Of a stretch of 64,000 bases of DNA, positions 1 through 64,000 are shown in pieces (the first letter of the stretch is position 1; the number at the start of each line of letters is the position of its first letter). The translations under genes were made by a program, and so were the position numbers. The DNA is from Polymyxa betae A26-41 (lineage: Eukaryota; Protista; Endomyxa: Phytomyxea): positions 83,552 through 147,551 of the forward strand of contig RBZT01000215.1 of NCBI GenBank assembly GCA_003693705.1, in the 5' to 3' direction. The notes beneath the pieces are model-generated. The model saw only the letters and a list, made by a program, of their open reading frames with translations, was not told the origin of the DNA and made no database searches.

Positions 1-80
1 AAAAGTCGATACCATACAGAGTCATGGCGAAATGGCGAAACACCCTCATGTCTGTATTATTAAGAGGACATTTTTGTGGA

Positions 81-1621
81 TTAAAACGGATCGGTCGGTC
101 GCTGGGGCCGATATCGCCTCCGAATCGCATTCTCACCTCTATCGGCCACCAAGATAACTGGCAACGCTATGCTGTCGCCTTCTTCTCGGTAAGTCGCCAT
201 CAAGCTCTCGGCATATCGCTTTAATTTCTCCTTCTCGTCATGGTCTCCTAATTTCACCATGTGCTGCTGATCCTGCTCCCGCTCGCGTTTCTTCTCTTCC
301 TGGAAAACACCTCAATGCTGATGGAACACAACCGAATTCGTGATACCATTTGCACTCTATGAAATTGTGCCAGTTGTCGCGTACGTTCACGATTGGCTCG
401 GCCAGCTTCAAGCTGTGACGCCTCATATTCGGCCAAGGCGCGCTGCGCTTCGCGCAAATCCCTTTCGCGTTGATGGCGCTCTTCTTGGCGATTTTTAGCT
501 TTGGCTTCCATCTGGACAGCAACCATCGTCTCCATCTCTTGCTGGGCTTGCTGTCGTTTCTTATTGTTGCCATTTTCGATGGATTGCTCAATGGCCTGAA
601 TTTTTTCGCTCTCAGTTTGGGATGAATCGGGCGGCACTCGCGACAGCGAGTCAATAACGCGCTGGTTGAAGCGTTCACGCTGCTCTCTTCGGATTCGGGT
701 GCGTTCGTCTTGTTTCGCTTTGAGGATATCGACCCTGCGCTGGTGTTCGTTGGCATTGCAAATAGCCTGTTTCAATTCGTCGATATCGCGAGCTTTGCTG
801 AGAGCGATTTCTTCGGCGTGCGCTCGCTGAGCATTCAACCTCTCTTCTTTGGTGCGATATTGCTGTCGAATTCGTTCGCGTTCTTGTTCTTCGTCTTCTG
901 AACGAATCTGCGCCAACCTGTTGCGGATACGTTCGCCTTCTCGTTGCTCTTCTAGTTTCGCCTGCCTGCGCTTGACCTCTGCGAGCGCCTTTTGCGCTAA
1001 GATTTCGGCTGCGTTTTGTTTCTGCTTCATTTTGCGTTGCATGAGTTTCTGATGTTCTTCACGGTCTGCGGCTTCTCGTTCTGCTTCCACGCCGGCTCGG
1101 AAATGCTCTTCTTTGAGGCGATCATCTTGCTCCATTAATTTCTTCACCTGAGAGAAACATCAGAAAGTTTGACGTCACGTACTGTTATCTGAACTTTTCG
1201 ACAGAACCGACGCTCGATTAGCACTTCGCTAAGTAGGCCTGCACTGGTTAGCTTCCTGACTGCTTCGCCCTGTTCGAAATGGATTTTCTGCGCTCGTTCA
1301 ATAATCGTTTGACGTTCGGCCTGGCGGATTCTCTCTTCCTGAGCTTCCAGCATTTGCTCGCGCTGCTCCGCCAGTTCCATTCGACGAGCGCGAGCCGCCA
1401 GAGCCTGTTCGCGCTGAGCCTCCAGCGTGTTTTTCCAAGTCTTTACTCGAGCAGAGCTCCTTTTCTGTAAATCTTGCATCTGATAGGTAGGTTAGATGAT
1501 AGTTTTGATATTTGATTACGTTCACTCTTCGCTGGCGAGCTGAGCATGAATCAGCATTCTGCCCATAAACGGACGATTTAATTCTTTCCAAATTTAAGCT
1601 TGTAATGATCGCCGATGCCAT
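81..1621 (-). CDS. CFAP210: Cilia/flagella-associated coiled-coil protein, CFAP210/CCDC173-like (trichohyalin-plectin-homology family), multi-exon
   Basis: ATG at 1621; ORFs 1298-1621, 1144-1479 and 254-1147 join through short GT-AG introns. The segment 'RSSARVKTWKNTLEAQR...IIERAQKIHFEQGEAVRKLTSAGLLSEVLIER' resembles the CCDC173 N-terminal motif, followed by an E/R/Q/K-rich coiled coil. The last exon ends ...RPTDPF* at 81-83. Confidence 0.7.
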
Positions 1622-1777
1622 GAATGAGGAAAACCTCTAACAGCAATACAGATCGGATCCAATCTCTACTACTTGCGAAGATATTTATCAGATTGTCGGC
1701 AACCATCTGTCTTACACCATAAGTATTTTCGACGAACTGAGGTTAGAATTATAACTGTAGATGGATATATATTATCT

Positions 1778-2800
1778 TTAATTAAGCAATCTTTCACTAT
1801 AAACCATTAGCCGATGATATTGACTACGCTGCTGTCGGTACTGCTTGATGAAATCATCTTCAGGAATAGACCCAGTTACGTATTGGTCGTGTAGATTCTC
1901 GCAAGAAATATCAATACGATCGGCCTTTTCTTGTAGCAATCTGGAGACCGAAACTGGGGAAGATTGCAGCAGAATCTTCTGTTGACGTTGATGGACGGTT
2001 TCCCATACAGCCAGCTGTTCTCTTATTTCAGATTGCAATGCACCAATCTCCTCTCGCAGCTGCTCTACGCGTTTTTCCTCTTCCAAATTCTCATTCGCGA
2101 CTTTGGTTACCTCTTGTTCAATCCCTTGCCTTAAAGACAATATAGCTGACCACAACGGCAACTTTTGCACAAAATCTTCCAAAGCAACCTCGTCAGTGAC
2201 GATTTTCGCTAGCTGCTCCGGCGACAACCTTTTCAGTTCCTCGATTTCCTGAGGAATGGGAGGAAGAGCAATGGCGCTCGGATGCATAGCATCCTTGTTA
2301 GAGGGTTGTTCCTGTTGCGATGGCTGCTGTGGCGGCCGATTACTAGCCATTTCGGCAAGTATCGATGGAGGGTTGTTAACAAACTCATTCACAATATTTT
2401 GTATAAGGCCGCCAAGAGGTGTCTGAGGATCCCATCCGCTAGTGAGCTGAGGATTAATGACAGTTGAGTCTTGCAACAGTCGATGGGAGATCCCGACCAC
2501 GGAAACCGTTATGTTTGGTGGCACTACAGGAAACTCATCTGGGAGCCGTCTGAAAGGCAATTAGAAAGAATAAAAACAGTTAAATTCGAACGCACATTAA
2601 CAATAAAAACCGGGTCGTTGCTGTATGGACAGGAAGATCGAACGATTTGCCATCGGGATGGGCAATCACGGATGGATGCATACGCTTCAGATCAGTTATC
2701 TGCATCTGCCGCCTACAAGAGCAATCAATCGACATCGTCGTCACGACGAATCGCCTGCATACGGTCGCTGCTCGGGAGCAGGCTGCTTCCGTCTGAACAT
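1778..2800 (-). CDS. VPS37: ESCRT-I subunit VPS37-like (N-terminal UEV-like region, C-terminal Mod(r) domain), 3 exons
   Basis: ATG at 2800 (MFRRKQPAPEQ), two short introns, then a UEV-like 'LPDEFPVVPPNITV...W...LGGLIQNIVNEFVNNPP' and a Mod(r)-like C-terminus 'EELKRLSPEQL...FIKQYRQQRSQYHRL'. Confidence 0.75.
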
Positions 2801-3260
2801 GATTCGTCCCTACTTCCTGCCTTTTATAGAGACCGATTTCGTATGGCAGCTGCTAGAGGCAGGATAATGAGTATCGTAAAACAGCGGGCTGAAAGTTGCG
2901 AATTCGCAGACCCAGCTGTCTCCTATTTAATCCATTACAGATTTCTCACTTTATCATTCTGCTATTCGCTCGTCTGTCGTCATGAGGCCTGTGCGGCCGC
3001 GTTCAACAGATTCCATCCCGAGAGGTTCTCCTGTGGTTTTCATTGACAGTCATTTTCGTTTTGCTGGTCGTTCTCGAAGAATCTTCGATGTTACAGTCGT
3101 TGTTCTGTTTTATCCCTTTCAGTCCGCTTTGTCTCTGTATGTGACACAATCCAAGACCGATATAGAAGTGACTCAACTAAAGCGTTAACACAAATTTGCC
3201 TACTTTGGGCGCGTGCCGCCTGGAATGTTTATTCTGCTGGCTGGAACGGGCCAGTCCAAA

Positions 3261-3941
3261 ATGCAATACTTCCAATTCATGCAGAATTGCCAAATCTTGT
3301 TGATTGTCATTCTCGCCTGTACAATTCCGACTTTTGATGCCCAATGTTCATCGCTGGTTGTCAACGGCTTCTTCAACAATGAAAGTACCACAAGGAATGC
3401 TTTGGGCGAGCTGTCAGGTGATGATGGCACCACTCAAGGCGTCAGCATCGTTGGCGGCCGTCTCATCATACAGACCAAACCAGGTGTCGCCGGAGGGTGG
3501 TATACCGATATCGATTCTGGCTGTAAAAATGTTTCCAGTCAAAATTTCGATCAAGTCGAAGTTGTTTGGTCAAACAGCTCTCCATCAACTTTAGTTATTT
3601 CAGTACTATGGGCCGCTGACGAAACAGCTTGTCAAACACGGACCTGGACGACAACATCTGCTGGTGCTGACAGCGGCGTCATTGGTGATACAAGCAAGAC
3701 GACGTCTTTTCAGCTAACGCCTCAGATGACAGCCGGATTACACGCGATCTATCTTGGCTTGCCAGCCCAAGAGAGCTCCACTACCTACAGCATTCGTAGC
3801 ATTCGTCTGGTCCAAACACGCAATTGTGTATTGTCGGCAACGAAATCGGTACGGGCCAGCAACACAGCGCTGAGCCTGTCGTTGGCGTTCGTGTTGATTC
3901 TGGTCACTTTCACATTTACTAGCATGGTCTTCATAAACTGA
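3261..3941 (+). CDS. Intronless secreted or GPI-anchored protein of unknown function
   Basis: Hydrophobic signal-like N-terminus (QILLIVILACTIPTFDA), S/T/G-rich body with Cys residues, hydrophobic C-terminal tail (ALSLSLAFVLILVTFTFTSMVFIN). Confidence 0.65.
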   Translation: MQYFQFMQNCQILLIVILACTIPTFDAQCSSLVVNGFFNNESTTRNALGELSGDDGTTQGVSIVGGRLIIQTKPGVAGGWYTDIDSGCKNVSSQNFDQVEVVWSNSSPSTLVISVLWAADETACQTRTWTTTSAGADSGVIGDTSKTTSFQLTPQMTAGLHAIYLGLPAQESSTTYSIRSIRLVQTRNCVLSATKSVRASNTALSLSLAFVLILVTFTFTSMVFIN

Positions 3942-4207
3942 TAAAATCTAAATCCAGGAGTTTATTTAGGATGTCATTCTTCCAGGCTCAGAATCATTAC
4001 CAATGGAGCGACATTACTTCTGATCAAATCTCGATCGAACTTCGATAGTTATCGAATTTTCGTCAAGCAGGCGCGACCTGGCCCTTTGACTGAGTAACAT
4101 TAACATATCGAAGTTCGTCGTCGTCAAAGGCAGACAGGGCGCGACCCTCACGGACCCTGTAGGTACTCAGGTCTGGGGTGAGTTTGGGGCGCTGGGCTCT
4201 ACTCACG

Positions 4208-7020
4208 ATGTCAACTGCTACAGCTGATATCGATTCGCTCTTGAAAGAGACCGACCAATTCTTGACCCAGCATAATTTGGCGAAGCCGACGCCTGCTGAG
4301 GCCGCCAATATTGCTACAGATACGGATGACGACGATCCGGTGTCGGGAAAACAGGTCGATCGTTTGCTGAGGGATACCGATTCCCTGCTTCGGGACATCA
4401 GCCAGGTTTCGGCATCGCCACCACCTCCGCCGCCGCCGTTTCACGACGATTCCGATGATTCGTTATCGTACCAGAATGTGAAATCGATGCGGTTGTCGTT
4501 CGATGAATCGGACAGTGATGTAGCGGCTTTGGCTGAAGAGGTGGAGACACGCCCCAGTATTTATGAACCAATCTCTCTTCGCCAAAGTTCAGATTCCATT
4601 CTACAAGACACCGATTTATTATCAGGAGAAGGTTCCTGCTATTCGCTGTATCAGAATCGTTGTCGGTTGTTGACAGATTGTAGATTTTTCGAATCTGAAT
4701 CGAGTTCTAACGAGATGCGGGTTTCCTTGCTTCGAAAGCTCGGAGCCGACGCGCTCGGAGCTCCACAAGACATTGGTTTCGGTTTTATCACAATACGAAG
4801 TCAAAGGCGATCTGATTCAAAATCTGCTTGATCAACAAAGTCGAGTAATGTGCCGACTTTTTACATTTCTGATCCTTACTGGCATTTTGTAGGAAAAATC
4901 GTCGAACTCCCAAACGGAATATCTCGAGGCCACCAATAAATCCCTGAATGCGAAGCTTAAAGAAGCTCATCGTACAATAGAGGTCGAAGTCCTATAATGG
5001 GCATTCATCTCCAAACTCTGATTTGCTGATTCTGGCTTAGGCCCTAAGAGATTCGAACTTGAATCGTGCAGGCCCGGATGCAGATGACCTGGCGGCTAAG
5101 AATGAGCTGGCTCGTCTTCGATCGAAGACCCAGTCGCTTAAGTCGAAAATCTCGCTACTGGAGAATGAGATTCGTAAGAAAGAATCAGCTTTAGATCAGA
5201 TGAGAGAAACAATCGCGAAACATAACGCCAAGGTTAGAGAAAACGACTTCGGGAACTCTGCTTGCATGCTTATGTATGACCCGTAATAGGAGGAGCTCCG
5301 TCGGCAACGAGAATCGGATCTTTTCCGAAAGATGTTCGAGCGTGGCGCACGACCAAAAGATGCCCGGACTCTTGAGATGATCGGCGCTTTCGAATCACAG
5401 CGCACCCGAATGCAGGACGAAATCGATATGCTTTCACGACGTCTTGCCCATCTAACTGAGGACGACGTCCGACGAACAGATCATCGTTATGATGAAGAGC
5501 TGTAATTCTTTACGCTTACAGAGTTGTGGCGCTCCTGTAACGCGATTTGACAGGCGTGGAACGTTGGATCAGCTCAGAGCCGACAATGCCCGATTGAATG
5601 AGGAACTCAATGTTCGTCCTACCAAGAAACTATGGGATGACATAAACAATGAGCTGAAAGTTGCTAAGGCTCAGCTGGCGGAAGCTCGGAGGTTTGTATC
5701 TTGGATGAATATGAACTTCTGTTTAACGTTGTCTCAGCGTGGCAGATGTCCGGAAACGGCTATCAACTCGTGAGCTGATCGATCGCGATGTTCATCGTAA
5801 ATCTGTCCGAATTGATGATTTACCGCAAGCGATCTGTGTAGAGATTTTACAAGACATCTGTCGAATTCTGGAGCTGGACGATGTCGTGCTGATTACGCCG
5901 GCTGTTAAACAGATATGTGCTGCTGTCACCAAGATTCCACTTCTTCAAAACGTGAATAAGCTCCGTTTTCTTAGATTTTTTGGTTCAGGCTTGAAATTTC
6001 TTGGCCCGTTTTCCCACCAACGTAGGAACTGATTCTAATGTGTAGTTTGTAAGCGAGATCGTGAAAATATCGGGTCTCGAGGTTGGGGACGAGGTCGCTG
6101 TTGTCGCGAATCGAGTCATTCCAGTGATCCGTTCCTGGAAGAAAGATATGAGAACGCTGGCACAATTGGAAACGTTCCAGCGAGATCTCTGGCATCGCTT
6201 ACAAACGCGAAGTAGGACCGCGGTTCCTCGATCGAAGTCAGAGCCTGGATCCGAAAGCCAGGTAGGAGGACACCACGAGTCCAATCCAATCTTTATATCT
6301 GTTTAGTGTGCTGCGATTTTGGCCGCCGTTGATGAGCTAATTTGCACGGAAGCTTCCCTTCTCGATACCAGAGAGGCTTATCAGAATCTTGACGAACATC
6401 TAAAAGTAGCGTTTTCTTGTGGTCAAAAATGCTACTGCATTTCTGAGTCTTGCTAGGAGCGACCCGACATTCTGTGCAACAAGATCGTCCAGCATTTCAT
6501 GCAACTGTTCAATGTGGAATCTATTGAAGGACTACTGCCGGCAATGAGCAGAATCAGCGTCGATATGGAATCGACTCGAAACTTCCTCAGAGCGGTTCGC
6601 TCAATCTTGCGCCTGGATCCGAACGCTTCCGTATCAACCATCATGTCACGAATCGAGCGCCTTACTGGCGGTACAGCAGATGGTGATCGTCACGATGAGG
6701 CTGATTTCCAGACTGTCGATACCTTGATTCAAGCACGAGGGTTGCTCAGGGTTGACAAAAATGGTGACGTCCTGGGTGCATGTAGAAAGTAAGCGAATCA
6801 GATGGCCGGAATCTTGCTAAAATCGTTTCAGGTTGATGGATAGATGCGCGTTATACGACAGCCTTTTCCCTCGTGTTGACCGCATGATTAACAGGTTATT
6901 CAACATTCTCCATGTCCGACATATGGTAAGCTGCTATTGTCCTGAGTCGATCGATACTTTCCTCAAGCATTTTAGGATGAGATTGTGCCCGCTGTACAGA
7001 GGCTGGCAATAGCCACCTAA
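4208..7020 (+). CDS. CEP70: Centrosomal coiled-coil protein, CEP70-like, multi-exon
   Basis: Acidic/Pro N-terminus and coiled-coil exons. The C-terminal 'KIVQHFMQLFNVESIEGLLPAMSRI...NFLRAVRSILRLDPNAS' resembles the CEP70 C-terminal block. About ten short GT-AG introns join the ORF fragments; TAA at 7018-7020. Confidence 0.65.
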
Positions 7021-7151
7021 TCTGGACCTGTGCTACCAATCATTGTACAAACAATAACTTTATTTTAAAAAATGTCTTCAAAATTTATTTAAAAATGCGC
7101 ATTATTTTCTCTGAGGTAATTGACTTTTTCTTGTCATGTGTTCATTGTTTT

Positions 7152-9836
7152 ATGGAGCATGGCGATCTTCGGTTTCGTTGGAGATCCGCCGGCCGCGCTG
7201 ATGGCATTGCTGCCGTATACGCTGGCAGCCATACTGTCACCTACTCCCTTCTACGATCATATGTCGACGAAGTCGCTTCCTATCTGGCACCATATTCCGG
7301 TTGCATCGCCATAGCGTATGATCGCTCTCTTGAAGCCCTCATTACAGCCCTAGCATGTTTACAATGCGACAATATTTGGTTCACGCCTATCACTGATCGT
7401 TGCGACGACGTCCTACGCGAGACCGACCCGATCTTAGTCGTCGCACCTGCTGATTTCTTTGTTCCCAATTCGTATACACGGGCTACTATCGAATTCATAG
7501 ACGACCAAGTCCTGATCGTTTCCGACCCGATTACCAAACAATTTGCTGCGAATGACGATCGATGTTGCTGCTTGTTTACATCGGGATCCGGCAGTGTCCC
7601 GAAACGCGCCATCATCCGCTGGACGGCTCTCTCCAATCGATTACGCTGGATGTGGACGACCTACCCGTTTCAACCCGGGTCACGTCTTGCATGGACGACC
7701 TCTATCACGTTCGTCGATTCGCTCTGGCAGATATTCGGCGCCGTACTGACCGGTGCCACAGTGGTTATTATTCCAGCGACTACCTGCCGTGATCTGCGTC
7801 TTCTGAATCGGACGATCATCGATCTAAAAGTGACCCATCTTGTATCGATACCGAGCGTTGCTCGTGGTCTGGTCTCCGGCTGCTGGTCGGACCCAGCACA
7901 ACGTCCCGTCGATCTGCAGCAGATTGTGTGCAGTGGTGAACCGTTAGAGACGACCTTGGCCATACAGCTGCGCTGTCTGTTCCCTTCCACCATCTTATTG
8001 AACTTGTACGGATGCACTGAAGCCATGGGCGACTCCCTGGTTTTCGAATGGTCGCGCTCCTCGATCGTCAATTGGACAGAACCCATCTGCCCTATCGGAT
8101 ATCCGATCCCAGGCAATACCATCACTTTCGACACTGACAACCAGATCGTGATTTCGGGCCAACAGGTCTGTGCTGGCCCAGTCGCAACAGGGGATATCGG
8201 GCGGTGTGATGGCAAGGGCCTGTATCACTATGTAGGACGTGCGAATCGTTGCATCAAACGTAATGGTCAATGGGTCTCTCTAGACCAAATCGAATCGCGT
8301 TTGCATAGCCATGGGCGGGTATGCCAGGCCGTCGTCGTCCACGAGAACCACGACGTTCTGGTCGGGGTCGTGCACGCCCCGAGCATGACGACGGCCGAGC
8401 TACGCGCTTACTGTGCCACGACGCTGCGACCTTTCGAGATCCCGGACCAATGGATCGTGGTGGGAGGCGCCTTGCCTCGGACACCCAGCTGGAAGCCCGA
8501 TATCCCGAAGATCTGCCAGATGGTGTCGGTGTCGGCGGATCCCCGACATCGGGCGAGTACGGTCGCCATCCTCGGCGACGTGCTTTGCAAAACGCTGGGC
8601 GTTGATGCAATCGGGGAGCACGACCCGATCTTGGACCGATACGGGCTGGATTCGCTACGGGCTACGTTGGCGTTCGGCGTCATCTGTCAGCGGCTGGGAT
8701 TGGATTCCGCCCTTTTGCGTCCTGCACATCTGGCCACATTCCCGACGTTAGCCGCGCTCGCAACGTTTGCCGAGACGCAGATGAAGGCATCTCCGCTGCC
8801 CAGAAAGCGACATAAGCCGAGCCGTGATATTGCAGGCGCTGCGAAATTGGTGGCGTTTTGGTCTGTCGATACCGGCTCATGTGTGGATACTGGCCCAGTC
8901 CTCCTATCCGACTCGCTATTGGTTGCAGTTTCGCATTCGGGTGCGGTCGTGGCGATCGCTCTGCATTCCGGCTTCGTCATCTTTACCAATACGTTGCCAT
9001 CGCGAATCGAAACGTCACCGATGATCTTCAGGAATCGGATCGTGGTCTGCTGTCGAAATTCGACTGTTTATGGATTGGACAGGGAAGATGGTGCCGTACG
9101 TTGGCAGGTCGTACTGCCCGACCAGGTTCGTGCCGTTCCAGTCGCCATCGATGATCGTCGTCTCGCGCTATCTTGCTATTCTGGTTCACTCTGTATCGTA
9201 TCTATATCTGATGACGAAGTGGCTGTGTCTGAGGAAATTGATGGAAAGGGCCCCTTGAGATCGGCACCAGCTTTCGATCAAGCTTCAGACATGCTCGTGA
9301 TTGCGTCACTGAAAGGAATCGTCTATGGATACAGTCTTGCTACTTCGGAGCATTGCTGGTCGTATCCTGTCGGATGCCCTGTGTTTGCAGACCCCACCTT
9401 ATCGGGTGATCATGTTTATATATTAACTGCCCGTGGTGACGTCTTCTGCCTGTGTTTAAGAGATGGCCGGCCGATCTCGTATATCTTTCTAGATGCACAA
9501 ATATTCGCCACGCCGACTATTTCTAACGACCTGATTTTAATCGCTACCCAAAATAGGGGCCTGTTCTGTTATAGTCTATCTCTGAAAGAATGTCATTGGG
9601 TCTGGCACCCTTACGGTGTCCAGTATTGTTCGCCCGCGGTTGTTCTTGATTGTCTAATCTATATTTGTTCCACGTCTGGCCGAATCGAAGTGTTGCGCTT
9701 AAGCAAGACGGTACCCGAATTGCTGACCTTCTACCAGCTATCAGATGAATCGTTCGCTACCCCGGTTGTTCACGATGACTTTTTATTGATCGGATGTCGT
9801 GATGATCATATCCATTGTTTGAGATTACAATCATGA
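7152..9836 (+). CDS. AASDH: AASDH/ACSF4-like NRPS-type protein: adenylation domain, phosphopantetheine carrier and PQQ-type beta-propeller; intronless
   Basis: Adenylation motifs LFTSGSGSVPK, NLYGCTE, ATGDIGR, GRANRCIKRNG, LPRTPSWKPD; carrier motif GLDSL (about 8643-8657); propeller repeats beginning 'WSVDTGSCVDTGP' and ending 'IGCRDDHIHCL'. Confidence 0.85.
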   Translation: MEHGDLRFRWRSAGRADGIAAVYAGSHTVTYSLLRSYVDEVASYLAPYSGCIAIAYDRSLEALITALACLQCDNIWFTPITDRCDDVLRETDPILVVAPADFFVPNSYTRATIEFIDDQVLIVSDPITKQFAANDDRCCCLFTSGSGSVPKRAIIRWTALSNRLRWMWTTYPFQPGSRLAWTTSITFVDSLWQIFGAVLTGATVVIIPATTCRDLRLLNRTIIDLKVTHLVSIPSVARGLVSGCWSDPAQRPVDLQQIVCSGEPLETTLAIQLRCLFPSTILLNLYGCTEAMGDSLVFEWSRSSIVNWTEPICPIGYPIPGNTITFDTDNQIVISGQQVCAGPVATGDIGRCDGKGLYHYVGRANRCIKRNGQWVSLDQIESRLHSHGRVCQAVVVHENHDVLVGVVHAPSMTTAELRAYCATTLRPFEIPDQWIVVGGALPRTPSWKPDIPKICQMVSVSADPRHRASTVAILGDVLCKTLGVDAIGEHDPILDRYGLDSLRATLAFGVICQRLGLDSALLRPAHLATFPTLAALATFAETQMKASPLPRKRHKPSRDIAGAAKLVAFWSVDTGSCVDTGPVLLSDSLLVAVSHSGAVVAIALHSGFVIFTNTLPSRIETSPMIFRNRIVVCCRNSTVYGLDREDGAVRWQVVLPDQVRAVPVAIDDRRLALSCYSGSLCIVSISDDEVAVSEEIDGKGPLRSAPAFDQASDMLVIASLKGIVYGYSLATSEHCWSYPVGCPVFADPTLSGDHVYILTARGDVFCLCLRDGRPISYIFLDAQIFATPTISNDLILIATQNRGLFCYSLSLKECHWVWHPYGVQYCSPAVVLDCLIYICSTSGRIEVLRLSKTVPELLTFYQLSDESFATPVVHDDFLLIGCRDDHIHCLRLQS

Positions 9837-10001
9837 TACGTACCTAATCTTCAAGATCATGATCAAGAGGAGTCAAATATGTTCCTTGCAAAGATCGTAA
9901 TAAGATTGATGCCGCTCATGCATTTTATGGCTCGCACAATGAATCAGTCCAAATCATCACAACCAGCGCGTGCCCGTCATATGGTACATTCTTTATTACA
10001 T

Positions 10002-11428
10002 TCACTTTTTGCCTGTGAAGTCGGCTTGGCTTTGTGAAAAAAGCGACTTTAATGCTTGGTTTTTCGATAAGCAACTGCGAAGCCTTTCGTATGTCTGCTC
10101 TGAATCGTCTTCGGTTCCCGATTCCAATTTTTGCATCAAGGCGTCGGCATCGTCTTTGCAAACAATGGAGCCCATGCAGTAGTTTAGTGCCATTGCAGAT
10201 TTAGCATGTTTTATAGGATCATCAGCAGTATTCATGAACTGCAACAAAGCGGATCCACATCGCGATTTTACCTAAAAACAAACTCAGTACAACAATAAAG
10301 TTGACACCAGTGCATACCAGTTTTCGAATATCGTCATCGGAAGGGTCTCGAGGAATATTCGAGTGATCTTCTACCGGATCCAGGGTTTCTCCAGTATTTG
10401 AAAATAGGTTCTGGACGCGATCCATACAGCTCTCGAAAGAATCCAGAGCCGGTCGAACATCGATTTTGATGGACTGAACACTAACTGTGTCATGAAGGCC
10501 AGGAACTTTGTCTTTCTGCACTCCACTTTCATCGTGATAATAATCAAGAACATATCGAACCTCCTGTCCTGAATGAAAAGTCAAAAATCAATTCTCTTTT
10601 TGACATTCTAAAATGCTACCACATCGATCAACAATCCAATCGTGCCGGTCAAACGGAACGCCATATCCAAGCTTGCTTTTAATCCAGGCTTTTGGTGTCA
10701 GCTGATCAGGCCTTCCCATAAAACGGAGCAGAGTCGGATTAGGACACGATTTGCACTTCTCTAATGCCAATAAGTTTCTATCGCGTCCCCTATCAAGATG
10801 TACAGGTACCCCATTGAAGCAACTGGCGCCACCTACAGGACCACAGATGAATCATACAGACTAACAATAAGACTCTCATTGCTTACGTTCTCTCATTCAT
10901 ATTGTTGTGAATAGCAACGACCTTATAACAGTTCACAAATAGATATCAAAACGTATGTCATATTAGTCGGCGTACCGTATCTACTTCTTTCTCTGCGACA
11001 TCTTCAGCCTTCCCTTTACGTACCAGAGCATTATAAAACATTTGTGGTGATGGGTCTAAGATGAACATTTTAGCAAGCATTTAAGCCATTGGAATGTTCG
11101 TAGTACAAAGCCAGGTGTTATCAGTTCCTCCTTTCGGGATCGTGGACTGAATTCGATCGGTAGACAGCGGGGCTTTCTGCCCTGGAGCTGGATTCTGATT
11201 CGGATTGACAGCCATTTGATTAGCAGGGTCGATTCGTTCCCCATATACATTGTATACATGCGGGTGCCGATATTTAGCCCGAGTCTTCTCATCGACCGGG
11301 CAGCCAGAAGCCTCAGCATGGTTTACTGGACAGCCAGACAGCTTTGAATCGGCCGGCGTGGACGCGTTGGCATCAGGCGTAATCGGGCAAGCCGAGGCAC
11401 TTTTGGCATCTTGCTGAGTCTCTCCCAT
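10002..11428 (-). CDS. HCCS: Holocytochrome c synthase (cytochrome c heme lyase) with C-terminal extension, multi-exon
   Basis: N-terminal CPI/CPV heme-regulatory motifs; [72 protein letters not shown]. Confidence 0.92.
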
Positions 11429-11814
11429 CGCTATTGTACAGGGAGGCAGAGACGACTGTGGGGCACTGGCCTCGTAACGATCACGCACTCGCGACCCGTC
11501 GCTGTCCAAATCGTATCCCCCCACATTTTGGCACTTGCACTCAGGGCCCCACATTTCATTCATTCAGTCGTCGCTGTCATCTGCACAGGAAGCAAGCTAT
11601 CAAACTGCATGATGAGAACAATCTCAACTCATCCCTCCACATTTCCTCACAGGTAACGTTACCCTCAAGTCTGATTCGCAGACGTGATCCTACCGAGCGC
11701 AATTTCAAAGGCTTTCATTTCTGCTGTCACCTTTCTCCCTCTTTCTCGAGCTCTATCCTTCTCTCTAACTCTCATCACAATCTATATTACTATATTGGAT
11801 TATTGGTGTCGATG

Positions 11815-12872
11815 TCAGGCTCCAGCAGTTATGTCAATTCCAGTCTCTGGATGCAGATGGTCGATGAGCATGGCGAAATGGGCATCCAGACTTGGTGAGC
11901 CATCAGCGAAATGGTATCTTACCGCCAGATGTGAATGTGATAAATATGGCCGTAAAATCCTAACGAACTTTTGACGTTCCCTGATAATACTGGGCCGAAC
12001 TGCTAGATTTCAGCAAAGAAGCAAAGATCGACGAGAGCTTCTACATACAGGGATTCTTCCACTGGAATGGCGAGCCAGCAATTAACAACTTGACAGAGTG
12101 CGATCGAGCCACTTCTGCAAATTTCTTTGATGCTATTTCGTCCAAAGGGAAGGCCCCGGCTCCAGGGCTGTTGCCAGTATCGATCCAGCGAACTTCATCA
12201 ACTCGGGACCAAACATTGTCGTGCTTCTGTCGGGCTAGTTCCGTTATCATCTGTATGATAGGTCAGGCTGAGGATGAAGACAAACTCAGTGTTCTGCCTG
12301 ATTTATGACGACACCACCTCGCGAGAACCCAGCAAGAACAAGTCTTGGTACGGCATCCATCTTAAGTTTTTCACTGATATTCTCCAGCAGGCTATATAAA
12401 TGTTCCTGTGAGCCATCAGATCGAATCAACAGCATCACACGCTCTTTCATACGGTGGCATGGCCATCTGATCGGTAAGGTGCATCACCGCTATTAGGGGC
12501 GGCACTCACAAAATTTGAAAACCAAGCCGTGTCTCCGAAGTGCTTCGCCGGTCTCACAACGATCGCGGAACTCACAGAGCGATCGTGCTTCAAAAGCGAA
12601 GCGACCGTTTTCTCGAATGAGAACTCCCGCAACTGGCTCGGCATCTGACTCTCCTCGTCCATGATATCGCCAGGAAACAGGACCGCCATTCGGGTTCGCT
12701 CCCGGTCTGGGTCGATAGCACAGCAAACCGTGTTCCTGCAGCGATCCAGGCCAGCGACGTCTCGTAGCCAGATGACGTCCTGCTGTTTAGTCATGATTCG
12801 TCCAATATTAGTGCTGAATGGCGCTGCGGAGGGGCTGCTCGACGTTAAGATGTTCAACCGAGCTCGTAACAT
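11815..12872 (-). CDS. C2orf69/UPF0565-like mitochondrial protein (alpha/beta-hydrolase-like), multi-exon
   Basis: Arg/Ser-rich presequence-like start (MLRARLNILTSSSPS), VLFPGD, FSNFV, LAGFSRGGVVINQ|MITEL, RWIDTG, SPFQW, HF motif near the C-terminus. Includes a GC-AG intron at 12251-12297. Confidence 0.75.
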
Positions 12873-13089
12873 GCATGAACGATTTCGGACCGAGATCAAG
12901 TGTCATGGTTGGTGTCATTGCGAATTTTGAAATTATTTCGATCGGCAATAGCGGCGATTTATTCACGGCAAGTCGGCAACTATCAGATGATGGTTATGTG
13001 CCCCCATTCGGTCGATCTCTATTGTTCGCGTCATGGATTATAGGTTTGAAAATGGCACGCGACCCATATCTTTATACGTGCGATTCTTA

Positions 13090-14919
13090 ATGGCTGCACG
13101 AGACCCGGCCTCGTTGGTCGCGGCCGTCAAGCACGATGACGGCAATGGCGTTGCCCAGATCCCGTCGAATTTATCCTCAATGACTGCCGATCAGATCTGT
13201 GATTCGCTGCTTGCTAGTGAAGAAATCTATGTACAAGATTGCCTTCGAGTCCTGTCTGAACAGTTCGAAAAGCGACTGCGTTGTCACAATGCGATGAGTT
13301 GCTCAATTTTAAGCGATGTCGAGATTGAAAGCATATTCTTGAACATTACTGGGATTTATGCGGTCAATCATCGTTTATATCGCGATCTGTTAGCAGCTCG
13401 GTTGAGTGGCAATCTGCCCGAACAATTCGGGAAAATTATGACACAAATGATCCCCTATTTCAAACTTTATGCCAACTACATCAACAAACAGAAAACAGCG
13501 GTTCAGATGTTGAATCAGCTACGAAAGCGAAAAGGCAAATTCGACGAATTTTTATCGATCAGCGAGAAGTGTGCGGGTAATCGGCCTGTTAACAAAATAA
13601 TGGAAGGTCCCCTGTTTCGCCTTCCACAATATATTGTCTTTCTGGCAACATTGCTAAGGAAATTGACGGACGGTAGCGAAGCGAAAAAGGAGGTCTTGAA
13701 CGCCATTCATGCAATCCACCAGGTACCCATACCCAACTTTAGAGGAATCTAGAATCCCAGCTTGAGTGAAGTTCAGGTGGCTGATCATGTCTCGAACAAT
13801 CTTAGGGACGATGCGCAGAGGCGACAAGTCGTCAAATTTCAAGAAAAATTGTTTAAAGGCGGCGTTGCCTTAGTGACACCATCTCGACTCGTTCTGAAAT
13901 TCGGTGAATTGCACAAAGTGTTTCAAAAAAAGTCGCTTATGCATCAGTCCAAGCGGTACCTATTCATTCTGTTTAACGACATGCTCCTCTATGCATCCTT
14001 GAAAACGGCAGTTCAGTCAGCGAAAGTCAAACACGTCCTGCAACTAAAAGGCATGACAGTAGCTGATCTGCCCGAGAAACAAAATTTCCCTGTTCACAAT
14101 GCGTTTTATGTAAATTCGCCGGTAAAAAAACTGATCCTGGTCGCTAAATCGGCTCAAGAAAAATCTGAATGGGTGGATGCTATCAGCAAGGCGATTATCA
14201 ACTGTAATACGTTGCAATCGGAACTGGTCGGGCAACCAATACCTGCTGATGAGATTGAATTTGAAAAAATGATCTTCAAGAAGAAGTATCGAACGATTAT
14301 TCAGAAAGGGAATGGATTGCGAGAACGTCGTGTGCAGAGTATGATTGATGCCGTTGAGCTATCGGATTCAATCAGTATTCGGCCTATACCCGACATCGTT
14401 GTGATCCACGAGTCGCCTGCACATCAGGCAGTGCCAAATTCAACCTTAATCGCGGACAATGTGCTGCTTAACAAACGATCGACTATCCCAGAAATTCCTC
14501 AGATTCAAAATAGCGATGGTGATCTACCAGAGGCGGATTCTGATGACGATACGGTCGCCAACGATGACGCAGGCGGCAAGCCAGCGGTTCCGGATGAACT
14601 GGCGATCCCTGTAGCGCCAATTCCACCTCCAGTCGACCGTCAAGTTTCCAGTCAGAGAAGGAACTCGGCTCCTGAGCGACCACCATCCAGAAGGAGCGCC
14701 TCCGCTAGTGCGCCACCACCAAAAGCCGCTCCAATGCAGTTCCTGGACGAAATTCGAGCAGGAAAGGAATTGCGGAAAGTCGAGCCAAATGCCAACCGGT
14801 CGCGACTGTCGGAATTTGAATCCGATCTGCACGCACAGCTCCAGTTCTCGCTGGAAAGGTATAGGAAATTCGTCCAGCATGACGACGACGACCTGTCGGA
14901 TTCCAGATCCTGGGATTAA
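13090..14919 (+). CDS. Dbl-family RhoGEF (DH-PH) with Pro-rich region and C-terminal WH2-Central-Acidic (VCA) module; one intron 13723-13776
   Basis: DH motifs SLLASEEIYV, IESIFLNI, YFKLYANYINK, PLFRLPQY. PH motifs SRLVLKFGEL, YLFILFNDMLLY, AKSAQEKSEWVDAI. Tail: FLDEIRAGKELRKVE / DLHAQLQFSLERYRKFV / DDDDLSDSRSWD*. Confidence 0.85.
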
Positions 14920-14948
14920 TAATTCAGTTAAGTACATATATATAGCAG

Positions 14949-15890
14949 TTAGAGAATGCCAGGTTGACTTAGTTGCACCAAATGGATTTGTAAGCTCCGT
15001 TCAGCGCTCTCCAACAGAGTCAACGTTTTGATTAGAGTCTCGGCTTTCAGCAATCCAGAATCTTGTTCTAGAGCGATCTTCGTTAGTTCATCCAAAGCCT
15101 GAGATAATGCTGCAAAACTTCTTGCGGAATTACTCATGCTCGCCACGATTTTTTCTAACGCTTGTCGACATGACTGTAAGGATCTCAACAGAACAACATC
15201 AGAGTCCCAGCATACGCCTGAAGCTGGTAGCTGTAGCGAAAATTTCTCTAAAGCAACGGCCAACTGCCCATTCTGTTCGCTTGCGATTTTCAGATTGGAG
15301 AGTGTCTTAGTCAAGGCTCCATGGCATCCCAGAACATCATCAACAGCTTTATACACTTGTTTCCTCTGCAATGCCAGCCGGATGTTTACAGTCGATTTCA
15401 TCAATGCATCGACAGCCGAAGCGACACAACCCGCCCAATTCTCGAATCGCTGCTCTGATTTGCGGAAATTCTGTTCAAGCAAGGCACGGGTGTAGGCTGC
15501 CTGAATAATTGTGTTCGCCAACGCCTGAGCTTTGCGCATTAAATGCGAACGAGAACTTGCTTTGTCTGAAGCTGCCAGTGTTGTAGTAGAAATAGACGAT
15601 TTCAAGTCAGAAGCAGATGGACGACCTGGCGTCTTTCTTGACTTCGCAACTGAAGGCGTTTTGGTTTTAGCAATCGATGGTGTCTTGGCCGAAGTGTGGC
15701 CGCCTTTCGATTTAGACACTGATTGCGTCTTGGACTTGGCAATAGATGAAGCCCTTGTCGTGGTTTTCGGTGTCTTTGCTAGCGATTGTCGCCTAGGCGT
15801 TTTCTCACCGGATTCAACAGGACGTTGCTTTGTTATCGATGTTAGATAACGAGATTTCACTGTAATTTGGTCAGCTTTAACTACTTCCAT
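14949..15890 (-). CDS. Probable augmin subunit of the HAUS8/QWRF type (basic S/T/K N-terminus, coiled coil); intronless
   Basis: N-terminal 'VKSRYL' resembles the V(S/K)SRY(L/M) motif of HAUS8/AUG8. It is followed by a basic region with KTP/S repeats and a helical C-terminal half. Confidence 0.5.
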   Translation of the reverse strand: MEVVKADQITVKSRYLTSITKQRPVESGEKTPRRQSLAKTPKTTTRASSIAKSKTQSVSKSKGGHTSAKTPSIAKTKTPSVAKSRKTPGRPSASDLKSSISTTTLAASDKASSRSHLMRKAQALANTIIQAAYTRALLEQNFRKSEQRFENWAGCVASAVDALMKSTVNIRLALQRKQVYKAVDDVLGCHGALTKTLSNLKIASEQNGQLAVALEKFSLQLPASGVCWDSDVVLLRSLQSCRQALEKIVASMSNSARSFAALSQALDELTKIALEQDSGLLKAETLIKTLTLLESAERSLQIHLVQLSQPGIL

Positions 15891-16410
15891 AGCGATGACG
15901 AACCTTTCACAACCCGACGAGACGATTTCGGCGCCGGCTGTGACGCCTTCGCTCGTCCGGGTGTTTCGAATGCCAACCGAATTGGTTGCAATGGCGCCCG
16001 GCCAACCGACATGCATGGGCTGGACATGGCTGGGCTTTGATCTTCATGAGAAGCAGCACCTTGAGCAAATGGCGTCATGTCGACTGTCATGGGCGCACAT
16101 TACAGTGTAGTGGAGGCGCCCCTGTTTCAACACAATAAAACGTTGAAGACAGATTTAGAGCCTTCAACAAGCCTATCTCTGTACATACATCCATAATTGT
16201 AATCCCATAAGCACGTAGATCCATAACACGTAATTACGTTGATTCATGGGGAGATAATTCTGGAACGGAGAAATCCAGAAGCGCCATTTTCATGAATAAG
16301 AACAGTTCTGCAGATGACGATACGACTTTTATTGCTTAAATAAATACTGCTGGTTGCACAAAGAAAAAAGATTAACTTGATAAATATGGTTGGATACATA
16401 TGACGATAAA

Positions 16411-17093
16411 TCAGTCGTCATCCCAATTCTCATCGTCGTTATCATCGGCACCCATGGCCTCTAAAGCATCTGGCGCTCGAACAATCTCTGCATCAGGTTC
16501 GATGACAGGATTCTGAGAAAGTTTGGCTGGCGGTTCGGCAGCAGTAGCCGATTCTTCCGCTACCGGTGGTCGTACTTCCTCTTTTTTGGGCTTCTTGTTT
16601 CCATCCGACGTCCTGGGCTTCCTTGGTCTAGTAAACAATAAGAAATGGGTTCCAGTATTATTTGGAGGAGCGTTCGTTTACTTTGGAGTTTTCGAGGCCT
16701 TGCCAGACTTCTCTGGCTTCTCGGCCAAATCAGGAACTTGCTCGACAAGAGGCTTCAAGAAATCAAACTTCTGCGACTGCATAACACATTCTTTGAAATG
16801 ACCAGCTTGGATGACATCCGACTCTCTCGCTTTAGCTACTGAGATGGCTTTCTGTAACAATTCTTCGAGAAATAATTCGACCTGCATCATGAATCAGTGG
16901 ACTACTATGAGCAATATATCCAGATTACCGATCGGGAGATCATAACGGGAACCTCGGCAGCAATTTTACCAACATCATCGTCCATTTGCATGATCTGCTT
17001 GATCTTGCTCTGCGCCAAACAGCATCAGCCGAATCGGCAGCCAACCTGCTCGAGAAATACCTTTGGGAAAACGGTTCGTATTTTTGTACTCAT
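16411..17093 (-). CDS. DRAP1: NC2-alpha / DRAP1 histone-fold transcription regulator, 4 exons
   Basis: FPK|SKIKQIMQMDDDVGKIAAEVPVMIS..ELFLEELL...HFKECV...FDFLKPLVEQVPD, followed by a basic then acidic tail. Confidence 0.88.
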
Positions 17094-17339
17094 GGTCTAG
17101 GGCGCAAGACAACGCTCCAATAAACAGTCAAGTAGCCGACGACGATGGCTGACAAGACGACGACAAGATTTCAGATAGCGACAGCAGCAGCCTCTTCTAA
17201 ACAGAAGGCCGCGCCAATCGAAATTTCTTTAAAAAATCGCTTTTCATCAACTGAAAAATTGTGCAAATTGTTAAATCAGATGATGAGCCTGACGATTCGA
17301 TAATGACACAGCAATGATTGCAGAATCGATACAATTCGT

Positions 17340-17677
17340 TTATTCAGATGAAGGTTGGTTTCGGGGAGTCGTGGTTGTGACCGTCACTCCATGCAGAACA
17401 GGCATCCATTCTTTCAGTAAGTCATTCACGAGTCGGTGTCGTTTCAACGTCGACATTCCTTCGAATTGCTTGGATACAACATGAATCTGGAAAAATGCAC
17501 CTGAATGGGCTGCTTAGAGAGATGAATCGATTCGCATTCAGACGAACCGCATCCTCCTGAGGTATCAACGACATCCACGACCGAGTCCTTCAAGCCCGAT
17601 CGTAATCGATTGATAATCTGCTCTGGAGATGGCTGTGTGATGGCTGAGCTGAGTGCCCTCGACCATCGCCTTATCAT
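17340..17677 (-). CDS. Mitochondrial BolA-family protein (BolA3-like), 2 exons
   Basis: Presequence MIRRWSRALSS; VVDTSGGCG; IHVVSKQFEGMSTLKRHRLVNDLL...LHGV. Confidence 0.85.
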
Positions 17678-19320
17678 CGTGTTGACCGACTCCGGGGCAC
17701 TCCGCCAACAAACTCGTCTCGCTTTCGTCAACGCAACTGAAGTTTATGGTTGGTTGTACGTATAAACAGATCATGAAATCGTTATTTGAATTTGTTCGTC
17801 TCAATCTAACGCTCAAGCAATATACGGATATGAATATTAGCCAGCGGCATTATAATTTTGGCTGAGCCAAACCATCGCCGACATTAACAAACCCATTTGG
17901 TGCTAGAGTGTTAGATCTATTCTGATACTTGTGCAATATGCGATAGAATCCTGCTCAGAGGCGCTCTTATCGCATTTGAATTTGTTGTCGGCAAAACTCA
18001 ACTGGACCTGATTTTGCACGGCAATTGAATTTATCTGGTGTGCGAATTTGTGTTCGGTTTGTTCACGAACCGCGATAAATTTGGCAATCGGTTGTCTTTG
18101 TTTTGGAAGAACAGCAAACCGATATGATGCGGGAATTGCAGAAACGACGCCATTCCAATTTCCCAAACATTTCACGGATTTGGTTCAGCGCGTTCTTTTG
18201 ATCTCAATTTTCGTCGATTACTATATTCAGTCTTGGAATCGATTCAGTCAGCCTATCCATAGAGCTGAGGTTGAGACTTGAGCCTGTACTTTCCAGATAT
18301 GAAATTGAAGAGCTAATTTCAATATAAAACTACTGATACGAGTGATATCTATATTAAAATTTGCGATGAATGAGTCCAACTATATGAAGGACAAACGGCG
18401 GTAACAGAGAAAAAGATGTTCGAATGCTGCTGTGATATGAAACACGATTGGATTAGTGAATATTGATTCGCTGATCTTTGTCAAAAAGCGGCGCTGTCCC
18501 CTCAGCGCATGGCCGGTAAAATTCAGGCCTAATAATAAAACTATGTAGGGTAATAATCTCTCAAAATCGAGAAGCACTTTACAGAAGCCATGCAGATCTC
18601 AGTAGATGTGATCGATAAGCAATGTGAGAGAAATTCACGACAAGGTACCTGTTTGTAAACAATCGAGGAACAGGGCGATTGCCCTCTTTTATAAACACGA
18701 AAACCGTTTCGCAGACAATCCTGCTCACTTAATACTATTCTAGCACGACCCCAGCAGTTTCCTTCTGGAAGAGTCCAATCTCGGACTCGAGCCGAACTGA
18801 GAGCCGAAGCTGACATAGCCCGAATAGCCTGTTACGATCGTGACGGGCGAGTAAGACGTCGCCCGTATGCGCAAAAGCCGACCCGAAAGTCGATTCTGCA
18901 CTGATAGGCGGCCACAGGTCTTGGTGTGCGGCAACATAGAAGATATCAGCCGGTACTTTTTACCTGTACCTTGACCTAAAATCTGCGAGCTTCTCGTTGA
19001 TCGTCTCTTTGTTCTAGAAGTCGCTGGACCTGTAACCGATCATTACAGGACGGCGGTTCAGTCGCGCAACCGTCGAACGTTCACGACATCCGCCCAGTAA
19101 ACGTTACTTCTGGGGTCGTGGGGCGCCGTCACGCTCCCCATCTTATACCAAAGGTAGGTTATGCTTGGGCACATGTGGCGATGTAACCCTTTAGAAAAGC
19201 GCGTGACTTGTTGACTGTCGTCATGTTTGCCGTAGGGATACATCAGTAGTAGTCGTTGAAGGGTGTGGCTTTAAGAGGGGGAGAGCCATAGAGACCACAC
19301 TATTCAGTGATCCATTGCCC

Positions 19321-21958
19321 ATGGGCAACGAACGGCATCAGGGTCGGTCTTCGGTCAGCTCCATCCCCGAAGCCCAGCTGATCGGCACCATTCTCGATGA
19401 TGATATCGCCACGCCACTGATTGCCATGCCGCGACCCCAAGCGCCCATCTCGCAGCCATATAACAGATCGACCTCGGCGCCGCCCCAACTGTCGCTTGAT
19501 GGTAGCCGATCATCTCTGTTACTTCAACCTGTTAATCGTTGTAGGATCGTCGATGGTATTTGTCAATGGCGAGGTGATCTCACCGGAAGATCCTCGCCTA
19601 TCTCCGGCGTATTACGCGTATTATTATTCGCAGCGACCGATCGACCCCAGATTGCCTCCGCCGCTGCTAGATTATAGCTCTTGGAGCTCATCAGCCCATC
19701 CCCAACCTGACGCTTTCAAACATATGCGTTTACCGATGATGAATACCCCTAAACGCCCTGGAGTTATCAACCCAAAGGGATCGGCATGGGCTATGGAAAA
19801 GTCGTTTGGGGCATCGATGATCCAACAGGACTTTCCTCGAACGCCATCGCCTCTGTTTCCTGCTGGATGGATGGCTTCCAGCCAGAAACCAGATCCAGTA
19901 TGATTCTACTTTTTTACTTTGCAAAACTTTGCTTATGAAATATTTCAGACGTCAACTCCGTTCAATGTTTCGTCTTTCGATATACAACTTTATCGTTCTG
20001 CATCAGCTGATATCGAGCAGCTTCACGTCAACATGAACAATTTACACGTACGTCATCGGTTTTCGACATGTCAATTTTTTGACCTTGAATAGGTGAGATC
20101 CAAGCCGGTGACCATCCCATATAATCCTCAACCGTACTATCCTGAACCCAGGGTTGTGCTCTTTTTCTTCCTCGCAAATGATCACTAATGCGATAAAACC
20201 AGGATTTCGCGACGTATCCGGTGCGCGTCGACGATGTGGCCACCGGCCATGTCCACCCGCAACCCATTCGGCAATACTGGCCCAACCCGAATGCGACCGA
20301 TGACCATGTTGATAGCAAAAACGCCTCAAGTAAAGTACGAACTGTGTTTCCACGTTCTGCTTTCCCGCTTTTAACATTTCTAATAGCAAAATGGCCAGTC
20401 ACGTAACAACTTCAAGAATAAGAAGGCTTCTGCAGATACAGAAAGCTCAACGAAGTTGTACTACTTCAGAATGACCCGTGTTAAGTCGGAACCTGAGTGA
20501 AATTTAGAGCTTCTATCCTTCATGAACTGCGAACGAATAAGCACCATCATCATATCCGATTGTCTGATGTAATTAACCAAGGCTTGGTCGCTATTTTGGC
20601 AACCGATCAGGTTGGTTTGGTTTCGCAATGAACGGTTTAGGAATGTAACACGATACATTCAGAACGGATCGAGGTTTATTCAGATGCAGCTTGAGCAAGC
20701 CACAAAGTCCCAGCTGCAGGAGATGTACGAACAGCTTGAGCAAGACACGATCAGGTCCGAATTTGTCTCGCAGCATGGAAATAATCCTTATCGGTTTTAA
20801 GATTGAGTGTCGACGTATTTGCAAACTATGTAATTCAAAAGTTCTTCGAGAACGGAACACAATCTCAGCGCCGCGGTTTGGCTGAACGCATGCTGGGAGC
20901 CATTCTGCCATTATCAATGCAGGTATGATTGAAGCCATCCCTTCACAGCTTAATTGCTGATTTGGGTAGATGTACGGTTGCCGGGTTGTGCAAAAGGCTC
21001 TAGAAGTCATCGAGCTGGACCAGCAACTGAAATTCGCCATGGAGCTGAGAGGCCATATAGACAAGTGTGTCAAAGATCAAAATGGTTGATGTGAATCACA
21101 ATCTTGGGCTTCTATTTCTGAAGATATGCTCAGGAAATCATGTGGTTCAAAAATGTATCGAAGTGCTCCCGCATGACGCAATCACATTGATTACTAATGC
21201 TTTCGTCGGCAACGTTTGCTCATTCTCCATGCATGCCTATGGATGTAGAGTCATCCAACGGCTGTTAGAACACTGCAAAGAGCCGCGAAGACAAGTTGGA
21301 CATTTGTTCCGTGCTTATCTATTGTTACTTACATCCTAATCCAGGAACAGATCCTGCAAGAAATAATGTCAAGGATATCTAGTTTAATTGTTGATCAGGT
21401 CTGCATTTCGATTTTCCTGTTCTTGTGTAATCTGATCTGGGCTAGTTCGGCAATTACGTAATTCAAAACATTATCGAGCGCGGGCCGCCTGCTTATCGAG
21501 ACGCAATTATCAATGAAGTCAAGGTGCGACCAGATTTTCAAGTATGATTTCACGAGTTTTCACAGTTGTGCATCAGGGCCATATCTGTGATTTCAGTCGG
21601 CACAAATTTGCGTCAAACGTAGTCGAAAAATGTTTTGCATTTGGCTCTGAAGAAGAAAAAGAGACTCTCGTACGTGAAACATGCGGAGAACTTCCTTCTA
21701 GTGGATGTGAACCATCTCAATGTCCCTTGGTCTTAATGGTTAAGGACCCGTTTGGTAATTACGTCGTCCAGAAGATCTTATGTGTTGTCAACGCTGATCA
21801 ACGGAATCGTTTGGTTGATGCTATGAGAATGAGAATCCCCAACCTGCGTAAAATCGCTTTCGGCAAGCATATTGTTGCCACTGTAGCACGTTTAACGGGA
21901 ATTGTAAGTTTCTTTTTCCAAGGTTGGAAAATTCTGAGCTCTCTTCCAGGTCATGTAA
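19321..21958 (+). CDS. PUM: Pumilio/PUF RNA-binding protein, multi-exon
   Basis: PUF repeats [77 protein letters not shown]-terminal [28 protein letters not shown] and [11 protein letters not shown] motifs. Confidence 0.92.
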
Positions 21959-22124
21959 TCTTAATTCTATTGTCCCGTAATATTTTAAAATATTATTAAT
22001 ATTTGTATAAATCATTGAGTGATGTACTAATCTTATAAAGCGTTACTTTATATTCGTTGAATTTGTCTTCAGTAGCAAACACGTAATGACAATAATAAAG
22101 CTTGGGATAGGTTTATCTTAATAT

Positions 22125-23555
22125 TTACATTGAATCGTTATGATCTGCACAGAGTGAATTCATTCTCCGAATCCTTGACTTCTTCTTCAATCCTTTCAAC
22201 ATTGTCTGACGGGTTGATTGTCCACCAACATTCGGATACAATCCACAGAGAGACTGCGTTCGAAATTGTAGCTTTTGGGTCGGTTTAACAGAAGGTGGAA
22301 AATCCTTTGCTATCAATGGACGATTATCCTTATTGGAAGGCTTGTTAGGTCTTTCATTGCCAAGGACTTGAAATTGCTGGCCGTATATCTTGCATTCTTC
22401 TTCGCCTGAGAACTCCAACTCAATACTATCACTGTCACTTCGCTCATTGGAACTGGACGTTACTGGCCTTTGTAGAGAATTCTCCTTTGTGTTTGACGTA
22501 TCGGATACCAATCGTAAGTGGAGCGAACGCTGGGAGATATTTCTCAAGAGGTTGTCCAGAAAATTAGGATTCGGTTTCGGAGCATATTTCTGCCGGCGCC
22601 CAGCCGAGCAGTGTTTCTTCAAAATCACTTTGTCGAGATTGGAATCATCACTATCAGAACCGCTGGCATCAGGTTCTACCGTCTTGGGGACAGGCTTTCG
22701 CTTTTTCTTCGGTTCGTGCTTTCTAGGCTTCGAAATCCCTTCGTCCAGTGATTGCCACGAAGCGCTCTCTTTCCAGTCCCCCCCTTTGGCATCCTCGTCA
22801 CTGCTATCAGATATCGCCGGTCGCTTACTTTTAGCAGCCATTCCATTGTCTAATTGATGATCCTCACATTGCATCTTATCGTCACTATCGCTTTCATCAG
22901 AAAATACAAAGCGTTTGCGCTGAGAATCCAGCCTCTGCGACGCTAGTCCCTTAGGCTTGCCTCGATTGCTTTTTCTGTCATCCTGGTCATTCTCAGAGAC
23001 CAAAGGGCGTTTCTTAGCAAATTTCCTCCTCACAGATGGACGTTTCGATTTTGCCTCACAATCATTGTTGGAAGTGTTGTTCTCATCATTATCGCTTTCA
23101 GAAATTACAGGGCGCTTCTTTTTCAGCTTTGATTTCAAAACAGGTGCAGTGTTTATAGCCGGATCATCATCATTGTTCAATATATGATCGATATCCTGGT
23201 TTGATGAAATATCGCTTGTTTCTTTCTTATTAGTCGAATCTGGGGCTTCTGTTGAAGTCGCGACAGGGACATCTTCGTCGTCTTCCTCAGACAAAACGTC
23301 AAGCCTTCCTTTATGACGTTCGGGTTGGTTTTCCACATCCTCGTCATCGTCAGAATCATCCAATCGGCGACTCCTTTTCTTTGAAGCAAACGGTAAAGGA
23401 TCCGGCAAGGATTCGGAAGCAGCAAACGGGTCGTCGAGCTCGTCCTGAGCAGCAGCGGCCTCGGCAGGGGCCTCGTTTCGTAGTTCGCCAGGCCTTAAAT
23501 CTAGAATCTCCCGGATCAAATCGTCGTCGGACGACTCCCTATCACTGCCCGACAT
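22125..23555 (-). CDS. Intrinsically disordered acidic/basic nuclear protein of unknown family
   Basis: Uninterrupted ORF of about 475 codons from ATG 23555, with repeated K/R-rich plus SD/E-rich blocks. The 3' end may splice further. Confidence 0.65.
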   Translation of the reverse strand: MSGSDRESSDDDLIREILDLRPGELRNEAPAEAAAAQDELDDPFAASESLPDPLPFASKKRSRRLDDSDDDEDVENQPERHKGRLDVLSEEDDEDVPVATSTEAPDSTNKKETSDISSNQDIDHILNNDDDPAINTAPVLKSKLKKKRPVISESDNDENNTSNNDCEAKSKRPSVRRKFAKKRPLVSENDQDDRKSNRGKPKGLASQRLDSQRKRFVFSDESDSDDKMQCEDHQLDNGMAAKSKRPAISDSSDEDAKGGDWKESASWQSLDEGISKPRKHEPKKKRKPVPKTVEPDASGSDSDDSNLDKVILKKHCSAGRRQKYAPKPNPNFLDNLLRNISQRSLHLRLVSDTSNTKENSLQRPVTSSSNERSDSDSIELEFSGEEECKIYGQQFQVLGNERPNKPSNKDNRPLIAKDFPPSVKPTQKLQFRTQSLCGLYPNVGGQSTRQTMLKGLKKKSRIRRMNSLCADHNDSM

Positions 23556-23953
23556 GGTGTAAAGACGACAGCGACAATGACGACGCAACTTTCAGCGACT
23601 GATGTTGGGGTCTTGATGGGGCAATGGGGTTCCTTCATACCGTCTCACCAATCTTCGTAGTATGGCAGATGCTCATAATTTGCATTAGCATCATTGGAAC
23701 AGGAAACTCACCTGCACGATCTTGACCAATTACTTTGTTCAGACAAGCTATCTAAGATAAGATCATCTATCAATGTTGAATGCTAAAGCAAGAAACAGGC
23801 CATATTATGATTGGTTGGTCAGCGCTTGAATGTAAGAATTAGTGACCATCAATCTTCGTGCTGCTCTGGAAAGATTGTTGGAGATTTAAGTAGTAGTACG
23901 GAGTCCGGGGCCTCCCTAGGGCCCTTCAGAGCTCTATACATCTCTCTTTTGTC

Positions 23954-26121
23954 ATGGTGTCGCCCAGCGTCACCAATGCCAATGCCGACATAAACGGCAA
24001 AGGGATCGCCAAGTCGAAGCGCGCCCAGCGCCGTCAACGTCAAAAACATAATCGACAAGAGCTTCGGTCGCAGCAGAATGGAAATGGCTTCGTACCCGAG
24101 ACGCCATCAGAATCGGACGCCACTATGGTATCATTGTCTTGCTTTGTGCTTGGATTGTCATCCTGAGGATGTCGGTATAGACTGAGATTGATTCTGAGAT
24201 CGAGGTCGAAGTCGAATACGTCCCCGAGTCTATCGATTCGACGGAGCCGTTGGCCGATTTTTTCAGCGATGTCTTCGAGAGATTCTCATCCAGAGGCGTG
24301 CGAAGGGAAGACCCCGAGGTCACCATTGTGCCAGCAAAATCTGAACAAAACAGGGAGAATGAAGACGAATTTTCTGATGATGACGAGGTATGAGCAATTG
24401 CTAGCTAACACTGAATCATTTGACCCCCTGCGAGTGCCTTTTCGAATTACGTTTTTTGATTTTATGCTGAAGTTGTGGGGTTAATTTGCAAATTTTGCAA
24501 TTATGACACTGCTACTTTCCCCACTGCAATACTCTTTAATGATTGAAGTTCGCATTTGCATTCAGTCTGCTGCAGTGATTCTGTATTGTCATACTAACTA
24601 TGGAAATGATAGCCCGAAACTCCACTCAGCCGCAGACAACTTCGGAAATTAAATCGGATGGATGTCGCCGAATTGAAACAGGTGGCCCAATTCCCTGAAG
24701 TCGTCGATGTCCACGATGTTTGCACCAGCGATCCGGTCCTTCTTGTCCAGCTGAAATCGCTGCGAAACTCGGTCCCTGTTCCAGGCCACTGGTCTCAGAA
24801 GCGGAAATACCTTCAGGGTAAGCGCGGCCAGGAGAAGAGCTTGTTCAAACTGCCGGACTACATCGAGGCGACCGGTATCGCCGCTATTCGTCTAGCGCAT
24901 CACGAGCAGGACGCCGAAAAGAAAGCGAAAACCAAACAGAGGGAGCGAATGCAGCCTAAAATGAACCGGCTGGATATCGATTATCAGGTCCTGCATGACG
25001 CCTTCTTCCGCAGCCAGCCGAAAATGAAACCCGCGATTCACGGCGATATTTACTTTGAAGGCAAAGAATTCCAAGTCAATGTAATGCTGGTCCATGATCC
25101 ACCGTTTGATTATTCAGCTGATGCTGCGGTGTAGGTCAAAACAGCACGTCCCGGTATTCTATCGCAGGCGCTGAAGGACGCTCTGGGCATGCGTGAGGGA
25201 TACCCACCGCCTTGGTTAATCAACATGCAGCGATACGGGCCGCCACCATCATACAGGAACCTCAAGATTCCTGGTCTCAATGCTCCTTTACCACCGAATG
25301 CTTCATATGGTTATGGTGAAGGTCAATGGGGTAAACCGCCTGTTGATCATCTTGGTAAGCAGCACTTTTTTCTCAGAAAATTTCGATTGCTTTTTAGTTT
25401 TTTTTTTCAAACGCAATTTTGTTTTTTAATGCATTCCAAAGGGCAACCGCTGTATGGTGATCCATTCGGATTATCGGTGGAGCCAGAATTGCCTCCGGAA
25501 CCGATTTCGAACTTGGAACCATGGGGAAACCTGATCGTCGAGGAAGAAGTGGAAGAGGAAGAAGAACCTGATGAAGTCGATATGGAACAGGAAGAGGACA
25601 TGACCGGAATTGAATCAGTGGCTTCATTCGCCTCGGGAATGGTGACGCCCGACGCCATTGATTTGCGAAAGGGCATCACCAGCGTTGAGACTCCTGAGAT
25701 CGACCTACGCAAACCGCAACCTGATAAGCAGCTCTTTCAAGTACATTTCAACCTCTCGTACAATTTCAGTTTTTCTTAATTGACTTGACAGGTTCTGGAG
25801 CAGAAAGACGTTACGGTTGGGGATGCGTTGTACGGCTCCTCGCATACATATAAGATCCCGACGGCAACCAGCCAAAGCGCAGCTGTTGCTAGTCAGCTAT
25901 CTGATGGTCATGTTGATCTTGCTCTGGCTCCAGAAGAGCTCGCCAATATGGACGAAGCTGCGTTGTCCAGGCGCTACCAGGAGCAGCTGGAGGCCGTCAA
26001 GGCTTTGCGTGCGTCAAGCAGCGAAAGTGTTAGCGAGGTGTTGCTTGAGGAAACTCGCAAGCGGAAGCGCAAGGAAGAGGCCAAGGCCAAGGGCAAAAAG
26101 TTCAAAGATTTCAAATTCTAA
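23954..26121 (+). CDS. SF3B2: Splicing factor 3B subunit 2 (SAP145/Cus1), multi-exon
   Basis: VAELKQ..PEVVDVHD..DPVLLVQLKSLRNSVPVPGHWSQKRKYLQGKRG, IDYQVLHDAFF, PPPWLINMQRYGPPPSYRNLKIPGLNAP, C-terminal KFKDFKF. Confidence 0.96.
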
Positions 26122-26496
26122 TCGCCAGTGCTTTTCTATTAAGAATATATTTCCCAAACTATGTCAGGAAATCTGGTTTTACAATTACTATAGCAGCAGA
26201 TGCGTTTGGCACATTTCGCAAAGTGCTCATCAGGGATCTTGGGAAAAAACGTTCGACTTTTCCTCTTTGAAAGTTGGCTGCGACATCAATCTCATAATGA
26301 AGAATATTTCCTAATCCGTTTCCATTACTGTATTGGCAATAGACGCGTTTAACGTTTTGTTGCAGAAATGTGAATCATGTTGGTGGAAATGGGGCACGGC
26401 AGTTCACAGCGGTAATTATACTGGCCCTCTGCGGGGACCGTGCTCAGGTCCTGGCTGCTTTGCTGCTAGTCACAAGATCGGGTGGCGGCCCCGGTC

Positions 26497-28163
26497 ATGA
26501 AGAAATTTTTCCAGCGACGCCCGACGTTCTCGTCGTCGTCGGCGCCGCCGTCGCCGGCCCCAGCAGCCGCCGCCCCCGCTGACGTCAATGCGGCCGTTGG
26601 GACGGTGCCGGCCACCCCGACCAAACCCATCCAGGACGACGAATTGACACTGTTCAAAGCGCGCGTGTCTGGATTCGCTTCAGGTGATTGACTGGACGCC
26701 ACCCGTACTGGCCCACCCGTGGGCACCTGGAGTGACGAACTCATTGAATGGCAGCGCAGACCGACAGATCTGGATTCGATTGACGCCGAAGCGACTCTAT
26801 CAATCGGACGGGGTCGTGTACGACCTACTACAGCTGCATACGATCTCCGACGATCCGGTCCAAGGCCAAGCTGTGATTGTGCATTGGTTTCGGTCTAGGT
26901 CCAATACCAAACTGATCGGGAATAAGGTGGGTTTCCACTCCCGGTACTAGCTAGGGTTCTAGGTTTGGGACAGGTGAAAGGCGAAATGCTGAAATCGGTG
27001 ACGGAGGCTCGTGACATGATCGTTATCCAGCGATATGTATTCGAATCTGAAGCCGATCATCAGACGATGGTGTTGCTGTTGGATGATCTGACCAGGACCC
27101 GATGGCAGGCGTTATGTGAGCATCGGGTGATCACAGCCCCGGAGCTCTATCAAGCTCACACTGCCGTCATTAAAGTCAATCGCAAAGGACACTGCCAGGA
27201 GCGTATGCTGGTTCTGTCTAACCTCTGGCTCTATAACATCCAATATCATACTGACCCAATCGCTATCAAACAGTGTAAGGTTAGTGAAGTTCATTTTATG
27301 TAGCACTTGCGTGCAATTTATGTATGCGCACTTTTGCAATTAATTTGTTTGCGTACGCAGTTTTACAAATTCACTGTGGCCGTTTCAAAAATTGCGAACG
27401 AGTTTTGGAACTGGGCGTTTTGCTGACGCCGTTTAAGTGGGCGATCCCGCTTCAGGCCATTACTGAACTGCAGCTGGATATCCTGCAGCAAACGCTATCC
27501 ATGACATTAGTGATCGATGAGGTAACCATGACGAAATTGATGGACCAGTACCACCGCATGTCGCGCGCGGATCTGCCCAAATCCCTGCATCAGTTCTGTT
27601 TCTATTCGGTCGCGAGCCAGCAGGCTTTCGTCACGCAGCTTCGTCTTTTACGTCGAGATCAGATCGTCATAAAATGCTCGCAGCCTTATCTTGATGAGGT
27701 TGGTCTGCTTGTAGTTCATGTTTGTTGGTTGTTAAATGGCGTGATTCAGATGGAGCATCTGGGGAGGTTTCGGGCCACGATCCAGCACGGCTATTTGGTG
27801 AAACATCGCAAGCATAATACTACGATGCCACATCGACGATATGTACGTCTGACAGATTCCGGCATGATCGCATGGTCTCAGGAGCCGAATTCGGCCAAGG
27901 TGCTGTCGGGTAAGGCGCTCTCAATCCGGCGCTGCTTCAACCTGATTATGCTCGCAGGTGAGATTCGGTCTTCGCCGGGAAATAAATTCGATGAGAAGAT
28001 GTTGTCGTTCACGATCGTGACAACTTCCAAGACATTGCATTTTGTTGCCGAATCGCTGGATGATTTCCGCGCTTGGAAGCAGGCCTTGGAGACGGTCATG
28101 CAACGACATCAAAATCGAGTTCATGTACAGCTTTCATCTTCAAACAAAGTACAATTTCTGTAG
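26497..28163 (+). CDS. Protein with multiple PH-like domains (myosin-I TH1-like PH segment plus C-terminal PH), multi-exon
   Basis: 'AVIKVNRKGHCQERMLVLSNLWLYNI' is TH1/PH-like. The C-terminal 'QHGYLVKH...HRRYVRL...SFTIVTTSKTLHFVAESLDDFRAWKQAL' is a canonical PH domain. Confidence 0.7.
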
Positions 28164-28335
28164 AGAATTCGGCTCATCGTTATCTATCTATCTGAACATG
28201 TAAATGAAGCTCTTTGAAGTTCTAGAAATCCTGTAATATTAATAAACTATCGGGAAATACTCCAACAGCTTTAAGATTCTGATTGAAGAGATCTCATGCC
28301 CAAATCGATATTTATTCGAAATCCTATCATGACTA

Positions 28336-29253
28336 TCAGAGGAAGAACCTCCTTCGGCTGGTGTCCATCTCAGGACGATGTTTCCATTCATATTCACCGC
28401 CGGTTGTATCAAACGTCCCATGCTGTAAGCTCTTCAGCTTCAATGTGAATCTTGGTCCGAGCTCCTGCAGATCCACACATCGTCCTTGATCATCAAACAT
28501 ATAACGATGTTGTCTGAAGAACACGAAGTCGCGCTGGTTGTGGAATGTCACGACACATCGGCCTCGGAATTCGGGTCGTGGATCGAATAAGGCGGCGAGC
28601 ATCCGTCCCATGCGGTTGCCAAGACGAGTAGTGAAATTGTTGAGAATCAGCTCTGGTTGATGATTTGTCATAACACCATGACCAGATATATCAGCATTCA
28701 GCTGAACATTTGTGAGCTTAAAATGAGCAGTTGGTCCACCTGGAAGATGGATGAGCAGAAGGCCATTGAGATCTTTACGATCTTCGTTAAGAATGATGAG
28801 ATCGGTGAAGCCTTTCTCGATGGCCTGCTCCACGATCGTCTTCACTTCAAACCCGCGACGTTTGTAGAAAGACGAATTCGGAATAACCTGCAGAAGGTCG
28901 CCGATGAACGAGAACGATCGCGAGGTCGGTTTACGACACGTGGTTATGGCGATCTTTGGAGGCGCCTGTTTGGCGAAATACGCCGAGAACTCGTCGATGG
29001 CGTTCTCAGCCTCAATCTCTTCATCGCCGACCTCTACGATCGTATCGTCAGCTTCGCGTGTGTTGTCCTGCGTCCGCTGGGCCGGTACGTCCAGGACGAC
29101 ATCGGGGTTGTCGCGTCGCTGTTTCTGGCGCTGTTTGCGGGCCTGGTTGGACTCTTTGGCCTTTCGGGCTTTCAGTTGCTGGAACACAGCTTGACGTTTG
29201 ATCTTGTTACTGATCTGGTTGACGCCCTCCGCTGATATCGACGGCCCCTTCAT
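28336..29253 (-). CDS. RPF1: Ribosome production factor 1 (Brix domain), intronless
   Basis: IKNKIKR-like start; LIHLPGGPTAHFKL, HQPELILNNFTTRLG, TFHNQRDFVFFRQHRY, LQELGPRFTLKL, MDTSRRRFFL. Confidence 0.95.
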   Translation of the reverse strand: MKGPSISAEGVNQISNKIKRQAVFQQLKARKAKESNQARKQRQKQRRDNPDVVLDVPAQRTQDNTREADDTIVEVGDEEIEAENAIDEFSAYFAKQAPPKIAITTCRKPTSRSFSFIGDLLQVIPNSSFYKRRGFEVKTIVEQAIEKGFTDLIILNEDRKDLNGLLLIHLPGGPTAHFKLTNVQLNADISGHGVMTNHQPELILNNFTTRLGNRMGRMLAALFDPRPEFRGRCVVTFHNQRDFVFFRQHRYMFDDQGRCVDLQELGPRFTLKLKSLQHGTFDTTGGEYEWKHRPEMDTSRRRFFL

Positions 29254-29596
29254 GGTCGGGCGCTGAATTTCTTGGCAGGATTTCGCTTTCCAGGCGCCTT
29301 CGTCGTCAGTTGTGGGTCGCAGTCCGCACGGAGTCCAGAATTTCGCGTTGTTTTTTTAATTACTTGCAGGGCTGTGATAAACTGCGTCTGTTGCGCTGTT
29401 TTTTGGAAAGTTTCAAATTCAACGAACTGCGCCTGAGTTTAAGTGGGTTTCTTCTTGTGTTTTCGGTCCCTATGTCATGAAAAGTAACCTCCATGGCTGG
29501 ATGGGATTTAACATTATTTCTTGATGATTGATGGCCTTAATAACTCTTTATAATGTATAACGAAGGCCGGACGAAGCCAGTTAGAGACAACTTTGA

Positions 29597-30221
29597 ATGG
29601 CGCCATCGAATCATTCGACAGCAGCGATCGAACCCGGTTTGCTGCGTTCAGCAATATGATGGTGCCCGTCCCGATTATCCAGCCCAGTCGATCGATTTCT
29701 TCATCAATGAGTTCAATCTAGGCCCAGATCGCGCATTGCTCGACCTTGCAGCTGGCACTGGCAAATAAGATTCAAGACTCGTGGCGAATACCAGAGACCG
29801 CTGATGTCGATGGCTTCCGGGTCGGATGATGTCGTCGCCTGTACCTAATCATGGCTCTGATTTGATGCCCGACCAGCCCTGAGCGAAATTCATCGCCTAT
29901 TGCCACCCCAGGGTGCTCTGGTTTGAATCGGCGCCCTTGAACATCATCTCAGCAGATGGAAGCCGATAAACCCAGCCACACCCGAACCCGGCCCGTATTT
30001 TCGAAACTGGTCGAAGAGCATGGCTGTTATGGACCATTAAGGCAGGTCCTGTTCCGATACGAACATAAGCTGACGCCTATCTGTTTTAGGATCGGATCTT
30101 ATCGCAGAGCTATGTTGGCGAGATGATCGATGCTGATTGAAGTTGACATCCTCATCTTACAGGATAATCCAGTTTTATTTTGTCCCATATTACCGAACTT
30201 TCACATTGCTATAAACCATGA
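29597..30221 (+). pseudogene. Disrupted class I SAM-dependent methyltransferase (Methyltransf_11-like)
   Basis: YDGARPDYP...LLDLAAGTGK followed by TAA. Downstream in-frame relic DVVACT*SWL*FDARPALSEIHRLLPPQGALV* (compare AQAWHWFD..AL.EIHRVLRPGG), later DRILSQSYV. The ATG is out of frame with the motif I exon. Confidence 0.75.
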
Positions 30222-30639
30222 AATCCAGCGATGTCATATGCTGTTGACTTCGTTTCCCAGTCATTAGCAGTTTTTAAAGAAGATTCTCTATCTTTTGAAT
30301 AGAACTTTTCAATTATTACCGCTGAAGAAATAAAACAGTTGTACTTCCTTAATTTTGGTGATAAACAATGCTCCAGTTTTGAAATAATCTGCATTGAATA
30401 TTGCATACGGCGTTTATTGGTTAAAACCTTTCAGCATTCATACAGAATGTGAAAAGCTGTCGGGGAACAAATCATAACCAATTGTGTGGTTGTATATTGG
30501 TACTATTCACTACGAGAATAGCATTTTTTGTAAAAGGAACAAGTTCAATATAACGGTAGATAAACCAACCCTGCAGCAGAGAAATGTTTCGGTGTTATCT
30601 CGGAGTCTTACCCAATAGGGTTCCCACTAAGCATTGACA

Positions 30640-30932
30640 ATGTTTCGAGGCCCATTGTTCCGTCTACGACCGTCAACGGCTTCGCGGCGTTCCTTCTCTG
30701 TCGATCTGCAATCAGAAGCGGATCGCGAAGCCGTGAAACGGTATATTGATGTATCTGCTCGTCGATTGGGCGTCGCGTTTTCAGTGATGGGGGCTGTCGC
30801 CGTAAGCATTATTGCCGATTTTGAGTATATAATTTAAATTCGTTGTAGTATTTTATGATGGTTCGATACAACGATGGTGATGTACAACCGAGCAAGGAAG
30901 CCAGTCAGCAAGTCGCAAATAAGCAGCCGTGA
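30640..30932 (+). CDS. Small (about 80 aa) single-pass mitochondrial membrane protein, 2 exons
   Basis: Presequence MFRGPLFRLRPSTASRRSFS; transmembrane segment LGVAFSVMGAVA|YFMMV across a GTAAGC...TAG intron; TGA at 30930-30932. Confidence 0.6.
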
Positions 30933-31296
30933 ATTTAAAGGTCTGAGAAAGCTTCACAATACAGTAGGGCTAATAAACTAGCCGAAAGCTTGGAACCAAA
31001 CGAGAATATTCCACAGCGCGATGAGTGTCATTGCATCCACACGTTGCGATTCAATTCCCATAATTCTTATCTGAAATAATGCAACACCAGTACATAGCGA
31101 CGCAATTGATCATTTATACGACAATCTTGGCAACAAGGTATTCTAGCGATTGCAGACGAGTGAAAGTAACTACACTAGAGAAGGCGAGAGGTTTTAAAAA
31201 TAGAGCACACAACCTTGCATTTATTAGATAACCAGACCGAGAAACAGAAACAATGTTGGACTGGCCCAGGGATTGGACAATAAGTAGAGATTGAGT

Positions 31297-32736
<1,440 letters not shown>

Positions 32737-34350
32737 GATGGTGGAGCTGGCGACCGACTAGGTTTATCACTCTCACCAACAACGACAACAACAAGACGCC
32801 CGATAGAATAGTGCGGATCCAATAACACAATGGAGTGACGGGCAGCAGTCAGGATCGATCGAATGCGCGAGCACCAACTCTGTACACTCGAGCTACGATC
32901 CAGTGTACCCGGGGTGCGACCTCGGACAGGGTCGGATTCCCGCCTACGTCCGGGTTTTCCAGTGATCTACAAACGCTGGCAGGCGGACAACCCTTAATTT
33001 GCAGGCCGCGCCCCCCGGCGCCCTTCGCAATTTTGGCGCGAATCTCATCTGCGGCCGGATTAAACGCCCGCCATTTTGATGGCTTATATCGTCGATTTCG
33101 ATCAAGACTGACAGGAGATTATTGATATCTTCGTCCCAGTTAGCATCGAACATTTCCGTCATGATCGGGATATGTTTCTATCGCCTTTGTTCAAATCTCC
33201 GAAAAAAGTAAACATTCTGAAACATCTTGCAATGTCTAATTGCGATCTTTGTATGCTAAAATCGAGTCTGGGCAAATGTTGCTCATCCTCTACGAGGATG
33301 GATTTGATGGCGATTTCTACAGTTTATGAATACACTGGCATGATACTGCTTTATACGACTACTTTCACATTCTTAACTCTGAGATCAAATAGTATCCTAA
33401 CGACATCGCTCACAATACATCAATATAATATTAATCATTGATAAAACAAGATACTTCCATTAAGCACTTCCACATCAGCATAATTCCTAACCTTACTGCC
33501 TAATCGGCATATTAAAGTATAGTGAGAGACCGAAGGCGTGAGCAGCCGCGACGAAAGATGGCGTCTGGTAGGGCCAGGACTTCCAGCGATGTATGAGTAC
33601 GGCGGCAGATTCAAAATACTACTCGTCTCGGTCGCGATCGTCGACATAGTCTGGATCGGGACGGTCAGCGTACGTCGTTGATGGTAGCTGTAATAAAATG
33701 CTGAATAGGGCTCAGATTTTATATAGATTTATACCATGAATCTGACTATAGTCTCTTAAGTTAGCATGTATTAGGGGCAAACAATAAAGTCGGATTCCAA
33801 CGGTCGCTTTTTAACACTTTTGCCTCCTAATATTTGGGTGTAACAAACAAAGCCTAAAAAAGTAGGATAACATTTCCAATTATAGCTATACAGCAAATAT
33901 ATTCTAAGCACAATCGATTGTGTTGCAATATGGTCGATGCTCAGAGACATGAGTTCTGGCGGACTAGTGAAGGCCTTGGAAATCTTCGTCTAGAACAATT
34001 TACGTAGGAATGGAAATCAACAGTCACAAGTCGTTTCTCTGAAGCGGTAACCAATCTGAATTCGAAGAATACTTATCCCGGGTCTTTTTGTAATTGCTAC
34101 CTACCCATAACATGTCAGGTAGCCGTCCCGTTGAATTTAATTTTTGTCAAACAATGCATTTGCAAAAAATTAAGAAAATCGTGAACTGATAGTAAAGATC
34201 AAGATGCGAAATCGGTCAACGAATGTCGCGCATTTCTCGTTGACCGCTAACCCAAGTTGCAATTGACATTCCAGAATCATCAGCAAAATAGTCTGTATAT
34301 ATTGCCTGGTGTGAAGGATGTTGGGTTCCCGGCCTTTATCCATTTTAAAG

Positions 34351-35479
34351 ATGTCATCAATGGTGCAAATTCCACTGATTGCGAAGGTGAGTGGTGCTCA
34401 CTCTGCATTGGCCGATATTTAGTATTTGACAATCGTATAGTGGTGCTATCATCTGGCTGTCTCTGGCGGTGACATCGTACGACATGTTGCCGAATCTGGC
34501 CGTCTCAATGTCACGAACAAGGCCGACCTGAACGTTGATTTCGACCCGACGACGGATGCTGACCGACAGGCGCAGGCCTGGATTATTGGAAATCTACGCC
34601 ATCAATTCCCAACTATAGCCATTATTGGCGAAGAAGATCAGTATGATTGTGCTTCTGCATTAGCTAATATTCCGGAATCTGTCGATCATGACCCCTATGT
34701 AAGTTCTTCGATTCAATTCAATTCAGTCTTATTCAAGTCCGAATTTTGCAGTTTTTGGATTCTGCTTGGGATTCAAATTTGATTTTTGCAAAGCCCGAAG
34801 ATGTTCGCATCTTCGTTGATCCAGTTGATGGCACGAAAGATCTAACAAAAGGCTCTCACGAGGCGGTCACGACCCTGATTGGTATCGCCGTCGCTGACAA
34901 GCCTGTCTATGGCGTTATCCATTATCCATTCTCTGGGAAGACTGTCCATGCGGCAGTTGGTCATTCAAACCATCAAAACGCTGTCAAATCGGATCCTAAA
35001 TGTCAGCATCTCTCAGAATCTGTTTTCCGGGGTTTTTATTGTTTCTCGCTAGGTGCTGAAGATAATATTGTCGTCACGACAAAGTCGCATTTCGACGACT
35101 ATCTCAAGTCTTATTTTGAGGAGCTTCATCCGCAGCCTAGCAAGGTCCTTCGAGTTGGAGGCTGTGGTCATAAAGCAGTGCTAGTTCTGGAAGGTTAAAA
35201 TGCAGAGCTCAATCTGCTGGGTGGTTGAATGTTGTAATAGGCGATGCTGATGCATATGTGTATCCACGTGAAGGAACGAAGAAATGGGATACCTGCGCCC
35301 CTCATGCAATAATTCGGTCATTCAATGGTCATTTCGTAGATCGTTATGGCAATGAACTTACGTATGATGCTAATTCTCCAATTGGCAATGAGGATGGAAT
35401 GATCTGTACGATGGCTGCTGACCCCTCTCTTTATACTTTGACTGCAAATGATCATTCTAACCCGTCTTGCTCACATTGA
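34351..35479 (+). CDS. BPNT1: 3'(2'),5'-bisphosphate nucleotidase (inositol monophosphatase family), multi-exon
   Basis: DPTTDADRQAQ, IIGEED, IFVDPVDGTK, VTTLIGIAV, RVGGCGHK, DAYVYP..GTKKWDTCAPHAI. Confidence 0.9.
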
Positions 35480-35596
35480 TGTAAAAGTTCCTTCAGATTC
35501 TGAATACCCCGAATATTGTCTTTTGAGTTATGAACACTTGCAGTATGTAGAAGCATTAGTGTACTTTTATTTAAAGTGATATGAAGCTCAAACTTG

Positions 35597-37141
35597 CTAG
35601 ACTTTAGGGGTTTCAAATGTGTCCAACTTCTGCAGCAGCGTTTCCGAGTAGTTCGGCGAGTAGTATTGCACAATCTCAACTGGATAGCAACTGTTGATCG
35701 TGTTGATATAAGATTGTAGTTTCGAGCTGTTTTCAGCCTTCAATTCCTGAACTCTCTGTAGACCTCCACTCTGGACGAAGGACTTTCTCGATTGAGGATC
35801 ATTCGGGAGGACTTTGGCAAATTGCTGTACGAGGTATTTCGTGACTTTCGGTGGCGAATCATGTAGCAATGGCTCTAAAGCGGGTGTGTGCGTGCATTTC
35901 TGGACAACAGTCTTCAAGGCTCTCTGTGCCTTAGATTTCAGATCAGCAGATCCTTCGTCAGGTAAGGTTGTCGCGGCGTTATAAACTTGAATCATTCTTC
36001 GGAACACGTCTGCTTTAGCCAGCGCTTTAGCATGCTCTGGGGTATGTCGCCCTATCTGTCCTAACGACCAACATGATGCGGCTTTGATATGCGTTTCGGG
36101 CTCGTTGACAAGTGCATCTTTTAAAGGTAAGATTCCTTGATTGACGATAATTGCCAAGGCGAGCGTTTCCGAGAATGCAGCAATATAGCCCAGCGCCATT
36201 ATACCAGGCAGACGTGTGTTGCCCTTTGTCTCACTGATGTAGTCAATGATGGCTGCATGACCACCTGCATTCACAATCAGCTTAGCCAGTTCTGGAGCGT
36301 GCTTGGCGACGTCTCGAATTAATGTGGCAGCATTCTTTCTGACGACCATGTCGAGATCTTTCAAACAACCCAATACTTTGGGGAAAACATCAGCCTCCAC
36401 GACCACCTCGGCGAGATCGACAGAATGCTTCGCAACCTGAGCTAAGGCAGCGCAGACCTGTCGCTTAAGTTTGCTATCTTGGTGCTGAATCAATGGTGCT
36501 AAAAACTGGACAGCTCCAGAGTCTACAACGACTTGAGCTAATTCAGAAGAATGTTTGCTGATTTCGCCCAAGGCAGCAGCAGATACTCTCTTCAGGCTCA
36601 GCTCCGGTTCTTGTAAACACAAAACCAATTGGGGAACTGCACCAGCGTCTACCACGACTTGGGCTAAATCAGAATTATGTCTTGCGATATAATGTAAAGC
36701 CCATGCTGCTCCTTCCTTCACTGTAGGTTCAAATTCTGACAGGCATCCTACAAGGGCTACCAACGAGCCTGCATCGACAACAGCTTGTGCAAGTTCTGGA
36801 GAATGTTTCGCCACAGATTTTAACACGAACGATGCCGCTTTCTTATAATAGCGATTCTGCTCGGCTAAAGAATAGACGAGCTGGGGGAGAATTTCGTTCA
36901 TCACAACAGCTTCTGCTAACGCCTCCGAATAGTTAGCCAGGCGTCCTAAAGCAATAGCCGTCGACTGCTGAATTGAAGGTACGGTATCAAGTAGAAGTGG
37001 TCGAAGCAATGCCATCACACCAGCATTCTGGAGTGCTTCAATATTCGCCGGACGGATCGCTAGTTCGGCTACAGTTTGAACAAAGGTCGTCCTAGACGCT
37101 TGATATTCTTCGAACACCTGCAAAATCGACCGGCTCGTCAT
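35597..37141 (-). CDS. SPAG6: Axonemal central-pair armadillo protein SPAG6/PF16, intronless
   Basis: LQVFEEYQ..RTTFVQTVAELA.RP.NIEALQNAGVMALLRPLLLD, ARM repeats, C-terminal CYPVEIVQYYSPNYSETLL. Confidence 0.97.
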   Translation of the reverse strand: MTSRSILQVFEEYQASRTTFVQTVAELAIRPANIEALQNAGVMALLRPLLLDTVPSIQQSTAIALGRLANYSEALAEAVVMNEILPQLVYSLAEQNRYYKKAASFVLKSVAKHSPELAQAVVDAGSLVALVGCLSEFEPTVKEGAAWALHYIARHNSDLAQVVVDAGAVPQLVLCLQEPELSLKRVSAAALGEISKHSSELAQVVVDSGAVQFLAPLIQHQDSKLKRQVCAALAQVAKHSVDLAEVVVEADVFPKVLGCLKDLDMVVRKNAATLIRDVAKHAPELAKLIVNAGGHAAIIDYISETKGNTRLPGIMALGYIAAFSETLALAIIVNQGILPLKDALVNEPETHIKAASCWSLGQIGRHTPEHAKALAKADVFRRMIQVYNAATTLPDEGSADLKSKAQRALKTVVQKCTHTPALEPLLHDSPPKVTKYLVQQFAKVLPNDPQSRKSFVQSGGLQRVQELKAENSSKLQSYINTINSCYPVEIVQYYSPNYSETLLQKLDTFETPKV

Positions 37142-37498
37142 GCTGGCTGCTTGCGCTGCCACTACTCAGATGGCAATATCAAGAATCAGATAGTACCACA
37201 TCAGGATCGAAGACCCGATTCTAGTACGGTTTGCCAAATCAACTATCTTTTGGGAGACCAGCACTGGAATTACTGGAAAACAAATAAATGTGCATGTTCA
37301 AATGTTTTAGAAGTGGCAAACATACAAGATATGAGAGGTGAAGATCATAGCTACAGTAGATGTAGTTTATACGATAGAGATTAGAGCAGCAGAGGATGAG
37401 CAAATCAATGACATGAGAGGGTTCCGCCCTTAAGAGTCGCTTGCCGCCGCTGAGTTAAGTGCGAATCATTACAGGTAATTATCATTGCCGATTCGAAT

Positions 37499-39018
37499 AT
37501 GACTCTCTTTGCACCGGGGTCTGCCTATCAGGTCCCAGTTTATATCCTAGGCTTGGGGCAGGTTGGTAGACAGCTCGTGCAGGATTTGCTTCAAGCTGCA
37601 CCAACGCATGCTGAGCAATTCAATACTATTTTCCAATTTCGAGGCCTGTTTGATAGTAATGGAGCCGTCATTGATGACCAATTTCTTGACGAAGATTTGG
37701 TGAAGGTATTGCTAGCGGTACAACATCTCAAATGCTCAAATTTCTTTCCATAGTCTATTCTTCAATGGAAACAAGAAGGGAAAGCGCTCAAAGACCATGA
37801 GAAGGGAATCAGCTGTACCACTGATTTACTTATTGGCAAAATTGAGAAAACTGCCATCGTAGTAGACACATCTGCAACTGAAAAGACAATACCATTATTA
37901 CTATCTGCTATCGGTTCCGGTGCTGGAGTCGCCATAGCTAATAAGAAACCCGTCACGTCAACATCCGATGTGTTTCAGGTCAGCTAAGTGTCTCTCGATT
38001 ACAGCATAGAAGTGAAGTGCTCCTTTAGAAATTGAACAGCCCGCAAGGTTTTATCGGAATTGAGTCAACGGTCGGCGCAGGCACGCCCATCATTGCTTGT
38101 TTAGACAGGCTTCTGGCCAGTGGAGATCAGGTTGTTTCACTCTTATCCGAGCTCATTCACTATCTAATAGCGATCAGGTCATTTTTATCGAAGGAACATT
38201 GAGTGGAACGCTAGGATTTCTAGCTACCGAATGGGAAAACGGAAAGCCTTTTAGTATTGCAGTTGAAGGTAATATCACCTGCCCTGAATAATGTATTTTA
38301 TTCCAATTTCTTTCTCTCTATGTAGAGGCATATAATCTTGGATACACTGAACCAGACCCCAGAGATGATCTCAGTGGCATGGACGTTGCAAGAAAAGCTC
38401 TGATTTTGGCGCGTAAATGTGGTGCTACTAATCTCGAATTGGATGATATTCTTGTCGAGCCACTCTTCCATCCAAATTTACAAAAGTTGCCAATTCCTGA
38501 TTTTCTCGAGGTAATTAACGCAGCCGCAAAACATCTTAAATGTTAATGACCCTGCAGTCCTTGTCTGGTCTCGACGACAGTTTCAACCAAAAGATTGCTG
38601 CTGCCACAGATAATGGGTGTGTAATGCGATACGTTGCTCGTATCGAGTTGAATTACCCTAAATCTGGGTCAAAGTCAAGACCGAACGCCAAGATCACAGT
38701 TGGTCTTCAAGAGGTTCCAATTTCCAGCCCATTGGGTCAACTGTCCGGAACAGATAATCTGGTTGCCTTTACTACAAGGTTTTTAGCAGCTGTCCGTTGC
38801 ATAAGGTTTTTCTAACTTGTAGTAGCACGTATGATTCAAGCCCATTAGTCATTCGTGGTAAAGGTGCTGGTGTGAAAGGTAACTAAGTGATCTCTTCCTG
38901 TCATTCTATGATAACGTTGTATTATTCAGTGACAGCTTCTGGTGTAATCGCCGACATGATCCAAATATCGAAGTGGCGGCAATCCAATTGTCTGTATGAT
39001 CGTTTGCAGAGATCTTAA
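37499..39018 (+). CDS. Homoserine dehydrogenase, multi-exon
   Basis: GLGQVG Rossmann motif, [77 protein letters not shown]. Confidence 0.93.
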
Positions 39019-41089
39019 ACTAATAAAGCAGATACGCCAGAATCAGTAGCTGCTGTTCTGCTCCATTGGCTTACACACAGAGATTGTGCTAAATTTCCGG
39101 TAATTGCAGAAATTCAGGGTTTTGAATGCTTGACAATCAAACACTTTGGTCCAATGCCTATTGGAATCGACTATCTTAAGTTCTTTGCACACCATAATGC
39201 CGTTGACCTAACTATTGTCGCGATCGATTCTGTCGAGCATTAGCCCAGGATCCCCGGGCACCGACGCTCGAAATCATGCGGTTGAGGTTGCACAGTTACT
39301 CTTTAGTGACAGGTTTATTTCTTTCTTCTGGGTCGACTCCCAGGAACTTCATCGTAAGCAAAATTGCAGGTGACGGAAAGCTTGAGCAAGCCCACTTCGT
39401 GCTTCTCCTCGCTCGAATCGCTGGACCAGGAGTTGCACCGCCAGCACCATCGTCCTGTTATATATCGAAGTCGCCGTATGGCAGGAATTTGTCTAGACTT
39501 GGCAATTTATTATTCGACTCAAATTTCAGGTCAACTGCAAAAGCTCACCTCAGTATCTACTATCTTGAGCGCTCTTCCGCTCTTTGCTGGGTATTCGTTC
39601 TTTCAGACAGCCCCTTCCAGTCCAACCGTCGGCACGAAATCAATCGCCTCTTATTGGCTTATCGAGGTCATCTGTTACCTGTGAAAGCAGCGATAGTATA
39701 AAAGAAATACTGCAAGTCCTCTTGTTGTTGCTTTCTCATCTTTGAATAAGACTACTGATTCATTCACATTTTTTCCATGTTCGCCTTCATTATCAGTTGC
39801 ATTGTACGTAATCGCTTTCCAGTAAGGTTGACACTTTTCTACAATAACATTAAAAAACATTCTGGTTTGGCTGATTAGCAGGGGCCCTACCACCCACCTT
39901 ATTCGATCAAGCATTTCTTGATTTGTTCCGAAGACAATGACTGCTGAGCGTTATTCCATCAATGAAAAAAGTAATCGAGTAGAATCTCCTCTTTCATGTC
40001 ACGAAAGGTAATTGTCTGTACTCATCTGATAATATAGGCATCTTTGACAGGTGTATAAATTCAACAAAAAATGACAAGCCAATGATTGGTGGATGTAGAA
40101 TGTAGACGGTCCCTGCGGGTCCCGCCATCAAGGGGATACCGTTACATCCAATGTGTTGAGTTGATGGAACCCTCCCCAATACAGTGTGGTAGAGCGGCGA
40201 GCTCAACTCTCGCTAATGCTCTTCTGTATACTGATTCCGTTACAACCCTAGCATGATCGATATAGAGTCGTAAGACAGCTGCTTGGGCTTTATGGTTAGT
40301 GATAGTGATATTGTATTCATAATCCATCAGCATTAGAAATTAATTAACACCGTTGCAAAGCCAACGTCCACAAGTTCGCTCTATCCCCGGACTCGTGATG
40401 TTTGCACCAGCTTGTGCACAAAGGGGAATCCATTGATTTGCCCGCCACAATACTTGGGGGTGTTGGACCAGAGGGCATTTCTTGTCTGTGCCACCAAATC
40501 CGTTACGAAGTCAGCTCTTCTTCAGCTGAATCCGCACCTGCAACTCAAGTTCAGCCATCTCACCCAAAATTCTCAACTGTTGCAGCGGTCAAGTCATTGA
40601 AACCCCCTTTTCTGCACAAGCTGGGGGGCGGCTTTACAGATTATGAGTTGCGGGCAAGTCTTTAGGCCCCGACGTCATTGCCATTGTCTTTATCTATCGT
40701 CAAGGTACTGGACTTTGAATGTTATCTCAGCTGGATGCTACTCAGCCGCACCTCAATTAGATTGTCTTCGACGTGAGTTCAGTTGCATCACATTAGTTTT
40801 AAGAAGCTCGCACAGGATCAGATAGCTATAACATCGTCCTTCTCTTGACGCCTTTAGCAATATGATCCGAATACCCCCAATGGCGTCAATCCAAGTGTTA
40901 ATGACAGTTGGATCGATGACCGTTCATCTGATGTATGTAGTTATTGTAGTATCAATATCTTGTATTCAGCAATATTGTATCAATATCTTTTGTTTCTACA
41001 GAACGCTTTGACATTGACTCACGCATGTAAACGTATCACATTTATAACTATCCAGATTCTGGAACATTCTTTCACTACACTATTGCATA

Positions 41090-41548
41090 ATGGAATTTGC
41101 TAATCTTGGCTCTCACTGCACTGTAAACAGCTGTCGACAGTATGATTTTCTGCCGCTCACCTGTGATCGTTGTCACGTCATCGTCTGCAAAGACCACATC
41201 ACTGAATCGGCTCACAACTGTAAAAACCCATCTCGCAATGGACACACGGTCGCATGCCAAATTTGCCACCAAATCATTGCTGTTAATGCTTCTGTTGATC
41301 CGAACGATGTTATGTCACGACATATCGATGCAGGCTGTCAAGCGCCTAAATCTTCATTTCAGACTGGTTGCTGTTTTAAGAAATGCAAACAAAAGACGAT
41401 GGCCCTTGTCGAATGTCACTCCTGCAAGAGACGATACTGCCTGAAGCATCGTTTGCGAGAAGATCATGCGTGCGAGAAGCAGTTGGCTTGCAGATCTCAG
41501 GCAACCAGTGTTGCTGTCCTGTCACGCTTGTTGCGGGTTCACACTTAA
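41090..41548 (+). CDS. AN1-type zinc-finger protein (ZFAND2/AIRAP-like), intronless
   Basis: MEFANLGSHC...C.Q.DFLPLTCDRC...CKDH...HNC, plus a second AN1 finger C..KCKQK...C.SC...YCLKHR..DHAC. Confidence 0.88.
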   Translation: MEFANLGSHCTVNSCRQYDFLPLTCDRCHVIVCKDHITESAHNCKNPSRNGHTVACQICHQIIAVNASVDPNDVMSRHIDAGCQAPKSSFQTGCCFKKCKQKTMALVECHSCKRRYCLKHRLREDHACEKQLACRSQATSVAVLSRLLRVHT

Positions 41549-42495
41549 AAAATCATTGCTATCCTTTCGAAGGTGAGCGCATGAAGACAGGCTTAATATT
41601 TATACATATAATTCAATATTAATTACAAATGCAATCTGCTTTCTTTGACACGGAACGCGAAAATTCGGCCGAGCCTGTAAACAAGAAAAACCCCAGTGTA
41701 TGGCCCAGTATAACAGCACAGAACATTCCAACATCAACTAAACCACGTCAATTAAATAAGCACAGATTATTCCATGGTCATACACGTCATTATGATTAAC
41801 ATAACTAGGCAGCTCAAAGTGACACGTATTAATTCTAAGAAGGAACGAGTCAACTGCTGTTGGGCGGTGAAGTAGACGACAGAGTTCGGCGTCAATAAGC
41901 TTTCAGTTTGACTATAACCGGATATAAATTCACAGACCGAGACAGAAATTTGACTGGAAATACTCGGTCGGAGAATATTGGGATAAGGGGCATGTGATTT
42001 TAGCAACAAAGTATTTGTCCAGCTTGACTTGAAGTAGCTGAACAAAATGCACAAGCAATGCAAAGCAGATCACGATGCCAAGAGAAAATATATAACCTAA
42101 TATCGAAGAGTTGGTTCAGGCAGATAAGGAGTAATTCAGTACAGACAAGGGAACGATGTGATCTTCCAAAAGCTGAACAGGACGTGGATTCCATGCCAGT
42201 TGGTCGAAAACCACATGGGCATCATCATCATCGTCATGACTAGCAAAGGCACTGACGACTACAACGAGACAGATTTTACTATGACAACGAGATATTTGAA
42301 TAGACAACCCTAAGGGGGCTTGACCCCTCCTATTCAAGTCTTATTTAACAATTAAAAGACAATCTCGTGTTACATACAGTATGTATACAGTTATGGACTA
42401 CCAGTAATTGAATTATAAAAGTACTCTAGGTGATTCAGATACAACATCACAGATGGTTCAACATATCTTCACGCAAGAGACAGAAAATATCCACA

Positions 42496-44349
42496 TTACG
42501 ATTTTATTGAGGCGTCAATGGCGGTGATCCATCTCGCCCTATCTTCAGCACACGATGCAAATAATAAATACTGTTCGTTGCGGCAAGTTATTACAAATGA
42601 AAAGTCACCTTTTGGATGATCATCAACTGCCATGACGCTGCATCCTTTCAAATTCATACATCTGTCTTTTTGTGGTTTTGAGTGCTCAGCGCTCTTGTAG
42701 TAGGTCAGATAACGCCCTTTGAGGATAAACCAACGTTGATTTAGAACTTGCCTGCCGAATAGGCCTGCTCGACTTAGTTTCATCAAATATCCCTCCATAT
42801 ATACACAGGGAAAATCAAGTAAAGAATGGATCCTGCTGTAGATCTCATTCATTTCGCTAAAGCTGAATGACCTAAACCTCTCCTGTCCAAATGCTTCCAC
42901 ATGAATTGCAATGCTTGATACAGATGGTTCGCGTACGTCAGAAGTGCCAGATTGTTTAGATTGCAGCTCCTTTACCAGAGCTGTCTTTGCACTATTCTCA
43001 GGAGAATGCCCTCGTGCAGTCGAATTAACTGAAGGTATTAATGTTTTGGCTTCCAGCATTAAGACTTGTTTCTCCAGACGCTCAATCTTGGCGTTTTGAG
43101 CCTTAATTAGGTTTTCAGCAGCAATCAACTTGCCATAATCTTCTTCTTTGATTAAGCTTCTGTCAGCCCCATCTGGCTGACTATAATCAATAGATCCTGA
43201 TCTTACACGAGTAGGAATAGGTGGCGCCGTCACGCTGTCGCCTGACGATTCGAATCTTGATGATAAGAAGCGCACAAGCGAAGTTGCAGGCGGAGACGTA
43301 GAAGTCTTGCTTTGAAACAGTCCCGGAAAGAATGCTGGAATGCCTTCATGATCGGCGGTTTTGATCCAATCGTTTTCTGACCTTAGCTTCGTGAGACGAT
43401 CAGTTTGAGAAGCTATTTCAGAAGCCGCTCGAAATATTGAATTCAAATCAGCATTCGTCAACGTCCCAGGGACTGTATTTAGAAAGTCGAAGACGGAATC
43501 CAGTGTGTGAAGCACTGAAATATCGCTGGCAAAGAATTTAAAAAATCCATACATTGCTGGCAGAATAACAACTGGCCCAAGAACGAATAAAAAATCCAGC
43601 ATGTGAAGTACAAACGGCTTCGGAAACAAATAGATGAAAAGTGGAGCCGCCCAGATACAGATTAAATCTGTTAAATCGACCCTGCAAAGAAATATTAAAT
43701 TTCATGAAATTTGGAATAAGCAAAGTTCAATTCTTACACGTCAAATGACAACGAATTAAGATGGTCTGCGAGCGCAGGGAGATCCGCAACGATCAATTCA
43801 GCGAGCACGAGACAATCTCGGCGTAACTGGACATGAGAATTACAGAAATAGCCATACATGCGGCAGGATAAAGTTGTTAGTGCAATCAAAGCTGCATTCG
43901 AGTCGCCATTGAGCTCAATTAGCATTAAAGCAGCTAATTGGGCAGAGCCAGGCATATAGTCGTCTAAGCAAACTCTCTGTGCATGTTGTATAAGAATCTG
44001 CTCAACTGTCGCTGCATCAACAGATTTGCCAATTGAAGCAAAACATCCCTCTGAGTTGAGTTCCATCCGAATCTTATCGATTACATTTTGTTGTGTTTTT
44101 TGGCTGGGACGCGCTAATTGCAACGAGTCCGATCCCAGGGATTCGCGAGCATGCTTCCAAGCATTAGCTCGAATTGGGTGTTCTGAAGGCATTCCTTGCC
44201 ATAATGCCTGGTCCGAAACTTAGCTTGCTATGGCGATGCCATTTAAACCCAGAGCAGACCTGAACGAAAGCAGGCGATCTCAGATTCGGAGATGCCTGCC
44301 TGTACTTGTCGCTGGCGAAGGGCGCCCATATCGATGCGACATTCGCCAT
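42496..44349 (-). CDS. Degenerate TBC (Rab-GAP-like) domain, coiled coil and C-terminal PH domain, 3 exons
   Basis: GMP..IRANAW, LAELIVADLPALADHL, W..PLF...FP..FVLHMLDFLFVLGP (TBC fold). PH: MEGYLMKL...QRWFILKGRYLTYYK...FASCAEDRARWITAI. Confidence 0.75.
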
Positions 44350-44761
44350 GAATGATATGTTGTGTACGTTTAGAACGCTGTTGGCGACGTCTTAGACAGA
44401 GAGGAAGAAATGGGATTGATGGTGTCTCCGCCCCATCACCCAACCAAAGGGCCCCAACAGTCAGACACAGATACGACCTTCTCACATTTCTCTTTGTATC
44501 AAACAAAAACAATTTCTTTACCAAGTGATGTGTCTTTTTGTATCAAACAGAAACAGGCATGAATATCAAGTAATGTATATTGTTTTTATGATTGCATTTG
44601 TCCTACTTGTGTGACCAGACTGGCATTCTGATTCCAGAATCTTCGCGTGATTTAGCCTCAATTGTTAGATGCTGATTTGACAGATTCGGGTTGACTTTGC
44701 AACGCTGAAGATAGTACCTGTAGCGATCCGGTTCGGCTAATTGCAACCATTTAACTAAACT

Positions 44762-45635
44762 ATGGGTTATGAAAATGAGGAATTCAGCTCACATGGGGAG
44801 GATTCTGATATGCCAGTAACTCGCCCTAAAATGCCCACCATATCTGCCTCACAAGCAGTATCTGGACTTTTAAGCAGGATTTCTGAAGTAAAATATGAGA
44901 TGAAGATACCTGTTGTGATAGTGATTACGACATTTAGATTCGGGTTTGCGATTGGAATCTTTTCTGGAAAGCAACGCACTTCAGAGCACCAAAAAACGAT
45001 ATGGAGGCTATCATTCGAGGAATTATTCTAAATGCGGTGCACTTTCAGGTTGGTGGTATATATGGAGTGATAGATGATCTTCCTAATCTCGGATTCTGAC
45101 AGGGAAACTATGCTGTAATGATGTTGTTGGCGATCCTTTTTGTTTGGTAATGTTTCGGAATAGAGTACCAGGCATAGCTGATTGAAGCAATAGTGTTTCT
45201 CGACCAACATTCGGAATAGTATTGCTGTTCTATTCAGCATCCCTATTATATGCATATACAAATTCATCGAGTTCACCACAAAGCAATAACTACAAGCTAA
45301 TCAAGATGATTACCGCTTTATTTACTTTGATTCTGGTGTACATTGGAGGCACCTCACTCTGGTCTGCAATTATAATATGCACGAGTTTCATCGCTGGCCA
45401 TGCGGCTTTCAGAGTTCCTCCATCCCCCAAATTCCCAAGCAACGGAATCAAATCCTTATGGGAATGCGAAGAATCAGTAATCGGTAAAGTCATGAATTAC
45501 GAAAAGGTTGGTGCGAACATGTTGTCGGCTAACCACCACTGATGACTTTGGCAGACCTTTGATATTGAAGACCCGGAAAGTCATGAAGGCATCGTCGCTA
45601 ATCAGCTTCGGAAAGAGCCAAGTAAGCGAGTCTAA
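44762..45635 (+). CDS. PRA1-family (prenylated Rab acceptor) membrane protein, multi-exon
   Basis: RDWNLF..F.AP...IILNAVHFQ|GNY, two hydrophobic hairpins and the diagnostic 'HAAFR' motif. Confidence 0.75.
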
Positions 45636-45679
45636 AGTAAGGCAGGAAAGAGACATCGATAAAGTAAATAAAGCCATGA

Positions 45680-45783
45680 TGACCTTTTGTGTAATGTTAC
45701 CCAAGTGACCTTTTGTGTAATGTTACCCAAGTGACCTTTTGTGTAATGTTACCCAAGTGACCTTTTGTGTAATGTTACCCAAG
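45680..45783. repeat. Perfect tandem repeat, 26-bp unit TGACCTTTTGTGTAATGTTACCCAAG x4
   Basis: Four identical head-to-tail copies starting at 45680, 45706, 45732 and 45758. Confidence 0.97.
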
Positions 45784-45801
45784 CCAAAACATGCGTAATA
45801 A

Positions 45802-45922
45802 GGCCGCGTTTGGATGCCACAGAAAATCTGGATCTAAAATCCTTCTCTGACTTGGATTTTCGGCTGAAAAACCAAATTGTGGCGTAAAAACTTGGTTTTC
45901 CGTGTGTCATCCAAACTCGCCC
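45802..45922. mobile_element. Tourist/PIF-Harbinger-like MITE (121 bp)
   Basis: Left end GGCCGCGTTTGGATGCCAC; right end read on the minus strand GGGCGAGTTTGGATGACAC. TAA flanks both sides (45799-45801 and 45923-45925). Non-coding interior. Confidence 0.75.
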
Positions 45923-46002
45923 TAAAGGATTCCATAGGGTGAGGCGACATCCCGAGACACTTGTCTGTAACTTGGGTCAGTCATATCATTGGTTTACACA
46001 GA

Positions 46003-47828
46003 ATGCTGGCCTTCGCCGCTCTCATTCTGGTTCTTGTCAGCTTTGCCCAGGCACAATCGCAGCGACACACGGCCATTGCTATTACTGTTTCCGGTGATGG
46101 CCAACGAGAGACGACTTTGCCAGCCTATCTGGCAAGTTGGGGTCCAGATTTGGCATCACCAGTTCATGGTCAGATTGCCTACCAGAAGTAATTGTGGAAT
46201 ACCGATTGATTTCCAGGATCTTTAAGCTACGTCGTCCCTTCGGATGCTTGCTCGAATATTGAATCGAAACATACGAAAGGGTCGGTTTTAGTGATCGATC
46301 AAGGGCAATGCACATTTGCAGACAAGATGCACAACTTGAAAGCACTGTCACCTACTGCTGTGATTGTAGTTGGGCAGCCGTCGATTAAATCTTGGTTTGT
46401 AATGGGCCCAAGCAATATTACTGATCCATTGCCTGCCGTAATGGTTCTTAACGAGGACGGTCAGACTTTGAAGAACTATAATTCTGCTGTATTAAGGTTC
46501 ATAGAGCGGCACTGTTTTTCTCTTATCTAAGTTATCTGTAGCGGCTATGAGCGATCTGCATTTGACTGGTCATCGGTGCTGCTGATCATGGTTTCTACGT
46601 TAATCGTCTTCATATCCTCTTATTGGGCTACGGTAAGGGACAGAAACAATAAACGAGGCATTGCAACTACAGATCCTGACGTCCCCGAAGATGGTAATTT
46701 TGCTTTGATATCAGCTTTCAATTATCAGACTTTATCGTGCAGGCATTGCGTCGATTGATGCGAGGACAGCGGCTTTATTTATCGTTATCGCTTCCGCTGC
46801 ATTAATGGCACTTTATTTCCTCATTGATAAGCTGATTTACGTTCTAATTGGGATATTTGCCATTTCTGGAACAACTAGTTTAACTGTTGTCCTTGCACAT
46901 CCCACTAGAAAGCTCTTTCCGAAGCTTGATCAACAGTTAAAGTAAGAGTTGTGTCATGGAATTTCAAACGCGCTGATCGTCGTTATAGCTGTCCAGTTTT
47001 GGGTCGCATTAATCTGTTATACTCCATATTGCTGGTAGTTTGTACTCCAGCAACTATATGCTGGCTGGTTTACCGGAAAGCTTATTTCGCCTTCATCATG
47101 CAGGATATTTTGGGTGCAGCAATACTAATAATGATGCAAAGTTGGTAGAAAATTCGAATCAATTGGCCTTGTTTTGAATGAAACCACAGGAGTCACGCGA
47201 ATGGCAAGCATAAAGATTGCTTCAATTCTACTTGTTTCTGCGTTTTTATATGACATATTCTGGGTGTTTCTATCACCATTTTTCTTCAAGTCATCTGTTA
47301 TGTACGAAAATCGTTTTATTCGAAACCATTTCCGACTGTCTTCTTAGGATCTCAGTTGCAACGGGGGGAAATACTGGTGAAATGGTTCCCATGCTGTTAG
47401 CCTTTCCAAGATTTAATGATATCTTCAGAGGTATTTGGTATTGCAACATCTGAGTCTTGGCTTATCGCTTACTTAGGGTTCTCTCTTATCGGTCTTGGTG
47501 ACTTGGCGTAAGCACATCCATCTCTGTTTTTCTTTATTCGATAATATGCTGCAGATTGCCTGGCCTTTTCATAACGTTCACATTTCGATTCGATGCATTC
47601 AGCGAGACGTCATATTCGAAAGTAGCGATGTTCGGCTATGCTGTTGGGCTTATTTTAACGTCGGTTGCGGTGTCGTTGATGCAAATGGGCCAGCCTGCAC
47701 TGCTTTATCTGGTTCCCTGTACGCTAGGCTTGGTTTCCCTAATAGCTTGGCGAAAACGACATTTAGCAAGCATGTGGAAAGGCATCGAGGATGATTGTGC
47801 CTCTGATATGCAAAGGTTGTTGTCGTAG
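46003..47828 (+). CDS. SPPL2: Signal peptide peptidase-like protease (SPPL2-type, PA domain, family A22B), multi-exon
   Basis: Signal peptide; PA domain IDQGQCTFADK; catalytic YD (FYDIFWVF) and GLGD; QPALLYLVPCTLG. Confidence 0.9.
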
Positions 47829-48198
47829 ATGTTGTTTCATGCTCATTATCCTTCTTTTGGAATTAAACTTTTATCTTCATTGCCTCAGGTTAAAGAATTC
47901 AAACAACGTTTCGCCTGAGCTTTCAATGTCATAATTATCTAATAATCCTGTAAATAATGATTAATTCGTGTCATCCAACCTGGATATTTCCAAGAACGTT
48001 CAATCCGGTTTCCTTAATGCTGTCTCCCTCATGTTCATTGTTAACTCCACTAAAGCTGTTCAGCGATACTTTCTATCATGGAATGTTTCAATTTCATAAA
48101 ACAACTGGGAGTTGATCGCCGTCTCAGCGCCTGTGTTGTCCGTCTCCATGTTGGTAGAATTATCTCAACTTGGCCACATAACGTGTTTATCATCATTA

Positions 48199-49257
48199 TT
48201 AGACGGAATCGTCAGCGAGTGGAATATATCCCAATACGACATTATATCCGGCGTTATCTAGATACTCACGTGGCAGCTTCTTCTTTACATGACGAATATA
48301 TACGATAAATGCAATGGTTAGCACAAGAGATGTGATGGACCAGGCGATCAATGGATGTCGATTTGTACCACATGCCCAAAGAAACTGAAACAAGAACGTT
48401 GATCTGAACAGGACTGGCCAGAACACAATCGCGAACGCCGCCAGATTCTCATTTAAGACTGTCCGCCGTGCTAGCTGCAAACCGATCAAATATCCGGTCA
48501 TGCAATGTGATGGGATGTAGAGAGCGGCGACCACGACTGAGATCAGCATTGGTGTCGCCAATCCTGCAGCTGAGTATGCTAATAGAAGGGATACAGTTAG
48601 GCCTTGATAGGTCCCGTACCCAAGACTTAATGCCATAGCTGTGAATAGACATCGGGATAGATCCAGATATTGCATCTGTCGAATCTCAATCGACGCCGTC
48701 TCATCGATCTCCACTTTGCTCTTGATCATGCGATATTTGAAGAATTCCTCGACTATGACAGACATGATTAAACTCATGTGCAGACAGAGATATGACAGAG
48801 ACTAACCCAGAACTTGTACGAATATGATCATCCATAATGTGGCGTATATAGAGCCAGTTCTATCAAATACAGGAAAAGCAAGTATTAAGAATATGGTCAA
48901 GAAGATCAACACTACAGGAGCCATAACGAATGCAACACCGAAATTTCGAATTGTGTGATTAATCAATATCAGCTGCGATGTTCGCGATCTATAAACGAGA
49001 TAGACGAATGGCAGAAAGAATAACGGATACGAGAACGAGAACGATGGGAATGCCCAGGCGATGAACGCCCAACCGGCAAGAATAACGCCCAATATCAGCC
49101 ATGACGTTTGATCTAAAGATTGCTCGCCGATCAGATAATCGTGATCGACAGAGAAGCCAGTGATCGTGGCGCCCGCCTGCTTCGATTTCCCGACAATCGT
49201 GGCGCCGAATTCGTCATCGCTAAGCGCGATGTTCTCCATATCGATGGCTTCTTTCAT
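48199..49257 (-). CDS. Polytopic membrane protein, PrsW-like (degenerate), 2 exons
   Basis: Many transmembrane segments. IVEEFFKY matches EExxK; LGYGTYQG, PSHCMTG and PVLFRST fall at the positions of PrsW motifs 2-4. Confidence 0.55.
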
Positions 49258-49409
49258 TTGCCAATCGTATGACCGGCGATTCTGGACCAATCAATTGTAA
49301 TACGGCCGATGCTGCTGACCACACTTAATTTTCTGCTTTTAAGCATGAATCACGTCGTGGATCGTTACTTGATCAATCGACGCCCATTGATCAACTTGTC
49401 GGATGTACC

Positions 49410-51673
49410 ATGACCTTGGAAGATTGGCGCCGTTCTATTTCCGCTGCCGGGACGATTGCATCAGTTCCTAACTAGTTCGTTTATCTCCAAACCCCAACCC
49501 TGGATGCCGCCCTCAAATCCTCTCAGCAGTATTCGTATGACATACGAATTCTGTATTGAAGGCATCACTTGTGCAAGGGAGGGGGATGCAACACGATCCC
49601 TTCGTCTGTTCAATGACGCTCTCCTGATAACACCCACGAGCTCAGCCGCCCATCTCTGTATCGGTCTGCGATATCTAGCTGAAGGAATGGCTCGTGATGC
49701 ATTACATCATTTCAATCAAGGTTTGGAGGTTGCATCTACTCCATACTGTCGTAGTCGTCTATTACGATGTCGTGCTCTTCTGCATCATTCCACACGAGAT
49801 TATGACGACGCCCTGGCGGATTTCGACGCCGCTCTGGTCCTGGACCCGGATTTCGCCGACGCCTACTACCTGCGAGGTCTGGTCTCGTACGACCTGAAAC
49901 GATTCGACAAATGTGTTGACGATATGACCAATGCCATTAAGCTATCAGATCCATCAGCTTCAGCAGCTGCTTATATGAATCGTGGTAATGCTTATACAGA
50001 GCTGGGTCGTTATACATCTGCTATTCGTGATCTTACAATGGCTATTGAATATGATACTCGTACATCTGTCATTTATTATAATCGTGCCAATGTATATTGT
50101 CTAACAAGAGATTTGCATCTGGCTCTGGCTGATTATACCAAATCTATTGAACTGGATCCGTATCATGCAAGTGCATACTTCAATCGTGGCAATACCTATC
50201 ATGAACTTGGTGAGTAGTGTGTTTTCCATTCAGTTTCTTCTAGGGTTTAGGGTTTCCTGATCCATGCTGTATATTGACTTTCTATTAGGACAATATCAAC
50301 TGGCTATTGCTGATTTCACCAATGCCATCGCCTTAGATCCAGCTGATGCAGCTCGATTTTTAGAATCACGTGGATGTTCATACTGTCGTCTGGGCCAGGT
50401 TGAATCCGCCTACGATGACTTCTCCAAAGCTCTTGGATTACGTCCAGATTCATCAACTGTTTACCTGAATCGGTCCACGGTTTTATTCCGTCTTGGTCGA
50501 TACAAGGAAGCTCTACATGATCTAAACAGCTGCTTGGTATTAAATCAGACCTGTGCTATGGCTTATACTAAGCGAGCTGATATTCACGTTCGATTCAAGA
50601 AATATGAGAAAGCAGCTCAAGATTTCACAACCGCTCTGGAACTCAATCCGGATGATGCCTACTCTTTGTATATGCGAGGTCGCTGCCGCCTGAAACTGGG
50701 CCAGCACGCCCAGGCGATCAGCGATTTCACGACCGTGATTCGGGTGGAGCCCACGTTCGTGCGTGCTTATTTGGAGCGTGCAGGAGCGTATTCATCGAAA
50801 TCGGTGCAGGAGTATCGTCTAGCAATTGACGATTATACGAAAGCGTTGGAGTTGAACCCGGATGATGCTGATGCATATGTTTCTAGAGCTAAGGCGGCTC
50901 AAGCTTTAAATCAGCAATGCCGAGCTATTCGAGATTGTGATGAGGCCCTGAAACTGGCTCCAGACAATGTTGACGCCATGGCCATGCGTGCCAAATGTTA
51001 TGCTGAATTCGGCGCCTTTGATCAAGCTCTACATTCGATTAATTCTGCTCTGCGACGATTACCAGAATCAGCACTTCTCTTAGCGTGTCGAGCTGATATT
51101 TACATGTCGCTTGGACGTCCTGATCTGGCTCTTGATGATTATGGTGAGGTTGTCGCTCTCTCTCCTGAATCCAATGCTGCCATCTCTGGCGTCGTTTTAG
51201 CACGACGCGCCCTCGGCCAAAACTCGATCGGCGCCCAGTTTGACGCTATTGAGTGGCATTTGCAAAAAGCCAGACGTCTATCGCTGTCGATCCCGAACCG
51301 AGAACGATTGGCGCGTGCTTTGCTGAGTCTGCGCCTGGACCAGTACGACGTGGTTCTGAAAGAGATCGATACGGCCCTGGAGGTTGAGACTGCTGAGGTT
51401 CGAGAGCATTTGTTGGAGAGCAGATCTATGATACAAGTACATCAGAGCAGCAAAGCAAGACAGATATTAGGATTAGGATTAGATGGAGTTGTAACTAGAT
51501 CATGGCAGATGGGAGCTCAACATCATACAAGATCTGATAGTCTTCGATCGGCTGTATTCAGTTCGGAACCGAAATCTGCTAATCGACGTCTTGTTGCACA
51601 TATGCAATGGAGAAGTAATCTTCGAAGAAGTATCTCTTCATTGCTCTCACGAAGTCGACATCCTCCATTGTAA
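49410..51673 (+). CDS. Tetratricopeptide-repeat protein (many TPRs); intron 50210-50288; start uncertain (49410 or 49504)
   Basis: Repeated 'AY.NRG..Y..LG.Y..AI.D.T.AIELDP' units across ORFs 49456-50217 and 50264-51673. Confidence 0.88.
50241..50255 (+). repeat. Intronic telomere-like repeat TAGGGTTTAGGGTTT
   Basis: Lies inside TPR-gene intron 50210-50288. Confidence 0.8.
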
Positions 51674-52050
51674 AATTAGCCCTCTATGCTGGAATTACCA
51701 GTTATAAATAAATATTCTATATCACAATCATGCTCTAGGCCAGTATAACGTCGTTGCTTCATCTGGAATTTGTTTTCGATTCATCAGTATAGTCGCGAAC
51801 GTGTTAGATTAAGTTGCATTCTGCATTGGTACCTACTGTATGAAGCTTTTGCATCTGCAGTGAAGGCTCTCAGAGAAAACCATATTTTAAGGCAGAATGG
51901 CGCAACCTCCTCTGTGTATAATGTTACCACTATTAAATAATGTATTCTGTTACATTGCATTCTCGAATATCTGTCGATCTTCATCTCAGATTTGAATATG
52001 ACCAAATCGGTTACTGGTACCAGACGGATCGTTCTTAGATTTGCTCAATC

Positions 52051-53614
52051 ATGGATTCCACGCAATCGTCCAATGTGGAGAGCCATCAAGCTGCCGACGC
52101 AAATATCATTGCATGTCAGAGCAGACAGTATCGATTTCGTTGGATAATCGTATTACTGTTCGATATTGTCTCCTTCGTTAATGCAATATTATGGATTTCG
52201 TTCACGCCCGTCAATTCTTATGCTCAAGCGTAATCCAGCACTTTTCCTTGATGTTCCCAATTTACAAATGATATAGGTACTATGGAGTCTCGGCTGCAAG
52301 CATAGATCTATTTAGCACCATGTTTATGATATTGTGAGAAGAGTAATGCGACTATGTCAATCGTGGTAAATTTCGTACAGATTCCTTCCCGGTCTGATCC
52401 TGTGTGCGTTTTCCACCCACAGATATGGATCAAAAATTACTGTAAGATTTCCGAATATTTTGATCATACTACGAGCTGATCAGATTTGCAGTGTGTTTCT
52501 GCATCTGCTCTGAATTTTGTTGCTGCGCTGCTGCGATATTCAAGTACACTGGATGATAAACGAGCTCGTCCTGGAGGTTATGGCATTGCCTTATGTGGGC
52601 AGATACTCGCTAGTTTGGCCCAGCCGATTTCCATCTCACTACCAGGACGAATAGCTACTGTTTGGTTCTCTGATACTCAACGGAACATTGCCATTGTTCT
52701 ATTATCGCTCAGCAATTTTCTGGGTATTGCTGTCGGCCAGATTCTACCCGGAATCTTCGTCGATGCTGAATCAGGCTTTCCAAACTTACAGCTCGCCGTA
52801 CTCATCTTGGCGACTATCTCTTTTCTAGGGTGCCTTCTAATGTTTAGAGAAGCCCCTCCAACGCCACCCTCTTCACACGCTGCAGATCGCTTGGAGCAGG
52901 AGAAAACGAACAATTTCGTTGGACATCTATCCTCCAACACTCGTCTTCTGTTTCAAAAAAGAAGTTTCTTAGCGTTATCAGTTGGTTTTGGTTTTGGTCT
53001 TGGCGTATTCAATGTATTATTAACCAAGATCGAAGTTATTGTATTCCCTTTTAGTCCAGAAGATGCAGGAATATTTGGGGCTGTCTGTATGATATCTGGT
53101 TTTCTGGGCTCAGGTATGGCTAATAGCGTTTATGATGGTCCACAACCAGATCGTCTGAAGGTTTTCTGCAGGCATATTCGGAGCAACAATGGACGCCACA
53201 CTTGCACATCACCGGATTTTACGAATTTGTACTTTTACGAGTCTAATTCTCTTAACGCTCCTATTTGTCTCTTTGAAACTGAACGGATCGTTCGCGGTTG
53301 TATGCCTCGTATTCGGTGCATTGGGTTTCTTCCTTCTACCGCTGATGCCAATTTGCATCGAATGTGCTGCATTATGTACATATCCTGTACCGGAAGAGAT
53401 GTCAACTGGAGCCTTAGTGCTATTTGGCAATGTCTTAGGCTTTCTTGGAACGCTGATAACTAACGATTATTCATCAGAAAGTCTCATATCTGCAGTTTCT
53501 GTCGGCAATCTCATACTGTCGTTAGCGTATATTATCGCTGCCATTGCAATGCTGTTCTTTCAGAGTGAAACATCAGTTCGTCTTTCAAAACCAATTGCGA
53601 CAGAGCTCGAGTAG
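52051..53614 (+). CDS. MFS transporter, FLVCR/SLC49 family, multi-exon
   Basis: YRFRWIIV..F..NAILWISFTP, GQILASLAQP....PGRIATVWF..QRNIA, FREAPPTPPS, ECAALCTYPVPEEMSTG. Confidence 0.88.
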
Positions 53615-53684
53615 TGCATGTTGATTAGTTTGAACTATTTATTCAGAAATCTTGTCTACCAAGATGCCGCATCGCTAATGACGA

Positions 53685-54479
53685 TTAAACAGACCCAGTC
53701 AGCGGGTAGCGAGCTGCTTCTAGTTCAGGTACTGGAATATCAATATCTGGAAATACTCGGACAGCTCTGGGCAGTTCATGCTCTTGTATGATTTGATCAT
53801 GGAAATAAATACGTCTCAGGCGACAATTAGCAAAGACTCGGACTCGAATTGTGTGCCGAAGATTAGTACCAAACAGAAGTAAGCACAACGTCTGCAAGTC
53901 CAGTATGATGCAATTCCAACCGGGGACAAGATGCATTGGGATCGTGGCTAAGTTGTCCTTACACCTTGAGAAGCAAACTTAGAGAGCTGCTGTAATGTGA
54001 CAGCAACGAATACCTTGCTAAAGACTGGGCAGACGATGAACGTATTGTTCTTTTAATGCCACTGCTATCTTCAATCTCGATCTCGAACGCCACGAACTTG
54101 TTCAGATTCTTCAAGTGCAACGTGACATAAGGAAACGGTGTGCCAATAATCTTGGATTCGTCTGGGAACGACATAGCAACCTTGTAGAATGTATCGCAGG
54201 TCAGCTCGATAACTTCGCTCTTTAGCTGGAGATCTTCGACAATGATCATCTCCGATAATGCAGTATCGGCAACTATGCAAGAATGAGAAATAAATCGGGC
54301 AAATACAATAGGTCGTCAGACTTGCCTTCCGATTCCCAACCATCGATATCGAATTCTGGCTGCAGCCCAAACGGCAAAATGGAGAACACATGATCAACCA
54401 TTGAAAAGAAAGCCTGACTACTCTGGGAGATGAGTACTGACGAATCGATCTCATACAGCTTCAGTAAGATTTCCATCAT
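53685..54479 (-). CDS. Divergent CFAP20/BUG22 (DUF667) family protein, multi-exon, with a GC-AG intron 54273-54325
   Basis: LHLKNLNKFVAFEIEIED..GIKRTIRSS, IPMHLVPGWNCIILDL, RVRVFANCRLRRIYFHD...ELP. Confidence 0.8.
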
Positions 54480-56112
54480 TTTGAGCAACCACAAGAATAT
54501 AGCTGAAACTGATTAAGAACTGTATTAAAATAATCCACTGCTGGCAGACTGGATGATTTGAAACAGGGCGGAACCAACGACAACGAAGACGAAAAATGCA
54601 ATCATCACAGGCCCAAGACTGCTGTTGCTTTCTGCTGATTTCGCCTAACACCATACTCACTATGAAATCAACTTGAACGTCACTGACAACACCGACCTTC
54701 GACCTGTTGTTAATCAGACCCCTCTTATTGACATTCTGATTGAAGAGTTCGGCAGCCTTTTTCCGGGGGTTAGCCTGTAAATCTTGGACGTGAGTGGCTG
54801 ACGCCCTGACGCGACATCGAACCTAACTCACCATGACGACGATGTCAAGCCAATGAGATAACGGAACAGGACAGAGATGAGTGAGACGTAACAATGATCG
54901 ACTGCTTGTGACGGCGGCACGTCGGTTCCGATCAACAGTCAAGAGACGAGGCCGCGCTCAACATTCGCGAATCATTTCCGTTACCGTGAATACCGTCCCC
55001 ACTGTCAGAGGATAGGGTTTGTGGCCAGTGGGAGGCCCCGCTTTCTCACGCGTCGTCGTCATTTCGTACTATTGATGAGTCGATGGCTGTCGCCCTTGGA
55101 TGAGCATAGTCTAAATTAAGATCCAATTCACAAATTGGACCGAAAACGATTATGATCGCCGCAAACGCAACGTTGTCATGATTGAAGAACCATATAAGCC
55201 AACAAAATGCTTGGGGAGTGTCTGCTGTTGCGAGATGGACATGCAGAGATCAGACACGAATGACTTGCTTATTGGATTCAAACTATAAGAGCAGCAGAAA
55301 GAACAACAGTAAATTTGATAGATAGATAATTAGAGATGTTTTTCAGTGGTACGTTGAGGAATTGGTCTCATTCTGGATCTTGTTTTAGGCGATACCTTTA
55401 TCTGATGCAGATAGAGCAGCAGAAAGCTGTCATAATTGCCAACATGAATAACAACCAACACAATTACATTTGAATATCAATGTATCAAAATGATGAACTC
55501 ATCAAGAATCCTCGAAATCAGCCCCTTATGTAGTCATGGTCCGTAAGGCAGGAAGGAGCCAGCAATGGATCCCAGCTCCCCGCATGTGTATGCGACCGTA
55601 CTGGCCCGCGCCAACCGAAAATCGGTTTTGTCTTGCACTGCTGTGATTCAGTGATTACGATTATAGAATCGATTGAGACCCATTGGTATTATGTTCCTTG
55701 CTATCATATCAATACAGCATTTGGAGGAATTTCTACCTAATGTACAGTGCCGACAGTCGTCCCTCCCATTATCATTGATGTCATTGTATTATATCTGATA
55801 TAACCAGCTCCATTTATATAGACACAATTGACGGCATCACATTTGAGATATCCATATAGGATGGAGCTCTGTTAATTGGTATTATACCCTTCATCATCTG
55901 TATTTATCTACATGTGTGCCAATAAAACAACCAAACTGCCGATTAGCTAAGTGCAAGTTATACTCAGTAATAGTTTCCGATTCAGTTATGGTAGAATTTG
56001 TCTAAGATGAAGAAGGTGAGAAGGTGACCAGATCGATCTATGTGTACTAGACATAATTTTCGTATTTCTGACTATGTATGATATATAATCAGCAGTAAAT
56101 TAGTATTAGGTC

Positions 56113-59100
56113 ATGTCATCAACAACAATTCCATTCAAACCACATCCGAAATCTCAGCAAGAATTTGAGTTTCGTGATGGCCAGCGTCCTCTAGCATTAG
56201 ATTGGTTAGATGAAGTTGGTAAATTCTATGAGAATCGTGCTCAAGATCCCCCTATACGTAAGACATCACGTATGTGCATCTGTATCTGCATGTCTCCATA
56301 TCATTATAATACTGATGAATAGGTCCTGGTACTAATGATGTATTAGAGATGATGATATTAGAGAATGCAGCAGATCTAGCACCTAATCTATCACATCATA
56401 GACGTATTATACGTCATGAAACTATCATACTATATCTCAAACTTGCTGCTGTATTCGATCGCACATTCGCCGTACAGGCCCAGTTCGAGGAGATCACCTC
56501 CCCAGATCGTATGATTATTGATATGGCGAGATCTCATGATATAATGAGTGTTGTGTGTATAGAGGAGAGATGGGTTATACCATCATTAATGAGATCAATT
56601 AGTAGCTGTATAACCCCAATGATTATTGGATTTGTAACAGGTCTAGAAGCCCATTATTTACAGGCTAATCTACATGTTAGAGATGTAGCTGTATCTGCAG
56701 TTACTGCACTTATACAATCTAATCGAAATATATTCCTACATAATGATCATTGTATGGATGTATGAAGTAACTAGATACTAATTGTAACTAACATATTGAT
56801 ATAGTGGCATCAATATGGAATTTAACCTTATTACTTGATGTTAATGATTGCCATCTTCCATCAATATTACTACCTGGAACACGTCTACCTATTATTATAT
56901 CATTACAATCATTAACAGATGTTATATGTCAAGGACATAGATCTCTAGTACGTGAACTTCTACGTCGGCTGCTGACCATGCCCGGGGCCAGTACGCCGGA
57001 GCGTGACGCCATTCGGGTCACGGTCCAGGGCTTGTTCCGCATTCTGGTTGATATCACATTCGGACATGGTACTGCTGATCGTAATGAAGGTGAAGCTGCT
57101 GCCAATAATGGAACACGACCTACACTAGCAGATGCATATGAGGCTATACAAGCTCTTGTCTCGGGACGTACCGAGGCCCAGTACGACCAGATTCACTGGG
57201 CGACTGCGACGCTGACCCGGATTGTGCGGCAGCAACAGTCGACGTTGCATCCGTCAACGAAATGGTCTGGAGATTGTTTAGGGTTTTAGGGTTTGGTTGT
57301 GACTTGTGTGTATAGGTTCTTAGATCAGTTAGTAATGCATCTATCACCTACATCTCCATCATTAGTTAGATATGGTATATGTCTAATAGTATCAGCTGTA
57401 ATAGAGGTATGGCCTGAATCAATAGATATCATACCAGATCTATATTCGAATATTATTAATTCATGTAATGATACATCATTAATAATACGAGATGTATCAC
57501 TATCTATTCTATATTCAATAGCTACATATCGCAATCTCCTATCATTAGTTGATCTTATACAAGCATATGATAGTATACGTCATGGATCTTGTTATATTAA
57601 TATACAGAATAATCATACAGGACATCAACAACCTGTTAGATCACATCCCGTTATATTATCTGATATTCTAGCTGAAGCTGTTATGTATGGACCTAATCTA
57701 TCATCATATCAACTGACATCATTACTGGCATCATCACGTTACATGTCGCCACAGATCCAACTCGACACGTTACATCTCGTCTGTCATTGGGCTAACAGAG
57801 CCCAGGATCTCGACCCACATCTGTAAGTGTGTGTTACAACGCATTCTAAACCCTAAAACCCTATGTTTAGTGTCCAACAATTATTACCAATGTTACAAAC
57901 ACGTCAATCTAATATTCAAATAGCGATCTTATCTATATTTCGTGCACTTAATCGTGCATTACCTACAATGTCCCGATCATTATTACGTAGCTCAGAGACA
58001 TATTTCCGTCAGTTATTATCTGGTCATGATCATACAGATACAGATGCAGATAATAGTATGATATTAGTATTAGATGTATTAGCTATGTTCCCATTACATG
58101 ATCTACCTGCTATACGTATACAGAATCTATTATCTCATCATTTAGGTCCATGTGCATTCTCTAGATCATGTCAATTACGTCATGCATTATATAATGTATT
58201 ATCGGGATCACGTAGATTCTGGATAACAAATGATCTATCATATTCGGCATTATGTATATTATTAATAGCGATTGGAGATGAAGATATTGATGCTGTTCAA
58301 TCAGCTGTTCGAGGGTTTCAGGATGTTAGTTCTGGACCTCAATGGAAGAGTGCTGCATCTACATCAACATTTCATTCATTATTAATTCGATCTGGTATTG
58401 CATTAAGACATAGAGATCAAGGTGTGATTATCGCTATTGCTTAATATTGGGTTATTAACTATCATATAGCTGTACGTATTAGTGCATATGATCATATAGT
58501 CAATGCTATATGTAATTGGACAGATCAGGATCCATTATATGGAATACTGGTCCACCTGACCCGATCTGGATCCATTGGCGATCTAGTACGACAACGTGTT
58601 GATGGATTATTAAGTGAATCTGGATCTGTTAATATATCATTATCATCAACATCCTTACAAGTATTAGATTCATGTTCACATAGTATATATTGGTATATAT
58701 TATTATTTAGTAAGTTGAATATATATATCAATCAGATACCGGCTGAGAGAGCTCTACGTTCTCTATTAACATCCACTGTATGTACTGCTGGCTGAAACCC
58801 TAAACCCTAACTAACACTTAGACAGCATGGTTATATTCGAGCTGCTGCTGTTGATACAACAATCAAGACCTGTTTCCGTGGTAGTATAGTTCATGGACGT
58901 ATTCTAGATCAAACTATAGCAGATGCTGTTGATGCATTGATTGTATCTGAAAATGAGGCCGTACAAGACAGCTGGATCTGCGTCCTGGATGGGCTGGTAC
59001 GGTATCAGATACCGGGTCTAAATCCCTGGCTTACAGCCCGATTATTACCAACATTAACAGATTTATATTCTGATAGACCATCTTCTGTATTACGTCATCT

Positions 59101-62100
59101 AGTTCATTTCCTTGATACATTAATTACCAATTATATCGCTAATACGTACGTTCCATCTTAGATTTTTCTCACAATCTTCTCTTTCTGTTTTCCAGTCAAT
59201 CGCTTCTGATTATTTTCGAGAACATTGCGCTTGTTCTGATGTTATATAATAGGGATATAATGGAATCAGCAGATGCAGTAATATCATCATGTATTGAGAG
59301 ATTACGTAATACAACCCGTCATCATCTAATAGCGAATATATCTGCTGCTGTACGTACATCATTAGAACAATTATATGGAATATTAGCAGAATGTGCTGCA
59401 CTATTACCTATTGCACATTTTGATGGAGAATCATATAGCGAGTTTCTATTAACAGATGTTAATGCTATGATTAATGATATTGGAGATCATGGTGGTGATC
59501 CACTTATTACTAATCTTACACAATATCAAAGACAATTGATTGGACGGGTTTCTATATCTGGACTTGGATCATGTAGACATACTACACTCATTCCAAAGGT
59601 AACATCAACACTGTCGTATATGTTACTGTTATCTGACATGATATAGATACTAACAACACTGTCATTGTTACTTTCCCATACTGATTATCAAGTACGTCGT
59701 GATGCTATTAGTAGTATATATCAGATACGTAATAATATGGGAGAACATGAGACTGAATTTCAATGGGATCTTAGTTCAGCTATATGGCAATCATTATCAT
59801 TATTATGTGATATAGATCTTGATGTTCGTGTACAATTAGAACGTGGATTATCACATGGACCTACATTATTATATATGTATATACAAGCTATACAAGCACC
59901 AGATCTATCGAAACAGATACAGCAAGCTATGTCTGTTCAGATTGATAGGGAGCGGTTCACCAGTCCAGACCAGTATGATTGCGGGTAAGCTGGCTCTGTT
60001 AGGGTTTTAGGGTTTCATATCAATGTATCTCTGTATATATCAGGATGATAGCATTATTGGCAGATTCTAATATTAGATCTACAATTGATGATGATTATGA
60101 GAAATATGCTGAGAAAGTCATGCAGATCCCACGTATGGATTCAGCATTTCTTGATAGGGTAAAACATTACATATTGGTCATGTTCCGCCGTACTGACCCG
60201 CTGTGTATGATAGGTCCGAGCTATTACTGCTAAATATATTCTATCTGGTCATGAACAGATTCATGCTGCTATACGTAATCTATGTAGATTTCTATCAGGT
60301 GGTACTACTGCTGGTAGTGCAGCTATTATTATCTCTCAGGTAACATAATGGATATAGGAGATGTAACATGTCATATTGATGTGTTATGTAGTTACTAGGT
60401 CTAGTATCAGATAATGCTGATATTCATGATGATATAATAGATCTGATATGTCGTCATATGGAATATAGTGTTACTGGTATTATACAGGATAAGATATATG
60501 GATTATGTGTAGCATTAACACAGATATCTACATATAGACCTATATTAACTGTACAACGGGTTGTATCATGGTCATGTTCTGCGTATGTAACATCATATAT
60601 GTCACTGTATATGTTACTGACCCTACATTTCTGATAGTAATCGTCATATTGATGTTAATGATGGATTAGTATATGCATTACATTCTGTTATAATACCAGT
60701 TATACATGATATAGATATAACACAATCTATTACATCTATACAGACATTCACATTATTGAATAGTCTACGTAGGGTATTACAGTCCACTGTATGTACTGAG
60801 CTGGAACCCTAAAACCCTAACCCTAAACTACTTGTATAGACTGCCACTAAATCGACTCAGAAATTAGCTCTAGATCTACATCTAGCTCTGACATCATTAT
60901 CAGATACAGGTCCAGTACTTATTACTAATCTATTAGATTTAATAGAAGCATTGCATGATCCAGATCTTCAAGATCAACTTATCCAAGCATTAAAACCGCA
61001 GTTTGCATCTGTAGATCAACATGATCCAGTTATACAAACCCTATTAGAACGTATTGATGAATATGAACAGAATGGGACTGTACAGGATCAGCAACGTGCG
61101 TTAACGTTACTCAGTATCGTATCGGATTCATTAGTTGATAACGATACATCATTGATGGGACGTGTATTAGCGTTACTGGCTGATACTGATCTACATGTAC
61201 GACGTCGTGCTATGAGGATGGTAACATATATATGTGGATGTATGTGTAACATGATACTGATATAGTATGTAACAGATAGTAAGTGGCTCATTAAGTGCGA
61301 GTATACAATCTCGTCTATGTCCAGTATTAGAACAACAACATAAACGTAATATTGATAGATCTATACATGGTAGATCACAATCTATTATACAAACTGCTGA
61401 CAAATTACAAGCTAATATGGCATTTCGATTACGTACATCATTCTTACGTATTAATGATTATTCAGTATTAAGTAATAATCATATATCAGCCACACATATG
61501 ACATCTAGTAACATATCTGATGACGAATCACATGGAACATCTACATCTACCATATCAGATGATCCACTTAATGTTACATATCTCTCATCAGAACGTTACA
61601 GTTGCATAGCTGCACGTTACCATAGTAATCTGATATTCAATCAAGATAAGATTGTTGATGATGCATCTACTGGTGAATATACAACACCACAACATATTAA
61701 TGCCATTGATCAGCAGGCCAGTACGGCCACATCAGCCAATACTGCTACTGGTGCTGCTACTACTGCTACATCCGCAGCAGGACGTACTGGCCCCGGCGGC
61801 GATGGGGATGGACGGCATACTATCGACGAGCAGTCCGAAGATCAGATATCGCTGGATGATGATGATGATCAGGCCGTACTGGTCCCTGTGCCGCCATCTG
61901 GAGCCGCATCCAGGCCATCGTTTCAACGTCGAACTACGGTGCAGTCCGTGACGGAGTCCGGGATGTCTCCCCGCGCACTCCGTAAGTTATCGTCCACGTC
62001 ATCAACATCGGGAGGTAATAGTCGGCGGACATCGTCATCTACATTATTTAATGGCGGGAATGGATCACGAGCTAGATTACGACGAGAATCAGCTCGAGGT

Positions 62101-63457
62101 GCTGCATCATCTATTAATGTATTAGATACTGGAGATAATAATGATCTATCTAATGATCATATTGCACTTAATGAACATGTTATTAATGATATGTCTGCTG
62201 AACAGATACAGACTATGTTAACTGCTACTGTTCAATCTACATCACATAATGCCAGTATGTTATCACACATGTTACATTCCTAACACTCACCTAATTATGT
62301 TACTCTATAGACTCACTATTGGATAAGCTGTTAGTAACATTAGAGGCGGATATACAATGCGATACAGGAGATGGATTACGTGCTGATATGAAATCACGCA
62401 TGCATTGTATTGGTGTATTAGTTAATCTAATAGCATCATTCAATCAATTAGATGATCGTGCTGAGACATCATTAGCACGATTACGTCGATTATGTTCATC
62501 ATTGCGACGGAGATGTATTAATCTACGTAATGATATTATTGATAAGATTGATGAAGATCTATTCTCTATAACTGGATTAAATCCCGTTATGATAGCTAAT
62601 CAATGTGATACAGATCGTTATGAATGTATGCAAGATTGTATACAGAGATCTATGATTGATATAGATTATAGACATGATCTTATCAAGCATGCATATAATA
62701 GACATATATCTATTGAATCAAATAATAGATATCTAAGTGCAATCGTTATATTTATTCAGGAGATTGTCAAGGGATTTGGACGTCTATATGCATATCTGAA
62801 TATAGAACAGGTCAGTGAATATCATGTTACAATGTGTCAGTCAACTGAGTAACATGAATATACAGATGACAACATTCTGTCATGGTATGGAATTTATGGT
62901 AGAAATCCTTACAGATGATCATGATGGTATACGTAAATCAAGTCGTGATGCATTACAACAGATTATAAGAGGACGTGAAGATGATCCACAGATCGAGTCA
63001 TTAGCTGCTCTATATGAGAAACTACTCCTGGGCCTGTACGATATCATCACCGATGATCTCAACGTCCAAGTTCTACGTCGCAAGAAGACCGATCTGTGCG
63101 CGGTTCTCGGTCTGCTTCTCCCTCAGGTAGATCATTGTGCAGGAGTCAGACGCGATCATTGACTCGATATCGTCCGTGTAGATTGCGAGCCATTCAGTTC
63201 AGGTCCGTGAGACATGCCTACGTCTGATTCTGTCCCTATGGGATGATCCCGACATACTGGTCCGCGATGTAGCTATTGATACAGTGCGGATCCTGGGTGC
63301 AGGACATCGTGTACCAGAGATTGATGCATTAATACGTCAGACAGGATCAGGTCCATCACAGCTTATGCAACATATTACAATTCGACTTAATAATGACACA
63401 TATGCTAGTAAGGAGAAGTTACAGAATCTTATGCAATGGCTCTTTAATAGAAGATAA
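56113..63457 (+). CDS. Very large (about 2100 aa) HEAT/ARM-like helical-repeat protein, 18 exons
   Basis: 17 GT-AG introns placed by eye keep one reading frame: 56270-56322, 56752-56804, 57265-57315, 57823-57870, 58422-58469, 58778-58825, 59146-59195, 59599-59646, 59985-60043, 60159-60213, 60340-60391, 60583-60637, 60789-60839, 61221-61275, 62255-62310, 62811-62865, 63127-63181. HEAT-like motifs LLADTDLHVRRRA, LLSHTDYQVRRDA, ILTDDHDGIRKSS, LWDDPDILVRDVA. TAA at 63455-63457. Confidence 0.75.
57277..57294 (+). repeat. Intronic telomere-like repeat TTTAGGGTTTTAGGGTTT
   Basis: Inside intron 57265-57315. Confidence 0.85.
57846..57863 (-). repeat. Intronic telomere-like repeat (C-strand on +: CTAAACCCTAAAACCCTA)
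   Basis: Inside intron 57823-57870. Confidence 0.85.
58795..58810 (-). repeat. Intronic telomere-like repeat (C-strand on +: AAACCCTAAACCCTAA)
   Basis: Inside intron 58778-58825. Confidence 0.85.
59999..60015 (+). repeat. Intronic telomere-like repeat TTAGGGTTTTAGGGTTT
   Basis: Inside intron 59985-60043. Confidence 0.85.
60805..60827 (-). repeat. Intronic telomere-like repeat (C-strand on +: AACCCTAAAACCCTAACCCTAAA)
   Basis: Inside intron 60789-60839. Confidence 0.85.
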
Positions 63458-63690
63458 ATACACGTCCACATACGGTCTGGTACGACCAGTACCTTTTGTC
63501 AGACGTAGAAACGTCTCATATATTTGATTAATCGTACCATAAGTCTGTTTAGGTTGTATAATCTGTAATCTATCTATCCGTCATTTATCAAAGGTTGATA
63601 TCGAACTGCAATGAGACTGACCAAATATCAGCAAATGTACTTGATAGAATATTTCAACAGACCGAAACAAATATGGAAGAAACTGATTGG

Positions 63691-63717
63691 TATTACTACG
63701 TAGATCACGTAGTAATA
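63691..63717. repeat. Perfect 11-bp inverted repeat TATTACTACGT-agatc-ACGTAGTAATA
   Basis: The arms are exact reverse complements; a third partial copy (TTACTACGT) follows at about 63720. Confidence 0.7.
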
Positions 63718-64000
63718 AATTACTACGTTTAACGTCTGCTTATACACAGAGACAGGTCGCCAAATGGTACAATAACAGCACACCAGACTGATATAAATCA
63801 GAACTCACTTTACAGATGGTTAACTGCAGATTCATATAAAAAGTATTGACATTGTTAGGGTTTTAACGAGCAGAGATCTACTATTGACAATCGTGATGAG
63901 ATACCGGTAGAGATATACAGATACATTATATGTTAGTTCTGGGATTTCATACAGTTTCAATCAGGTAATGATTCTTTATAGAAGATGACAATATTACGGA

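Follow-up and report, generated by a model that had tools for sequence, protein, structure and literature searches.

AA/TT depletion in a gene-sized domain of Polymyxa betae: silent sites, introns and protein composition

The 18-exon gene and its predicted product

The window, i.e., the whole stretch of 64,000 nucleotides of Polymyxa betae A26-41 that was analysed, harbours an 18-exon gene lying in a domain of unusual dinucleotide composition (Table 1). Its exon count and product length agree with the initial annotation, which described an open frame of about 2100 aa over 18 exons. The gene is transcribed and spliced: RNA contigs from two studies, their RNA nature being deduced from the splice joints, contain GT..AG joints for at least 15 of the 17 introns. 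The acceptor of intron 2 is backed by a contig piece starting at 56805; intron 1 represents a prediction only, and the alignment with the orthologue is in frame across introns 1 and 2.

Table 1. Features of the locus (positions within the window)
Feature	Position	Strand	Remark
Weaker echo	49498-50290	+	5' exon of TPR gene (index 0.49) and its intron with doubled telomere-type repeat at 50242
Domain of AA/TT depletion and AT/TA enrichment	55650-64000	.	left edge approximate, right edge beyond the window
18-exon gene	56113-63457	+	2127 aa; predicted HEAT/ARM-type helical protein; orthologue P. brassicae PBTT_00891 (XXQ30436.1)
Exons 1-6	56113-56257, 56323-56751, 56805-57264, 57316-57822, 57871-58421, 58470-58777	+	
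Exons 7-12	58826-59145, 59253-59598, 59647-59984, 60044-60158, 60214-60339, 60392-60582	+	
Exons 13-18	60638-60788, 60840-61220, 61276-62254, 62311-62810, 62866-63126, 63182-63457	+	
Exon 1	56113-56257	+	conserved N-terminus; escapes the AA/TT pattern (index -0.14; 3 Lys/48 aa)
GC-rich island 1 of 4	56963-57272	.	pooled GC 56% over four islands
GC-rich islands 2-4	58955-59040, 61711-62105, 63025-63319	.	
Intron 3	57265-57315	+	doubled telomere-type repeat, G strand on sense
Intron 4	57823-57870	+	doubled telomere-type repeat, C strand on sense
Intron 6	58778-58825	+	doubled telomere-type repeat, C strand on sense
Intron 7	59146-59252	+	107 bp, about twice the others; ordinary T-rich tracts, unique among introns
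Intron 9	59985-60043	+	doubled telomere-type repeat, G strand on sense
Intron 13	60789-60839	+	three telomere-type units, C strand on sense

The product is predicted to be a HEAT/ARM-type helical protein. The Pfam HEAT match is below the cut-off, the Atlas neighbours are HEAT/ARM families with a low recognition score, and the structure model is almost entirely helical (pLDDT 59), its Foldseek matches being ARM proteins (E 2e-4, TM about 0.3); no named family emerged for the product. The P. brassicae orthologue XXQ30436.1 is full-length, collinear and 43% identical. Word-index searches gave no distant homologues beyond P. brassicae, a weak negative as one of them failed to recover the 2140-aa query itself, which is represented in its cluster by a 663-aa fragment. 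A full HMMER search with exon 15 gave one match, solved structures contained no homologue, and in metagenomes none was found (70 pattern matches were unconfirmed; among 10 loci, the best tblastn E was 0.26).

The abrupt compositional contrast against the neighbours could suggest sequencing errors that collapse homopolymers, or else horizontal acquisition of the gene, which we consider extremely improbable. An artefact or foreign origin is refuted by the open frame of 2127 codons, by RNA contigs of two studies without a differing letter or indel, by a DNA contig, possibly the source, that covers 53544-64000 without gaps and with five differing letters, and by the full-length collinear orthologue in P. 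brassicae.

AA/TT depletion in exons and introns

The depletion of AA/TT in the gene is real and extreme: its observed/expected ratio is 0.59 vs. 1.09 in positions 1-45000. Exons hold 63 A/T runs of at least 3 and only 3 runs of at least 4, vs. 265 and 82.7 expected from 50 base shuffles. The homopolymer avoidance noted in the initial annotation is therefore true for A/T runs but not for G/C runs, which are no rarer than in the background (56 vs. 71 and 7 vs. 14 expected). In the whole gene there are 11 A/T runs of at least 4, including 3 in intron 7 and 4 in telomere motifs. Among triplets, YTT are the rarest relative to the background (TTT 0.18, CTT 0.38), while CTA reaches 2.0 and TAT is up 1.9-fold.

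The locus has a GC content of 35%, its TA ratio is 1.16 vs. 0.65 in the background, and purine–pyrimidine alternation rises from 49% to 58-61%. Fungal RIP, which depletes CpA/TpG with a gain of TpA, also generates AT-rich, TpA-rich domains. However, CA/TG is enriched here (1.27 vs. 1.12), the gene is intact and expressed, and the increase in alternation is beyond the reach of transitions alone.

The pattern was first described as gene-wide and unlike the rest of the window. The gene is indeed far outside the spread of positions 1-48000 (index 0.79 vs. -0.24 ± 0.07, maximum -0.09, in overlapping 7.3-kb windows), but the pattern is not gene-bounded: it begins near 55.65 kb, skips exon 1 and extends beyond the stop codon (index 0.33). 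Weaker echoes occur at 49.5-50.2 kb (0.49), 48.2-49.3 kb (0.31), 19.2-19.7 kb (0.57) and 7.2-9.8 kb (0.19). Inside the GC islands AA/TT is still depleted (0.53). Outside them, CpG is depleted (0.71 vs. 1.05 inside and 1.07 in the background), as in 5mC-dependent CpG decay; as an explanation of the whole pattern this decay was rejected, since the CG term alone brings no gain (AIC 4528 vs. 4526).

Where a fourfold silent site precedes T, the gene has A in 83% and T in 4% of cases, vs. 29 and 27% in the background, represented by 16 hand-picked ORFs from one window. Codon junctions contain 144 AA/TT steps vs. 377 ± 13 in 1000 synonymous shuffles, and NAT codons provide 91-97% of Asn, His, Asp and Tyr, while TTT encodes just 20 of 42 Phe and AAA 17 of 32 Lys. 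The gene's introns have 125 AA/TT and 243 AT/TA steps, vs. 133 and 113 in 15 other RNA-confirmed introns (p 8e-7); they show no loss of pyrimidine before AG (Y 0.54 vs. 0.58, T 0.37 vs. 0.39), only TT steps being reduced. The synonymous-choice model gave terms of -1.01 for AA/TT (background +0.01), +1.19 for AT, +0.52 for TA and -0.04 for CC/GG, and fitting the strands freely left them nearly unchanged (AA -1.10, TT -1.02). Taken singly, AA/TT fits better than any other step term (AIC 3891 vs. 4282 for AT, 4181 for TA and 3959 for AT+TA); AAA/TTT is penalised further (-1.06), and the CT/AG step has a term of -0.3 to -0.6. A locus-specific DNA-level force, proposed in the initial annotation, is thus well supported, as it acts at synonymous sites, codon junctions and introns on both strands.

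Since ApT is the strongest positive term, one can suggest that AMT1-type 6mA methylation favours ApT across the gene body. According to PMC12695648, AMT1-dependent 6mA at ApT in unicellular eukaryotes lies mainly downstream of the TSS, with linker periodicity, and ApT is denser in methylated genes of some species, although composition is mostly unshaped by 6mA. Of 23 neighbouring genes, whose starts were set by eye, 17 have mildly more ApT in their first 500 bp (p 0.035). However, in our gene the bias spans 7.3 kb without clear periodicity, is led by AA/TT loss, reaches the 3' end and skips exon 1; no concentration of ApT just downstream of the start was found (first 500 bp 1.55, remainder 1.46). 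The ApT term alone is far worse than AA/TT avoidance, and TAT is enriched here, whereas it is missing from methylated fungal genes. We consider this methylation scenario very unlikely.

Quasi-palindrome (template-switch) mutagenesis was rejected because perfect short palindromes are not enriched beyond di- and trinucleotide content (z -1.1 to +1.4). A modest excess (z 2.5-7.5) was seen for spaced inverted and direct repeats, but the composition of the gene is patchy. The CCAGTA word (GTACTGG-like, from the GC islands) occurs 17 times vs. 4.3 expected under a homogeneous model, an excess probably inflated by the islands.

Amino-acid composition and the P. brassicae orthologue

The protein was initially called almost lysine-free. 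The counts given for five segments (0, 1, 1, 1, and 2) all match, with segment ends extending into intron DNA, and Lys is low, but the wording is overstated: there are 32 Lys in 2127 aa (1.5%), and the quoted segments are among the poorest. Lys is distributed unevenly, exons 16-18 holding 11 and exon 1 holding 3 of its 48 residues. SPAG6 is normal in Lys (6.2%), as stated, and Ile, His, Asp, Ser and Tyr are enriched (9.4, 3.6, 7.8, 9.8 and 2.6% vs. 5.4, 1.9, 5.7, 8.9 and 1.8% in the 16 background ORFs).

The suggestion that the DNA pattern made the protein Lys-poor was not borne out: the one orthologue found is equally Lys-poor (33 of 2140 residues, 1.5%), an outcome which the initial annotation itself had named as contrary to its view. 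Since this GC-rich orthologue has low Lys too, the Lys level is older or was independently reached. Equal Lys in two species of opposite base composition would agree with a protein-level need for few lysines (e.g., escape from ubiquitination), the DNA pattern being coincidental. However, only 13 of the 32-33 Lys align between the orthologues, Glu and Phe are low too, and such a need gives no account of silent sites or introns; it is a decidedly unlikely explanation.

Relative to the orthologue, Ala and Val are replaced by Ile, Ser, Asn and Tyr: Ile rises from 3.9 to 9.4%, Asn from 2.3 to 4.2%, Tyr from 1.5 to 2.6% and Ser from 6.5 to 9.8%, Ala falls from 16.5 to 7.2%, while Lys (1.5 and 1.5%) and Phe (2.1 and 2.0%) are flat. 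The GARP share decreases from 34.8 to 21.8% and FYMINK increases from 13.8 to 21.7%. Step terms derived from silent sites alone predict this shift (Spearman 0.75 after fitting of scale and AT shift), and the DNA pattern likely steers the protein toward isoleucine, serine and asparagine. Shaping of the protein by a DNA force is supported for Ile, Ser, Asn, Tyr and His, and for Lys and Phe not rising with AT, but not for Lys-poverty itself.

Regional context-dependent substitution bias (isochore-like domains) is known to shift protein composition between FYMINK and GARP. Our locus resembles such domains in that a local DNA bias at silent sites and introns moves amino-acid use; it differs in that the axis is the dinucleotide step rather than GC, the FYMINK members Lys and Phe do not rise, and the domain is gene-sized, with GC islands carrying the same step bias.

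The P. brassicae orthologue may carry a GC-rich form of the same bias. Purine–pyrimidine alternation would then be an old plasmodiophorid property of the locus, realised as GC/GT/AC in P. brassicae and AT/TA here, with DNA-driven scarcity of Lys, Glu and Phe in both, an explanation compatible with either mutation or selection. K/(K+R) is 0.18 in the gene and 0.16 in the orthologue vs. 0.50 in the background, and E/(D+E) is 0.30 and 0.32 vs. 0.53. The GC shift alone predicts 3.8% Lys in the orthologue (1.5% observed), the step terms adding 30 log units, and where P. brassicae introns are read through, the first two bases of the codon alternate for 53 of 75 residues (p 2e-4). However, this read-through sample is just 75 residues, and the alternation may be a genome-wide habit of P. 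brassicae or a trait of the protein family, so we regard an old locus property as possible but doubtful.

Telomere-type repeats and the origin of the bias

Of the 17 introns, 14 were testable, and all 14 fall within continuous P. brassicae reading frames. The five introns with telomere-type repeats are all missing at their positions in P. brassicae, gain vs. loss being unpolarised. Short interstitial telomeric sequences are known to occur at repaired breaks; similarly, short TTTTAGGG-type tracts sit here in introns absent from the orthologue. These tracts differ in having 2-3 units only, in occurring five times in one gene, and in showing no clear target-site duplication in any of the five introns, which age may have erased; intron 4 gives p 0.008, uncorrected among 34 tests. 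According to PMC6823432, TTTTAGGG is the telomere unit of P. brassicae. Five of the six doubled motifs of the window are in the gene and one is in the TPR echo, the other three echoes having none; within the gene, the bias shows no trend with distance to the motifs (rho 0.02, p 0.90, 55 blocks). Intron 7, with 25 AA/TT vs. 18 AT/TA steps, likely holds a recent insertion that is still unconverted.

For the bias itself, a context-dependent TT-to-AT substitution bias fits best, with selection on DNA structure fitting nearly as well. According to this mutational scenario, to which we give somewhat less than an even chance, mutation of the first T of TT to A (AA to AT on the opposite strand) would be locally raised, and the domain would lose AA/TT steps on both strands against a background of drift toward A+T plus CpG loss. 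The AT drift would feed codons for Ile, Asn, Tyr, His and Ser rather than those for Lys and Phe, and a presumably tolerant helical-repeat protein would absorb it. Our best inference for the cause is error-prone repair synthesis copying break-prone DNA, which might also be the source of new introns and their telomere repeats.

We infer the mutational origin; what is directly seen is a strand-symmetric bias with polarity, at silent sites and in introns alike, together with the protein shift. The 5' T of TT and the mirror 3' A of AA are penalised by -1.4 to -1.9, the other two roles by -0.5 to -1.1 (p 2e-7 to 6e-9; of the three two-way splits compared, this one was best). Such asymmetry would not be expected if selection acted on step counts regardless of role, although the fit also gains from splitting by strand or by codon position, so polarity is only part of the asymmetry. 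Among simple mutation models for fourfold sites, NTT>NAT is the best extra term (AIC 2151 vs. 2196 for T>G, 2243 for T>C and 2166 for the AA penalty). With at least two terms, mutation and selection-type models fit alike (2107 vs. 2102-2110; 2092 vs. 2094), so equilibrium composition is not decisive. In the fit, TT>AT runs at about 40 times the baseline transversion rate, more than in any process we could name.

A mutational parallel is SBS17, described (bioRxiv 10.64898/2026.08.21.746158) as T>G at NTT and T>A/T>C at CTN via uracil excision and translesion synthesis. Common to both is that T is lost from TT and CT steps on either strand, most of all the 5' T of TT. However, model fits on fourfold sites did not give T>G at NTT as the main change (its rate is about zero, 0-0.27, once T>A is allowed at 39-42), and we deal with germline evolution at gene scale. 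The CTN contexts are mixed: the CT/AG step is disfavoured and CTT depleted, but the fitted CTN term is small and CTA is enriched 2-fold.

The rival force, with DNA structure as the target of selection or of biased gene conversion, would have purged A-tracts, which are stiff and nucleosome-excluding, as the locus drifted to its present GC content, thus keeping its packaging; possibly, a telomere-repeat-binding protein on the intronic motifs organises the domain. Step-penalty models match mutation models in fit, AAA/TTT suffers its extra penalty, AA/TT is depleted in GC islands as well, and telomere motifs retain their T/A runs (4 of the 11 long ones) and lie in both orientations, like double-strand binding sites. 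Against this are the role polarity, the absence of a 10-bp A-tract periodicity peak above background, and the need for selection at about 2000 silent sites; a 198-bp peak is weak (power 4.8 AT, 7.8 GC), within the range of background-segment peaks at other periods. Such selection or conversion seems rather unlikely to us.

Regional composition biases usually represent GC content or CpG decay, whereas here a strand-symmetric dinucleotide rule operates in one expressed gene, fixing most silent sites before T and redirecting amino-acid change, with neighbours lacking it. No description of such a gene-wide AA/TT rule was found in the literature searched, most subscription papers and supplements being outside that search. 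Should the rule be mutational, a local mutagenic or repair process not yet described would be at work; should it be selective, selection on DNA structure within coding sequence would have to be unusually strong. Caution is needed with such genes because their amino-acid composition and phylogenetic signal follow DNA. A broader generalisation, which we consider unlikely, is a plasmodiophorid gene class whose introns carry short telomere repeats as marks of a chromatin or repair domain. Such a domain would follow a mutational rule of its own (TT to AT, purine–pyrimidine alternation), dating back far enough for P. brassicae to share it in GC-rich form, and would breed introns and rewrite the proteins encoded there while keeping Lys, Glu and Phe scarce.

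Strain differences agree with the TT-to-AT substitution bias. In the gene, all 12 have an allele forming AA/TT vs. 6.2 expected (p 2e-4, post hoc), with 7 of the 12 coming from one low-depth run and the alleles being unpolarisable. Restricted to the DNA run, the count is 5 of 5 (p 0.02), and outside the gene the proportion is 13 of 21 vs. 9.4 expected (p 0.07).

The gene and its orthologue

The gene under study is real and expressed, and its dinucleotide bias, rated here as a form of regional substitution bias, is unusually strong. The window is eukaryotic, with introns of about 50 bp and a GC content of 44.9%, which is near the value reported for Spongospora subterranea (45.7%, PMC12883290) and well below that of P. 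brassicae (58–60%, PMC12903343). Together with telomere-type repeats and the orthologue described below, this composition points to a plasmodiophorid. Spliced contigs from two studies back 15 of the 17 introns of the gene. When exon 15 was used as a query, a single relative was found among 1.84 billion representatives, and its cluster includes PBTT_00891 of P. brassicae (2140 aa), which aligns with the window protein end-to-end (43% identity, 2025 columns). The protein looks like a predicted HEAT/ARM solenoid outside any named family.

PBTT_00891 sits on a 2.10-Mb contig. Because its locus number is 891 and the gene density of P. brassicae is about 416 genes per Mb (10,521 genes, 25.3 Mb), it may, tentatively, lie near a chromosome end if locus tags follow the first chromosome.

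Avoidance of AA/TT steps

Compared with positions 1-45000 of the window, the gene is depleted in AA/TT (observed/expected 0.59 vs 1.09) and enriched in TA (1.16 vs 0.65) and AT (1.46 vs 1.11). Its exons contain 3 A/T runs of at least four bases where 82.7 are expected, and their G/C runs behave as in the background. An assembly artefact as the source of this pattern was rejected on DNA and RNA contigs.

The DNA-level constraint or mutational process proposed in the initial annotation is supported at silent sites, codon junctions and introns. Fourfold sites preceding T carry 190 A and 10 T in the gene (n = 230) vs 105 A and 99 T in a background of 16 ORFs from the same window (n = 363). T-ending codons account for 91–97% for Asn, His, Asp and Tyr; for Phe, Lys, Glu and Gln, the AT-rich codon, which would create TT or AA, is used near half of the time. 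The gene has 144 AA/TT steps at its codon junctions, where synonymous shuffling yields 377 ± 13 (492 observed and 520 ± 15 shuffled in the background), and the introns share the depletion (p 8e-7), the double-length intron 7 being an exception. The best single term of the synonymous-choice model is AA/TT avoidance, and the values for the two strands are near mirror images. Four GC-rich islands within the gene retain the AA/TT deficit without the CpG deficit; therefore, the bias has two layers, with step avoidance acting all along the gene and AT drift with CpG loss occurring only outside the islands.

Directional mutation is favoured as the force behind the bias because the penalty is role-dependent, being about twice as strong in log terms for the 5′ T of TT and the mirror position in AA, and because no other single mutational term fits as well as T>A at NTT. 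However, richer mutation and selection models are equal in fit, and the required rate is about 40-fold. RIP does not fit the dinucleotide data, nor do T>G of the SBS17 type, the correction of palindromes or CpG decay on its own; no 10-bp periodicity stands out from the background, and 6mA at ApT (PMC12695648) is a weakly supported cause at best. All 12 strain differences in the gene include an AA/TT-forming allele (6.2 expected), a post hoc result in which 7 of the 12 depend on a single low-depth run.

Lysine and amino-acid use

The protein had been described as almost lysine-free. The five segment counts behind this description are all correct, and the whole protein, with 32 Lys (1.5%), is well under the background (6.2%, with single ORFs spanning 1.0 to 11.3%; binomial p 6e-27), but the headline was overstated.

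The dinucleotide bias demonstrably co-varies with the amino-acid use of the gene. Step terms from silent sites alone predict the amino-acid shift against the background with a Spearman coefficient of 0.75 when the scale and the AT shift are fitted, and they predict 3.2% Lys where 1.5% is seen. From the orthologue to the window protein, Ser, Thr and Ile replace Ala and Val (Ala to Ser 44, reverse 11; Ala to Ile 22, reverse 1; Val to Ile 45, reverse 13), and Asn and Tyr reach almost twice the orthologue level, while the counts stay level for Lys (33 in the orthologue, 32 here) and Phe (46 and 42). Since Ile, Asn and Tyr rise while Lys and Phe stay flat, the DNA rule likely diverts the AT drift from Lys and Phe, and to this extent a reshaping of the protein is supported. 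Lys loss by the rule is not borne out, the orthologue being equally Lys-poor, and Lys poverty is not peculiar to this lineage. The ancestor may have been Lys-poor already, or Lys may have been lost independently in both lineages. The poverty common to both species may in itself be DNA-driven, because Lys and Glu of the orthologue are below the level predicted from the GC shift, and 53 of 75 residues translated through its introns suggest purine–pyrimidine alternation there as well.

Telomere-type introns and other features

The telomere unit of P. brassicae is a TTTTAGGG-type repeat (PMC6823432), which a review describes as restricted to chromosome ends (PMC13746701). Repeats of this type are present in the window: doubled copies occur in 5/17 introns of the gene vs 0/15 other RNA-confirmed introns, and the only doubled motif outside the gene belongs to the TPR gene; among motif-bearing regions, this is the next clearest echo (a region with weaker AA/TT depletion). 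All 14 testable introns, the five motif-bearing ones included, fall inside continuous P. brassicae reading frames, and the ORF fragments of that species are interrupted at other positions, which indicates an apparently near-complete turnover of intron positions.

The doubled-motif introns, this turnover and the confinement of the P. brassicae repeat to chromosome ends suggest that the locus is a break-prone domain, which might be the source of the dinucleotide bias. Against a direct link between telomere-type introns and the bias, the latter has no gradient by distance to the motifs, some echoes are devoid of motifs, and clear target-site duplications were not found.

Introns 6 and 13, both motif-bearing, share an identical stretch over their 5′ splice junctions, and introns 8 and 12 have 13 bases in common; judging by these matches, common origin or gene conversion is possible for each pair. 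The sequence of intron 8 is similar to the beginning of the following exon, as if it came from a tandem duplication of exon sequence; their local alignment scores 31 (p 0.004, without correction for 34 tests). Four motifs are matched by other contigs of the DNA run X2 that continue as non-telomeric sequence; therefore, internal telomere motifs recur elsewhere in the genome.

Positions of the features in the window
Feature	Position	Observation
AASDH-like single-ORF gene	7152-9836	AMP-binding, carrier and beta-propeller domains; 54% GC, 1.8% Lys, mild bias
Degenerate doubled telomere-like word	26952-26965	probable intron; host gene without bias overall (bias index -0.2)
26-base unit	45680-45783	four exact copies
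TPR gene	49498-50290	5′ exon and the intron with the doubled motif
Short repeat common to other contigs	53513-53650	end of transporter-like gene; contigs break there
Gene under study	56113-63457 (+)	18 exons, 2127 aa
Testable introns	56258-63181
Motifs matched by X2 contigs	50237, 57276, 58810, 60016
16-base stretch, introns 6 and 13	58772-58787; 60783-60798
Intron 8	59599-59646
Sequence past the stop	63457-64000	AA/TT depletion persists, weaker; no RNA contigs over this stretch
Additional telomere-type unit	63855	possibly inside an intron of a convergent gene on the minus strand

What the first reader, a model, noticed from the sequence alone, without database searches (positions are those of the whole stretch)
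57265..60839. Telomere-type repeats placed in the short introns of one gene, in both orientations
Seen: five of the 17 introns of the HEAT-like gene each carry 2-3 tandem units of T(2-4)AGGG. Introns 57265-57315 and 59985-60043 have the G-strand on the sense strand; 57823-57870, 58778-58825 and 60789-60839 have the C-strand. I saw no such tandem repeats in this gene's exons, and none in the dozens of introns of ordinary genes in the window. Established: TTTTAGGG/TTTAGGG are telomeric repeats, and short interstitial AAACCCTA 'telo-boxes' are bound by Myb/TRF-type proteins in plants. Inference: because orientation varies, the signal probably acts on DNA (protein docking, chromatin marking, nuclear tethering) rather than on the RNA. 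Alternatively these introns arose where telomerase or telomeric DNA patched double-strand breaks. Either would be an undescribed intron-borne telo-box system marking a specific class of genes.
Basis: partly seen in the sequence, partly recalled or inferred. Interest (0 to 1): 0.88.

Follow-up and report, generated by a model that had tools for sequence, protein, structure and literature searches.

The report
Telomere-like docking sites inside short introns
In the sugar-beet root parasite Polymyxa betae, two-unit copies of the telomere repeat occur at over a thousand non-coding places and pile up, in either direction, in the tiny introns of genes with an unusual A/T pattern; they most likely serve as landing sites for a telomere-type DNA-binding protein inside gene bodies.

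Summary
Confirmed. All five introns are spliced GT..AG in RNA contigs and carry 2-3 telomere units, two on the G strand and three on the C strand. The motif is not private to this gene or to introns: about 1,480 exact two-unit matches against 25 for reversed controls; roughly a third to a half of the T3/T4 forms lie in short introns, the rest elsewhere. Host genes share no function, but motif introns sit in ApT-rich, AA/TT-poor stretches (P=7e-4), and this gene is enriched (5/19 against 4/246 introns). Fixed register (TAGGG-T2-4-AGGG-TTT), a peak at two units, unchanged intron length and no junction repeats fit a protein-binding site, like the S. pombe Teb1 box or plant telo-box, better than telomerase scars. 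Six other introns of the gene each hold exactly two copies of a second motif (GTAACAT), any orientation. Binding and conservation are untested. First readers of this scan noted the same intronic telo-boxes on other pieces of this genome. New variant of a known kind.

The parts
56113..63457 (+). HEAT/ARM-repeat gene, about 2100 codons, 17-19 introns; start and last introns predicted only
   Evidence: RNA joints 56270-61275; stop-free frame; ab initio model; exon hits to HEAT/armadillo-type proteins of chytrids and others
56000..63500 (.). ApT/TpA-rich, AA/TT-poor composition domain covering the gene (exons and introns)
   Evidence: ApT o/e 1.4-1.5, AA and TT o/e 0.5-0.7; Lys 18 of 1724 codons; synonymous sites
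57265..57315 (+). Intron with G-strand two-unit motif at 57277-57294
57823..57870 (+). Intron with C-strand two-unit motif at 57848-57863; no intron at this position in a 44%-identical relative
58778..58825 (+). Intron with C-strand two-unit motif at 58795-58810; donor region similar to intron 60789
59985..60043 (+). Intron with G-strand two-unit motif at 59999-60015
60789..60839 (+). Intron with C-strand three-unit motif at 60805-60827
59599..59646 (+). Intron with two copies of second motif GTAACAT/ATGTTAC (59599, 59620; convergent)
60340..60391 (+). Intron with two copies of second motif (60340, 60363; direct)
60583..60637 (+). Intron with two copies of second motif (60587, 60611; convergent)
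61221..61275 (+). Intron with two copies of second motif (61221, 61246; direct)
62255..62310 (+). Predicted intron with two copies of second motif (62269, 62297; direct, minus strand)
   Evidence: outside the stretch laid with reads
62811..62865 (+). Predicted intron with two copies of second motif (62824, 62849; divergent)
   Evidence: outside the stretch laid with reads
50210..50288 (+). Predicted intron of the TPR gene with a G-strand two-unit motif at 50241-50255
   Evidence: not checked with reads

Best explanation
The motif is a two-unit telo-box, (T)TAGGG-T2-4-AGGG-TTT, kept as a binding site for a telomere-type Myb protein (two Myb domains, or a dimer) that also works inside chromosomes. 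Shown: the motif is genome-wide, non-coding, orientation-free, fixed in register and size, and clusters in short introns of ApT-rich, AA/TT-poor gene bodies. Inferred: in a compact genome the 50-nt introns are the only non-coding room inside long genes, so sites needed along a gene body are written there. Bound protein then sets local chromatin (nucleosome placement, a barrier to silencing, or Polycomb recruitment), and the odd base composition is the long-term footprint of that chromatin state. A second paired motif in six other introns of the gene would be a second factor's site. Some sites spread by ectopic copying (introns 58778 and 60789). Which chromatin effect follows is not determined.
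For: 372 T4, 558 T3 and 549 T2 two-unit matches against 8, 8 and 9 reversed controls. Of 27 held sites, the base after the last AGGG is T in 27, TT in 26, TTT in 21, then random; T precedes in 24. Single units are in excess only in the plant telo-box register TAGGGTTT (12 against 3-4), not as TTAGGG (46 against 42-52); about 15 excess singles for 12 tandems, 2 of them triple. The T2 form equals the minimal Teb1 site AGGGTTAGGGTT (PMC4839565). Intron-like sites: 65 against 27 expected for T4, 80 against 41 for T3, both orientations. Motif introns median 51 nt against 50. Composition link P=7e-4 outside this gene. Second motif 12 against 0.45, mutually exclusive with telo introns. The genome encodes 31 Myb matches, several in tandem, and a VEFS-box Polycomb subunit.
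Against: No binding data. I could not read the Myb genes, so a telobox-type recognition helix is untested; no TRF dimerisation domain was found (uninformative). No conservation test was possible: the one relative found lacks the intron. Spacing varies from T2 to T4 whereas Teb1 is stringent. Enrichment in introns over other non-coding DNA may be only about 1.5-2 fold, since the true intron share is uncertain. The composition link rests on 8 predicted introns, and its direction of cause is unknown.
Confidence: 0.58

Rival explanations
1. Neutral interstitial telomeric scars: telomerase adds 2-3 units while breaks are repaired; they survive only in non-coding DNA, and break-prone domains collect many of them along with an odd mutation spectrum.
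For: TERT is encoded. The unit mix T2-T4 matches the telomere-like arrays. This route is documented for short ITS in mammals (PMC7215372) and proposed for plant telo-boxes (PMC3022908). Both orientations and exon exclusion follow naturally.
Against: Too few single units for a decaying or geometric length series; sharp TTT end; no added intron length; intronic sites favour T3/T4 while the arrays are mostly T2; a second, non-telomeric paired motif behaves the same way in the same gene.
Confidence: 0.22
2. Intron birth from telomeric DNA: a patch of telomere repeats was inserted into an exon and spliced out, since G-strand repeats supply GT and TAG and C-strand repeats supply CTAAC.
For: The intron at 57823 is absent from a relative. 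In some introns the donor overlaps the repeat (L010); some carry a decayed third unit.
Against: The same relative also lacks the motif-free intron 58422 and has one of its own, so positions are simply not shared. Two thirds of each intron is non-telomeric while the core is perfect. Letters shared at the two junctions average 1.0 for motif introns and 1.3 for the others. Half or more of the sites are not in introns.
Confidence: 0.08
3. RNA-level splicing signals: G-runs as intronic enhancers on one strand, CCCTAAC as branch point on the other.
For: C-strand motifs often end in CTAAC 8-25 nt from the acceptor; intron 57265 has a weak GTCTG donor.
Against: Needs two unrelated mechanisms for one reverse-complement pair with the same flank consensus; many sites are outside introns; position within the intron varies; about 98% of other introns splice without it.
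Confidence: 0.06
4. A small mobile or copied intron family (introner-like) carries the motif.
For: Introns 58778 and 60789 match at 26 of 33 positions around the donor, 18 of 25 in the exon (P about 1e-6). A few near-identical introns occur on other contigs.
Against: The other three introns here and most genome-wide share nothing but the motif; no terminal repeats or target duplications; similarity runs into the exon, as for gene conversion or segment duplication.
Confidence: 0.06

Closest known systems
Plant telo-box (AAACCCTA) bound by TRB Myb proteins, which recruit PRC2 and PEAT (PMC10167121, PMC3022908)
   Same: Short interstitial telomere motif in the same register; genome-wide; found near gene starts
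   Different: One unit suffices in plants, here two in tandem. Arabidopsis telo-boxes are not enriched in introns overall (3829 against 3945 expected) and favour the first two; here they lie in middle and late 50-nt introns. TRBs are plant-specific.
S. pombe Teb1 HisBox; Tay1-type two-Myb proteins; budding-yeast Tbf1 and STAR elements (PMC4839565, PMC6410037)
   Same: Two-unit site AGGGTTAGGGTT, identical to the T2 form here; telomere-type protein acting as general regulator, nucleosome excluder or insulator
   Different: Known sites are in promoters and subtelomeres, not clustered in gene-body introns; spacing here is variable; no link to a composition domain is described
Short interstitial telomeric sequences inserted at repaired breaks in mammals (PMC7215372)
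   Same: Telomere units inside chromosomes, both orientations, absent from exons, present in introns
   Different: Mammalian ones are rare, longer and randomly placed (31% in introns, as expected); here over a thousand in 27 Mb, peaked at two units and clustered by gene
AMT1-dependent ApT adenine methylation in gene bodies (PMC7145601)
   Same: ApT is the dinucleotide gained in the host genes; AMT1 is reported in Rhizaria
   Different: Only a METTL4-like MT-A70 gene was seen; no modification data; no nucleosome-scale period found

Membership tests
Telo-box / telomere-Myb cis-element | Matches the organism's telomere repeat | tested here: met
   Array at the start of contig C97 (6-80, C strand) and long arrays on C125 and C371 are mixed T2>T3>T4 AGGG; P. 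brassicae uses T4AG3 (PMC6823432)
Telo-box / telomere-Myb cis-element | Short (1-3 units), interstitial, above chance genome-wide | tested here: met
   against reversed controls
Telo-box / telomere-Myb cis-element | Concentrated in promoters and 5' UTRs | tested here: inconclusive
   Half or more are outside introns and some lie 170-240 nt before a predicted start, but no genome annotation was on hand
Telo-box / telomere-Myb cis-element | A telobox-type Myb protein is encoded | tested here: inconclusive
Telo-box / telomere-Myb cis-element | Bound in vivo and affects chromatin or transcription | not testable with these tools
   needs ChIP, DAP-seq or EMSA
Break-repair ITS | Telomerase present | tested here: met
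   Telomerase_RBD on C940
Break-repair ITS | Empty orthologous site with end-joining marks | tested here: inconclusive
   only a distant relative was found; nucleotide-level comparison impossible
Break-repair ITS | Random placement in non-coding DNA | tested here: not met
   5/19 against 4/246 introns, P=1e-4; composition link P=7e-4
Introner element | Many introns alike over their whole length, with target duplications | tested here: not met
   one similar pair only, 5' half and exon end; no junction repeats
Intronic snoRNA or other known RNA | Rfam match | tested here: not met
   0 matches in 55000-64000

The most novel reading that the evidence does not exclude
Short introns of ApT-rich genes in Polymyxa are used as a DNA address code: a telomere-type two-unit site and a paired GTAACAT site, one kind per intron and in any orientation, recruit factors that set a gene-body chromatin or base-modification state strong enough to rewrite codon and amino-acid use.
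Probability: 0.25. Interest if true: 0.88.

Novelty: new variant of a known kind. Interest (0 to 1): 0.64.

Why it matters
Almost nothing is known of gene control in plasmodiophorids, which cannot be cultured away from roots. A defined, abundant site with candidate readers gives a first testable handle on it. If the best reading holds, telomere-type regulators act from inside gene bodies through minimal introns, which gives such introns a DNA-level job and links a binding motif to a domain-wide shift in base, codon and amino-acid use. It also shows that the P. betae telomere unit is mixed T2-4AGGG, unlike the T4AG3 of P. brassicae.

Tried and rejected
Single functional gene class: rejected. 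Nucleosome-scale phasing of ApT, GC or introns: a 165-200 nt hint vanished with introns masked; intron spacing P=0.21. 5mC-driven mutation as cause of the domain: no C5 methyltransferase match. AMT1: not seen, loose first look, inconclusive. Orthologues in P. brassicae or S. subterranea: three protein searches, four contig look-ups and one metagenome protein scan gave no usable genomic DNA. A metagenome pattern scan found other eukaryotes with long telomere-like tracts but no plasmodiophorid I could identify. Rfam blank. Paper searches found no report of intronic telomere motifs in plasmodiophorids; the library lacks most subscription papers. The spliced model was searched exon by exon by reference; the joined protein was not searched or folded (exons were joined only inside scripts to check frame and codon use).
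Full report
Source. The window is part of contig C413 of an assembly of 27,085,814 bases in 1001 contigs. The draft genome of Polymyxa betae has 27,085,946 bp in 1001 contigs and 45.1% GC (PMC6328671). I take the organism to be P. betae; this is an inference from the match.

The observation. Contigs of four public runs from two studies skip 15 listed GT..AG stretches between 56270 and 61275, including all five motif introns, and the joined exons read without a stop for 1724 codons. The protein has weak Pfam support on its own, but its exons match HEAT/armadillo-type proteins of chytrids and others in order along their length. Chance is excluded: 4 matches against 0.00 in shuffles of the window, 12 tandems in 264 kb against 0.3. 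A sixth motif lies in the predicted intron of the TPR gene at 50241.

The telomere unit. No run of four T4 units exists in the assembly. Long arrays at the very start of contig C97 and on C125 and C371 are mixtures, by my count from positions about 60% TTAGGG, 25% TTTAGGG and 15% TTTTAGGG. So the intron motif is made of the organism's own repeat. That C125 and C371 arrays are chromosome ends was not checked.

Genome-wide spread. Exact two-unit forms number 372 (T4), 558 (T3) and 549 (T2), against 8, 8 and 9 for reversed controls; these totals include overlaps and the telomere arrays. To estimate the intronic share without an annotation I counted sites with a strong donor (GTRWG) 3-30 nt before and YAG 3-30 nt after. 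Distinct sites: T4 34 G-strand and 31 C-strand, 27 expected in all; T3 31 and 49, 41 expected; T2 25 G-strand, 20 expected (chance rates). This gives roughly 50%, 35% and 10-20% intronic. The estimates are crude because they lean on my own gene predictor, which recovered 14 of 15 confirmed introns but misses genes. In 264 kb of contiguous sequence 9 of 12 tandems lie in predicted short introns and none in 116 kb of predicted coding sequence. Of ten loci taken in contig order, about four central motifs were intron-like and the rest intergenic or promoter-like. Absence from exons is expected, since the repeat carries stops in either direction. Enrichment in introns over other non-coding DNA is probably real but modest.

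Which genes. Motif introns occur in genes for a TPR protein, coproporphyrinogen oxidase, a TIG-repeat giant, an LRR protein, a kinase, an adenylate-kinase-like and a Hydin/CFAP65-like protein: no shared function. They do cluster: 5 of 19 introns here against 4 of 246 elsewhere (P=1e-4), and position lists show similar clusters, for example at least seven sites in C45:28.6-34.3 kb. The host gene lies in a domain with ApT o/e 1.4-1.5 and AA/TT o/e 0.5-0.7. There, synonymous sites before T are A in 61-77%, NAY codons end in T about 90% of the time, and lysine falls to 1%. Outside this gene, eight motif introns lie in more AA/TT-poor and ApT-rich surroundings than 242 other introns (P=7e-4 and 6e-4); one of the eight does not. 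Non-intronic sites show no such link.

Shape of the motif. After the last AGGG the next bases are T in 27 of 27 held sites, TT in 26, TTT in 21, and then random; T precedes in 24. Single units are in excess only as TAGGGTTT, the plant telo-box, not as TTAGGG. There are about 15 excess singles for 12 tandems, of which 2 are triple; a series falling from singles would need several times more. Motif introns are not longer (51 against 50 nt), the motif floats within them, and junctions show no extra repeats. In S. pombe the two-Myb protein Teb1 needs exactly AGGGTTAGGGTT and binds it at histone promoters (PMC4839565). These features fit a binding site under selection better than leftovers of telomerase.

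A second motif. Six of the twelve introns without telomere units hold exactly two copies each, in direct, convergent or divergent arrangement; 12 observed against 0.45 in shuffles; none in the five telomere-type introns. Three copies double as the donor site. Genome-wide the pairs are in excess: 114 against 14 direct (perhaps a quarter from coding repeats), 21 against 5 convergent, 14 against 3 divergent. Eleven of the 17 introns examined thus carry one of two orientation-free paired motifs. This is hard to explain by telomerase alone.

Copying. Introns 58778 and 60789 match at 26 of 33 positions around the donor, including 18 of the last 25 exon bases (P about 1e-6 over all pairs). One was copied or converted from the other, so some sites spread by ectopic recombination. 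The rest share only the motif.

Relatives. A 1.4-kb contig from an unnamed GC-rich relative (44% identity) lacks the motif intron 57823, but also lacks the motif-free intron 58422 and has an intron of its own. It says nothing specific about the motif. No plasmodiophorid orthologue with genomic DNA could be reached.

Mechanism, shown and inferred. Shown: a spliced, orientation-free, two-unit telomere motif, genome-wide, clustered in introns of compositionally odd genes. Inferred: a telomere-type Myb factor binds it; candidates exist (31 Myb matches) but were not read. Inferred further: binding sets chromatin along the gene body, as Tbf1-type factors exclude nucleosomes and block silencing (PMC6410037) or plant TRBs recruit PRC2 (PMC10167121); a VEFS-box gene is present. 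The cause of the ApT-rich pattern is open: no C5 methyltransferase and only a METTL4-like MT-A70 gene were seen.

Comparison and novelty. It works most like a telo-box or Teb1 box. Membership meets the sequence tests; binding is untested. It differs in lying through gene bodies in 50-nt introns: in Arabidopsis telo-boxes are not enriched in introns (PMC3022908), and human short ITS fall in introns at the random rate (PMC7215372). I found no published report for plasmodiophorids. First readers of this scan noted the same pattern on several other pieces of this genome; those notes are unchecked and are not counted as support.

Limits. The spliced model was searched exon by exon; the joined search was left out. 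Verdict: real, genome-wide, new variant of a known kind; interest 0.64.

Noticed in passing
window 59599-62865: Six introns each hold exactly two copies of GTAACAT/ATGTTAC, in all orientations, never together with the telomere motif; pairs are also in excess genome-wide.
   Followed up: partly
window 56000-63500; also about 48000-52000; L012 (C574 15-24 kb); L022 (C574 117-120 kb); L005: ApT/TpA-rich, AA/TT-poor domains that shift codon and amino-acid use (Lys 1% in the HEAT gene), broken by short GC-rich patches; cause unknown.
   Followed up: partly
window 58753-58812 and 60764-60822: Two donor regions 2011 nt apart are about 80% alike across exon end and intron start; likely ectopic copying or gene conversion.
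   Followed up: yes
window 57205-57264, 57763-57822, 59925-59984: GC3 in the 60 nt before motif introns is 0.46 against 0.21 before other introns of the gene; small numbers.
   Followed up: no
G000 C97:6-80, C125:10225-10337, C371:11982-12160: Telomere-like arrays are mixed T2/T3/T4 AGGG, unlike the uniform T4AG3 reported for P. brassicae.
   Followed up: partly
L068:1586-2117 and 1-340; other loci from samples Ga0075108 and Ga0075109: A GC-rich eukaryote in metagenomes has gene-interrupting tracts of several hundred bases of degenerate TTTAGGG repeats that look like introns; a larger-scale parallel in another organism.
   Followed up: no
L013:7423-8240 (minus): The only MT-A70 match in the genome looks METTL4-like (DPPW motif); no AMT1 or METTL3 match in a loose first look.
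   Followed up: partly
L032:1139-1141: The relative's orthologue has TAG where P. betae has TGG (Trp) in an otherwise continuous frame; error, broken copy or recoding not resolved.
   Followed up: no
window 45680-45799: Four perfect copies of a 26-nt unit, each containing ATGTTAC.
   Followed up: no
window 63855-63864: Single telomere-like unit about 400 nt downstream of the HEAT gene's predicted stop.
   Followed up: no
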